NCBI GenBank assembly: GCA_950097015.1
Contig: CATNEN010000002.1
Coordinates: 8,556,001-8,620,000, forward strand
Direction of reading: 5' to 3'
DNA length: 64,000 nt
Source of the DNA: Macrostomum hystrix
Taxonomy: Eukaryota > Animalia > Platyhelminthes
How positions within the stretch are numbered: position 1 is the stretch's first letter; the number at the start of each line of letters is the position of its first letter. Both the position numbers and the translations under genes were made by a program. Under the pieces are notes generated by a model. That model was not told the DNA's origin. It did no database searches and saw only the letters and a list, made by a program, of their open reading frames with translations. Below, piece after piece: positions 1 through 64,000 of the stretch.

Positions 1-149
1 TTTAAAACCCTTGTAAGTCAGATTTTACCTTGCCATGCTTATGGGGTGAAAATGACACCTAAGACAGAAAAATGGCACATTTTGGATAAATGGCACGTGG
101 TATAATAGATGCAGTCCAGTTACTCGATAGTGGCGCCTTTGAAAAACGG

Positions 150-760
150 CAGCCTGGATATTGGCACCCTTTGATTCTGGATAATGGCACCGTGGAATTG
201 AAAGTGGCAGTCCTGTTACTGGATAATGACATCGTGGAATTGAAAGTGGCAGTCCTGTTACTGGATAATGACATCGTGGAATTAAAAGTGGCAGTCCTGT
301 TACTGGATAATGACACCGTGGAATTGAAAGTGGCAGTCCTGTTACTGAATAATGACACCGTGGAATTGAAAGTGGCAGTCCTGTTACTGGATAATGACAC
401 CGTGGAATTGAAAGTGGCAGTCCTGTTACTGGATAATGACACCGTGGAATTAAAAGTGGCAGTCCTGTTACTGGATAATGACACCGTGGAATTTAAAGTG
501 GCAGTCCTGTTACTGGATAATGACACCGTGGAATTAAAAGTGGCAGTCCTGTTACTGGATAATGTCACCGTGGAATTGAAAATGGCAGTCCTGTTACTGG
601 ATAATGACACCGTGGAATTGAAAGTGGCAGTCCTGTTACTGGATAATGACACCGTGAAATTAAAAGTGGCAGTCCTGTTACTGGATAATGACACCGTGAA
701 ATTAAAAGTGGCAGTCCTGTTACTGGATAATGACACCGTGGAATTAAAAGTAGCAGTTAT
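150..760. repeat. 39-bp minisatellite (~15 copies)
   Basis: Unit ctggataatgacaccgtggaattgaaagtggcagtcctgtta; it produces the 13-aa periodic ORFs 59..817 and 90..827. Confidence 0.95.
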
Positions 761-1406
761 TTTGTTCTTTCTCACTCCTGTCCGTTGCCCAGTATTTGCT
801 GTCGACTTCTGTTGCAAGCAGAAATAATGTAAAAATTATGAACGGACTAAATATTTGTCTGTTTGTCAGTATTTGTTAACTTCAAATTTTCTTTCGTGTT
901 GATTTGCTGTAATTTGTATTAACTGTATTATTTGTATTAATTGTATTAATTCTTTTAAATCTTCATCAATTTCTGTGTCTCATTGCATAATAGTTAACTT
1001 TTTTGCTCTTTTTTTGTTTATCGTCACTGTAAATCATTTTAATATACTGTACATACTACTCAACTTACCCTGCAATCTGTACACCAACAGTAGTACAGTC
1101 GTCATCTAGTCTACTTTGCCCCGGCTTGCAGCTAGTCTGAAATTTTATTTTATAAAACTGAATCTGCAAAGCGTTTTACAGATTCATTTACTGATGAATA
1201 TTTTATTCATGTGCTACTACTGAGCAGTAGCATCCAGATTTGTGTTTACTTTCCAGTGTTCTCTATGCATCAGCTGAGATAATTATCGGCATTGCCTCTG
1301 CTCTGCTCTGATTTAACTATGCGGTAACTGTCATTGTATTGCGACTTGCCACAATGACCCACGTCATTTCAGTTACTCGCTTCCTTCTTTATTAAAAATT
1401 TGGATC

Positions 1407-2195
1407 GAGAGTCAGATAGAATTGGCTGAGAGTCAGATAGGATAGGCTGAGAGTCAGATAGAATTGGCTGAGAGTCAGATAGGATAGGCTGAGAGTCAGA
1501 TAGAATTGGCCGAGAGTCAGATAGGATAGGCTGAGAGTCAGATAGAATTGGCTGAGAGTCAGATAGGATAGGCTGAGAGTCAGATAGAATTAGCTGAGAG
1601 TCAGATATGATGGGCTGAGAGTCAGATAGGATAGGCTGAGAGTCAGATAGAATTAGCTGAGAGTCAGATATGATGGGCTGAGAGTCAGATAGGATAAGGC
1701 TGAGAGTCAGATATGATGGGCTGAGAGTCAGATATAATTGGCTGAGAGTCAGATATGATGGGCTGAGAGTCAGATATAATTGGCTGAGAGTCAGATATGA
1801 TGGGCTGAGAGTCAGATAGGATGGGTTGAGAGTCAGATAGAATTGGCTGAGAGTCAGATAGGATGGGTTGAGAGTCAGATAGGATGGGCTGAGAGTCAGA
1901 TAGGATGGGCTGAGAGTCAGATATAATTGTCTGAGAGTCAGATAGGATGGGTTGAGAGTCAGATAGGATGGGCTGAGAGTCAGATATAATTGTCTGAGAG
2001 TCAGATAAGATGGGTTGAGAGTCAGATAGAATTGGCTGAGAGTCAGATAGAATTGGCTGAGAGTCAGATAGAATTGGCTGAGAGTCAGATAGGACGGGCT
2101 GAGAGTCAGATAGTACGTGTGAGAGTCAGATAGGACGGGCTGAGAATCAGATAGGGTGGATTGAGAATCAGATAGGATGGACTGAGAGTCAGGCT
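1407..2195. repeat. 21-bp minisatellite upstream of FGFR1OP2
   Basis: Unit gctgagagtcagataggatgg and variants; ends just before acceptor-like sites at 2231 and 2239. Confidence 0.95.
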
Positions 2196-2257
2196 GAGCA
2201 GTCAGTCGAATGCACTCCTTGAATCCCGCAGATCAGCAGGTCGAGCCGCAGTGCTGA

Positions 2258-3690
2258 ATGATCGCAATGTCCAGCCTGGAGTCGCTGCTGCTGGAGGCCC
2301 GCCAGCTGGCTGGGCGGTTGCAGTCGCGCGAGGAAGCCGCCGACTCCCTCATCGGCAAGGCCGAGGCTCTCAAGAAGCGATTGGAGGGCCAGAGACAGTA
2401 CCAGGCGAGTTTCCGTTCATTGAAAAACCAGCCCTTCTCTGTGGAGTTATACAGATTTCAATAAGCTTGAATCCTTCCCAAATCCTCAGATTAGGCTTCC
2501 ATGCCTTCCTAAATCCTCAGATTAAGCTTTAATCATTTCCCAAATCCTCAGATTAGCCTTCAATCCCTTCCCAAATCCTCAGATAGGCTTCACTCCCTTC
2601 CCAAATCCACAGATTAGGCTTCAATACCATCCCAAATCCTCAGATTAGCCTTCAATCCCTTCCCAAATCCTCAGATTAGGCTTCACTCCCTTCTCAAATC
2701 CTCAGATTAGCCTTCAATCCCTTCCCAAATCCTCAGATTAGGCTTCACTCCCTTCTCAAATCCTCAGATTAGCCTTCACTCCCTTCTCAAATCCACAGAT
2801 TAGGCTTCAATACCATCCCAAATCCTCAGATTATGCTTTAATCCCATCCCAAATCCACAGATTAGGCTTGAATCCCTCACAAATCCTCAGACTGGGCTTC
2901 ACTCCCTTCCCAAATCCTCAGATTAAGGCTTCAATCCCTCACCAGTTTCTCGGACTGACCATTGAACGCCCGCCACCTCCAGGAGGATGTCTGCCAGCTG
3001 TCTGAGCTGGCTGCCTGCAAGCGGCCCCGGGCCCGCCTTCTTGTGTCCATCGCCGCAGAGAACAAGCGCGTCAAAGAGCTGGAAGCTGAGAATGCGGAGC
3101 TGCGGCTGTCGCTGGAGGAGCATCAGGCCTTCATGGAGGTGCTGATGAACAAGTACCGCGAGCAGATGCGGCGCGGCTGCGAGGTCGAGATTGCCGCCAG
3201 GCAGCAGCCCGCCTTGGCTGCCAGCAGGGAGTCCACGGCCACCCTGGCTCTGCAGGTAGGCTCGCTTGAGCACTGCTCGACTACTCACATAGGACTCACT
3301 TTGTGACTGTCAGATAGGAATAAATCTTCATGAATCGTCAACATTCACGAATCCCCAATCTTCATTAATCCCCAATCTTCATAAATCCCTAATCTTCACG
3401 AATCCTGAATCCCCCAGGAGAAGGTGCAGGAGATGGCCTGCGTGATGCGGGAGGCGCTGCGCCGCGAGGACGATCACGTGACTGAGCTGGAGGAGGACCT
3501 GACGCGGCTGCGCACGGAGAATGCTACCCTGCGCGAGCTGCTTCGCATCGCCACCGCGAATTCAACAGCGAACTCCGTCACCCCGGGCTCGTCGACGTCC
3601 GCCACGGGACAAGGCGGTCGGACGTCGATGACCCGCGGCAGCGCCGCCAAGCAGTCCTATTCGCCTCCGTCTGGCGACACCAATTCTTAG
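2258..3690 (+). CDS. FGFR1OP2: FGFR1 oncogene partner 2 / SIKE family coiled-coil protein (STRIPAK component), 3 exons
   Basis: Exons 2258(or 2267)-2404, 2983-3255 and 3418-3690, all phase 0. The sequence LLLEARQLAGRLQSREEAADSLI...YQ|EDV...ELRLSLEEHQAFMEVLMNKYREQM...EMACVMREAL...LRTENATLRELLRI matches the family as recalled. Intron 1 has a GC donor (CAG|GCGAGT). Confidence 0.88.
2470..2945. repeat. 31-bp intronic minisatellite
   Basis: Unit cccaaatcctcagattaggcttcaatccctt; aaatcctcag recurs at 2480, 2511, 2542 and 2573. Confidence 0.9.
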
Positions 3691-4559
3691 CTCATTGTGC
3701 AGGGCCGATGTTTGAGTAGCTCACCTGTGTCTGCCTGGCAACTGTGAGCTCAGCTTTGAGTTGCAGCTTTACTTCAGTGCTTAACTTGTTAATTTGCCAT
3801 TAGTTTTTGTCTGGGCGCGTATCTGGGAACTCTGTCTGGACTGTAACTAAATTCCTTTGCTGTGATAACATTTGAGTTACTGCTATCTATTTAATATTTC
3901 AATTTAATTCTACTTTAACTATTAATTCCTACAAGTATACTGATATTTAAATCCGTGTGGGTACCTGTTGCCTGCGCTCACAGCATTCGTTTGAGTTGAA
4001 TTTGTTGAACAACTTTCTTTTTACTCTGTTACCTGTGTGAGTACGTGCTAGAACAACACACGCTTAATCCCGTTTACCCCGCACTCTGGGTTGAAATTGT
4101 CCCTACATTTTAATCCCTCCCTTTTGCGATTTCATACTCCGAATATCGTATTATAACAAAATACTAACATGGTCTGTGCTGCTGTTGTCGCTCTTTCTTA
4201 CAGGGACCCGTGAGTACGGCGTACTAAGCTTAAAAAACTACTTCCTTTGTATAATATGGAACACTAAAATAAAAAGTTAAAGCACTCTGCTATGAACATA
4301 AGAGTGCACATTTTGTAATGCTCGCCCAACCTAAATATTTTAGCCGTATCGTTGTTGGTACAGCATTTCTTATTTACAAGAATTGGGTCAACCTAAGACA
4401 TAAACTTCATAAACTAAGGGATTAAGGAAAGGGTTTTATGGCAAGTCAAAAATGAAATCTCAATCTTTTTCAGTCGAAAAGTAGAAACAAAAAATAATTT
4501 TATTAACTTTTGACTTTTTTGCTTCGGAGTAGAAGCGCTAATATTTTTGTGGAGTGGAT

Positions 4560-5386
4560 AATAATAAAATTATTATTATTATTACGAGCGTATTAGTATT
4601 AATTGCAGGAGGGCTGCGGGCAATGGCACATCATTTAGTGACACTAGACCCGCAGCCAGCGAGGAGGCAATTCTGCCCGTTTTGCTGACTCCTGAGCACA
4701 CAGATACTGTACGCAGGCACACGCTCACACAGGTGTGTACATCTGCCCTGACTTTCTCATCGTCAGGCAGTGTACACTCTCACTATGCCTTGGAGGGGCG
4801 GTTTCACAAACTCGAAATTTCACAACGTCGAAAGCACCTTTCTTCACAAGGTCGAAATTTCACAACATCGAAAACTAAAATAGCAGCTACCTTCACTAGG
4901 TCGAAACTTCATGAGCTCGAAACTTCACAACGTCGAAAGCTTTAGCAAGAGATTTCATAGCTGCTATGAAGGTAGCTGCTATTTTAGTTTTCGACGTTGT
5001 GAAGTTTCGAGCTTATGAAGTTTCTTGCTAAAGCTTTCGACGTTGTGAAGTTTCGAGCTTATGAAGTTTCTTGCTAAAGCTTTCGACGTTGTGAAGTTTC
5101 GAGCTCATGAAGTTTCGACCTAGTGAAGGTAGCTGCTATTTTAGTTTTCGACGTTGTGAAGTTTCGACCTTATGAAAAAAATTGCTTTTCGGTGTTGTGA
5201 AATTTCGAGCTTGTGATAGCACCCCCCTTGGAGGTTGGCCCTCAAGGGCGTAAATTGCACGACAAGCCCCCAAAGCCTTCTCTCCGCGGCTGCTCCCCAA
5301 TTTAATGTGGCCTCGCCGTGGAATTTAACTTAGGGACCGTGGGCGTGGGGCAAGAGGCCAACGCGTTAGCCGCTCTGCTACCGACC
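4560..5386 (-). mobile_element. tRNA-derived SINE family A copy, interrupted by a foldback MITE
   Basis: Reverse-complement match to 55515-55882 over head, body and tail, split at 4795-5225. Confidence 0.85.
4795..5225. mobile_element. Foldback / MITE-type non-autonomous DNA transposon
   Basis: Imperfect TIRs: ggggcggtttcacaaactcgaaatttcacaac versus the reverse complement of the right end, ggggtgctatcacaagctcgaaatttcacaac. TSD ccttgga(g) at 4788 and 5226. Long inverted arms are built from short subrepeats around a central hairpin, ttcatagc-t-gctatgaa. Confidence 0.85.
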
Positions 5387-5388
5387 GC

Positions 5389-5620
5389 TCTTCAGTGACA
5401 CTGACTCTTCAGTGACACTGACTCTTCAGTGACACTGACTCTTCAGTGACACTGACTCTTCAGTGGCAGTGACTCTTCAGTGACACTGACTCTTCAGTGA
5501 CACTGACTCTTCAGTGACACTGACTCTTCAGTGACACTGACTCTTCAGTGACACTGACTCTTCAGTGACACTGACTCTTCAGTGGCAGTGACTCTTCAGT
5601 GACACTGACTCTTCAGTGGC
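5389..5620. repeat. 17-bp minisatellite
   Basis: Unit ctcttcagtgacactga, about 13 copies. Confidence 0.95.
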
Positions 5621-6115
5621 AACTGCCACATTATAGCACATAGATTCCTAAGTATTCCAATGTCCAATTATCCGCAACTGAGCTTAAACTTAAACAGCCA
5701 ACAATTTGATAGTATTTTATAACCCAATTACGAGTATTTTTATTTTATTGCAAGTTGTGTAATATGTTTTTTGCGCAGGGTCGCCATTTGTATTGTCTAT
5801 TTGTCATCTAACTGGGAAAAGAATTAAGACAGCTTAAGTTGCATGCACAAAAGAAAGTGATTATTTAACAGATCTAGTTACTCTTAACACCTACTAAATT
5901 GGCTGGTACGGGTTAGGTAGCAAGGTAACAGGAAACTAAGAACATAGGTATGTTGGTATCGTAATTCGCCTACTTCCCCGAAAGTATGTATTAGTAAATC
6001 TAAAATTTGAAGTAATCACGCGTTATTAAGTCTCATTAAATCACGCGTTCAGGCGAGGGCCTGAACTGCTGATATAACAACTCCGATGCGCGCTTCACCT
6101 CTAACCGTTTGGAGG

Positions 6116-6835
6116 GGTCGAGATTGCCGCCAGGCAGCAGCCCGCCTTGGCTGCCATCAGTCCAAGGCCGCCCTGAAACTGCAGGTAGGCTCGCTTGAGC
6201 ACTGCTCGACTGCTCACATACGACTCATGATCGGGACTGTCGAATGGGACTCACGTTCGGGACTGTCGAATGGGAATAAATCTTCGTGAATCCTCAATAA
6301 AATCTTCAAAAAATCCTCAACATTCACGAACCCTTAATCTTCTTTAATCCTCAATCTTCACGAACCCTTAATCTTCAATAATCCCCAATCCTCATGAATC
6401 CTCAATCTTCATGAATCCTGAATACACAGGAGAAGGTGCCCGTGTGATGCGGGAGGCGCTGCGCCGTGAGGACGATCACATGACTGAGCTGGAGGAGGGC
6501 CTGAGCCAGCTGCGCACGGAGAATGCCACCCTGCGCGAGCTGCTTCGCATCGCCACCACCGCCAGCGAACTGAACAGCGAACTCCGTCACCCGGCCACGT
6601 CGACGACCGCTAGCTACTGGACAAGGCGGTCCGACGTCGATGACCCGCGGCAGTGTCGGCAAGTAGTCCGGCTCGCCTCCGTGTGGTGACAACAATTCTT
6701 AGCTCTTCGTGCAGCGCCGATGTTTAGGTAGCTTGTCTGTGAGCTCAGCTCTGAGTTGCAGCTTAACTTGAGTACTTGACTTGGTTTTTTTGCGATTAGT
6801 TTTTGTCTGGGTGCGTTTTTGTCTAGACTATAGAA
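6116..6835 (+). pseudogene. 5'-truncated, frameshifted duplicate of the FGFR1OP2 3' half
   Basis: Copies the end of exon 2, intron 2, exon 3 and the 3'UTR (source ~3183-3850). A 10-nt deletion after the acceptor at ~6430 gives gag aag gtg ccc gtg TGA. Confidence 0.85.
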
Positions 6836-7834
6836 CTCACCGGTGTATGAGCCTGGCAGTGCCTGTACTATCACAGTTAAAACGGAGTATTATCGTCTCT
6901 CATCACGCCATTTGTTGTCGCCATTTGTAATGAATTTATTTGGCGACCACGTTCCACGTTCCGACTCTAACCGGTGAGAACCAGCGTAGATCTTTCAATT
7001 TAACTTCCACTAGTCAGTTATAACACATTTATAGTACATTTATAATGTACAATGATAATAAGTTGTAATTGATACTACCGTGAGGCTCATGGAAAACCGT
7101 AAATATATATTACTTGTATATTTTACTACAACGACGAAAAACGTATCAATAGAAATGCAAATACAAATAAATATACAAAAAGCTTTTTAATTGCAGTTAA
7201 AATGCTTAAACATTCTGTATTACGCTAGATAACTGTAAAATAATGGCCATAGCAGAGATTCACTGGTCAGCCAGTCACCAACCAGTAGGCCGTAGCCTCT
7301 AAGCCACATTACCAAATCACTTTTGATCTAGAAGCTCATCAAATTTCTGACAGTGTGCAGGTTTTATATTTTTGAATCATTATTTCACTTTTTTTCTTAT
7401 CTTCAACCTAAATTTGCTTCTAAATCCTACATCAATATGACTACTATTTTTATTAGACCTGGCAAAATTTGAATTTTATCTTGATGATTTCAATTTTTAT
7501 GAAATTGTCTTAACATCTTAGGCCTACTTTTGTAATTGTAGGCCCCCTATGTAACTTTTTGAGTCAGTGGGCTGTGGGGCCTAAATATGACTTTGTGAGT
7601 AGACTTTTTATCAGGACCCAGTCACTTTTGCCATGGGCAAAGCAAATTTTTGTAAATAGATCACAATTTAAATTATTTTATTATAGCCTTTTCTGCCAAT
7701 TTCTAAGTTTCCCACTAAATTATTTTATTGCTTTCTTACTTAGGATGCATAGGCCTACCCAATAATGGCAATATGGAAAAAACATATAGCTTGATCAAGC
7801 CTCATATAGCCCCATCACCAGCTGGTCAGCAATG

Positions 7835-8135
7835 ACACTACTGCCACTAATTGCCAAGTATGAGCTGCTTGGGATGTAGATCATGATCATCATGGACCAA
7901 TGGGCAGGGTATAAATGCTTTACCTGGCAACCATGTAACCTTCAAACACTCATTGCACTTCCAGGACCCCAATGACCCTACTATCCACACCAACCATTTC
8001 GAGGGCATGTGGGGTAATTGCAAGGTAAAGTTCAGTTCAATACATGGGACATCTGATGCCATGTTTGACTCTTACCTGCTAGAGTTCATGTGGCACTGGG
8101 CATTCTCTTCAAAGCAGTTTAGCAACATAATGTAA
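7835..8135 (+). mobile_element. Decayed Merlin/IS1016 (ISXO2-like) transposase fragment
   Basis: TLLPLIAKY...MDQWAGYKC, then after a frameshift FQDPNDPTIHTNHFEGMWGNCKVKFSSIHGTSDAMFDSYLLEFMW, the typical ISXO2 C-terminal motif. Confidence 0.75.
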
Positions 8136-8504
8136 ATTGCTCATTATTACGCTGCTGCCTAACACTCTTTTGAGTCACCTGGACATTGATTTCATTTTTA
8201 ATATTTCAGGTATGTTTTTTCTATAAGTGGTATGTCCTAAGTGCAAAAAATTATAAGATAATTTAGCATAGGAAACTTAGAAATTGATTTTTCCTACCCA
8301 TGTATTATCATTAGTGCTAGCAGCTACAGACCTAGATGCTAATGATAATTTTTTAGACTTTAGTCCATCATGTGGGCAGTAGCTGTCTATTCTAGGTTAT
8401 AGCAACAATTAAGACTAGCTAGCCTATCAGTTGTTAGACCTTAAAAAACAGTACCTAATAAAAATAAAAATTGCTCGAGGGCCATAGGCCATGGCATATG
8501 ATTT

Positions 8505-8600
8505 TTTGACACTAAACCCACATCCAGCAAGGAAGCAATTCTGCCTAATTTCATTGGCTTCCAAGCACACTGCACACACATCAAAACAAATACCAAAATC
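8505..8600 (-). mobile_element. Diverged fragment of SINE family A
   Basis: gacactaaacccacatccagcaaggaagcaattctgcc resembles gacactagacccgcagccagcgaggaggcaattctgcc at ~4640. Confidence 0.55.
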
Positions 8601-9103
8601 AGGCATACACTTCTAACATAGGTATATAATGTTTTTTGAGCATGGCATGGATAATAAAATAAAATTGTGTAGGTTTTGTTGCCCCCTCTAGTCTCTAGAC
8701 TAAGTAGCTATAATTGCCTTTGCAAAAACTGTACAAAATGCATATATGTATCTGGTCTAAATGATTTGGGTGTAATATTAAAATTAGTTGTTAGTTACCC
8801 TAGTACCTACTTAACCTAGTACAAGCATGCATCTGCCTTTTGGGAAATACGAGTATGATGTATTTTAATTAGATACATTCATTAAGCAACTTTTTTGATA
8901 AAGAAACCAAATTGTGATAGCTTTTTTGAAATGATAGCTAGAATTTGTTTGTGTATAAAAATAGCATTCGACCTCTTGGTCTGTCCTGGTTGGCCTAATC
9001 CCAGTTCTTTCCAATTTCCAATCTGCTGGAACTTCAGCACCGTGTAATCCGGCCACCTCCATTGGGGGTGTCGCTGCTGTTCTCCAGCCCGACATCGCTG
9101 CCT

Positions 9104-10888
9104 ATGTCGCTGCCCCTGCCGATGTCGCCAGAGGCTGCTGCAGCGGCCGCCGCTGCTGTCGGAGTTCGCGCCTCGGCGGCCGCCTTGCAGCTGCTGCTGA
9201 TGTTGCTGGCAGCGGATCTAGCCTCCCGCTGGTCTCAGCAGGCCGCCGCGGCCCTGACCACTGCGGCCTCCGCCTCCCCTTTGACCGCCGCGTCAAGCCT
9301 TGGCCGGGACTACTCGCTGCGCAGCTGCGGCGAGACTCTCTCCCTGGGCGGTCTGGACTGGGCCAGCGTCACCTGGGAGCCTCCCGGCGGCCAGTGCAGC
9401 CTGACCGTGCTGCCCGGGGGCAAGCGGCGAGTTCTGGCCTGGCGCAAAGGCTCCGCGCGGTTCACCCCAGCCTCTGCCTGCTTTATTGACCTGTACAGGT
9501 GGCTCTGCCTGCCTGAGCAGCCGCACTGCAACACGCTGGTGTTCTCCAGTGACCAGCACCAGCCAGGCTCCCTGCTGGAGCCTCCGCCTGCCACCGACCC
9601 GGTGGGCATCAACCTTGGCGAGACCGACTATGTCAGGGTAAGTTGGCGATCCCAATGGGGTCTCTTCCGCCTGGGAATCCCTTCTGAATGAGATCTCTTC
9701 TAAATGGGTATTCTTCCTTAATCGGATTTCTTCCTAATGTGATTCTTTCCATTAACGCTTTCCAACGGAATCAACTTCTCAATGGGATATTTTTCCAAGT
9801 TTATTTCTTCCCAAAGGGGGTCTCTTCGTAATGGGAATCTCTTTCCAAAAAAATCTCCTCCTGATAACAATCTCTCGCCAATGGGATCTTCTTTACAATG
9901 GGATCTGTTCCTAATTTGAATCTGTTCCTAACGTTATCTCTCTCTCTCTCTTTCTTACTCTTCCCAGATTGGATCTCTTCCCAATCGGATCTCTTTCGAA
10001 TGTGATTTCTTTCCAATGGGATTTCTATTCCATGGCATCTCATCGCAATTTGGTGTATTCCCAATCGGATCTATTGGGAATCTCTTCCCGAATTTCGAAG
10101 GGATTTCATTTCAAATCTCAAAGGAATATTTTTCTAACGGATTCTCTTTGGAATAAACATCCTGAGTCTTACTCAGTGATCCCATGGGATATTTTATAAA
10201 ACCCAAATAGGGTTATCTTCGCGATGGACTTTACCAGAGGTCACCTTACTCTGCCCCCCACACCCGTCGCCTGCAGCTGATGTACTGCGGCTCGGGTGGC
10301 ACAGTCCTCTACCTGCAGGTTGACGATGGCAGCGGGGCCGGTAATGCTGGATACTCCAACGTAGCCTCGGAAGCAGGCGACAGCAGCTACCCGGTGCTTC
10401 TCAGTTTTATCCTACCAACCCTGCTAGTTGCCATAGCAACCGCCGCCGCCATAGTCATCATCGGAGTATGCGCTAGACGGCGCCGTTTGAAAAGGCGTCA
10501 AAATCGACGCTGGCGACGCTCACAGGCGCCGCCGAGCTACGACGAGTGCGTCGGAGTCGCACCGGCCGTCTGGCAGCGTCGGGTCGATCAGGGGAAGCCG
10601 GGATCCTCCCTGACCGCCCAGCAGCCGGAGCCGCAGGGCCCGCAGCCGCCGCCCTACGAGCTGGCCGTGGCCACCATCAGCCTGGGCCGCATGCCGGTGG
10701 TCGAGTCCTCCATCTCCAGTCTCCAGCGTGACAATCCGGCCTTCGAGGCTGGCGATGACGACCAACTGGCTGGCGAGTCGGCCAGCGTCCGGATGGCCGT
10801 CGGGCGCGGCATGCGGGCTCAGTATTCCAGGAATTCTATGCTTATCGCTCAGGGAGCCGGCAGGTGCTGCCGCGTCACCCAGGTCTGA
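9104..10888 (+). CDS. Uncharacterised type I membrane protein with two cytoplasmic PY motifs
   Basis: Exons ~9104-9637 (AGG|GTAAGT) and 10277-10888 (CTGCAG|CTG), phase 0. It has a hydrophobic N-terminal segment, a Cys-containing ectodomain, a TM (VLLSFILPTLLVAIATAAAIVIIGVCA), a basic stop-transfer RRRRLKRR, and PPSY and PPPY motifs. The 5' end is uncertain (acceptor at 9087). Confidence 0.75.
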
Positions 10889-11162
10889 CAGCCGATGCGA
10901 GCTTTCCTAGAAATGACCAGCCTTTCCGTTTCTAAGAATGATAAAATTTTCTCCTAATTTATGCAGCTGTATCTAGCTCACCTGCTGCTGTGAATCGAAA
11001 CATTTTTTGTAAATGAAAAATTTTCTGCTGCTCGGAACAAATTCCTGCTGTCAACAGAATGCTGTTGCTCTATTATAAGTCATGCTGTGCGGTTTTTTCC
11101 AAATCTGTGAAGTTACTAATTACTCGTACATTATGTTGCTCTTAGGTAAAGAGCGAAGTTAA

Positions 11163-11942
11163 TATAGCTTTTTTGCGTTCAAGTTGAGAAAATTTGCTTT
11201 TAATTCAAGTGAGCATGGCCACACTGGCTGCAAGTGGCGGCTGGCAGAGATGTCTATGGTAAAAAGTGGGGGTCTCGCTGTGGGCCAAAACCGTTTTTTG
11301 CGTTCAATTTGAGAACCATAGACATTGCCTTTGCACGAAGAACCATAAACCATGCCTTATCAGAGAATTTCCAACGAGAAGTATGACTTGATTGTGTCGG
11401 CACGTGGTGGGAAGAAGCACGTAAAGTTGACTGACCAAATTGTGGAATTCCTGATCAACCGGGTTGAACAAAATCCGCTGCTGACACTGTTGCCTTGGTT
11501 TGTGAGAAATTCTCCAGATTATATCGACCAGCGCCGACAGTTTGCTCAATCGGCCATGGAGCTCCCAGAGCCAATGCACGTCATCTACCTGGATGAGTGC
11601 GGAATTAACCTCTGGACGTCCAGGCAGCAGGGTCGAGCACCACGTGGAGCCCTAGTTCGAAGGGCCAGCTGATTAACAGAGTTGCTGACACCCTGGAGGC
11701 TGATGAGAACTGCGATGAGCACAGCGGGGCTGGGGTGCCACCTGCACATGCTGGGCGTGTGCTGCTGAAAACGCTGCCTCCATATTCACCGTCTGAACAG
11801 TGAAATCATCCTGTAATCCAATCCAATTTCAGGATTGTTCATTTTAGAGACGTTTCGCCTTTGATCGCCTGGGATCTATCTGTCAGTTAAATAGTTTTTT
11901 TCAACTCAGCGCGATCTTAAATTAAACGCAAAAAGCTATATA
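11163..11942 (+). mobile_element. Internally deleted IS630/Tc1-like DNA transposon
   Basis: Terminal inverted repeats tatagcttttttgcgtt ... aacgcaaaaagctata with TA-like ends. ORF 11352-11672 carries RGG...KLTD...VEQNPLLTL, RNS...RRQFA and VIYLDECGINLW..R..GRAPRG (first catalytic Asp). Confidence 0.75.
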
Positions 11943-14218
11943 AGTATATTTGAGTTCTAACCCTTGCGCATCATTTATTTACACTTGATCCTTGTTTATG
12001 AAATTGATTCTCTAGTTTTGTCTCAATCATTCAGAGATGGAATCGTGCTCAGTTCGTACTACTTACTATATTATCCCACGTCAGTAGTATCGCAGCTAAT
12101 TTTAATCGCACAGCAGATTTTCACTGCTGCAATGAGCATTCTGGCTGATCTTCGATTTCGCAGTTTGTTATTCGTTTATTTTTTCATCTTCATGTAGGTC
12201 ATTCTTTTCATGACAATGTTCCAGAGGCTTAACCATACTTTTGAGCACATTGGGGTCGTATTCAAATCAAAATGTCACTACTCATTCGCATTTTCTTATC
12301 GCATCAGAGCACAGGTGTTACCGCTTTGTCATGACTTGCTTTTGCTCCTGATATTGGCACCTAACACTAGGCTTGATTCTCGAGCTGTCGACTCTAAGCA
12401 GTTTTTTCTGTTCCTTTTGTTTGTTGCTCACCGTTTTCTGCGTCTCGTTTCAAATTTTAATCAACTTGTGTACACACGCTGAGCTGGCTGAACCAATACA
12501 GACTACTATTAGTAGCACTGCCGCATTCCGCCGCTGTCCTGACTGAAATGTCTCCATGCAAGTTAAGCCAAAGCTTCGCTCACCTTCGCTCAGCCAAATG
12601 CTTGACTGACTTATTATTTATATTCTGCAATGGCGAGCTGGGTTGTAACCCGGGCCTGACAATTGCTCTGGCCACTTTCTTGACTTCCTGGCAGCAGCTC
12701 ACTAATTGATGGAACTGGAGCTGCACCTGCGACTTATCGAACTACAGGTGTTAGTCACTTGGCGATGTGATTGAGCTCTCATCCAATATGGCTGTCAGCA
12801 GGCTTTTCATTGGTCGCATCCGCTCTCTATTGCCTAGTACGGCTAACGGATTTCTCCTTAATTCGATTTCAACTCGCGCCCATCGCTGAGCTGGCTTCCG
12901 GTTTCCGTTACTTGCAGCCACCTGCTGCTGTCACAGTTGCTCGGACTTGCCGCTCTTCGTTGAAGTTGAATTGTTGACACCGCTGGCGCATGGGTTTCGT
13001 GCTTGATACATTCGATATACCAATAATCAACCACGGTCACCCCCTGCTTCATGTTTTTTAATGCGGGTCCTTAGCCCAGCCTTCACAAATGACTCATATT
13101 TCGTCTCTTACATTGAATCGTTCTAGTGCATTCTAAACTCAAGACAAGAGTGACAGTTGGCGAGCTGCTCACAACATTCTCTCAGGAGTCCGCTGCTTAT
13201 TTGAGCACTGTAAATAAGGTCTTCACGCTCTGCGTCGTCATCGCGTTGATGAGCATTGCAACAGGAGCGGAAAGAGAGCACGCTGTTTGTCTTCGGTTGC
13301 GAGTTGAGTAAGAACTCATTGTGATCGGATGAGCTCCAGCAACCAAGAAAGCGAGGCGAGTATGCAGTGCTCGGTGCTCGTCTCGTGACTTTAGTCACGC
13401 CTGTTTGGCCCGGGTTAAGGCTGCACGGCAAAGTTTTTTTTGGCGAAAGTAGCAAGCCCGGGCCCTACAAAAAGTTGCTCTTTGCCTGGCAGCCAGGCAG
13501 GGGAATTGGGGAATATAGATTAGAGAAACTCATCCCGATGCTCTCTAAGCCCGCATGGGTAGCAGGAAGTCAGACTGAGCGGCTTAAGAGCCGGTGACGT
13601 CTCACACTATCCAGGAGAGTCGGATCTTGAAGGCATCGTGTGGCCTAATGACATCTCGACAATGAATAAGTTCTGCAATTAGCCTTGGCCTCTGTCGCTT
13701 CCGCAAGCCCACGCATTCGGGCAAAGGTCCGGAACTTCGGTTGGCTTCTGCGTTTGATTCTCGCGGTGGGCAATTAGCAGAGCACCGGTTGCAGGCAGCC
13801 AGATGTTCTCATAACTCTGATGCAACATTTTTTCGAGGGCATTGATAATAAATCTATATTTGCACACAATACGTATTTGTTGGTCAGAACAATTACCGAG
13901 TTGCAAGTCAAAGGTCGCTTCGAATCATTTTTGACGCATGTTTTTAAGTCGACACAACTTTGCGAGGGACTCTGCCATCATGGAACGCATGGGGCAGCCA
14001 ATGAATCACAAACAATCTAGGCTTTGCCAAGACTGCATCTATTCTACACATCAAAATATATTTGATTGACAAAAGATGGACTGTAACAGATTGATAAGAA
14101 GTTTGGGTTGTAAGGGAGCTAGGAAATGTTAAATTGCAATTCTGCCGATTCGGTGTCTGACAGCTCAGATGACCGCGCACTCAAGCTGGCAGCCTCGTTT
14201 CGCCTGCCAATTCCGTAG

Positions 14219-14842
14219 CTATTTAGCGAGCTCGGTTTGAAGTTTCTCTTCGTAAATGCTTGACATGTCTTCGCCAGACCTCTTGCCGAACATTCCACCG
14301 TTGAATCTCTTGCCGAACATTCCACCGTTGAATCTCTTGCCGAACATTCCACCGTTGAATCTCTTGCCGAACATTCCACCGTTGAATCTCTTGCCGAACA
14401 TTCCACCGTTGAATCTCTTGCCGAACATTCCACCGTTGAACCGCTTGCCGAACATTCCACCGTTGAATCTCTTGCCGAACATTCCACCGTTGAATCTCTT
14501 GCCGAACATTCCACCGTTGAATCTCTTGCCGAACATTCCACCGTTGAACCGCTTGCCGAACATTCCACCGTTGAATCTCTTGCCGAACATTCCACCGTTG
14601 AATCTCTTGCCGAACACTCCACCGTTGAATCTCTTGCCGAACATGCCGCCATTGAATCGTTTTCCGTAAAAATGTTCAGCATCCAGGTCATTGGATGTTT
14701 CCATGTCATGCCGTACAAAGTCTGCATTGTCATCAGCCTTGACTTTGTGCTGTTTGGTGCAAGAGCCGATTGAGAACAGTGCGACAATGAGCAGCGCAGG
14801 CAGCAGGCAGCCGCATTTGTCAATCCTTCCAGACAGCCGCAT
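14219..14842 (-). CDS. Multicopy amidated neuropeptide precursor: 13x FNGGMF-amide, 1x FNGGVF-amide, 1x ...HFY-amide (SIFamide-like)
   Basis: 207-aa single-exon ORF with a signal-peptide-like N-terminus (CLLPALLIVALFSIGSC), an acidic spacer, 14 units of FNGG[MV]F-G-KR (Gly amide donor plus dibasic cleavage site) and an acidic tail. Confidence 0.92.
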   Translation of the reverse strand: MRLSGRIDKCGCLLPALLIVALFSIGSCTKQHKVKADDNADFVRHDMETSNDLDAEHFYGKRFNGGMFGKRFNGGVFGKRFNGGMFGKRFNGGMFGKRFNGGMFGKRFNGGMFGKRFNGGMFGKRFNGGMFGKRFNGGMFGKRFNGGMFGKRFNGGMFGKRFNGGMFGKRFNGGMFGKRFNGGMFGKRSGEDMSSIYEEKLQTELAK

Positions 14843-16129
14843 TCTTTAGCTAACTGTGATCTCCTATAGCTCAGGGATGGGACAGTTGAGCACTCAGGTG
14901 GTGTCGAGTTCCGAATCGTTCAGTATTTTAATAAATTCACAGGAATCGAGGAAGGGGCGGCTATTGCAGGTGAGAAATTAAGGAGAAAAATTCGATTGGG
15001 AAAGATTGGACGATTGAGTTGCAGCCTTTTCGAGCCAGCTATAAAACACACCGCATTGGCTGCTTCAATCCCAACGAATGATCTGCTGGCAGCAGTTGTT
15101 GGCCATGTAAGCCAATAGCAAACTTGTGTAATTCTTGGATATTGCATGCAATTCATCAAAATTGATAAGTTGAGTGACGTACTAGTATACCAATTTTTAT
15201 GTTTATTTTATAGAAATAAAGTTTACACCTGTCCCTATTGGGTCGGATGTGCAGCCGACAGTAAAGTCACAGCTATTGCGAGGTCCATCTGAAAGTTGAG
15301 CGAGATCCTCGCTCAATTACCCCAGCTAATTCTGGTACCCATGCAGCTGAGTGAACTGACGCAAAGTGGAGTTAATTGTCACCAGATCCTTGCAAACTCA
15401 AAGTATTGTATATTAGATCCCTGCAGCATATGCTGGCACCAGAAGACACATGACAGCCTAGGCCCTGTGTGTAGAAGCTCCCTTTGTACGATCTTTTTAA
15501 GATGTTTGTAAAAATCAAAAGGCGATAATTCAAAGCCCGCTATGCAACTGGCTCGCGTAGGACACTTTCTAAGAAAAGTCTAAGAGTCCGGAGGAAAAGG
15601 AGCTAGGGAGGGAGCTAGGGAGGGATGCAGACGTGTGAGGATCCAAGCAGCTGCGTGCAGCGCCTTTGACCGCGAAAGGCAGGAACTGATACAGCTGCTG
15701 TTGCCAGCCTGCAGCCTCTGTGATCTCATAGGCCGCCTCTGGCACTTAGCAACAGTGCACTGCTGGGTCCGGCTGCTCAGAACCACCTGCAGCTACTCTC
15801 CGAGTGTCTCCCTCGACTTACTTTTACCTTAACGGAAAGGCCAGTTAAGCACAAACAACTAACATAATGTAGCATTCATCATGGTTCAAAAATGTTATTC
15901 AAAACAAACAGCTTTTTGTTTTGATAAATCGAAGCAGTACTTTTCATTGTTACGACTTTCTTTATAACGTTTGGTTTCAAACTCAGGTTGACCGAAACTC
16001 GCGTATTTAATTCCGAATCTAAAATTATTCCTGTGCTACAGCGATAAGTTCTTACTTAGCCAAACACATCAGTTCCTAACTTTAAGTCCTTAGTTTAATC
16101 CAGAAGATTTATTTTCTAATCCAGTTCAT

Positions 16130-16785
16130 CATTTCCTAATCCAGATCCATCAGTTTCTAATTCAGATCCATCAGTTTCTAATCCAGATCCATCAGTTTCT
16201 AATCCAGATCCATCAGTTTCTAATCCAGATCCATCAGTTTCTAATCCAGATCCATCAGTTTCTAATCCAGATCCATCAGTTTCTAATCCAGATCCATCAG
16301 TTTCTAATCCAGATCCATCACTTTCTAATTCAGATCCATCAGTTTCTAATCCAGATCCATCAGTTTTTGGTCCAGATCCATCAGTTTCTATTTCAGATCC
16401 ATCAGTTTCTATTTCAGATCCATCAGTTTCTAATCCAGATCCGTCAGTTTGTAATTCAGATCCATCAGTTTCTAATCCAGATCCATCAGTTTCTAATCCA
16501 GATCCATCAGTTTCTAATCCAGATCCATCAGTTTCTAATCCAGATCCGTTAGTTTCTAATCCAGATCCATCAGTTTCTAATCCAGATCCATCAGTTTCTA
16601 ATCCAGATCCATCAGTTTCTATTTCAGATCCATCAGTTTCTAATCCAGATCCATCAGTTTCTAATCCAGATCCATCAGTTTCTAATCCAGATCCATCAGT
16701 TTCTAATCCAGATCCATCAGTTTCTAATCCAGATCCATCAGTTTCTAATCCAGATCCATCAGTTTCTGGTCCAGATCCATCAGTT
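16130..16785. repeat. 21-bp minisatellite
   Basis: Unit cagtttctaatccagatccat, about 31 copies. Confidence 0.95.
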
Positions 16786-17469
16786 TATTATTAAGGTGGA
16801 TAATTAAATAAAAAAGTTTATTGTCCAGGCATTTCGCAAACCTCTTAGCAACAATGGAAAGTAGTTTGAAGTCGGCCAGTTCTGAGCACTCTAATCATGA
16901 GTACACTGAGCTGGCAGCTGGGGTCCCAGATTTATTGGTTTCGTGCGGTCTGACCGTCCAAACGAGCCACATAAAGCGAGGCCGCCCAGACGCTCCCAAA
17001 GTCGGAGGCAGATCAGAAGAAATAAAATCCCAGCTCGCCGGTCATTCCAGGCCCAGCCGTTTCCGCTAGCAGACGGGGCAGCAGACAAAGGAGGGCACAG
17101 AAGGACTCCGGGCCGCTGTCGCGATTAATAGCGGGGAGCCACAGTGCAGGTCAGCACTCAGCCTGCCAGAGCAGCACGGCCCGGCAGTTAATGCTGGAGC
17201 CAGAAAGTATGAGAAGCTAAAAGTTTCTTCTTCATAAGCTGAGCAAGGCTGTAAAAAAGCATTGGCTAGCATTCTGCTTTGTTGCGTGTGAGACCAAAGT
17301 TTCGCCGAGACAACCGGTAGAGTGAAGAGTAAAGCCAGAGCTATAAAAGATTTAGCTGAACTTCAAATATGATTGCAATACGAGCTAATACGAGCTATTA
17401 ATTTAGGCGACTGAACTGCTGCAGCTCTAGCGACAGTTATTGTTGACGAAATATTCTAGCTGCATTCAA

Positions 17470-19235
17470 AGCTGCGATTCCTGCTGCGATTCTAGTTGCA
17501 CTCACAGCTGCGATTCTTGCTGCGATTCCTGCTGCGATTCTAGTTGCATTCACAGCTGCAATTCTTGCTGCGATTCTAGCTGCATTCACAGCTGCGATTC
17601 TTGCTGCGATTCCTGCTGCGATTCTAGTTGCATTTACAGCAGCGATTCTTGCTGCGATTCCTGCTGCGATTCTAGCTGCATTCACAGCTACGATTCTTGA
17701 AGCGATTCCTGCTGCGATTCTAGTTGCATTCACAGATGCGATTCTTGCTGCGATTCCTGCTGCGATTCTAGTTGCATTCACAGCTGCGATTCTTGCTGCG
17801 ATTCCTGCTGCGATTCTAGCTGCATTTACAGCTACGATTCTTGCTGCGATTCCTGCTGCGATGCTAGTTGCATTCACACCTACGATTCTTGCTGCGATTC
17901 CTGCTGCGATTCTAGCTGCATTCACAGCTACGATTCTTGATGCGATTCTAGCTGCATTCACAGCTACGATTCTTGGTGCGATTCTAGTTGCATTCACAGC
18001 TACGATTCTTGAAGCGATTCCTGCTGCGATTCTAGTTGCATTCACAGCTACTATTCTTGAAGCGATTCCTGCTGCGATTCTAGTTGCATTCACAGCTACG
18101 ATTCTTGGTGCGATTCTAGTTGCATTCACAGCTACGATTCTTGGTGCGATTCCTGCTGCGATTCTAGCTGCATTCACAGCTACGATTCTTGGTGCGATTC
18201 TAGTTGCATTCACAGCTACGATTCTTGATGCGATTCTAGCTGCATTCACAGCTACGATTCTTGGTGCGATTCTAGTTGCATTCACAGCTACGATTCTTGA
18301 AGCGATTCCTGCTGCGATTCTAGTTGCATTCACAGCTACGATTCTTAATGCGATTCTAGTTGCATTCACAGCTACGATTGTTAATGCGATTCTAGTTGCA
18401 TTCACAGCTACGATTCTTGGTGCGATTCTAGTTGCATTCACAGCTACGATTCTTGGTGCGATTCTAGTTGCATTCACAGCTACGATTCTTAATGCGATTC
18501 TAGTTGGATTCACAGCTACGATTCTTGAAGCGATTCTAGTTGCATTCACAGCTGCGATTCCTGCTGCGATTCTAGTTGCATTCACAGCAGCGATTCTTGC
18601 TGCGATTCCTGCTGCGATTCTAGCTGCATTCACAGCTACGATTCTTGAAGCGATTCCTGCTGCGATTCTAGTTGCATTCACAGATGCGATTCTTGCTGCG
18701 ATTCCTGCTGCGATTCTAGTTGCATTCACAGCTGCGATTCTTGCTGCGATTCCTGCTGCGATTCTAGCTGCATTTACAGCTACGATTCTTGCTGCGATTC
18801 CTGCTGCGATGCTAGTTGCATTCACACCTACGATTCTTGCTGCGATTCCTGCTGCGATTCTAGCTGCATTCACAGCTACGATTCTTGGTGCGATTCTAGT
18901 TGCATTCACAGCTACTATTCTTGAAGCGATTCCTGCTGCGATTCTGGTTGCATTCACAGCTACGATTCTTGGTGCGATTCTAGTTGCATTCACAGCTACG
19001 ATTCTTGGTGCGATTCTAGTTGCATTCACAGCTACGATTCTTGGTGCGATTCTAGTTGCATTCACAGCTGCGATTCTTGGTGCGATTCTAGTTGCATTCA
19101 CAGCTACTATTCTTGAAGCGATTCCTGCTGCGATTCTGGTTGCATTCACAGCTACTATTCTTGAAGCGATTCGTGCTGCGATTCTAGTTGCATTTACAGC
19201 TACGATTCTAGCAGCGATTTCAGCAACGATTTTAG
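17470..19235. repeat. 12-bp-based compound satellite with higher-order structure
   Basis: Monomers gctgcgattcct, gctgcgattcta, gttgcattcaca and gctacgattctt; diagnostic variants recur at a 948-bp offset (17731/18679 and 17861/18809). Confidence 0.9.
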
Positions 19236-19490
19236 ATTAATTGTTAGATTTCCTGCCTTGACTATCGTTGGCTATTTGCCTAGATTCTAGTTGCGACTTC
19301 TACTCGAAGTAGTAATATTCAAGTAGCGAGGATGCATTTAAACTGTTATAAGATTTGAATTAGTCTAAAATTTAATGAAAATATGCATTTCTCGGTTCTC
19401 TATTTACTGTAAATTTATTAGAAATTTTCCCATTACAATCAGACTAGCCATCAGAGCAACCAGCGAATCAATTGATTGTCTTCAATACTG

Positions 19491-20932
19491 TCAGGCGATG
19501 ACGCCAGTCCTGCGAAGCTCCAGCAGCTCCTCGTCGCCGCAGTCGAGCAGCTCGCGGAGAGCCTCATCGGTGTGCTCACCGAGTCTGGGCGGCGGGCGGC
19601 TGAGCTGGCCGCGCCGTCCGTCGAAGCGCACAGCCGGGCCCGGCACAGTCAGCCGGCCTGCCACCGGGTGCTGGCAGGACACCAGCAACCCGCTAGCCGG
19701 GTCCGCCACCTGCAGATTGTGAGGCCGGTGGGGAATCCAAATGAGCTCATCATCTACAGTGGCCACAATTAGACTGAGCAGCCTCACCTGCGGGCAGGCC
19801 AGAGCCTCCGCCATGCCGTTCACGGGTCCGTGCGGCAGGTCGGAGCCTTCCAGGGCTGCCAGCCAATGAGCGAGCGGCTGGGCAGCCACCAGGCCCTGAA
19901 TTAGCGCCACCAGCTGGCTACGATTGGCCACTCGCAGCCGGTTGCTAAGGAAGCGCTCATCGGTTGCTAGGTCGGGCGAGCCGAGCCGGCGGCAGAGAAC
20001 AGCGAACTGCCTGTCGTTGCCAGCGCCCAGGATGAGCTGCCGGCCGTCGCTGGTGTCGAAGGCCTGGTAGGGCGCCAGGTTCGCGTGGCCTGTGCCCCAA
20101 CGTCGGGGCTCCTGGCCTGGAAGCGGAGGAGGTAACGACGCAATGAGTTTCCTGAGCACAGTTTTGAGCAGCCTAGGACTTAATGAGTTTCCTGAGTACA
20201 CTTTGAGCAGCCCAAATCACCAGTGTATAGGAAGCTCGCAGCCACGTGGGACATTGTGGCCACCTGGGTGTCCAGAAGGTTGGCATCGATCCAGCAGCCC
20301 CGACCGCAGCCCTGGCCATCCAGTGCGTCAGCGGCCTGCCTTCTGTACAGAGCCGCAAGCACCGAGGACAGTGCGTACAGGCCTGTGGACAGGTCGGTGA
20401 CGGCCACTCCGGCCCGCACCGGAGGCCCGTCCGGCTCGCCGGTGATGCTGAGAAAGCCGCCGATGGCAGCCGCCACCACGTCGTATCCGGCCCGCTGGCT
20501 CCAGGGCCCTGTCTGTCCGTAGCCGCTGATGCTGCAGTAGATGAGGCGCGGGTTCAGGCTGCTCAGCGAGCCATAGTCCAGGCCGTAGCGGGCTAGCCGG
20601 CCAGGGATGAAGTTCTCCAGCAGGATGTCGCTGCGCTGGGCCAGCCGGCGGACCAGGTTGGCGCCGGCCGGCTTGGCGAAGTCCAGGCAGAGGCTGCGCT
20701 TGTTGCGGTTCACGCTGAGGAAGTAGACGGAGTCTTCGGCCGGGGGCTCGGCGACGAACGGCGGCCCCCATTGACGCGTTTCGTCGCCGCCGTCGACCCG
20801 TTCGACTTTCAACACATCGGCGCCCAGATCGCCGAGTATCATGGAGCAGTAGGGGCCGGCCAGCACTCGGGTGAGGTCCAGGACTCGAATCCCGGACAGG
20901 GGCCGATGAGCGGCCACGCTGGGTGTCGGGGG
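19491..20932 (-). CDS. SUGCT: CaiB/BaiF family III CoA-transferase (succinate-hydroxymethylglutarate CoA-transferase-like); 5' end not located
   Basis: Exons 20932-20221, 20116-19788 and 19709-19491 with compatible phases. Motifs PLSGIRVLDLTRVLAGPYCSMILGDLGADVLKVE, YFLSVNRNKRS, GYDVVAAAIGG, PYQAF.TSDG and PPPRLGEHT. Confidence 0.9.
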
Positions 20933-20959
20933 CTGCGGAGTGGGTCGATTGTGATGATA

Positions 20960-21250
20960 GGATGAGATCTCAGCGATTCCAGGACGAGACAGGATGAGAT
21001 CCCACAAAGGTTCGAGGATGAGATCTCAGAGATTCCAGGACGAGACAGGATGAGATCCCACAAAGTTTCGAGGATGAGATCTCAGAGATTCCAGGACGAG
21101 ACAGGATGAGATCCCACAAAGTTTCGAGGATGAGATCTCAGATATTCCATGATGAGACAGGATGAGATCCCACGAAGATTCCAGAGATCCCCAAATGAGA
21201 TCTCAGTGATTCCAGGATGAGATCTCAGAGGTTCCAGGATGAGATCTCAG
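20960..21250. repeat. 56-bp tandem repeat
   Basis: gatgagatctcag... recurs at 20961, 21017 and 21073, then decays. Confidence 0.85.
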
Positions 21251-23029
21251 CTGCCTCATTATTGTTTCATAAATTATGCAGCTTATGCCGTTAAATAAAC
21301 TGACTCGCACACAAATTAACCTGATCTCATTTCCTTGAACCAAAGAAGCATCTAACAGTTGAAATACCACGAGGGCATTTCAAATACCAGACTATTTTTT
21401 CTGTATCTCCTAAAATATTCAACCAATCGGCATGAAAATCCGGAACACGGGCTAAAATTTTCCGCTCTATTCGACCAAAAAAGTTCCAGAATCACGAAAC
21501 ATCGGCATCGTCGAGATATTCAATGATTCTCGTCGGGGTGTCTGGTGGCAAAAACCTCGAATATAGTCGGCTAATCATAATGTAATCAAGTCGGCTATCA
21601 TTGACTATTTTAAATTCATTGACAGAGCCATGCTAGCTGTCCTTGTCACCAGGGTCTCCGACAAGAACCGCTGAATATCTCGACGATGCTGACTCGGACG
21701 GCGTTGAAAGTCAGTTCATCGTAAAGGGTGCAAAAAGGGGCGAGTGGGTCAGCGGCTACCGTCGCTGCCTCGTACTCCAAAGGACGCTAGTTCGATTTAC
21801 CCTTCAAGTCACGATTAATTTCGGGACTTGTTGGGGGGGGTTTGGACAGTAGCGACCGGCGGAGGTGCGCCATATTTCGTGCAATCAAAGCTTGAAATAA
21901 TAGCTTCACTCCTACCTTTCTGTGTGCCTGTTCTGCTTTGCGTGAGTTGTGTGCGTTGGCGCTGGGGCGTGAGACCTTGTGGGGGGTGGCTGGGGGCGGG
22001 TGTACACCGCCGCGCGCTTTCTGGATTTCCGTCAGCGCGATTGGATAAGTGTACACTCATCACCCGGCCCCCCTGAGGACTGATTTCATATCAGCCTTCC
22101 GCCCCGGCTTGGACTGCTCTGTGCGTGTGGGGCTGGGTGGGGGCACTGCTGCCTATTCTGGGTGCCTCCTGCCCTCCCCGGCTGGTCTTTGCTGCTGTGT
22201 GTGGTGCCAGCTCAGGGGAGGCGGTGCGATGGGCGCTAAGCGCCTAGTTCGCCGGTCTGGGGGCGTGCCGCTCCGTCGCTTGTGCGACAAGTGCCCCGGG
22301 CCCCCCTGCAAATAGATAGAGATAGAAAGGGTGCAAAATGTTGATTTGGATGGCGGACTTTCACGAAAATCGAGCATTCGGTTTGGGCTTGGGCATGCCC
22401 CATCGATTCCCAGATCTTTCAAAAGGGGGGAAATCTTTCTACTGTTAAATGCGGTCTCTCCGCGGATTCGAGCTCAGGAACCTCGGTGCGAAATCTAATA
22501 TAGATTCTTATTGAACTTTTCTGCAGTCAAAACAGCCCCGCCATTCTTACTTTTAAGCCTTATTAGTTGAGTTTCAATCCCACTGGCTCAGAGGCCGTCA
22601 CCTGACTGCTTGTTAAGCATGCCCAAGACCTGCAAGGTCTGGCAGTCTAGAATTTTTACCTGCCTGGCTGCAAATGAGCAAACAAACCAGCTCTCACTTA
22701 AATAGAAGTCAACAGAGCTAAGGGCGCGAGAAACCCAGACTTAAGCGATCGAGAATAAGTAAAGGTTGCATAACACCTGTTTGAAGATATCTTACAGAAA
22801 TAACAAATCAAAGCTAGTATTTCCAAGCAAATTTTATTTAAATAACTTGATCATTCATTAAAGTCTGCCTTGTTGAAAGTTTACTTGTTTATTTCTGAAA
22901 GTTGATGAGCATATTACCGCAGGTGATTTAAGTAAAAAAGCACTGAATACTTGTACTAATCGGCATGCACTACTGATACAGCGCCTGACAGTAGTAATAA
23001 CTGCACATGGATCGCTTTGAAGTGGGTAT

Positions 23030-23400
23030 TAAAAGGAGATGAGGGAGAAGGTGGAAAGATGAACGGAGAGGATTAGAGATGAAGGGAGGTAGATTAGAGA
23101 GAAGGTAGAGAGATGAAGGCAGAGGATGGGGAGATGAAAGGTGGTGGGGGATGAAGGGAGAAGGGAGAAGGGATGAAGGGAGAAGGTGGGGGGATAAAGG
23201 GAGGTGGAGAGATGAAGGGAGGTGGGGAGATAAAGGGAGGTGGGGAGATGAAGGTAGAAGATAGAGAGATGAAGGGACATGAAGGGAGAAGGTGAGAAGT
23301 TAAAGGGAGAAGGTAAGAGATTAAGGGAGAAGGTGAGAAGTTGAAGGGAGAAGGTAAGAGATTAAGGGACAAGGCAAGAGATTAAGGGAGAAGGTGCTGG
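23030..23400. repeat. Polypurine low-complexity repeat
   Basis: gaagggagaaggt / gggagatgaaggga-type units with almost no C on the + strand. Confidence 0.85.
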
Positions 23401-23414
23401 ATTAAGTGGCTCCA

Positions 23415-24020
23415 TCAGCTGCGCCCATCGGCTTCCCGCGGGGGCTCTGCCGAGGCAGCCCTGTCGTGACCGCGGCCGCCTGCAGCCGCCAGCCGTCGAA
23501 TCCTGTCCGGGCCGTTTGCCTCGCTGGCGACAATGTTGCCAGGCGGTGCCACGAAGTAGTGCTCCTCAGTCACTGAGGCGTTGCTGAGAACGTCAGCTCG
23601 GCACTGCTCATGTGGCGCGTCAGGCCGCAGCGGACAGCGCCAGCCCCAGGCCTCAGGCAGGGAGGTCATCGGGACCACCTCAGGCGGGCCGGTGCGCACC
23701 AGCCGAAGCTCGTCGGCGAAGCGGACAGCCTCTGCCACCACCCGCACAGTGTCCGAGGTGTCAAACTGTACCAGGGACAGGCGCTCCAGAAGGGCGATCG
23801 TGTCGGCGTCGATGGCGGTGGGTGGAGGCAGCTCTGAGTCCAGAGCGTTGCGCCAGGTCGGAGAGTCGGGCACCAGACGGTGGCGGCAGCGGCGCTGACC
23901 GCCGGAGTCGTCACTCAGCCGTACGCGCGGCTGCCAAAGCGTTGCGCGGTGCGTCGTTAGCAACGCGAGCTGCAGCGGTTGCAGCAGGCTGCGTAGAGAC
24001 TGCAAAATTAATAAGTCCAT
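23415..24020 (-). CDS. GATC: Glutamyl-tRNA(Gln) amidotransferase subunit C, mitochondrial
   Basis: TIALLERLSLVQF...AVRFADELR...PMTS...LRPD...VLSNASVTEEHYFVAPPGNI matches mitochondrial GatC. The N-terminus is Arg/Leu/Ser-rich like a transit peptide. An acceptor (cccccag) lies 11 nt before the ATG; an alternative acceptor is at 24000. Confidence 0.85.
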   Translation of the reverse strand: MDLLILQSLRSLLQPLQLALLTTHRATLWQPRVRLSDDSGGQRRCRHRLVPDSPTWRNALDSELPPPTAIDADTIALLERLSLVQFDTSDTVRVVAEAVRFADELRLVRTGPPEVVPMTSLPEAWGWRCPLRPDAPHEQCRADVLSNASVTEEHYFVAPPGNIVASEANGPDRIRRLAAAGGRGHDRAASAEPPREADGRS

Positions 24021-24034
24021 TATTAAGCCAACTG

Positions 24035-25030
24035 GGGGTTGTCCTGAAGAACTGGAGGCTGTCCTGAAGAACTGGTGGTTGTCCTGAGGTACTGGGGCTG
24101 ACCTGAAGAACTGAGGACACTATTGAAGAATTGGAGGTTGTCGTGAAGAACTGGGGGCTGTCCTGAAGAAATGGGGCTGTCCTGAGGAACTGGGGGCTGT
24201 CCTGAAGAACTGGGGCTGTCCTGAGGAACTGGGGTTGTCCTGAGGAACTGTGGCTGTCCTGAAGAACTGGGGGGCTGCCCTGAAGAACTGAGGACACTAT
24301 TGAAGAATTGGAGGTTGTCGTGAGGAACTGGGGGCTGTCCTGAAGAACTGGGGGGCTGCCCTGAAGAACTGAGGACACTATTGAAGAATTGGAGGCTGTC
24401 CTGAAGAACTGGGGCTGTCCTGAGGAACTGGGGTTGTCCTGAGGAACTGTGGCTGTCCTGAAGAACTGGGGGGCTGCCCTGAAGAACTGAGGACACTATT
24501 GAAGAATTGGAGGTTGTCGTGAAGAACTGGGAGCTGTCCTGAAGAAATGGGGCTGTCCTGAGGAACTGGGGGCTGTCCTGAGGAACTGGGGGCTGTCCTG
24601 AAGAACTGAGGACACTATTGGAAGAATTGGAGGCTGTCCTGAAGAACTGGGGCTGTCCTGAGGAACTGGGGTTGTCCTGAGGAACTGTGGCTGTCCTGAG
24701 GAACTGGGGGGCTGTCCTGAAGAACTGGGGCTGTCCTGAGGAACTGGGGTTGTCCTGAGGAACTGGGGGGCTGCCCTGAAGAACTGAGGACACTATTGAA
24801 GAATTGGAGGTTGTCCTGAAGAACTGGGGCTGTCCTGAAGAACTGGGGCTGTCCTGAGGAACTGGGGTTGTCCTGAGGAACTGTGGCTGTCCTGAGGAAC
24901 TGGGGGGCTGCCCTGAAGAACTGAGGACACTATTGAAGAATTGGAGGTTGTCCTGAAGAAATGGGGGCTGCCGTAAAGATCTGGGGGTTGTCCCGAGGAA
25001 CTGGGGGTCGTTCTGAAGAACTGGGGGAAG
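24035..25030. repeat. Compound ~19-21-bp minisatellite
   Basis: Units gtcctgaagaactgggg(gct) interspersed with gaggacactattgaagaattggagg. Confidence 0.9.
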
Positions 25031-25399
25031 ATCTAAAGAAATGGGGACTGTACAGTTAAACTAATTTCTCAATAAAAAACTAATTGAAACCTACTTAAAA
25101 ATGTTCCAATGGAAAATGTTTAGGATGGAAATTTTATATTCATTCCACCATTAAATTTAAAAACAAAATACGGTTCGTATGAGCTAAAAATATGTTCTAT
25201 TTACTTAGAATCTGAAAATCGAAGATAAAAATTGGGGTATAAGACTCCTGCACTGATACGGGGAGAATTAAATCAGCTTATGCTCATTTCCAACGGACAA
25301 AGCGATCAAAAACGGGTCACGATTTGCAAAAGCTGATAGCTTGGTCTAGATTCGTAAATTAGTGAACAGGCCTTTTGTGTTTGCATGGCTACATTGAGT

Positions 25400-25562
25400 T
25401 TTAGCCCAGTGTTTAGAGCGTCGAACTAACGATTTGAAGGTCGGGGGTTCGATTCCCGACTTCACTGAAACAATTTGTGTCCTTCGGCAAGCCACTCGAT
25501 TGCTTAATCGCATTGCTTGAGTTTACGCAGCTGTTAAACGAGTGCCAGCATTAGCTGGGGCA
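25400..25562 (+). mobile_element. tRNA-derived SINE family B with a CORE-like domain
   Basis: A-box-like tagcccagtgtttag and B box ggttcgattcc, followed by gtgtccttcggcaagccactc, similar to the CORE motif gtgtccttgggcaag.cactt. Confidence 0.65.
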
Positions 25563-25979
25563 ATTAAGAAAGTTATTAGGTCTTGTTTCGCTAAAACAGT
25601 TTCTTTCGAGACGTGCTACGTCCACCTTTTAATTCCATTATTTATTTCTAGAAAATGATCAAAACAGATCCTTCTTAGGTTAGGTGAAAATCAAGATGGG
25701 AGAGAATGAAAACGATAAAACGAATCAAGTAGTTGATGAAATATATATATTTATGGAATCAAAGAGATCGATAGTATCGTGTGTTAACATTTCAGCCATA
25801 TGCCACTGAGCTGGAGCATGAAATAGCTAGCAAACATTTACACGCACAAACTCATGGCATCGCTGCGTTGATTTATCCTTCAGCTAACGATGCGCTATGA
25901 ACTAGCTATTCTAAATTGATTAAATACTATGTAGCTATGCCTGCTATTCATTCACAAACTATCCACGCATTATTAGCGA

Positions 25980-28855
25980 GCTATCCGTGCTTTATATTCC
26001 AGCTATCCATGCTTTATCATCCAGCTATCCGTGCTTTATATTCCAGCTATCCGTGTTTTATCATCCAGCTATCCATGCTTTATAATCCAGCGATCCATGC
26101 TTTATCATCCAGCTATCCATGTTTTATTATCCACCTATCCATGTTTTATCATCCAGCTATCCATGCTTTATCATCCAGCTATCCACGTTTTATTATCCAG
26201 CTATCCATGTTTTATTATCCAGCTATCCATGCTTTATTATCCCGTTATCCAAGTTTTATCATCCAGCTATCCATGCTTTATTTATCCAGCTATCCACGTT
26301 TTATTATCCAGCTATCCATGTTTTATTATCCAGCTATCCATGCTTTATTATCCAGCTATCCATGTTTTATTATCCAGCTATCCATGTTTTATTATACAGC
26401 TATCCATGCTTTATTATCCAGCTATCCATGTTTTATTATCCAGCTATCCATGTTTTATTATGCAGCTATCCATGTTTTATTATGCAGCCATCCATGTTTT
26501 ATTATACAGCTATCCATGCTTTATTATCAAGCTATCCATGCTTTATTATCCAGCTATCCATGTTTTATTATCCAGCTATCCATGCTTTATTATACAGATA
26601 TCCATGTTTTATTATCCAGCTATCCATGTTTTATTATACAGCTATCCATGCTTTATTATCCAGCTATTTATGCTTTATTATCCAGCTATCCATGTTTTAT
26701 CATCCAGCTATCCATGCTTTATCATCCAGCTATCCGTGCTTTATATTCCAGCTATCCGTGCTTTATATTCCAGCTATCCGTGCTTTATATTCCAGCTATC
26801 CGTGCTTTATATTCCAGCTATCCGTGCTTTATATTCCAGCTATCCGTGCTTTATATTCCAGCTATCCGTGCTTTATATTCCAGCTATCCGTGCTTTATAT
26901 TCCAGCTATCCATGCTTTGTCATCCAGCTATCCGTGCTTTATATTCCAGCTATCCATGCTTTATCATCCAGCTATCCGTGCTTTATATTCCAGCTATCCG
27001 TGTTTTATCATCCAGCTATCCATGCTTTATAATCCAGCGATCCATGCTTTATCATCCAGCTATCCATGTTTTATTATCCACCTATCCATGTTTTATCATC
27101 CAGCTATCCATGCTTTATCATCCAGCTATCCACGTTTTATTATCCAGCTATCCATGTTTTATTATCCAGCTATCCATGCTTTATTATCCCGTTATCCAAG
27201 TTTTATCATCCAGCTATCCATGCTTTATTTATCCAGCTATCCACGTTTTATTATCCAGCTATCCATGTTTTATTATCCAGCTATCCATGCTTTATTATCC
27301 AGCTATCCATGTTTTATTATCCAGCTATCCATGTTTTATTATACAGCTATCCATGCTTTATTATCCAGCTATCCATGTTTTATTATCCAGCTATCCATGT
27401 TTTATTATGCAGCTATCCATGTTTTATTATGCAGCCATCCATGTTTTATTATACAGCTATCCATGCTTTATTATCAAGCTATCCATGCTTTATTATCCAG
27501 CTATCCATGTTTTATTATCCAGCTATCCATGCTTTATTATACAGATATCCATGTTTTATTATCCAGCTATCCATGTTTTATTATACAGCTATCCATGCTT
27601 TATTATCCAGCTATTTATGCTTTATTATCCAGCTATCCATGTTTTATCATCCAGCTATCCATGCTTTATCATCCAGCTATCCGTGCTTTATATTCCAGCT
27701 ATCCGTGCTTTATATTCCAGCTATCCGTGCTTTATATTCCAGCTATCCGTGCTTTATATTCCAGCTATCCGTGCTTTATATTCCAGCTATCCGTGCTTTA
27801 TATTCCAGCTATCCGTGCTTTATATTCCAGCTATCCGTGCTTTATATTCCAGCTATCCATGCTTTGTCATACAGCTATCCGTGCTTTATATTCCAGCTAT
27901 CCATGCTTTATCATCCAGCTATCCGTGCTTTATATTCCAGCTATCCGTGTTTTATCATCCAGCTATCCATGCTTTATAATCCAGCGATCCATGCTTTATC
28001 ATCCAGCTATCCATGTTTTATTATCCACCTATCCATGTTTTATCATCCAGCTATCCATGCTTTATCATCCAGCTATCCACGTTTTATTATCCAGCTATCC
28101 ATGTTTTATTATCCAGCTATCCATGCTTTATTATCCCGTTATCCAAGTTTTATCATCCAGCTATCCATGCTTTATTTATCCAGCTATCCACGTTTTATTA
28201 TCCAGCTATCCATGTTTTATTATCCAGCTATCCATGCTTTATTATCCAGCTATCCATGTTTTATTATCCAGCTATCCATGTTTTATTATACAGCTATCCA
28301 TGCTTTATTATCCAGCTATCCATGTTTTATTATCCAGCTATCCATGTTTTATTATGCAGCTATCCATGTTTTATTATGCAGCCATCCATGTTTTATTATA
28401 CAGCTATCCATGCTTTATTATCAAGCTATCCATGCTTTATTATCCAGCTATCCATGTTTTATTATCCAGCTATCCATGCTTTATTATACAGATATCCATG
28501 TTTTATTATCCAGCTATCCATGTTTTATTATACAGCTATCCATGCTTTATTATCCAGCTATTTATGCTTTATTATCCAGCTATCCATGTTTTATCATCCA
28601 GCTATCCATGCTTTATAATCCAGCTATCCATGCTTTATCATCCAGCTATCCGTGCTTTATATTCCAGCTATCCATGTTTTATCATCCAGCTATCCATGCT
28701 TTATTATCCAGTTATCCATGTTTTATTATCCAGCTATCCATGCTTTATTATCTAGCTATCCATGTTTTATTATCCAGCTATCCATGTTTTTTTATCCAGC
28801 CACCATGTTTTATTATCCAGCTATCCATGTTTTATTATCCAGTTATCCATGCTTT
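25980..28855. repeat. ~2.9-kb 20/21-bp satellite with a 947-bp higher-order repeat
   Basis: Unit ccagctatccatgctttatta(t). Identical variant strings begin at 26119, 27066 and 28013. This array is the source of the 878-, 687- and 665-aa pseudo-ORFs. Confidence 0.95.
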
Positions 28856-29019
28856 ACAACTTTTGCAACGAAGGCGTACTAATATGAACTTATCGACTAA
28901 AATATGTCAGAAAATGTCGAAACAATCACAAAACGATCAACAAAGCACGACGAAAACCATTTGGTTCAGTGTGAAGTACACACGAGACACACGAGTCACT
29001 GAAGCACATGCCAAGTCGA

Positions 29020-32000
29020 TCAGATCTTGTCCAGCAGCTCAACTAGCTTCTCCGGCTCAGTGACTGGCAGCTGGCAGGTGAAATCGCGGCACAGGTAGGC
29101 CGTAACTCGGCCATCGATTGGCTCGTAGCCGCTGCACCAATCAGCATCGCCGGGCTGAATTAGGGTCAGGTCCGGCCGACCAATCGCAGCGTTTGATGAC
29201 CAGACGGCCTGCAGCATTGGCTCCAGATCTTCGGCTGCTGATGAAGTCGGCGATGAGATGACCAACGTGGCTGGGGGGCCGGCAGCCGTCAGCAGGCAGG
29301 CCGAAGTCATTTCACAGAGAGCCATCGGCTGGCGGCCGAGGGTCTGGGCGAACCTGGCCAGGAGCTGCCAGCCGCGGCTCGTCTGCTCGCCAGGTGCCTC
29401 CTGGCTGTTGAATGCGCGAAAGCTGGCCAGATTGACGGCTGCGACAGAGTTGCCACACGGCTCGGCACCGTCGTGATCGTCCAGCAGACGCATTGGCAGT
29501 TCCGACTTGCTGGAGTCCTGGCCGGCCGACTCATTCCTGCGCGAGAAATTAGAGGATATGAGAGCCGATTACATGGGGAATGATGGCAGCCTACTCCACC
29601 TGGGGAATGATGGCAGCCTACTCCACCTGGGGAATGATGGCAGCCTACTCCACCTGGGGAATGATGGCAGCCTACTCCACCTGCCTAAGCTCCATCTATT
29701 TGAATCTGCTACATGCCTGGTGTCAAAGTAAGCCAGGGCCTCCGGACACCAGAAGGCCTCGTCCTGCTCCTTCTGCAGCTGGCGAGCCCAGTCCAGGTAG
29801 GGCGGATGCAGGGTGGCCCTGTACAGCTGCAGCAGGGCGCTGATGAGCTGGGTGTGGTCATCCAGAAAGGCCTTGACCGGAGTTGGGCCCAGGGTGACTC
29901 CGTCCGCGCCATCCGGGTATGCCACCCGGTACAGGGTGCGCGTCTCCTCGTTCCACAGGTGCCGCCGGAGAAAATCGGCGCCGCGACGGGCGCGCTGGAG
30001 CCACTCGGGCCGGTTGAGCAGGCGGCCGGCCTGGGCCAGAGCCGAGATCATCATGGCGTTCCAGCTGGTCAGCAACTGGCGGAATCGAGCGCGCGGGTTA
30101 TGAGCGGATTAGTGTTGGCATGGCAACCAGGTAAAATAGCAGGACTATTTATAGAGCATTCGCTGACCCAAGACTAGGAACACATTCAACTAAAGTGCGC
30201 AACATGGCACAGCCGCAGCTATTTCTGTGGTGTCGTGAATCGAACCCCCGTCCTTCGAGTCGTGAGTCAGACGATTTAACAACTTGGCTAGAACAATGAG
30301 CCATGAAATCACGGCTTCCAGCTTTGCCTCACCTTGTCGTCAAGATGCGGCGGCGGCCGCTTGGCGCGCACCTCGCGCAGCCGTCGCAGACAGTCGGCGA
30401 TAATCTCGCGCAGCCGATGCTCCGGCAGGCCGAGCTCTTCAGACAAGGCAGCCCAGGACTTACGCCTAATCAGTACATTCTGACTGCGCAGCTCATCGTG
30501 AGGATCCTGATAAGGCTCCACGTTGCCAGTTTCAGTGCATGAGAACACTGTTGCGAACACCTGCAGCAGATGCAAATACGGATGGAGATGGATGTATAGA
30601 TGCATCATGGATGTATAATGTCTCATGGATGTATAATGTCTCAGGGATGTATAATGTCTCATGGATGTATAATGTCTCATGGATGTATAATGTCTCATGG
30701 ATGTATAATGTCTCATGGATGTATAAATGCATCATGGATGTATAATGTCTCAGGGATGTATAATGTCTCATGGATGTATAATGTCTCATGGATGTATAAT
30801 GTCTCAGGGATGTATAATGTCTCATGGATGTATAATGTCTCATGGATGTATAATGTCTCATGGATGTATAATGTCTCATGGATGTATAAATGCATCATGG
30901 ATGTATAATGTCTCATGGATGTATAGTGTCTCATGAATGTATAATGTCTTATGGATGTATAATGTCTCATGGATGCATAATGTCTCATGGATGTATAATG
31001 TCTCATGGATGTATAATGTCTCATGGATGCATAATGTCTCATGGATGCATAATGTCTCATGGATGTATTCTAGATCTCATGAATGTTTTGTGTCTCATGG
31101 ACACGCACCTTCAGGTAGGTGAGCTGCTCGGCTGTGCATTCCTGCAGACAGTCTGCCAACTGCTGCCAGGTCCAAACGCAGAAGGCCCCCTCCTTCTTGC
31201 CGTGGCCGTGGCCGCCAGCCGCCAGCTCAGCTGTTTCCTCAGACCCGGCAGGTGGCTCTGGCAGCGAGTCCGCATCCTGAGCGCTGTAGAAGCCGCCAGC
31301 CGGGTGTGACAGCTCGCGCAGAACGTACTCGACGATGCCAGCCGCAGTGGCGGCAAGATCAGCGGACTCGGCAGAGAAATCCTTGGCGCAGAAGCGCGAG
31401 GTCACAGCGTAGGCTGAGCACAACTGAGCCTGGTCGTACAGCATCTTCTCAAAGTGCGGCACGTGCCATTTGGCATCGGTTGAATAGCGGTGAAAGCCGC
31501 CGTTGACGTGGTCGTGAATGCCGCCGCGGGACATGCAGCCGAGGGTGTGCCGGGTCATGCTGAGCGCCTCCGCCGACAACGCGGGCTCCTCCAGCCGGCG
31601 AAGGCCGGCTAGCCGCAGCAGGAAGGCCAGCAGCGAGGGCTGCGGGAACTTCGGCGCCCGGCCAAAGCCGCCCAGATCGGCGTCGAATCTGTCGCGCAGC
31701 TGGCGAAGGCAGAGCGCGGCCGGCCGGCTGGGGTCGAAGGCGGGAGCGCCAGACGGGGAAGCCGGCGGGCCGGTGGCTTTGCGCAGGGCGTCCAGGATTT
31801 CTGCGCCCTGAGCTTCGATCTGCGGTGGCGAAGAGAAAACAAGTTAGTTGGTTGAGACGGCGATCGCTGACCACCGACTGAGTGGTCGGAAGTTCGAATC
31901 GCAGCGTAATTATAAATAATTAGAAAAACAAGCAGGTTGAGAGGGCGTGAAGCGAGTAGGCTGAGGGTGAGCGCCTCCGCCGACAGCAGAAAGGCCAGAA

Positions 32001-33751
32001 GCGAAGGCTGTGGTCAGTGAACCGTGTAAAGAAGGTGAGAAGCGTTTAGAGAGGGTGAGAAGTGGGTAGAGGGTGAGAAGCGGGTAAAGAAGGTGAGAAG
32101 CGGGTGAAGAATGTGAGAAGCGGGTAGAGAGCGTTAGAAGTAGGTAGAGAAAGTGAGAAGCGGTTAGAGAGGGTGAGAAGTGGGTAGAGAGGGGTGAAAA
32201 GTGGGTAGGGAGGGTGAGAAGTGGGTAGAGAGGGTGAGAAGTGGGTAAAGAGCGTGAGAAGTGGGTAGAGAGGGTGAGAAGTCGGTAGAGAGGGTGAGAA
32301 GTGGGTAGAGAGGGTGAGAAGTGGGTAGAGAGGGTGAGAAGTCGGTAGAGAGGGTGAGAAGTGGGTAGAATGGGCGAGAAGTGGGTAGAGAAGGTGAGAA
32401 GTGGGTAGAAAGGGTGAGAAGTGGGTAGAGAGGGTGGGAAGTCGGTAGAGAGGGTGAGAAGTGGGTAGAGAGGGTGAGAAGTGGGTAGAGTGGGCGAGAA
32501 GTGGGTAGAGAGGGTGAGAAGTGGTTAGAAAGGGTAAGAAGCGGGTAGACAGGGTGAGAAGCGGCTAAAGAGGTTTAGAAGCGTAGGAGTTGGTTGACAT
32601 AAGTAAAATTCATTAACAAATATTACTGTACAGTACACAATATTAAAAATACAATAGACAATCGAATCATGCATTCTTAACTACACCAGCTGGTCGATGG
32701 AACCTGACTCACTGAATCCTTTGGAAACAGACAATAACGAACAACTTATAAAAGCAGATTAGAATAGTCGACAGGGGTTGCCTACCTGATTGCGATTCTC
32801 CGACCACCTGTCGGCCAGGGACTGCAGCACTGAGGCAAAGCCGGGCCGGCCGAAGTACCTGTCATCGGGCGGGAAGTACGTGCCACCGAACACTGGCTTC
32901 TTGTCCGGCGTCAACCAGACAGACAGCGGCCAGCCGCCACCGATGCCCAGGGCGAGTACAAAGTTCATGTAGATCCGGTCCACGTCAGGCCGCTCCTCGC
33001 GATCCACCTGCCGGAAGTGGCGAGATGAGAGTTGTGAGAATAGATCAATGAGAGTTGTGAGAATAGATCAATGAGAGTTGTGAGAATAGATACGTGAGAA
33101 TTGTGAGAATAGATCAATGAGAGCTGTGAGAATAGATCAATGAGAATCGTGAGAATAGATTAATGAGAGTTGTGATAATGATACGTGAGAATTGTGAGAA
33201 TAGATACGTGAGAATTGTGAGAATAGATACGTGAGAATTGTGATAATAGATACGTGAGAATTGTGATAATAGATACGTGAGAATTGTGATAATAGATACG
33301 TGAGAATTGTGAGAATAGAAACGTGAGAATTGTGAGAATAGATCAATGAGAGTTGTGAGAATATATCCGTGAGAATTGTTAGAATAGATCAATGAGAGTT
33401 GTGAGAATAGACCAATGAGAATTGTGAGAATAGATTAATGAGAGTTGTGAGAATAGATCAATGAGAGTTGTGAGAATAGATACGTGAGAATTGTGAGAAT
33501 AGATCAATGAGAGTTGTGAGAATAGATACGTGAGAATTGTGAGAATAGATCAAAGAGAGTTGTGAAAATAGGAGTAGATTTATGAGAGTTGTGAGACAAG
33601 AAAATATAAAATGAATGCCAATTCATATTTCTAAGAATCAAATAATCATATGAATTAGTACGCCTAAGAAAACGTTATACCCCACCTTGATGCTAACAAA
33701 GTTGTCATTCATCAGCTTGGCAATATTGACATTCTGAAAGGACTCGCGGTG

Positions 33752-33784
<33 letters not shown>

Positions 33785-33955
33785 TATACTCAGGAACACC
33801 AGGCGGTTTCTGTTGCGTGCCAGGGCGAAAGCATCTTCGCCCCAGGGCTGCCAGTGCACCGGATCATTAGCGTGCTGGGCCAGGTAAGGCGACCTGGACA
33901 GGTGAAGCCGGTTCGCTGCGGAGTCGGCGCCGCTGCTGCTGCTGCTGAGAGCCAT
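29020..33955 (-). CDS. SPATA20: Spermatogenesis-associated protein 20 (YyaL/SSP411 thioredoxin-like plus alpha/alpha toroid), 6 exons
   Basis: Exons 33955-33686, 33007-32786, 31819-31109, 30560-30333, 30075-~29717 and 29536-29020. Motifs [78 protein letters not shown] and DGAEP. The exon 5 donor is ambiguous (GC at 29716 or a GT 36 nt further on). Confidence 0.93.
29575..29685. repeat. 27-bp intronic tandem repeat (4 copies)
   Basis: Unit ggggaatgatggcagcctactccacct. Confidence 0.9.
30220..30290 (-). mobile_element. tRNA-like head of SINE family B (intronic copy)
   Basis: Reverse complement tagccaagttgttaaatcgtctgactcacgactcgaaggacgggggttcgattcacgacaccacagaaa resembles 25402-25475. Confidence 0.55.
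30590..31075. repeat. 18-bp intronic minisatellite
   Basis: Unit catggatgtataatgtct. Confidence 0.95.
32030..32580. repeat. 20-bp intronic minisatellite
   Basis: Unit agggtgagaagtgggtagag. Confidence 0.92.
33025..33600. repeat. 23-bp intronic minisatellite
   Basis: Units gagaatagatcaatgagagttgt and gagaatagatacgtgagaattgt. Confidence 0.92.
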
Positions 33956-34019
33956 CCTGCAGAATGCTGCTGATGTCTGTGCACTCCTCAGCCTGATAAG
34001 AAACTGCTGGAAACAGTTG

Positions 34020-35210
34020 GGGATAACAGCTTGTGCTCAGAACACACAGACTCTCTCACCAATGGGATAACTAGTGCTCAGAACACACAGACTCCCTCAC
34101 TAATGGGATAACTAGTGCTCAGAACACACAGACTCCCTCACTAATGGGATAACTAGTGCTCAGAACACACAGACTTCCTCACTAATGGGATAACTAGTGC
34201 TCAGAACACACAGACTCACTTCACCAATGGGATAACTAGTGCTCAGAACACACAGACTCCCTCACTAATGGGATAACTAGTGCTCAGAACACACAGACTT
34301 CCTCACTAATGGGATAACTAGTGCTCAGAACACACAGACTCACTTCACCAATGGGATAACTAGTGCTCAGAACACACAGACTTCCTCACTAATGGGATAA
34401 CTAGTGCTCAGAACACACAGACTCCCTCACCAATGGGATAACTAGTGCTCAGAACACACAGACTCTCTCACCAATGGGATAACTAGTGCTCAGAACACAC
34501 AGACTCCCTCACTAATGGGATAACTAGTGCTCAGAACACACAGACTCCCTCACCAATGGGATAACTAGTGCTCAGAACACACAGACTTCCTCACTAATGG
34601 GATAACTAGTGCTCAGAACACACAGACTTCCTCACTAATGGGATAACTAGTGCTCAGAACACACAGACTTCCTCACTAATGGGATAACTAGTGCTCAGAA
34701 CACACAGACTCACTTCACCAATGGGATAACTAGTGCTCAGAACACACAGACTCACTTCACCAATGGGATAACTAGTGCTCAGAACACACACTCTCTCACC
34801 AATGGGATAACGAGTGCTCAGAACACACAGACTCCCTCACCAATGGGATAACGAGTGCTCAGAACACACACTCTCTCACCAATGGGATAACGAGTGCTCA
34901 GAACACACAGACTCCCTCACCAATGGGATAACGAGTGCTCAGAACACACACACTCTCTCACCAATGGGATAACGAGTGCTCAGAACCCACAGACTCACTT
35001 CACTAATGGGATAACTAGTGCTCAGAACACACAGACTCACTTCACCAATGGGATAACTAGTGCTCAGAACACACACTCTCTCACCAATGGGATAACGAGT
35101 GCTCAGAACACACAGACTCCCTCACCAATGGGATAACTAGTGCTCAGAACACACAGACTCCCTTTACCAACGCGATAACTATTCCTCACCAACGGGATAA
35201 CTATCTCGCA
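34020..35210. repeat. 41-bp minisatellite immediately upstream of SPATA20
   Basis: Unit aatgggataactagtgctcagaacacacagactccctcact, with 39-43-bp variants. Confidence 0.95.
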
Positions 35211-35794
35211 ACAATGGGATAATTAGTCTTCAGAATACACAGAATCCCTCCGTAATGGGATAATCAGTCCAAACTTTATGCTGAGAACACAGGTAGAAAA
35301 TAAATGACATAAAACTGCTAGGCACATAATTTTATCGCACACGCAATACTATGGAAGTTTATTTATAATTATATCATGCACATAATGTAGCATTGAAAGC
35401 TCTGCAGTTGTAACCAGTCAATATCAAAACGTGATTAAGCAACATCAAATAACAAAAAAAAACAAATGAAATAATACTAATACATGAGAGTGAGTCTAAG
35501 TGATGCGATTAGAGCATGTGAGACAGGCAGCCAAATAAATAATACAGTTTTATCTGACTCAGAGATGCTAACAGCAGTTTTCAACGAGTTAAGTAGTAGT
35601 TATTACAGTGGGAGAATGCATAATTCCAATAAGCTGCTACTCAAATTATCAAATGAAATAATTTGATAAATGAAATCTTCATATGTAAACATGTTAATTA
35701 CAATAAAAACCGTGCATTCTATAAATATTAAACAATCTTAATATTAAATATTAAACATTTTTCGTATCAAACGATCTAATCGCCAATTTCTAAC

Positions 35795-36195
35795 CACTAC
35801 CAATCAGCGAACGGCACACTAACCTCATTGACCAATCAGCGAACGGCACACAAACCTCATTGACCAATCAGCGAACGGCACACTAACCTCATTGACCAAT
35901 CAGCGAACGGCACACTAACCTCATTGACCAATCAGCGAACGGCACACTAACCTCATTGACCAACCAGCGAACGGCACACTAACCTCATTGACCAATCAGC
36001 GAACGGCACACTAACCTCATTGACCAATCAGCGAACGGCACACTAACCTCATTGACCAATCAGCGAACGGCACACTAACCTCATTGACCAATCAGCGAAT
36101 GGCACACAAATCTCATTGACCAATCAGCGAACGGTACACTAACCTCATTGACCAATCAGCGAACGGCAGACTAACCTCATTGACCAATCAGTGAT
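35795..36195. repeat. 32-bp minisatellite, each unit carrying CCAAT
   Basis: Unit gaccaatcagcgaacggcacactaacctcatt, about 12 copies. Confidence 0.95.
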
Positions 36196-36310
36196 TAGCT
36201 CACTTTCAAGACCTTTAAACAATCAGCAGATAGTATGAGATCTATCCCACTGACCAATCGCCCATCAGTTCTTCTACCCCCGTCGACCAATCAGCTGCGA
36301 GCCGCTAGTG

Positions 36311-36998
36311 TCAGAGCTCGTCCTTCTGATCCGGATAGCGCTCGGCAAGGCACGCCTCTTCGCGACCGCGCAGCACCCGCTGGCGGCACAGGAAGTCGGC
36401 CAGTTTGACTCCGTCAGCTCGGCCCTTGAAGAACCAATCCCGAATGTCATCCTCCCAGGTCTCAATCAGAGCTTCGCACTCCTTTTTTAGCGAGTGCACC
36501 TCGGTTGGGGCGGAGTCCCACAGCTCCTTGGGGATGCCGAGGTCCACTTTGACGCCTCTGCAACGGTTGGGTCAGAATTGGTTCGACCAATTCACACCAA
36601 TGAACAGAAGTACAATAGCCCTACCTCGCCACAAGGTCGTCCAAGGTCTTGAAGGTCACGGACTTGCCGGGCTTGAAGCGCAGGCTGTTCTTGTGCTCCT
36701 TGTGCAGCTGGTAGGTGAGCAGCCGATCGCACAGAGGCGGATTCTCCAGGATCTCGATGAGCCGGAGCTCGCTGTCGCGGTAGGGCACGGCCGCCTTGGT
36801 CATGACCACCGAGTGAGAGTTGGTCTCAGCCAGGCGCTTGTTCAGCTCCAGCACCGCGTATTTGCACACCTCGCACAGAGTCGGCTGCCGAACTCCGTGA
36901 TCATCCTCCTTAGTTACCAGATCGGCGGCCCTAGCAACCGATAGGCAGCACGCTGCTAAACAGAATAGTGTCCTTAGCAACCGAGGCGCGATAGCCAT
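36311..36998 (-). CDS. CNPY3: Canopy family (CNPY3/4-like) saposin-like ER protein with C-terminal KDEL
   Basis: Exons 36998-36625 and 36557-36311 (phase 2, 67-nt intron). Signal peptide, CEVCK, SELRLIEILE, GKSVTFKTLDDLV|RGVKVDLGIPKELWD, LKKECE, LC...L and terminal KDEL. CNPY3 and CNPY4 cannot be distinguished by eye. Confidence 0.88.
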
Positions 36999-37044
36999 GT
37001 TTTGTGGCTGAAGAAGAAAAACTGAGATGTAAATAACTAGAAAT

Positions 37045-37400
37045 CACAGGCCAGTCTATCCATGACCAATCAGATTTCATCACAGGCCAGTCTATCCATG
37101 ACCAATCAGATTTCATCACAGGCCTATCTATCCCTGACCAATCAGATTTCATCACAGGCCTGTCTATCCCTGACCAATCAGATTTCATCACAGGCCTGTC
37201 TATCCCTGACCAATCAGGTTTTATCACAGGCCTGTCTATCCCTGACCAATCAGATTTCATCACAGGCCTGTCTATCCCTGACCAATCAGATTTCATCACA
37301 GGCCTGTCTATCCCTGACCAATCAGGTTTTATCACAGGCCTGTCTATCCCTGACCAATCAGATTTCAACACAGGCCTGTCTATCCCTGACCAATCAGATT
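37045..37400. repeat. 36-bp minisatellite, each unit carrying CCAAT, directly upstream of CNPY
   Basis: Unit gaccaatcagatttcatcacaggcctgtctatccct, about 10 copies. Confidence 0.95.
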
Positions 37401-38149
37401 CACCACACGCATGCCTCAGTCTGACCAATCAAATATTTCCGTTAATCCTGTCAATTTTTGGCCAATAACATTCTACCACTGCACATGCATGTCTCCTAGA
37501 CCAATCAGATTAAACATATATATGTACTCAATGCACATATTGAAGGATCCAATTGCTTGCATGCTGTGTAAGAACAAGAAAAAAAATAACGACACGGTCA
37601 CAAAGGCTTGAAAACATCGAAGTACTGCTAATGAATGCTGCTGCTGTCGTATATTTAAACCGGACACACTAATGAAATGGCCTAGTGTTAGCAGTGAGTT
37701 GCAAGCAATAAAACTGAGATTTGGCTTCTGATCTAAAACGGGTCAGGGTTGAAACTAAAGCCAATGCTTTCAACAAAATAAAATAACCACATTTCAATGG
37801 TTCCACGACTACTCGAATGCAAACACTTGGGACAAACTGAAATTAGCGGCCGAATAAAAGAACATTCCTATAGGATGAGAGAAAAAGCAAATTAATTCAG
37901 CCAAAAATAAACAGACGACGAAACTGGGCGCGGGAAAATAAGAAATGTTTTGATCATTTTTAATGCAGCCAATCTAATGAAACAACTGTGTAGAAAGGAC
38001 ACTGAAAAAGGGCAAAAACTGCTCGTTTGTTTGATCCTGATGCGAACTGAAGTGCTTATGAAATAAGCTGGACGAATTCACAGAAGCTCAATCCGATTGC
38101 GAAGCTTCTCAGTTTCGAATGATTGGGTTTATTTTGTACTCAGGATAGG

Positions 38150-38930
38150 GATAATTTGGGACTGTTTTAGGGATAATTCGGGATTTATTGACTGTTTTAG
38201 GGACAATTCGGGATTTATTGACTGTTTTAGGGACAATTCGGGATTTATTGACTGTTTCGGGGATAATTCGGGATTTATTGACTGTTTCGGGGATAATTCG
38301 GGATTTTGTTACTGTTCCGGGGGATAATTCGGGATTCGTTGAATGTTTCGGGGGGATAATTCGGGATTCGTTGAATGTTTCGGCAGGATAATTCGGGATT
38401 CCTTGACTGTTCCGGGGGATAATTCGGGATTCGTTGAATGTTTCGGGGGGATAATTCGGGATTCGTTGAATGTTTCGGCAGGATAATTCGGGATTCCTTG
38501 ACTGTTCCGGGGGATAATTCGGGATTCGTTGAATGTTTCGGGGGGATAATTCGGGATTCGTTGAATGTTTCGGCAGGATAATTCGGGATTCGTTGACTGT
38601 TCCGGGGGATAATTCGGGATTCGTTGACTGTTTCGGGGATAATTCGAGATTAGTTGACTGTTTCGGGGGCATAATTCGGGAGTTATTGACTGTTTCGGGG
38701 ATAATTCAGAATTAGTTGATTGTTTCGGAGATAATTCAGGATTCGTTGACTATTTTAGGGATAATTCGGGATTCGTTGACTGTTTCGGGGATAATTCGGA
38801 ATTAGTTGATTGTTTCGGAGATAATTCAGGATTCGTTGACTATTTTAGGGATAATTCGGGATTCGTTGACTGTTTCGGGGATAATTCGGGATTCGTTGTC
38901 TGTTTCGGTGGTAACTCAGGATTTGTTGAA
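38150..38930. repeat. Degenerate ~27-31-bp minisatellite
   Basis: gggataattcgggattcgttgactgtttcg-type units. Confidence 0.88.
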
Positions 38931-39577
38931 TATAGTGGGATTTATTCGATAGCTATTGAAGACTATCGAAGCTATCGAAGAACACGTAAACAGTTAGGTG
39001 AATAATGTATACCATATTCGAGCAAAGAATATTCACAATCATAAATATGAAGGGTAAAGAGAAGATACGCGGTATGTGCTCGATTATTGAAGCATTATTG
39101 TTAGTTTTTGCTAAATAAAATTTGCAAAGCAGACAACAGTTAAAAACAGAATAGCAAAGGTGGGAAACACAGGTATGAACTCGAATGAACAGGAGAGCAT
39201 AGCATTTAAATAGCGTAACAAACAGAGCACTGCTTTGTTGAATACAATCTGCGCACACATAATAATTAATATAATTAGATTAAATGAACAGCAACACAGA
39301 GAATGCACAAGACCAATGAAACAGGCGCACAGTGGCCAGCCGTTGTTTGAAGGGAGCTAACGCCAGCCAAATGGACTCACACACAAATGAGATTCCATGC
39401 TGACAAATCAAGCAATTCATTTATCCTAACTAAACATATCAGATTCAGTTAGCTCATTGTCAACATGACCAGCTCATAGCTTGACTCAATAAGCAGTATT
39501 AGAATTACTAGGACAATTCAATAAAATCTCTAGCATCCAAGCGAGCCGACAGACTTCAAACAATGGCCAGAAATAGT

Positions 39578-42500
39578 CTAGGATTTGGCGGCCTTCCAAA
39601 CTCGGTGCAGGCGGGACTTGTCGTCGAATAGCGAGCGAATCATGAGCACCTGGATGCCGGCCACAAACAGCATCACCACCAGCTGGAAGATGGACCAGGT
39701 GCTGACCCTGGAGTTGTTGGACTCCATTGTCATGCGGTCCCGGGCCTCGTTATTTCGGCTCTTGCTCAGGTGGTAGATTATGCGCAACAGGTGGTCTTCA
39801 ACCTTGTCCGTGGATTTCTAGTTTCCATGGCGACGGGATTTGAGCAGAAAATTACAATTACAGAATTGCAGCTAAATAGCTGTACGCAATGAGCCACTTA
39901 TTACAAATCTGAACTCACAGCTAATAATCCCACACCTGAACTCATCGCCAATAATCCCACACCTGAACTCACAGCTAATAATCCCACACCTCAACTCACC
40001 GCCAATAATCCCACACCTGAACTCACCGCCAATAATCCCACACCTCAACTCACAGCAAATAATCCCACACCTCAACTCACCGCCAATAATCCCACACCTG
40101 AACTCACAGCTAATAATCCCACACCTCAACTCACAGCCAATAATCCCACACCTCAACTCACCGCCAATAATCCCACACCTGAACTCACAGCTAATAATCC
40201 CACACCTCAACTCACCGCCAATAATCCCACACCTCAACTCACAGCAAATAATCCCACACCTCAACTCACCGCCAATAATACCACACCTCAACTCACAGCA
40301 AATAGTCCCACACCTGAACTCACTGCCAATAATCCCACACCTGAACTCACAGCTAATAATCCCACACCTGAACTCACTGCTAATAATCCCACACCCGAAC
40401 TCACAGCTAATAATCCCACACCTGAACTCACAGCTAATAATCCCACACCTGAACTCACTGCTAATAATCCCACACCCGAACTCACAGCTAATAATCCCAC
40501 ACCTGAACTCACCGCTAAAAATCCCACACCTGAACTCACAGCTAATAATCTCACACCTGAACTCACAACTAATAATCCCACACCTGAACTCACAGCTAAT
40601 AATCCCACACCTGAACTCACAGCTAATAATCCCACACCTGAAATTACAGCTAATCCCACACCTGAACTCACAGCTAATAATCCCACACCTGAACTCACAG
40701 CTAATAATCCCACACCTCAACTCACCGCCAATAATCCCACACCTGAACTCACCGCCAATAATCCCACACCTGAACTCACAGCTAATAATCCCACACCTCA
40801 ACTCACCGCCAATAATCCCACACCTCAACTCACAGCAAATAATCCCACACCTCAACTCACCGCCAATAATCCCACACCTCAACTCACAGCAAATAATCCT
40901 ACACCTGAACTCACTGCCAATAATCCCACACCTGAACTCACAGCTAATAATCCCACACCTGAACTCACTGCTAATAATCCCACACCCGAACTCACAGCTA
41001 ATAATCCCACACCTCAACTCACCGCCAATAATCCCACACCTGAACTCACAGCTAATAATCCCACACCTGAACTCACCGCCAATAATCCCACACCCGAACT
41101 CACTGCCAATAATCCCACACCTGAACTCACAGCTAATAATCCCACACCTGAACTCACAGCTAATAATCTCACACATGAACTCACCGCCAATAATCTGACA
41201 CCTAGAAATCCCACACCAATTATCCCATACCTTCAACACAGCCAATAATCTCACACCAAAACAAATAATCCTGTAGCATGAAAACCGAGAAGCCCAGGCT
41301 CTCACATAGAACTCCTCCCAGGACAGCTCCATCTCGCGCAGATTAGCTCGCAGGCCCTCGCTCAGCTGGTCCGAGCCGGGCCGCCGGCCGTCGCGTCCCT
41401 GGTCAACTTCAATGTTGAAGTATACGAACTTGTCGTGCCAGGAGGAATAGCGATTGTCCAGGCAGATCATGTAAGCCGGCATGGCCATCTCTGCGCGCGA
41501 TTTGCTGGCATCGTAGGCGAAGCTCGCCTCGCCGTACGCTTTGCCTCGCCGATCGAATGCCAACTTGCCGCCGGGTGAGTTGATGAACACATCGATGTCC
41601 AGGCTGCCACCGCTGGTCACCTGGGCGATTGGGGAAAAGTAAATTGGGAATTCGATACCGAGGTGGCAATAACATCAATCGGGAATGAGATGGGAGAATG
41701 GGGATAAAAGCAACGGGGAATGAGATAGGAGAATGGGGATAAAAGCAACGGGGAATGAGATAGGAGAATGGGGATAAAAGCAACGGGGAATGAGATGGGA
41801 GAATGGGGATAAAGGTCATGGGGAATGAGATGGGAGAATGGGGATAAAAGCAACGGGGAATGAGATGGGAGAATGGGGATAAAGGTCATGGGGAATGAGA
41901 TGGGAGAATGGGGATAAAGGTCATGGGGAATGAGATGAGAGAATGAGGATAAAAGCAATGGGGAATGAGATGAGTGAATGGGGATAAAAGCAATCGGGAA
42001 TAAAATAGAACGGATAAAAGCAATGAAAAATAAGACAGGATAATTGGGATAAAGGCCATAGGGAATGAGATGGGAGAATGGGGATAATAGCCAGGAAAAA
42101 AGATTTGGGAGAATGTATATATAAATGGGGATAATTGAGCAGGTGCAAACTGAGTCGCACCTGATACTCGAAGGTGAAGTTGCTGGAGGCCTTATGGTAG
42201 AAGCACTGCTTTCCACGGCTGGGCAGCTGGAAGACAAAGGAGATGGAGCGGGTGTCGAACTCGTTTGGCTCAGACGGCAGCAGCACGGAGGGCATTCGCT
42301 TGTCGCCCGGGTGACCCTCGTCGGGATTCTCGTGGAGTTCCTGCTGCTGCGGTGGCGGCGGCGGGCGGTGATGAGGTGGAATCGACTCTTCAGATGCAGG
42401 CTGAGCTGGTTGGTGCTCAGGCGGAGGTTGCTGATGGACAGGCGGCGGTTGCTGTTGGACAGGCGGAGGCTGCTGATGGACAGGCGGCGGTTGCTCATAG

Positions 42501-42955
42501 ATAGGCGGAGGTTGCTGGTGGACAGGCGGAGGTTGCTGGTGGACAGGCGGAGGCTGCTGGTGGACAGGCGGAGGCTGCTGCTGGACAGGCGGAGGCTGCT
42601 GGTGGACAGGCGGAGGCTGCTGCTGGACAGGCGGAGGCTGCTGGTGGACAGGCGGAGGCTGCTGGTGGACAGGCGGAGGTTGCTGGTGGACAGGCGGAGG
42701 TTGCTGGTGAACAGGCGGAGGTTGCTGGTGGACAGGCGGAGGTTGCTGGTGAACAGGCGGAGGTTGCTGGTGAACAGGCGGAGGTTGGTGATGAACAGGC
42801 GGTTGCTCATACACAGGCGGTGGTTGGTGATGGTCGGTGGCAGACTCGTGCGGCTGCATCTCAGCGCTAGCCAGGTGGGAGTTCCAGGTGGACAGAAGCA
42901 CTATCAGCGCAAGCAGCTGGGGCAGACAGAATAACGCCTTGTCGAGTCTAGCCAT
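39578..42955 (-). CDS. p24/TMED (emp24/gp25L) GOLD-domain cargo receptor B with an N-terminal (HQQPPPV)n insert, 3 exons
   Basis: Exons 42955-42161, 41620-41306 and 39817-39578, all phase 0. Signal peptide, ~20x HQQPPPV, GOLD domain (LPSRGKQCFY, EYQ|VTSGGSLDIDVFINSP, ICLDNRYSSWHDKFVYF), coiled coil (RNNEARDR), TM, and tail IRSLFDDK. Confidence 0.9.
39910..41230. repeat. 27-bp intronic minisatellite
   Basis: Unit aataatcccacacctgaactcacagct. Confidence 0.95.
41690..42100. repeat. 35-bp intronic minisatellite
   Basis: Unit gggataaaagcaacggggaatgagatgggagaatg. Confidence 0.9.
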
Positions 42956-43670
42956 AGCCACGAGTTTGCTGAAATTCAATGATAAGACAAAGACTGATCT
43001 AGATGTCAATGGATAGACAGACGGAACATTCCAAAGCATCTACTGATGAGTAAGTAGTCAGAGCAGTGCTCATAGCTTTTGTAGTTCTGACTGGCTAAGG
43101 GTCTTGAGCAAAACACGGTTGATTTTATATAGCTTCAATTCACTCCAGCTGTATAATTTTGCAGGATTGCTGCACACCTGATCTGCAAGTGGGTTTGGGT
43201 GTGATTATTTGCACTCCTAAAACCTAACTCGACTGAAAAAAAACAAATCAGGTCAATATTTAATCCAGGAAAAACTGTTTATTTTAATAAGATCATTTTC
43301 AAAAAGATGTCAAAACGGTTCAAAGAAAACAGCTGAAGAAACAGTTGGTATTTGAGTGATTTAAAGTAGGCGGCTTATCTGTTCACTGTAAAGACTGGAA
43401 TATAAGGAAATGCATCAAAAAAGTATATAACCGGTGCATTGAAAACTGGTGCAATCTTGTGTAGAGAATAACTATAGGTAACAACATTTCATAGTTGCTA
43501 TGGGAAGTTTTAGCGATGGGAAATGCATTCGGTTTCATTGGAGTTGTCAAACTGTAAAGCTGACTTGGTCTGGGAGTGGAGGAAAATCATTTTGAAAAAG
43601 AGAGAGAGAATAAATTAGGCAATAAACTGGTAACCATGAAGGTGAGATGATGAGTGTGACCAATGCAGAT

Positions 43671-46578
43671 TCAGGAGCCAATCAGAAAGGCGCCGCGGAC
43701 TCGCCATAGCCGGTGCAGCAGGGATTTCTCATCGAATAGCGAGCGAATCATCAGCACCTGCAGTATGGACACGCCAAGCATCACCGCCAGCTGCAGGGCA
43801 GACCAGCAGCTGACCCTGGCAGCCCGGTCCTCCATGGCCAGGCGGTCCTGAGTCTCGTCACCGCGGGACTCCCGCTGAAGGCTGGCGCTGCGCTGAAGAT
43901 TGTCCTCCACCGACCAGGTCAGGGACTGCAACGGGTGCGATGGGACAGGGGAAAACATTTGACATGCGTTGGGATCTGCGGGAAAACTGCTCAGAAGAAG
44001 TGCTCAAGTGTCTGAGCCAAGTGACAAAAGGTCTTGCAATGAAGAAGTTTGAATGACTTCCAAATCTCGTGGACATGAGAAAACTCAAAGAAACCAAGCA
44101 TTGATCATTAGGTTAAAACGTATATGAAATATAAAAATCATTCTAGCTAAAAAAAGAAAAACTTATGGGAAAATTTTCTTGACTGTAAAGTATTTGACGG
44201 CTTTTAGGAAAACGAAGAAAACTAATGGATTCTATGGGAAAAGGAATAGATTCTATGGCAAAACTAATGGATTCTATGGGAAAAGGAATAGATTCTATGG
44301 CAAAACTAATGGATTCTATGGGAAAAAGAATAGATTCTATGGCAAAACTAATGGATTCTATGGCAAAACTAATGGATTCTATGGGAAAAAGAATAGATTC
44401 TATGGCAAAACTAATGGATTCTATGGCAAAACGAATGGATTCTATGGGAAAATGAATAAATTCTATGGCAAAACTAATGGATTCTATGGGAAAATGAATA
44501 GATTCTATGGCAAAACTAATGGATTCTATGGGAAAATGAATAGATTCTATGGCAAAACTAATGGATTCTATGGGAAAATGAATAGATTCTATGGCAAAAC
44601 TAATGGATTCTATGGGAAAATGAATAGATTCTATGGCAAAACTAATGGATTCTATGGGAAAATGAATAGATTCTATGGCAAAACTAATGGATTCTATGGG
44701 AAAATGAATAGATTCTATGGCAAAACTAATTGATTCTATGGGAAAATGAATAGATTCTATGGCAAAACTAATGGATTCTATGGGAAAATGAATAGATTCT
44801 ATGGCAAAACTAATGGATTCTATGGGAAAATGAATAGATTCTATGGCAAAACTAATGGATTCTATGGGAAAATGAATAGATTCTATGGGAAAATGAATAG
44901 ATTCTATGGCAAAACTAATGGATTCTATGGCAAAACTAATGGCTTCTATGGGAAAATGAATAGATTCTATGGCAAAACTAATGGATTCTATGGGAAAACG
45001 AAAAGATTATATGGTAAAACGAAAATATTCTATGGGAAAACAAATAGATTCTATGGGACAAGGAATAGATTCTATGAAAAAACAAGAGTACAAGTATTCT
45101 ATGGGAAAACAACTAACTGTATGGGAATATGAGTAGATTCTATGGGAAAACGAATAGATTCTATGGGAAAACAAATAGATTCTATGGAACAAGGAATAGA
45201 TTCTATGAAAAAACAAGAGTAGAATAATAATACAATTCTGTTTCTACATGAAAAAATGGATTTTGAAGATGAACGGCGATTTCTTAGAACTTTGAAATAA
45301 GACGTGAATAAAATTTTAAATTAACTACAAAGCCACTGAAGGCTAACCAAGGCATGGCTGGCTGCTCACCAGAAACATCGACCAGCTCAATTCCAGGCTC
45401 TTCAACTCGGCTGCCAGCTCTTCGGAGATGTCGTCCGGCTCCTCCCGTTGAGCATCCTTGCTGTCTGTGGCATTTGGCCTCCGCGAGCCAGGCGGCCTAT
45501 GAATGCTGAAGTCGATGAGCTTGTGGTACCAACTGGAGTGCCGATTGTCCAGGCAGATGGTGTGCACCGGCAGGTCGGCGGGCGCAGCCGGGCCGGCAGC
45601 CGGCGGAGCGTCCGGAACGCTGAACCGGCCCAGTCGGCGCTCCCGACTCTCATAGGCGATCTTGCCGCTGGGACTCACAATGTACACGTTAACATCCAGA
45701 CGGCCACCGTGCAGGACTCGGAATTCGAACTGGAAGGCCTTCGCTGATCGGTGATGAAAGCACTGTCGCGCCCGGCTCGGGAGCACGTACACAAACGACG
45801 CCTCGGTGCCGTCGAAGGCATCGCTGGACTCAGCCGATGGAATCAGGAAAGACGGAAATCGAGGCGGCAAGTGACGCTTAGGGGGCGAAGGTGAAGGAGG
45901 TCGCGGCTTACGGTCAGAGTTCGGCCTAAGACCGTGCGTTGGCTTCACCTGGTTGCTAGGCAGGGGCTGATTGTTTGAAGTCGGAGCCTGACCATTCGAT
46001 GTCGGAGCTTGACCATTTGATGTCGGAGCTTGACCATTCGATGTCGGAGCTTGACCATTCGATGTCGGAGCTTGACCATTCGATGTCGGAGCTTGACCAT
46101 TCGATGTCGGAGCTTGACCATTCGATGTCGGAACCTGAACGTTTGACGGTGGAACCTGACCATTCGATATCGGAGCCTGACTATTTGACGGTGGAACCTG
46201 ACCATTCGATGTCGGAGCTTGACCATTCGATATCGGAGCCTGACCATTCGATATCGGAGCCTGACCATTCGATATCGGAGCCTGACCATTCGATGTCGGA
46301 GCTTGACCATTCGATATCGGAGCCTGACCATTTAATGTCGGAGCTTGACCATTCGATATCGGAGCCTGACTATTTGACGGCGGAACCTGACCATTTGATG
46401 TCGGAGCTTGACCATTAGATGTCGGAGCCTCAACGTTCGGTGGCATCCGGCTGTCGGTGTTAGCGCTCACTTCTAGATTGGAGGGCAACGGGTTGTCAGA
46501 CAAAGCGACAGCAAAGCAGACGGCAAGGCACAGCACAGCGACAGGGCCGGCCGGCTTGAAGCAGAGTCCCCTGAGCAT
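43671..46578 (-). CDS. p24/TMED GOLD-domain cargo receptor A with an N-terminal (SNGQAPT)n insert, 2 exons
   Basis: Exons 46578-45370 and 43925-43671 (phase 0). Signal peptide, ~21x SNGQAPT, GOLD domain (LPSRARQCFH, RVLHGGRLDVNVYIVSPSG, ICLDNRHSSWYHKLIDF), TM, and tail IRSLFDEK. Confidence 0.9.
44220..45220. repeat. 21-bp intronic minisatellite (reads FYGKTNG / FYGKMNR on +)
   Basis: Units gattctatggcaaaactaatg and gattctatgggaaaatgaata, inside the TMED-A intron (43926-45369). Confidence 0.92.
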
Positions 46579-47001
46579 GACTACTGGCGAGTGACAGATC
46601 AGAAAATCTCTAGATGATTGATACGAGCAATCAGTCTCGATCTGCAGGACTTTGGCTGGAGCATAGGTGAAGTAGGCAAATCGAATAACAAGGATGACTT
46701 ATTAGCCGATTTAACAAGTAAATCTACGTTGCTGTGCTCTATTTCTTACTAAGGAAGGTAAGACAAAGAGTGAAATAAATTACTCAGATCTTAGGCAATC
46801 ACACATGCAAATAAATTCCGCCTTTTATTTCACAGTACAGTTAAAGAAAGTAAAGAAGCAAAGCTAATAGTATAGTCATTATAACAATAATAGCACCATA
46901 AAAATGCTGGTTTGTAAAGATTGCACAGCGGTTAAAACAGTATCAAATTCGTTTGGTAATATATACATGCTAGTACTAATTGCAAAAATTATTGCTTTAA
47001 G

Positions 47002-50000
47002 TCACTCCAAAAAAGGGGCCTTGAGTGCCGCACTCTGACTGCAATTGTACAGAAGCTGCAGCCGGGTAGCCAACCGCGGTGGCGTCTCAAATTTGTCAAA
47101 GCTGTCATCTAAATGCGACTTTAAAGGTTGACGGGCGGACGATGGTGCCAATGAAAGGGTGGATACCGGCCCCGATGCGTTGTCGAATACCGATCCCGAT
47201 GCGTGGGCGGATACATGCCCAGATGCGTGGGCGGACACCAGCACTGATGCGTGGGCGGATACAGGCCCAGATGCGTGGGCGGATACAGCCCTAGATGCGT
47301 GGGCGGATACAGGCCCAGATGCGTGGGCGCATGCCACTGCCGTCGAGTGTTGAAAAGCGGATGTGAGAGAAAGCACAGGAGAGAATGAAGACTCTGATCG
47401 AGGACCCGACCTAGTTCCGAGTGCGTGGATGCCGGACAAGGGGTCTGTGATGGCCCGATCGCGGAGGCTTGAAGCCGCAACCTTGGGAGAGTCGTTAAGC
47501 AAGGAGGTGTCGAGTCGGAAGTGGCAGTGCGACATTGACAGTCGCTGTCTATGATGAAAGTCGAACAAGTGGCTAAACGGTTGCCGACAGTTTTCGACAA
47601 ATTCAGCCTTCGTGTCGCGCTGTGGCAGATCTTCTGATTTGGCCGCCGGGGATGCCAGAGAAATGTCGGCGAACAGATCAGACAGCGAGTCGACGAGGAT
47701 GCTGCGGCGACGTCCGACTGCCTCAGGCTGCGACGGCATCGGCACTGGATGGGATAGAAAAAAGTCTTCGATCTTCTTGACCTCTGTGCTATTCGGATTC
47801 CGTTTCTGCTTTTGTAACTTTTGCTGCGTCTTCTTCTGCTGCTGCTGAAGCTTCTTGGCCTTCTGCTTGTTCTCTTTCTCCTGCAGCCGTAGCTGCTCGA
47901 AGCTGGACACCAGGTCGGAGTGCAGCTGGCCAAAAGGGTGACGAGGTACGCACAAGGTGTAGAACTCGGACACAGTCCAGGCGTCGAATTCCAACTTGCG
48001 GAACTCCACCTGGAAATTTGATTTTCGTGATCTTTTAAACAACTTTTACTGTGTGGATCTAAAATACAGACACAAGTGTGCAGACCTAGAATTGCAACAG
48101 AGTCAGAGGATCTTGAGGATTAACAATCCCAGTCAGAGGATCCTGAGGATTAACAATCCCAGTCTGAGGATCTTGACGATTAACAATCCCAGTCAGAGGA
48201 TCTTGAGGATTAACAATCCCAGTCAGAGGATCTTGAGGATTAACAATCCCAGTCAGAGGATCTTGAGGATTAACAATCCCAGTCTGAGGATCCTGAGGAT
48301 TAACAATCCCAGTCTGAGGATCCTGAGGATTAACAATCCCAGTCTGAGGATCCTGAGGATTAACAATCCCATTCAGAGGATCTTGAGGATTAACAATCCC
48401 AGTCAGAGGATCCTGAGGATTAACAATCCCAGTCAGAGGATATTGAGGATTAACAATCCCAGTCAGAGGATCTTGAGGATTAACAATCCCAGTCTGAGGA
48501 TCCTGAGGATTAACAATCCCAGTCAGAGGATCTTGAGGATTAACAATCCCAGTCTGAGGATCTTGAGGATTAACAATCCCAGTCAGAGGATCCTGAGGAT
48601 TAACAATCCCAGTCAGAGGATCCTGAGGATTAACAATCCCAGTCTGAGGATCCTGATTAACAATCCCTGTTTGAGGATCCTGAGGATCAACAATCCCAGT
48701 CTGAGGATCCTGAGGATTAACAATCCCAGTCTGAGGATCCTGATTAACAATCCCTGTTTGAGGATCCTGAGGATCAACAATCCTAGTCTGGTGATCTTGT
48801 GAAACAGCAATCCAAGTTAGAGGATCTTGAGGATTAAGAAATCCCTCTCTGTGTATCTTAACGATCAGCAGTCTGAGAGTCTTACAAAGGATTAAAAAAT
48901 TTAAGTTTGATGATCTGAGAAAATGGCAATCATGCTTTCATCTGCCTGACTTCTGCCGCGCCAATCATGCAAACTAATTGGCAGGGCTACGGTCAGTTGT
49001 CAACTTACCTCGTAGCAGGGCACGCCAGATCTGACGCGCTCTGCTAGGATTCGGTGAGGCCTGGGTCCCGCAGCAACAGCGGAATTGGCGACTGTCTCGT
49101 CCCACACAAGCAGCAGCGGCAGCAGCTTGGCGATGGTGTAGTCCTCGGCCCACTCCAGCCTGTCCTGGCAAAACCGGACCAGCTCCAGCGTGCGAGGTCG
49201 ACGCCAGGCGACGCGGTCCGGATCCACCGTCGGCCAGGCGCGATTCGCTTCCAAGAATTCCGCGACAATGGCTGGAGCGGCGGTTGACGTCGATGAAGAC
49301 GATACAAAGCGACGAAGGACGCCGCAACCATCGGAGTCAGCGCTTCTGCCACCGGCGGCGGCTTCCAGGAGCCAGTTGGTAGCGTCAGCGTCAGGGGGAA
49401 GGCGGCGAAAGAACTTCAGAGCCAGGGCGGGCCCGACGCCCGGAGTGCCGCCTGGCGCGTAGTCGCAGCCGAGGAGCAGCCCCAGTGCCACCAGGCGGTC
49501 CCGACTCAGGCCCAGCTGCTCGGCCAGGCGGGCACTCTCGAACCAGTCCACGTGGGCGTCCCGGCTGTCCATGCTGCCGATAAAACAAGAGTCAGCTGAT
49601 ATCCTTTACTTCAGAGAAACTTGGCTGCCAGATAATCTAATTAAGGGAAACTTGGTTGCCAGATCATCTACTTGAAGGAAACTTGGTTGCAAGATCCTCT
49701 ACTTGAAGGAAACTTGGTTGCCAGATCCTCTACTTAAAGGAAACTTGGTTGCAAGATCCTCTACTTAAAGGAAACTTGGTTGCAAGATCCTCTACTTAAA
49801 GGAAACTTGGTTGCAAGATCCTCTACTTGAAGGAAACTTGGTTGCAAGATCCTCTACTTGAAGGAAACTTGGTTGCCAGATCCTCTACTTCAGGGAAACT
49901 TGGTTGCCAGACCCTCTACTTCAGGGAAACTTGGATGCCAGATGCTCAACTTCAGGTAAACTTCGCCGATATACAGAAGCTGGGTTCCTGGTGCCCATGG

Positions 50001-50693
50001 CATCCGATAAGGCGATATGCATAGAAAAAGTCAAGAGCTGTCCCCACCTGAAGTTTCGCAGCACCCGCACAGCGCCGTAAAGAAACGCGTCCCCATCGTT
50101 GGTGATGACCGCGTCCACGACACCGCGGCTGCTGAGCAGGGCGGCCATACTCTCGGCCTCGCCGGGACTCTCGACGTGCGGCACGCCAAGGAGGTCCAGC
50201 AGGCGGCAGCAGTCGCCGCGCAACAGCTGACGAAATCTGGCACGCTTGCGCACGCGGTCCGGGTCAACTGGGGGCGCCGGCGCTGCTGCATTTCCAGGAA
50301 AATTGAAGCGATGAAAACCGGAAAATTCACAACGATGCATTGAGAATGAAATAGTCAGAAGATATTAGGTGTCACACCTGCTCTGGCAGCGGTCTTTGCC
50401 TTGGCCGGGTGCAGCTGGGCCCTGGCCATCATGGTCTGCACTTTAAGCAGCGGCGCCTCGCCATCTACAATGAAGATGGGCCTGGCGCCGAGTTTGAGCA
50501 GGTGCAGAGTGCGAAACAGCAGGTTGCGCAAGTGCAGCCGGCCTGGTATGACGCAGGCGGCTTCCCGCTGGGTCTGCATATCGTCCACCACCCAGATGGC
50601 CAGGTCGATGGCCAGACGGAGGCCACGGAGTTCATCCAGAGGGGTGTGCTGCGCAGTGGGCTGAATGATGGACCACAGGCCTTGGACTCCCAT
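47002..50693 (-). CDS. GEN1: Flap endonuclease GEN homolog 1 (XPG/Rad2 family Holliday junction resolvase), 4 exons
   Basis: Exons 50693-50378, 50285-50048, 49573-49009 and 48009-47002 with consistent phases. Motifs MGVQGLW, LAIDLAIW, PIFIVDGEAP.LK, GEAESMAA, TNDGDAFLYG and LLLGCDY.PGGTPGVG, plus a chromodomain-like GVPCYE|VEF. A 24-bp coding repeat (HASGPVSA) lies at ~47190-47330. Confidence 0.9.
48100..48790. repeat. 30-bp intronic minisatellite
   Basis: Unit ggattaacaatcccagtcagaggatcttga. Confidence 0.95.
49620..49935. repeat. 31-bp intronic minisatellite
   Basis: Unit ggaaacttggttgcaagatcctctacttgaa. Confidence 0.92.
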
Positions 50694-53661
50694 TTGGCGA
50701 GCGTGTCGTGTCAGTGGGACAGGCTGCTGGTGACTAAGTATCTACAGAGCTGGCAGTCTGAAAGCCCAACACAGTTTAATAATATACAAAATCATGTAGT
50801 CCTTTACTGTGTATATAGGCTGGAGATATCTAGACAAAATTTCAGTTAACTTATAAAAAGGGCAGTTACTTAAACTGCCTACAAGAGAAGCTCATTATTT
50901 CCTGGTGTTGCGCTAGTATAAATTAGGCAAAAATTTTGTACTTTTGGAGATATTGAGACAGATACAAACATGGGGAAATTTGATTATGGCAGAACTGCAA
51001 GATAGTTCATGGGTTCAAATTAAATAGTGAACTTGTATACTAATAACAATCCCAAAATCATAGGATACTGGCACTGGTCTAAGCTTTCAACCAGTCTAAC
51101 CCAATCCTAAAAGGTTGGTGCTATTTGAATTTAACCCTTAATAGAGTATGTTTTTGTATCTAATAATAGCTATATGATATGTAAAGACCAATATATTTAA
51201 ATATTAGAAAATTAAACATAACTGGGTAGAAAATTAATTATTAGCATAAAAGTTTTATGCATTATGCAATACATGCTAACTAGCTGCTATTTATTTTAAA
51301 AAATTAAGATTTTGTCTATTACAAAGATTAAAAAACAATACATTACAGGCTCTAGCTAATGAAATTTTAGATTGCATCTTGCAGTTTGACATGTTGAAAT
51401 TTTCTCTTTAAATTGCATTTTAACTAAGTTTTGCAAAGTACCAGCTCAGTAGATTAGAATCTGTAATTTAGAATCCACTATAGTATATAGATTCTAATCC
51501 CGTGGAGTTGGTAGATTAACATCCAATCAAGTATAAAGATTAGATTTTAATAAAGTGCCTTCTAGGCAATCTCCTGTTCTAGGCTACCCACTACAAACCA
51601 GTGTAGGTAGTCCTACAGTATAACTGACTGTCACAATGACAAAACTTGTTAATGAATTCAATAAAAAATTCCTCATCAAACTTTGTCTAACTACATCAAA
51701 GTTGTTAAACTTAATAATTATACTCTTGAAAGAGAAATAATAGTAACAATTCAAAACTGCAATATAGCCTTATTTTTATATTTTCTACATTTTATTAGGC
51801 CCCTATTTGTCACCTAGGCCTACTAATAAATGTTCCCTTGAATAGTTGTTGTTCACTAGTCCTTTCTGTCACTTTGTCCTTGAGGTCTCTTGTAGCCAAT
51901 TATGGTTGCATGACTTGTAGTTTTTTGGCATATTTAAAATACAATGTAGTGTTTATTAGAGTTTTAGTTTATATAGACTAGGTTAAGGAATAAGGATATT
52001 ATTTTTGAAAGGATAAGGAAAATAAATACTGTTGACTTAGCTACCTAAATAAAGTAGCTTACATCTTACTAGTATACTGCTTAAGCACTCTTTAACAGGC
52101 AATATAAAAATGTAGAGCTCAACATATAGCTCAGTATTAGCTAAGCTAGTAAGCTAGGTCCTAGCTAATATGATAATAAAGTAGTCTGCCAGAAGCATTT
52201 CAATTTTCTAATATCACTATTAAGGTTAGTAACAGTGATACCTGATAACCATAGCATAGCTAGCTACATAGAAGATTATCTAATGCAGGACCTGCTGGTT
52301 CTGAGTAGGCCTAATCTTGCAAGTTGCAAATGGATCTCTACTTACATTTTAGACTGCTTTATTAAATTTCCAGGACCCAAAACAGTTAAACCAATATATA
52401 TTATAAACAATTTTCAGTTTTAGTTGCTGGGAGTGACATTGACATAGCTTAGAGTGAAACTGTTGTTGGGATTGACATAGCTTGTAGTGAAATTTTGTTG
52501 GGAGTGAAAGAAACTGCCTTGTAATTGTAAGTGCAGCTTACACCTCATCTATGAGTAAATTTGACCTGATAGTTCATGTGAAGAAACTTTTGATGCAATT
52601 TTTTGCAATTTCAGCATAGTAAAACAAGTCTTAATGACACGGACCTCGACGGTGCATATCGGCCGGCCGACGAATCTTGAACGGCGTTAAACATGTGCCA
52701 AAAACTCACAATTGTCTTAACAAAATGTTTTATTAATTTGTACATAAAATCGCTCATCTTCTTTATTATTTTATACCCTGGTTTAGTAAATATATTTAGC
52801 ATGTTTTATGCTAACATGAACACTGGCGGGTGTCCGAGACAAAAAAGGACCTTGTTTTACGTCTAATTTTAACACTCAAAACGGTTTGCATGAACATTTA
52901 GAAGAATGCCTGCATCGGCATAAAAATCTTTTGGATGTCCATAGGAGGGTGTAAGGATCCTCATAAAAATGACAGCAGGTTTGCATGTGGCTTTTTTACT
53001 TTGCACGAAGGCATGTAAGCGCGCTAAGATAGTTCTGTTCCGTTACTTTAAAGAAGAAACTTTATTTCCCTAAAAAGCAGCGACCACAGTTTTACGGCTT
53101 CAAAAGTTATACTACACTGGTCACTGAGTGTAAGTATAAGATAAGTGTAATTCATGGATATGTACGTGCTGAGGCCCACGACGAGTTTGAGATCACGCCC
53201 GCGTTCCCAAAATATGGCACCAAGGACAACAAGCAGTTAGCTTACTTGTCATGTCCTTAGTACTTTGACTAGTGCAGCTTGACTTCGAATAATTAAAATT
53301 CTATGGAGTCCATAATGTATTCTTTCAGAGAAGTTTTAATGACGATTCACTTGCAAGCGGTCGTCTTCATTTATGAAGATGGTGAAGAGACAAAACGTAC
53401 GATGTCATTGTTAAAGTAAGCGTGTATAGTGAATGAATATAACTAAAATTCCTGCATTCCAAGCAATTAGCGAATGATTTGGCGAAACAAAAATTTTGGG
53501 TCGATACTCGATACAAATAAATACTGATTAAGCAAGCGATCTCGCATGTTTGTTAATCCGTTTAACAAAACGCTTCTTAGCCCAGCGATGGCTAGGTCCA
53601 GCCTGTATAGGCCAGCTAAATCAAGGTGCGATTCACTTTGAATGCAGGGTTGCACAGGCGG

Positions 53662-54632
53662 TCAGACCGCAGAACAAGCCAGCCTCGCGTGCTCCCGCAT
53701 CAGCTCGTCCACCCGGTACGGCTCTATCGGATTCTGCCAACGGCCGCCGGCTTTGAAGGCCGAGCCGACGATGAAGCCGCTCGCAGCCGTCCATAGGCTG
53801 GCCAAATCCTCAGCGCAGGCGCCGCTGCCAACGAAGACGGGCAACGGATGGCCGGCCGTCGAAGCTTCGGCTACGTCGCCGGGCTGAGTCGGGCAGCCGG
53901 TGGCGCGGCCGGTGACAACCAAAGCATCTGCTAGGAAAAATTTAGCCGCTTCGCAGGTCTCGGCCAGGCCGACATCGGCGGTGATGGCGTGCGAGCAATG
54001 CTTCTTCTTGACATCGGCCAGCAGCCAGACAGACGAGGCTTCCAGCTGTCGTCTGTAGCGAACGAGGTCGGCAGCGCACGACTGTGTCACACCCTCGTCG
54101 CCGACGTGCGCGAATACGAAACCCTCGGCGCGAATAAAGTCCAAGTCGGTTGTCTTGGCAACGGCCAGCGCAACCCGATTGCAGCCTGACAGAATCTGCA
54201 CGCCTAGCGGTGTGTCCGGCAGGTGGCGTCGGATTTCCATAGCGACTGTTGTCATGGAGGCGCACAGCTCTGGCCCTGCCTCTTCAGCACGCTGGTATGG
54301 CACGTCGTGCATATTCTCGATGAGCACCGAGTGAACTCCATGGCTGGCAAGCGTCATCTGCGGGTTTTGGCGCTTGGTAAACTCAGTTCGATGACTTCAA
54401 CTTAAGTTAGCTCACTGTACAAACCTTCTCCCTGTCCTTCCCGCATCAACGTCTCACTGAAGCCCCGTCTCACCGCTTCCCGCACAGCCTCTTGCACAAG
54501 CCGCGAGTGCGGGTCCCGGTAGCGATGCGAAGCCAGAGTGGGGCGCACATGCACCATGCCGATGATGGGCTTGACGCCTCTGCTTAGCAACGCCTGCAGC
54601 CTGTTGCCAGCGGTGGCAGCAGCGGTAGCCAT
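53662..54632 (-). CDS. BtpA/SgcQ family protein (TIM-barrel, uncharacterised), 2 exons
   Basis: Exons 54632-54474 and 54357-53662 (phase 0). Motifs PIIGMVHV, IENMHDVPY, PLGVQIL, DFIRAEGFVFAHVGDEG, ADVKKKH.SHA and VTGRATG...FIVGS.FK. Confidence 0.88.
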
Positions 54633-55514
54633 TGTGCCTGGAGTAATCGGCTGTTAGCCAAGTTGCAAATTCTTTAGACAAACCGCTGGTGGCACGTCGG
54701 CTCAGATTCTGTGCGCAGCCAAAGTGCGCCATTTTGTTTGCGCTGTGGGCAGAGAAATGGCGCACAGATACCTGTACGTACATGCAATGAACATGCTTTG
54801 ATATGCACGTTATCAGTCCTCTGTTTGTAAGTTAGTCTAGTAGGCTGCCAATAGTTGGACACAATCACGGTCCTACGCTCATTTTAATCCAACCTGACCA
54901 TTGGGGCTCACGGTAGATGTTCGACGGGGAAATTTCACAAAGATGCACTGCCAAGTTGTTGCATGTCCTTTTCGATAGGAAATGCGAAACTATTTTCAAA
55001 AAAGTATTTTGTTGTGATTAGATAAAGCCAGTGTTCTGACTCCTCGCATGAATCTATAGACTTTTATTGGTAGTAAAATGACGATATTACTAATTATTTT
55101 CTTGCATCGTCAGGCACAACAGCCTGAGTTGAGTTTTAACTTAATAACTTTAACGATAATTTGGTCCTCTGAGAGCTCATTTTCATGACGCAGCCTAACT
55201 ATAACTAATTAAATTGTAATTTTTTGACGTGACAACCAATTAATGAAGGAGTGGACAGAACACGAAATTTTTCCTTGGCATAACGCGATTTCGCCCATTC
55301 ACAGGGAAATGGTCTGGGACTATTCACGATCCTGTCCCGGTTCTGAGATGGCCGTATCTTACCTTCAGCTCAGCTCTCCAGGTATTTGATCTGCGCATCC
55401 TTGATTGCGCCACGGGTGTGAAAAGGAAAAAACCACTGAGAGCAGTTATTTGCGTTACTTCTTCCTAACAACAAGCCGAAACAAATCTATTGTTTTTATT
55501 ATAGCTTACGTTAA

Positions 55515-55882
55515 GGGGGTCGGTGGCAAAGCAGTTAACGCGTTGGCCTCTTGCACCATGGTCCCTAAGCTCGATTCCACGGCGAGGCCACATTATTTAT
55601 TTGGGCCGCAGAGAGAAGGCTTTGGGGGCTTGTCGTGCAGTTTTAGCCCTTGAGGGCCAACCTCCAAGGCACATTGAAATGTACACTGCCTGACGATGAG
55701 AAAGTCAGGGCTGATGCACACACCTGTGTGAGCGTGTGCCTGCGTACGGTATCTGTGCGCGTGTGTGCTCAGGAGACAGCGAAATGGGCAGAATTGCCTT
55801 CTCGCTGTCTGCGGGTCTGGTGTCACCAAATGAAGGGCCACTGCTCGCAGCCCTCCTGCAATTATTATTATTATTATTATTA
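55515..55882 (+). mobile_element. Full-length tRNA-derived SINE family A with (ATT)n tail and TSD
   Basis: A-box-like tggcaaagcag, B-box-like gctcgattcc, ~300-bp body and (att)7 tail. Flanking 14-bp direct repeats: tagcttacgttaag (55502) and tagcttgtgttaag (55881). Confidence 0.85.
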
Positions 55883-56282
55883 GCTTGTGTTAAGCAGGTA
55901 TTTAGACTTAACTAAGCATTATAATATTTTCTGAGAATTAAAGGAAGGCCTCACTCACTAGGCAAGGCTTCCCTTTCGCTGTCGTGCAGAGCTCTGCGAT
56001 GGGTGACGGATATGCAAAGATAACTGCAGATAATACGGTGGGACTGGGGTAGTGATTGAAAGCGAACAGCGGAAAAGCGAAGCCAGGGGAGTCGCTCATG
56101 CGATAGCTGAGAGCTCAAACAATGCGGCATAGCTCACTGCAATGAGAGCTCAGGTGAAATACAATGAGCCATGCTGGGCCAGACAGGCCATTTTAGGCCG
56201 CATCATACGTAAATGGTTTGTATTTTATTTCCACAGAAACGCCTTGCTTCCTGCAGTTTCTACTGGCCTGCGGCCTGCGCTG

Positions 56283-57412
56283 ATGCACCGTCTGACAAGT
56301 AAGTCTTTGAAAACTTCTCCAGTCAATTTGCACACATTTCAGTTAGGAACTTTTGGGTACCCTCGCGACAAAAAGAATTGTTTAATCCTAACGAGCAAGC
56401 GAACCTGTCTACTTTAGGCCTCGCTCTGCTCCTGAGCCTCGTCCAGCTGGCCGGCTGTGCCTGCAAAGCCGAGTGGTTCAGGGTGGAGACGCTGCGGTAC
56501 CTGCCCAATGCTCTGGCTCTGCCGACCAGGCTAGCGTCGAGCGAGCTGATTTGCGTCGGCTTTGTGAGCACAAACATCGGTTTGTTGGTGGCCCAGTTCG
56601 ACTCGGACACTCACCAGTGCTCGCTGTTCAAGTACATTGCCGTGTGCCACCTCATCAATGGACAAGCCAGCAATGGGATCAGCGCAATGAACAGCTGTGC
56701 TGCATTCGCCAATGCCAGAGCCGTCAACTTCATGACGCTGGGCAGGAAGCTGATGAGCAGTGTGGGCTCGAAACTGCGTGCAGCGTGGGTGATGAGTGAC
56801 GATGAGGAAGCCAGCAAGAGCAACTTGGTGTGCGGCGAGACGCAGCAGTGGCAGTCGGAGTCAGTCGAGTTCAGCAGCGAGGGAGCCAAGTTCGATGGGA
56901 AAGCGTCCAAGATGTGGCTGGACAATGTTCGCTTCGGTGAGGTGCAGCGGGGGCTCACTTGGCTGGTGCGGCTGAGGCAGAGCGATGCTGGACCAGTAAT
57001 TGTGAATTATGAGTGCGGCACGAAAGTTCTAAGGTTCTATCTGTACACTGCAATATCAAGTTTTTATGTACCGGTTTTCTTCAGTAACAACAAAACGTCC
57101 AACGGATTCGCCCTTATGTGGCAGTCAAACATTTTTTTATCCAACGGTTTCGTTGACTTTGGAGTCATCTCACCTTCACATGATCCGAGTGAGCTAAACA
57201 TGATCTACAATTCCACTGTGGTTCCTAGATCGCAGTATTTTGAGCTGAATATTGGATCCGAGCCGGCGTTTCAGAACTCAACGTCCTGTTACACTCTTGG
57301 TTTCGGCTACCAGAATAACTTTGTGCTGAACGGCACCGTGCGCGCCGTTGCTCTTTTCAATGATACTTCGAATGAAACTGAGACAAGCGATTTATTCAAA
57401 CTGATGCACTGA
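56283..57412 (+). CDS. Uncharacterised secreted protein A (possible PAN/apple-like N-terminus plus LamG/ConA-like C-terminus)
   Basis: Micro first exon 56283-56298 (ATGCACCGTCTGACAA|GTAAGT) spliced in phase 1 to 56418-57412 gives the signal peptide MHRLTSLALLLSLVQLAGCAC. The fold assignment is tentative (C...AQFD....C; A.FDG..S; LGFG...GTVRAVALFN). Confidence 0.75.
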
Positions 57413-59789
57413 AGGGCACCGTCCGGGCGACAACGAAACGAATCTGATAAATACTATTTTACTGGCTTACAGCTTAGTTTGACGTCACTACGTGAAAATA
57501 CACCTGTCGCTCTGTCTTTTGATCATTCAGTCTCAATATCACTCTGTCTCCTTGTCCCTCCACGTCCTTGTCTGCACTCTGTCTTTACAGCAAAAAAATT
57601 AAGATACAATTTTTAAAGAGAAAAACCGCAGGATTTCTGTTGAAACATTAGCTCTTATAATAATAGAAAAGTTAAGAATAAAAGTGATTCTGTCAATTTA
57701 AAAAAAAAATCTTCTTTTAGGAGCCGAGCCGGAAAAGCTACTCGGACAGGTTTTAGTCTCAGCAACTATCACCAACTATATCTGACGTTTTTTTTAAAAA
57801 TACCATTGGAATGGCATAGAAACGGGTGTGATTGCCTGAGCTACAGAGTAGTCAATGCAGAAACGGGTGTGATTGCCTGAGCTACAGAGTAGTCAATGCA
57901 GAAACGAAATGCAGTGGATGCAGGCTGCCGTCTTCGGAAATCGAGATGAAAATTTATGCATCAGGTTATGTCAGGTTATGTCAAGGGAGAGATGGGGCCT
58001 TACAATGCGCGAGATGAGATTAGCATTATGGGGGATAATGGGAAATGGATAGAAGGGAGGCTGGGAATTGGGAGCGCAGGAAACGGAGTGACTGGGCTTG
58101 ACACAATACCGATATGCTCATAAAAACTTTTTGAAAAACTTTTTCACTGAAATTCTCTGTGAAAAAAATACTTCATCAGGAAAATCGCCTCTACAACACA
58201 AGAGCACTTGCGTATGATAACCAAGGACCACTCAAGTACAGTCTAAAGCAAATTGTTGAAAAATGATCGCTGCTTTTTATAAATGCAGTCATTATGAAAA
58301 TTACACAATGCATTTGCATACCCTAACTACACAATGGCAATTTGGGTACTATAACCATACAATAGCTCTTGGGTGCGATGCGTAGACGAACAGTTTCTTG
58401 CGTCAAGTTTCGTCGAAGTTAGCATGACTTCAGCATCTACCGTTCTCCAACAATGGCTTCGGAACAGCCATAAAAACGACTTCACTGCCTTTGGGATTTA
58501 ATCATAATGAATCCTGCCATCATGAATGAAGCAAAATGACTGATGCTCCATTGGTTTGGTTCTTGGCTAACTAAATTAGTAATGGGTACGAATGTCGAGA
58601 AGAAGACTTGGCAGCTCGATAGTTTGCCGACGTAAAAAACGAAAATATATATGACTAACTTGTTTAAGCGTAGAACCAAATTTATGCTAAACGCTTTCGA
58701 CCTATTCCACTTCATCGATTTATTTATTAGAGGCTTCTGAATCGATTTACGAATCGTAGGCTATTTTTCACCTAAATAATTTTTATAACTAATTAAACAT
58801 ATCCCGATTGGGTCAAACGTACAGCTGACGGATGTACTTCAAATAACGGCTACGTACGGCTTCATTTCTGGCACAATTATCAACATAACGAAAATCGGAA
58901 ATGATGCTTTAAAGGCTGGCTTTCAAAAGCGAAAATTGCACGACTAGCCCCCAAGCCTTCTCACGACGGCTTCGCACCAAATTAATGTGGCCTTGGTGCA
59001 AAGGGCAAAAACGTGTTTACCGCTCTGCCACTGACCCTCTTCATCAGAAAAATAGTAGATAATGCACACCTGGATTGCACAGCAATGCGATAGATACTGC
59101 CTTACTAGTATGCGATTCTCACTATGCATCGTATCACTTTTACGCTTTGTCCAGCAATGCACAGGACCTATATACGAGTATATACGAGCGTTATTAGTAT
59201 TTTGTTCAACGCATTACTCAGGTCTTTTAAATCTTGTTGCCTTATTTCACGATTCGATTCGTTCGTAAGGTGCCAGGCCCAAGCGTTAATCAGAAGCCCA
59301 ACAAAATTGCTGCTGCCTTCTAACGCATAACTCTGCTTTAAAACGACTGCTCCGGTAGCGACCGAAGTAGTCCTTCCTGACATATTCTCAAGTGCAATAA
59401 ATTTAATTGAACGCCCTGAACTCATTTACTTCTGTACCTTCACGAAACTTTAGAGTCACTTTTACGCACTCACAAGCTTTAAAATGGCACCTCAAAAAAG
59501 CGAATAGCTGCTTTTAAGTGATTACGTGAGGCAGGCATCCCTAGCTATTATCTGGCATCAAAGGCATCACAGAAGGCCCCTCGCCACCACGCAGGGTGAG
59601 ACAGTGCCACCGGCGAGAATCCGAGTGCAGAGGCAAGACCTGAAAATCGACAAAGGTCTGGGAGTGGACAATAGCATCCCAATAGCATCCCAAATGGTCT
59701 CTGCAGTAGTAGAACTCGTGTTAATCACCTGAATTATGAGTGCAGATGAAGTTTGTCGCATCTCACTGTACCGATTGTTACCGACGTGC

Positions 59790-60010
59790 CTCGCTGAAAC
59801 AGCCAGCGAGGAGGCAGCTCTGCCCATTCCGCGGACTTCTGCATCAGCACACACGCACTCTGAATCGCTCGAAGGCGCAAACTCACACAGGCGGGTGCAT
59901 CTGGCCTGAATTTCTCATCATCAGGCAAAGTACGCTCTCAATTGTGTCTGGGGGTTCGCCCCGACGTGAGAAAATCGCACGACAAGCGCCAAGCATTCTC
60001 TGCGCGGCTG
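59790..60010 (-). mobile_element. Diverged SINE family A copy
   Basis: cagccagcgaggaggcagctctgccc...ctcacacagg...catctggcctgaatttctcatcatcaggca...cgcacgacaagc matches 4650-4790 and 5255-5310. Confidence 0.7.
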
Positions 60011-60590
60011 CGCCCCAAATGAATGCGGCCTGCAAGCAAATCTTGGCGCTAGAGTTGAACGCACAATCACTACCGGATCTAATGGAAACCGTACGCAAAA
60101 CATAATGCCGGCATGCGAGAACGCATCAAAGGAATTGCTTTTGCATGGCTACTTAACTCTGCTTTTCTACAACCCACCTTTGTGGTACTTGCTAATCAGC
60201 TTGGTTCCACTGAACCACCCAGTTTCATCTGTCTGTGACGCGTGGCTTGGTAATACGCTTGCACACCTGAAAATAAAATCCGACATAGGTTTCTTTTTAA
60301 CCTCTTGTTCTAATAGGAATTTAATTTTCTAGGTTGCATGTATGTTTGCTTCCGAAAATCCGGCTGCTCCTTAGTCTCAAAACAGTGCAAATTGGCATAT
60401 GCGTGACAGCTCATTGGGCTAATACCAGAGGTTGTCTGCTAGCCGCCAACATGCTCCACAATGCACACTCTAATCAGACCAGCTGCACAACCAATGGGAG
60501 TCTTGCTAAGGATACGATCGGTATAACAGGAAAAGAGCTAGAGCTGCTGGATTCAGCAGTATAGCATTTGATTAGTACCAAAAGTCCAAT

Positions 60591-61775
60591 ATGCGAACTA
60601 CAGGTAAGTCTTAATTAGATAAACCGATTGCACATAACTCAAACTAATTACGCTCTAGAAATTTACTCCTACAGTGCTGTCAAAGGATTTACAACATATT
60701 GCAAACTGCAATAATTTTGCTTAAGTAAATTCATCACTCACAACTCGAATTGAAATAAATTCGACACCTTACCAATGCAGGCCTAATTTTTCTAGTCCTC
60801 GCGTGCCTGCTGACTGTAGGCAGCTGCGGCTGCCTATCAAAGTGGCTCAAAGTGAAGACACAGAGGTGCCTAAGTGACTCCTTGGCGCTTCGAACAATAC
60901 CGTCGAATTCGGCTCCTGAATGCGTGCTCTCGGCTGATAAACTCAGCGGTCTGTTGGTGGCCCAGTTCGACTCGGCCTCTCGCCAGTGCTCTCTGTTCAA
61001 GTACATTGTCGTGTGCCACCTCATCGATATACAAGCCAGCAATGGCATTAGCGCAATGCACAGCTGTGCTGCATTCGCCAATGCCAGAGCCGTCAACTTC
61101 ATGACGCTGAGCAGGAAGCTGATGAGCAGTGTTGGCTCGAAGCTGCGTGCAGCGTGGGTGATGAGTGACGATGAGGAAGCCAGCAAGAGCAACTTGGTGT
61201 GCGGCGAGACGAAACAGTGGCAGTCGGAGGCAGTCGGCTTCACAAGTGAGGGAGCCAGGTTCGACGGAGTGTCGTCCAAGATGTGGCTGGAGGGAGTGGA
61301 GTTCGCCAACTTGCAGCAGGGACTCACGTGGTTGATCAGGGTCAAGCGAATTGCGAAAGACCAACCGTTTCTGGAGACTTACTCGTGCGACGCCAAGGAC
61401 ATAGGAACTGTGTTTTGGGACGGCTGGCCTGACGCCAGGGGCCTGTACTTCTCTCGGTTCAGCCTAAATGTGGTGGAGTTTTTAACAGATGCCTCGACAA
61501 ACACGTTCGATTCACAAACATTCGTGGAAGTCGGCGTCACGTCGGCGTCTCTGCAGAACCGAACATTCTACTCGAACTCCGGCTTCGTGTCGCCATTGAA
61601 TGTGCATCCAAGAACCACCTTCATAAAGCCAAAAATGCTAGACTTTTATTGCCTTTCCTTGGGTTTTCGAAACGGATACAGCATGCTGTTGTCTGGCACG
61701 GTGCAATTTTTAGCAATCATGAGCGACACGATGACAGAAGAAGAAATTCAAAGATTCTTTAGTCTAGTGAGGTAA
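60591..61775 (+). CDS. Uncharacterised secreted protein B, paralog of 56283-57412
   Basis: Micro first exon 60591-60603 (ATGCGAACTACAG|GTAAGT) spliced in phase 1 to 60781-61775 gives the signal peptide MRTTGLIFLVLACLLTVGSCGC. The intron position is the same as in paralog A. Confidence 0.78.
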
Positions 61776-61909
61776 CTGGCACAGACTGAATGGGGCATCT
61801 TGGCATACTTTTAGCAATGTTAGACAGCTGAAAGAAAATTTTCAGATTGAAACAAGTTTTTGTTTGAATTTTGTGGTCATGGCTACCCACCAGCTCTGAT
61901 TTGTTAGTA

Positions 61910-63207
61910 CCAGCGGTGATCAAAAAGTTCTGCAACCTACTCTCCTGTAGCCGTTTCTATTGCACCAAATAAACTGAAATTTGACACTGAAGTTCAGAAT
62001 TTAGTTTTTTCTTCCTTGCTGAGTTTCAATCGATTTCGATAATTAGTTTGCAATTTTACTGGGCACAAACCAATTCCTGTTTTCAGCCTGAAAATGGAAT
62101 CCTCAAAAGACAATATTCGCTTCTTCATCTATATGCGCATGCAGCTAGGCAAAAAAGCTGTGGAAATCCACGCTGACTTTATAGTTTCTGTATTGGCTGA
62201 AGCTGCGCCGTCATTTGACACCGTCGCGCGCTGGATGCGCCACTTCTCTGACGGGCGGACGAGCGCCAAAGACGAGAGTCGGTCTGGACGACCTCGGACA
62301 TCCGTGACCGAAGCATCAGTGGCCGCGCGGACGCGATTGTGCGGAAGAATTGCAGCGTGACACTGAGATTTCTTGCCTACGAGCTTGCTGTCAGCTATGG
62401 AAGCGCCGACACCATCATGCATGAGCAGCTGGGCCGCTCCAAGACCTGCGCCCGCTGCGTGCCGCACCTGCTCACAGCTGACCAGCGCGCTGAGCGCGTG
62501 CGCATCTGCCGCTTGTGGCTGGAGATGTTCAAACCAAACGGCCCAAGAAGGCTGTCTGACGTCGTGACAGGCGACGAATGTTGGATTTCGTTCTTCACGA
62601 CGAAGGACAAGCAGTCCAACATGGTCTGGCTGACCGAGATGAGCCCAGGCCCGACGTCCTGAAGACGGGGTTCCGAAGCAGAAAGAGAATGTTCACCATT
62701 TTCTTCAACTCTCAGGGCGTTGTGGCGGTCGACATTCTTCCTGAGAGCAACACGGTGACTGCCAAGTATTACACTGAAACCGTGCTGCCGGCTGTGCTTG
62801 AGGAGAGGCGGCAGCGGGCGAGAACTCGGCATGGTGCCAGGCTGTTGCTGCACCATGACAATGCGGCACCCCACACTGCAGCTGCAACTCAGGCAAGAGT
62901 TCAGCTGCTGCCCCACCCGCCCTATTCACCAGACCTCGCACCCTGCGACTTCTGGCTGTTCCCAAAAGTAAAATCTGCCATCTCTGGGAGGCCGTTTTCT
63001 CGCATCCAAGACCTGGCAAGAGCGGTCAAATCAGAACTGGAGAGACTGCCCGCATCAGAGTACATAGCTGCTTCCAGGCTTGGCGGATGCGCATGCAACG
63101 GTGCATCGAAGCTGAGGGGAAGTACTTCGAGGGAATGAGACACTAAATCTGTGCTCCAGATTGCTCTGGACTTGTAATGACGTGCAAAACTGTTTGATCA
63201 CCCCTCT
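61910..63207 (+). mobile_element. Full-length (~1.3 kb) decayed mariner element
   Basis: TA flanks at 61908 and 63208. TIRs ccagcggtgatcaaaaagttctgcaac versus the reverse complement of the right end, agaggggtgatcaaacagttttgcac. The transposase is in 3 frameshifted pieces (62094-63138) with SRSGRP, CVPHLL, VTGDECW, LHHDNA and HPPYSPDLAPCDFWLF. Confidence 0.92.
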
Positions 63208-64000
63208 TACGAGATTGAAAATAAAATGTAATGAAAACTGGACGTCTTTTACGAAAGAAAACTTCAGAGTAATCACTTCAGTAATCAGAAAATAGCTGAT
63301 TAACTGAAGTCGACTGAAAACCAGTGGCGCACAGCTCGCGAAATCAAACATTGTGTCGATGGCTGAAGAGCTTAATGGCGGTTTTACAGTCACAACACAA
63401 GTCCTAAGTAAGATTATCGAGTAGGTGAAAAGGACTTTTATTGTTTGAGCATTGTTGTACTTAAAGCAACAATGCAGGTCAAAGTTGTTCTCTTTCCAAA
63501 GACGAAGATTCTCAAAAGAAGGCCGATTGCAAATAGCAGGTGCAGTTTTTCACAAGTTGCCTAACGGGTGTCAATTCTAGAAATCGATATACAAAAAGGC
63601 GCCTGCAGGAAAAGCGAGTCCGCCGGGGCTTTGCAATGCTTCATCTGTAGAGAGGCGATGACGCAGACAATGGGACACTAGAGGCAGCAGGTAGAAAGCG
63701 GGAGGCAAGTTTTTGTCCGTCCCCTCTGCTACGCTTTGTATATCAGTTTTTTTCCGGCTGAATAGCTTCAGCTTCAGACTTAACTATTGAACTGTTGTCA
63801 ACAGTTGGCTTTCTGAACTGAAAGCTTATCTTAGTATTTTGTAGCTACCAATCTACCAATCTCATAAAATGTCTGGTTCGTGCCATGCTGTTTATGTCCA
63901 GCTCCTCTCTTGCAGGGAGTGAAAGATGTGGGTGGATTTTAGGCGTTGCGTGAGCCATTAAATTGAACTGCAGAGTAAAAAATGTCTTGATGTTCACTAA

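Follow-up and report, generated by a model that had tools for sequence, protein, structure and literature searches.

We analyzed a 64,000-nucleotide stretch of the Macrostomum hystrix genome (hereafter the window, which lies on contig C2) and identified a complete coding sequence on its minus strand at positions 14219..14842. The sequence consists of a single exon and forms an uninterrupted ATG-to-stop open reading frame encoding 207 amino acids followed by the stop codon. The first 27 residues (14762..14842, minus strand) had the appearance of a signal peptide, with a basic n-region followed by a 17-residue hydrophobic core, the best 12 amino acids of which (residues 12-23) had a mean Kyte-Doolittle value of 2.92. 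Small residues in agreement with the (-3,-1) rule left residues 26-28 as candidate points after which cleavage could occur. We based this reading on heuristics and not on SignalP. The predicted signal peptide was followed by a spacer (residues 28-59) that was net acidic, with 8 D/E versus 4 K/R residues, and that ended in HFY followed by a G-KR site (residues 60-62); spacer and site together occupied 14657..14761 on the minus strand. The translation of the open reading frame contained no internal dibasic site upstream of HFY in the spacer, so the predicted product is a spacer peptide of ~32 residues ending in ...HFY-amide and not a tripeptide.

An array of 14 tandem F-N-G-G-M/V-F-G-K-R units of 27 bp each (14279..14656, minus strand) was found to begin 35 residues past the predicted end of the signal peptide. 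The array spanned residues 63-188, and 13 of its units carried Met while unit 2 carried Val. Tandem Repeats Finder placed the repeat at 14280-14658 with a period of 27, 14.0 copies, 96% matches and zero indels. The protein ended in a Cys-free C-terminal tail of 19 residues (189-207; 14222..14278, minus strand). There was no Cys anywhere after residue 28, and a Pfam scan of the protein matched no family. The original prediction, made from the sequence of the window, had described a signal peptide, an acidic spacer, HFY-G-KR and 14 copies of FNGG[M/V]F-G-KR encoded by a near-perfect 27-bp repeat; the open reading frame and repeat that we re-derived agreed with this layout in every point.

Seven public sequencing runs contained the locus, and we compared the contigs of four of them (X1, X2, X4 and X5) with positions 13400-15600. 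Runs X4 and X5 yielded contigs on 13992/13959-14309 and 14587-14989/14890 with 0 differences, and the gap between these contigs (14309-14587) corresponded to the collapsed repeat. X1 and X2 yielded shorter contig pieces inside the bounds 13959-14989. In the runs compared, no contig covered the flanks at 13400-13958 and 14990-15222. The public contigs therefore outline an apparent transcript of ~1.03 kb (13959..14989, minus strand), made up of a 5' UTR of ~147 nt, the coding sequence and a 3' UTR of ~260 nt. We found no contig joints within the locus and hence no sign of an intron. The contigs stopped sharply, whereas genomic ones would run into the flanks, so the apparent transcript looks like mRNA. 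Since the library type is on record for none of the seven runs, we infer the RNA nature of the contigs, though strongly, from their sharp bounds and from the transcriptome-like character of the contig sets. The original prediction had counted the lack of a transcript against itself; what we found were transcript-like contigs confined to 13959-14989. Upstream of the 5'-most contig base, at a distance of about 50-70 nt, we noted candidate CCAAT and TATA-like elements (15040..15059, minus strand), namely a sense-strand CCAAT at 15059-15055 and an A/T-rich TATA-like stretch at 15047-15040. These were picked out by eye and are suggested as a possible core promoter with low confidence.

We searched the 220-Mb assembly with degenerate patterns and found exactly three NGGMF-type genes in the genome. 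In addition to the window gene with its 14 FNGG[M/V]F units, a gene on contig C12 (L002) encoded 18 FNGGMF units in a 27-bp repeat and a gene on contig C34 (L003) encoded 30 Q-Y-N-G-G-M/L-F-G-K-R units in a 30-bp repeat. The open reading frames of the C12 and C34 paralogs also started with a hydrophobic, signal-like N-terminus followed by a spacer. One of the contigs from the public runs left the repeat into a loose end that matched the 3' tail of the C12 open reading frame, which suggests that the C12 paralog is expressed too.

The window repeat was open across the array in all six frames, and the genome was rich in satellites that imitate peptide repeats, which led us to put the coding frame to the test. 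An 18-bp satellite, for example, reads FDPILF; it had neither cleavage sites nor a signal peptide, and we set it aside as a coincidence. Similarly, L010 was rejected as a further paralog since it was a satellite. Both the six open frames and the abundance of such satellites speak for the array being a non-coding minisatellite that is open in one frame by accident. The degenerate DNA pattern for NGGMFGKR had 60 matches in the 220-Mb assembly, all within the three loci, while a reversed control pattern had 0 matches in the same assembly; this is more than chance would give. When the eight core codons of the 62 units from the three genes were compared, we found 19 DNA types that encoded 3 peptide types. 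The variable sites at codon positions 1, 2 and 3 numbered 2, 0 and 7, respectively, and the two shifted frames of the same units gave 15-16 different peptides. The window array alone had five DNA types and two peptide types, and the consensus units of the window and C12 arrays differed at 3 bases, all of them synonymous. The presence of 19 DNA types versus 3 peptide types indicates that selection keeps the peptide. Such a pattern is the mark that purifying selection on the peptide frame leaves, combined with homogenisation inside each array. The minisatellite explanation, to which we give practically no credence as a reading of the locus, is already contradicted: the frame runs from an ATG and a signal-peptide-like start to a unique tail, the variation is nearly all synonymous in the FNGGMF frame, three paralogs with 27- and 30-bp units as well as a second species keep the peptide and its G-KR sites, and the locus has transcript-like contig coverage.

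The second species was identified by a word-index search, which returned one true relative, the Macrostomum lignano protein BOX15_Mlig004279g2 (P0001), annotated as a 'hypothetical protein' of 114 aa with five units. At the two M. lignano loci encoding P0001, the 27-bp repeat was present in 28 and 31 units and specified the same peptide, and frameshifts in the assembly interrupted the arrays. Judged by these genomic sequences, P0001 is an artefact, a spliced gene model built across assembly frameshifts, and most of the array is missing from it. When 1.84 billion representative proteins were searched exhaustively with HMMER, 375 matched, and after motif screening only P0001 was left in the family. 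The other 370-odd matches of the HMMER and word-index searches were either unrelated multi-copy precursors (PxFV-amide, GLW-amide-like) or proteins of low complexity, such as FG nucleoporins. P0002 and P0022 have RFNRGMF repeats that no Gly-dibasic sites accompany, and we did not accept the two as relatives.

The C12 gene and its M. lignano counterpart P0001 had alike C-terminal tails (..QNP[S/T]Q.), and in the C12 gene as well as in those of M. lignano the final unit was degenerate and began with FD. The window gene had FNGGMF-G-KR, the 27-bp unit and the order of signal peptide and then spacer in common with P0001 and the C12 gene, but its N-terminal spacer and its tail were unrelated to theirs and it carried the extra HFY-G-KR site. 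We did not find a counterpart of the window gene in M. lignano. The Usp gene that lies upstream at the M. lignano locus was absent from the window, showing no synteny, and the neighbours of the window gene were a satellite and a CoA-transferase III gene. The four arrays with the same hexapeptide had 14, 18, 28 and 31 units. An expansion of the minisatellite, as proposed in the original prediction, is supported by this observation, since array lengths that vary across loci and species are what the idea predicts. A planarian prohormone supplement (PMC2953531) listed no NGG-type or FFamide-type precursor, and the peptide strings occurred in 0 papers in open-access full text, a scope outside which the two main flatworm neuropeptide surveys lie. 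We thus did not find the peptide described in the open literature searched; the gene itself is of an ordinary kind. By sequence, the three multi-copy genes make up an [F/QY]NGG[M/L/V]F-amide family that appears to be Macrostomum-restricted as far as found.

We consider it probable that the window gene is a lineage-restricted precursor of multi-copy amidated neuropeptides. The preproprotein would enter the regulated secretory pathway, where the signal peptide would be removed. Prohormone convertases would then cut after each Lys-Arg, a carboxypeptidase would trim the basic residues and peptidylglycine alpha-amidating monooxygenase would turn each C-terminal Gly into an amide. The predicted products of one precursor are 13 copies of FNGGMF-amide, 1 copy of FNGGVF-amide, the spacer peptide ending in ...HFY-amide and the C-terminal tail. 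The calculated [M+H]+ values are 671.297 for FNGGMF-amide, 639.325 for FNGGVF-amide and 798.324 for pyroGlu-YNGGMF-amide, the probable product of the C34 gene. The three paralogs would jointly encode 62 peptides with the core NGG[M/L/V]F-amide, namely FNGGMF-amide and probably pyroGlu-YNGGMF-amide, and the peptides most likely are neuropeptides or peptide hormones acting on a GPCR. Array length may change fast as units of 27 bp or 30 bp are exchanged unequally, while selection holds the peptide. For the FNGGMF precursor we thus infer processing, amidation, neuronal expression and a receptor. Among the enzyme families, domains of the Cu2_monooxygen (PHM/DBH type) and P_proprotein (convertase) families were both found in the genome; PF01082 takes in dopamine and tyramine beta-hydroxylases too, so the domain does not in itself prove PHM. 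The same precursor architecture has been proven by mass spectrometry (MS) for planarian spp-15, which yields FDPIQF-amide and FDPIMF-amide, and for other flatworm prohormones (PMC2953531). The nearest ESM-Atlas clusters were all neuropeptide precursors (MIP/prothoracicostatic peptide, allatostatin-A, GnIH, tachykinin, PBAN, FLP-1 and TRH), with scores all <0.9, which makes them a lead on the kind of protein and not on the family.

The sequence does not fix the cell type, and the gene could encode a secreted precursor of a non-neural gland, such as a pheromone, seminal-fluid, adhesive-gland or defence peptide. Very many copies, here up to 31, that change in number quickly are a typical feature of exocrine peptide genes as well. 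However, amidated peptides that are short, hydrophobic and flanked by Lys-Arg sites are the signature of neuroendocrine processing, and in flatworms the nearest counterparts in architecture are peptides of the nervous system confirmed by MS (PMC2953531), with npp-26 located in neurons (PMC10783048). The look-alike ESM-Atlas clusters, being neuropeptide precursors without exception, also argue against a gland product, which we regard as quite unlikely.

The NPP-26/SPP-15 family, which is MS-proven in planarians and schistosomes, has multi-copy flatworm precursors with short F...F peptides between dibasic sites, as in the window gene. In schistosomes NPP-26 reads xYFDPILF (PMC9495596, PMC2953531). 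The window gene might be a divergent member of this family, given its matching multi-copy arrangement and a loosely similar frame, F-[D/N]-x-x-[M/L/I]-F. Among the schistosome copies, one has the sequence TLFNPILF (PMC2953531, PMC9495596), and the FD start of the degenerate last unit in the C12 and M. lignano genes points in the same direction. On the other hand, the core F-D-P-[I/M]-x-[F/Y] was absent from 62/62 NGGMF units, all of which were without the D-P pair, and much better NPP-26-like genes were present elsewhere in the genome, with ~20 copies of AYFDPMGY-G-KK(R) at C28:66592-67319 and >40 copies of FDPINY-G-KK at C34:3340633-3341954. The existence of dedicated FDPMGY and FDPINY genes indicates that the NGGMF genes are a separate family. 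An NPP-26 identity was set aside once these genes were found, and we regard it as very unlikely.

The original prediction had also linked the peptide to the echinoderm SALMFamides within a 'SIFamide/SALMFamide/NPFF superfamily'. The SALMFamides are likewise short amidated peptides with a hydrophobic residue and Phe at the end, but they differ in motif and receptors. Two reports (PMC3594158, PMC4313774) give the motifs as S-x-L-x-F-amide for the L-type and S-x-F-x-F-amide for the F-type, and FNGGMF, with Asn at -5 and Gly at -3, matched neither. Moreover, the receptors on which the starfish SALMFamides S1 and S2 act as activators are of the kisspeptin type (PMC9400282), so the superfamily is out of date and we dropped the link. 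The deuterostome NG peptides (NGFFF-amide type) have the same kind of ending, and apart from it FNGGMF has only the N-G start of the core in common with them. NG-peptide precursors carry a neurophysin domain; a neurophysin-type Cys-rich domain, sought as a mark of the NG peptide/NPS/CCAP family, was not found in the window protein, which had no Pfam domain and no Cys outside the signal-peptide region.

The remaining comparison concerned SIFamide, to which the original prediction had proposed a kinship. Under this reading, the window gene would be a flatworm member of the SIFamide/FFamide (NPFF-type) family whose peptide was cut down to the C-terminal core and then multiplied as the repeat expanded, with a receptor of the NPFF/SIFamide type. 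In arthropods, the ending of SIFamide is ..FNGSIF-amide and that of its paralog IMFamide is ..MNGIMF-amide (PMC4926255). FNGGMF-amide fits the [F/M]NGx[I/M]F-amide ending common to the two, and the window gene shares with SIFamide and IMFamide/SMYamide both this ending and the G-K-R amidation site. The arthropod precursors, however, carry one peptide of 12-14 residues right behind the signal peptide and, further downstream, a pair of Cys spaced six residues apart (PMC4926255), while the window gene encodes 14 hexapeptides after a 32-residue spacer and has no Cys tail.

The SIFamide/FFamide precursors of nemerteans, annelids and molluscs contain two peptides, ..LLF-amide or ..GLFF-amide and then ..PNxN[S/N]L[L/F]F-amide, and the spiralian precursors given complete have a C-x6-C tail as well (PMC8557429 supplement). 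The window protein showed neither the placement of one or two peptides immediately behind the signal peptide nor a C-x6-C tail. The spiralian peptides (mollusc GMNPNMNSLFF-amide and those of annelids and nemerteans) share the amidated Phe, Asn at -5 and a hydrophobic residue at -2 with FNGGMF, but they come as two different peptides with the core N-[S/N]-L-[L/F]-F, as against N-G-G-M-F in the window gene. Residue by residue, N(-5) and F(-1) were the only positions at which FNGGMF agreed with ..N[S/N]L[L/F]F-amide. Molluscs, annelids and nemerteans belong to the same superphylum as flatworms. FNGGMF is nearer to the arthropod forms than to the spiralian ones, although the latter are what a flatworm ortholog would be expected to look like; this is suggestive of convergence. 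Motifs of short multi-copy peptides are known to converge easily (PMC6188537), and we put the chance of a four-of-six match to some known F-amide peptide, as a rough estimate and not a computed value, at several percent to some tens of percent. The ending of the peptide thus fits the arthropod pattern but agrees with the spiralian one at two positions only. Membership in the SIFamide family was not supported, as the precursor architecture was without the defining features; homology appears unlikely.

SIFamide-type receptors are general in lophotrochozoans (PMC8557429) and one has been reported in a monogenean flatworm (PMC9645230), two points in favor of the SIFamide reading. The genome had >137 rhodopsin-type matches. 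Our receptor set comprised 40 intronless open reading frames, which were clustered and the representatives compared with solved structures; multi-exon candidates, at C5:2970931-2973332, C30:1016233-1022913, C38:29009708-29026601 and C29:1015600-1033276, lie outside this set. The nearest solved structures were aminergic receptors for L037 and L040, NPY2R for L045, the galanin, opioid and somatostatin receptors for L041, and QRFPR followed by NPFFR for cluster D (L048-50 and L053). L051 (C34:6029958-6031553) matched human NPFFR1 with 148.6 bits, QRFPR with 144.7 and NPFFR2 with 135, well above the next family at 111. L055 (C39:1818897-1820081) was found to be a paralog of L051, and both are intronless. 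When compared with arthropod SIFamide receptors versus other references, L051 scored 129 vs 101 bits and L055 scored 103 vs 87 bits, and these two were the only peptide-type receptors of the tested set that clearly favored the arthropod SIFamide receptors. A quick ML tree placed L051 and L055 beside the SIFamide-receptor clade with an SH-aLRT of 84; the grouping involves long branches and a reference set without NPFFR, QRFPR or spiralian sequences, which weakens it as an argument for SIFamide kinship.

Searches of the genome with the Drosophila SIFamide receptor and with a 12-sequence SIFamide-receptor profile gave no stand-out ortholog, and this also speaks against the SIFamide reading. The best matches had 123-152 bits and 29-32% identity and were distributed over several receptor groups. 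L041, the best genome match of the Drosophila SIFamide receptor, was rejected as a SIFamide receptor since it is galanin/opioid/somatostatin-like, and cluster D was rejected since it groups with the insect orphan CG13995/A35. A database search with the SIFamide receptor had arthropod orthologs only among the matches listed. We regard L051 and L055 as candidate NPFF/QRFP/SIFamide-like receptors, and with them the SIFamide reading keeps a low probability. Schistosoma mansoni NPP26 interacts in the yeast two-hybrid assay with SmGPCR20, a flatworm-specific orphan rhodopsin (PMC10783048), indicating that flatworm peptides may use lineage-specific receptors.

Taken together, the ending of the peptide and the preferences of L051 and L055 argue for the SIFamide reading, while the precursor layout, the likeness to arthropod but not spiralian peptides and the ease of convergence of short multi-copy motifs argue against it, and we judge it unlikely. 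It would imply that FNGGMF-amide and pyroGlu-YNGGMF-amide are the Macrostomum ligands of NPFF/SIFamide-type receptors, with L051 and L055 as the candidates, and that an ancient single-copy gene of the SIFamide type lost all but its receptor-binding core and was rebuilt in a multi-copy, minisatellite-like form, a course of events to which we likewise assign a low probability. If it were true, the peptides would be the first flatworm ligands for this bilaterian system, and the precursor would have been remodelled while the peptide-receptor pair persisted. We therefore treat SIFamide homology as an attractive and testable minority hypothesis and not as a finding.

The reading that we prefer, a lineage-restricted multi-copy amidated neuropeptide precursor, bears on flatworm neuropeptide repertoires, which are still patchy beyond planarians and parasites. 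The NGGMF arrays are an example of concerted evolution, since they vary from 14 to 31 units by locus and species with the peptide unchanged, and the public M. lignano gene model hides most copies of its array. Transgenesis and RNAi are both established in Macrostomum, which serves as a laboratory model. With a family of three genes, 62 near-identical predicted amidated peptides of known calculated mass and named receptor candidates, a clean peptide-receptor pairing may be possible, and the NGGMF family would offer a concrete way to ask if flatworms have a ligand for the SIFamide/NPFF system.

We found two paralogs of the window's peptide gene in the Macrostomum hystrix assembly (G000), one each on contigs C12 and C34. 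The C12 paralog (463489-464211, plus strand; positions 1393-2115 of the stretch L002) had 18 FNGGMF-G-KR units, while the C34 paralog (4066061-4067170, plus strand; L003, 823-1932) had 30 units of the pattern Q-Y-N-G-G-M/L-F-G-K-R in a 30-bp repeat and probably yields pyroGlu peptides. The M. lignano (GCA_002269645.1) peptide-gene loci L098 (6001-6965, NIVC01000162.1) and L097 (6001-7045, NIVC01001722.1) carried 28 and 31 copies of the 27-bp unit. The annotated product, BOX15_Mlig004279g2, is 114 aa long with 5 units, and this annotation is a spliced model spanning frameshifts within the repeat. Both loci also have a Usp-domain gene upstream, ~1.6 kb from the peptide gene in L098 and ~4.1 kb from it in L097. 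Two small metagenome proteins (P0002 and P0022) with a hydrophobic N-terminus carry repeats of R-F-N-R-G-M-F-[D/E]-[P/S]; their likeness to the flatworm units is superficial, and they lack the Gly-dibasic sites.

Upstream of the peptide gene, at a distance of 2.6 kb, the window contains a satellite of ~1.8 kb (17437-19240) that is open in several frames with Ala/Ile/Arg-rich translations. Two adjoining minus-strand ORFs (19491-21007) jointly matched CoA-transferase family III (PF02515 positions 1-215 and 213-336) and are probably a single gene interrupted by either an intron or a frameshift. At 15223-15342, short imperfect matches were obtained to 1.9-2.3-kb contigs of the public runs X4 and X5. 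These contigs run on into unrelated sequence, and the segment is probably a dispersed repeat transcribed from elsewhere.

As for receptors, two intronless GPCR genes, L051 (C34, 6029958-6031553, plus strand) and L055 (C39, 1818897-1820081, plus strand), had human NPFFR1, QRFPR and NPFFR2 as their closest solved relatives and grouped weakly with arthropod SIFamide receptors in a tree. They are candidate Macrostomum NPFF/SIFamide/QRFP-type receptors. Four further intronless paralogs, L048 (C37, from 2820611), L049 (C39, from 11103334), L050 (C34, from 5030647) and L053 (C3, from 5239938), clustered with insect receptors of the CG13995/BNGR-A35 type, which are orphans with a ligand known in no animal (PMC4926255).

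For the flatworm NPP-26/SPP-15 family, the strongest candidates that the genome offers were two large multi-copy precursor genes on the minus strand. One encodes ~20 units of AYFDPMGY-G-KK(R) (C28, 66592-67319; L033, 1455-2219, a stretch that as read does not include the ORF start), and the other encodes more than 40 units of FDPINY-G-KK (C34, 3340633-3341954). Both have a Tyr-amide end, whereas the planarian peptide is FDPIQF-amide and the schistosome peptide SYFDPILF. One frame of an 18-bp satellite (L020; C31, 2106363-2106778) translates as head-to-tail FDPILF, an exact match to a schistosome NPP-26 peptide. Since this satellite has neither cleavage sites nor a signal peptide, the match is a coincidence, which serves as a caution for motif hunting in the Macrostomum genome.
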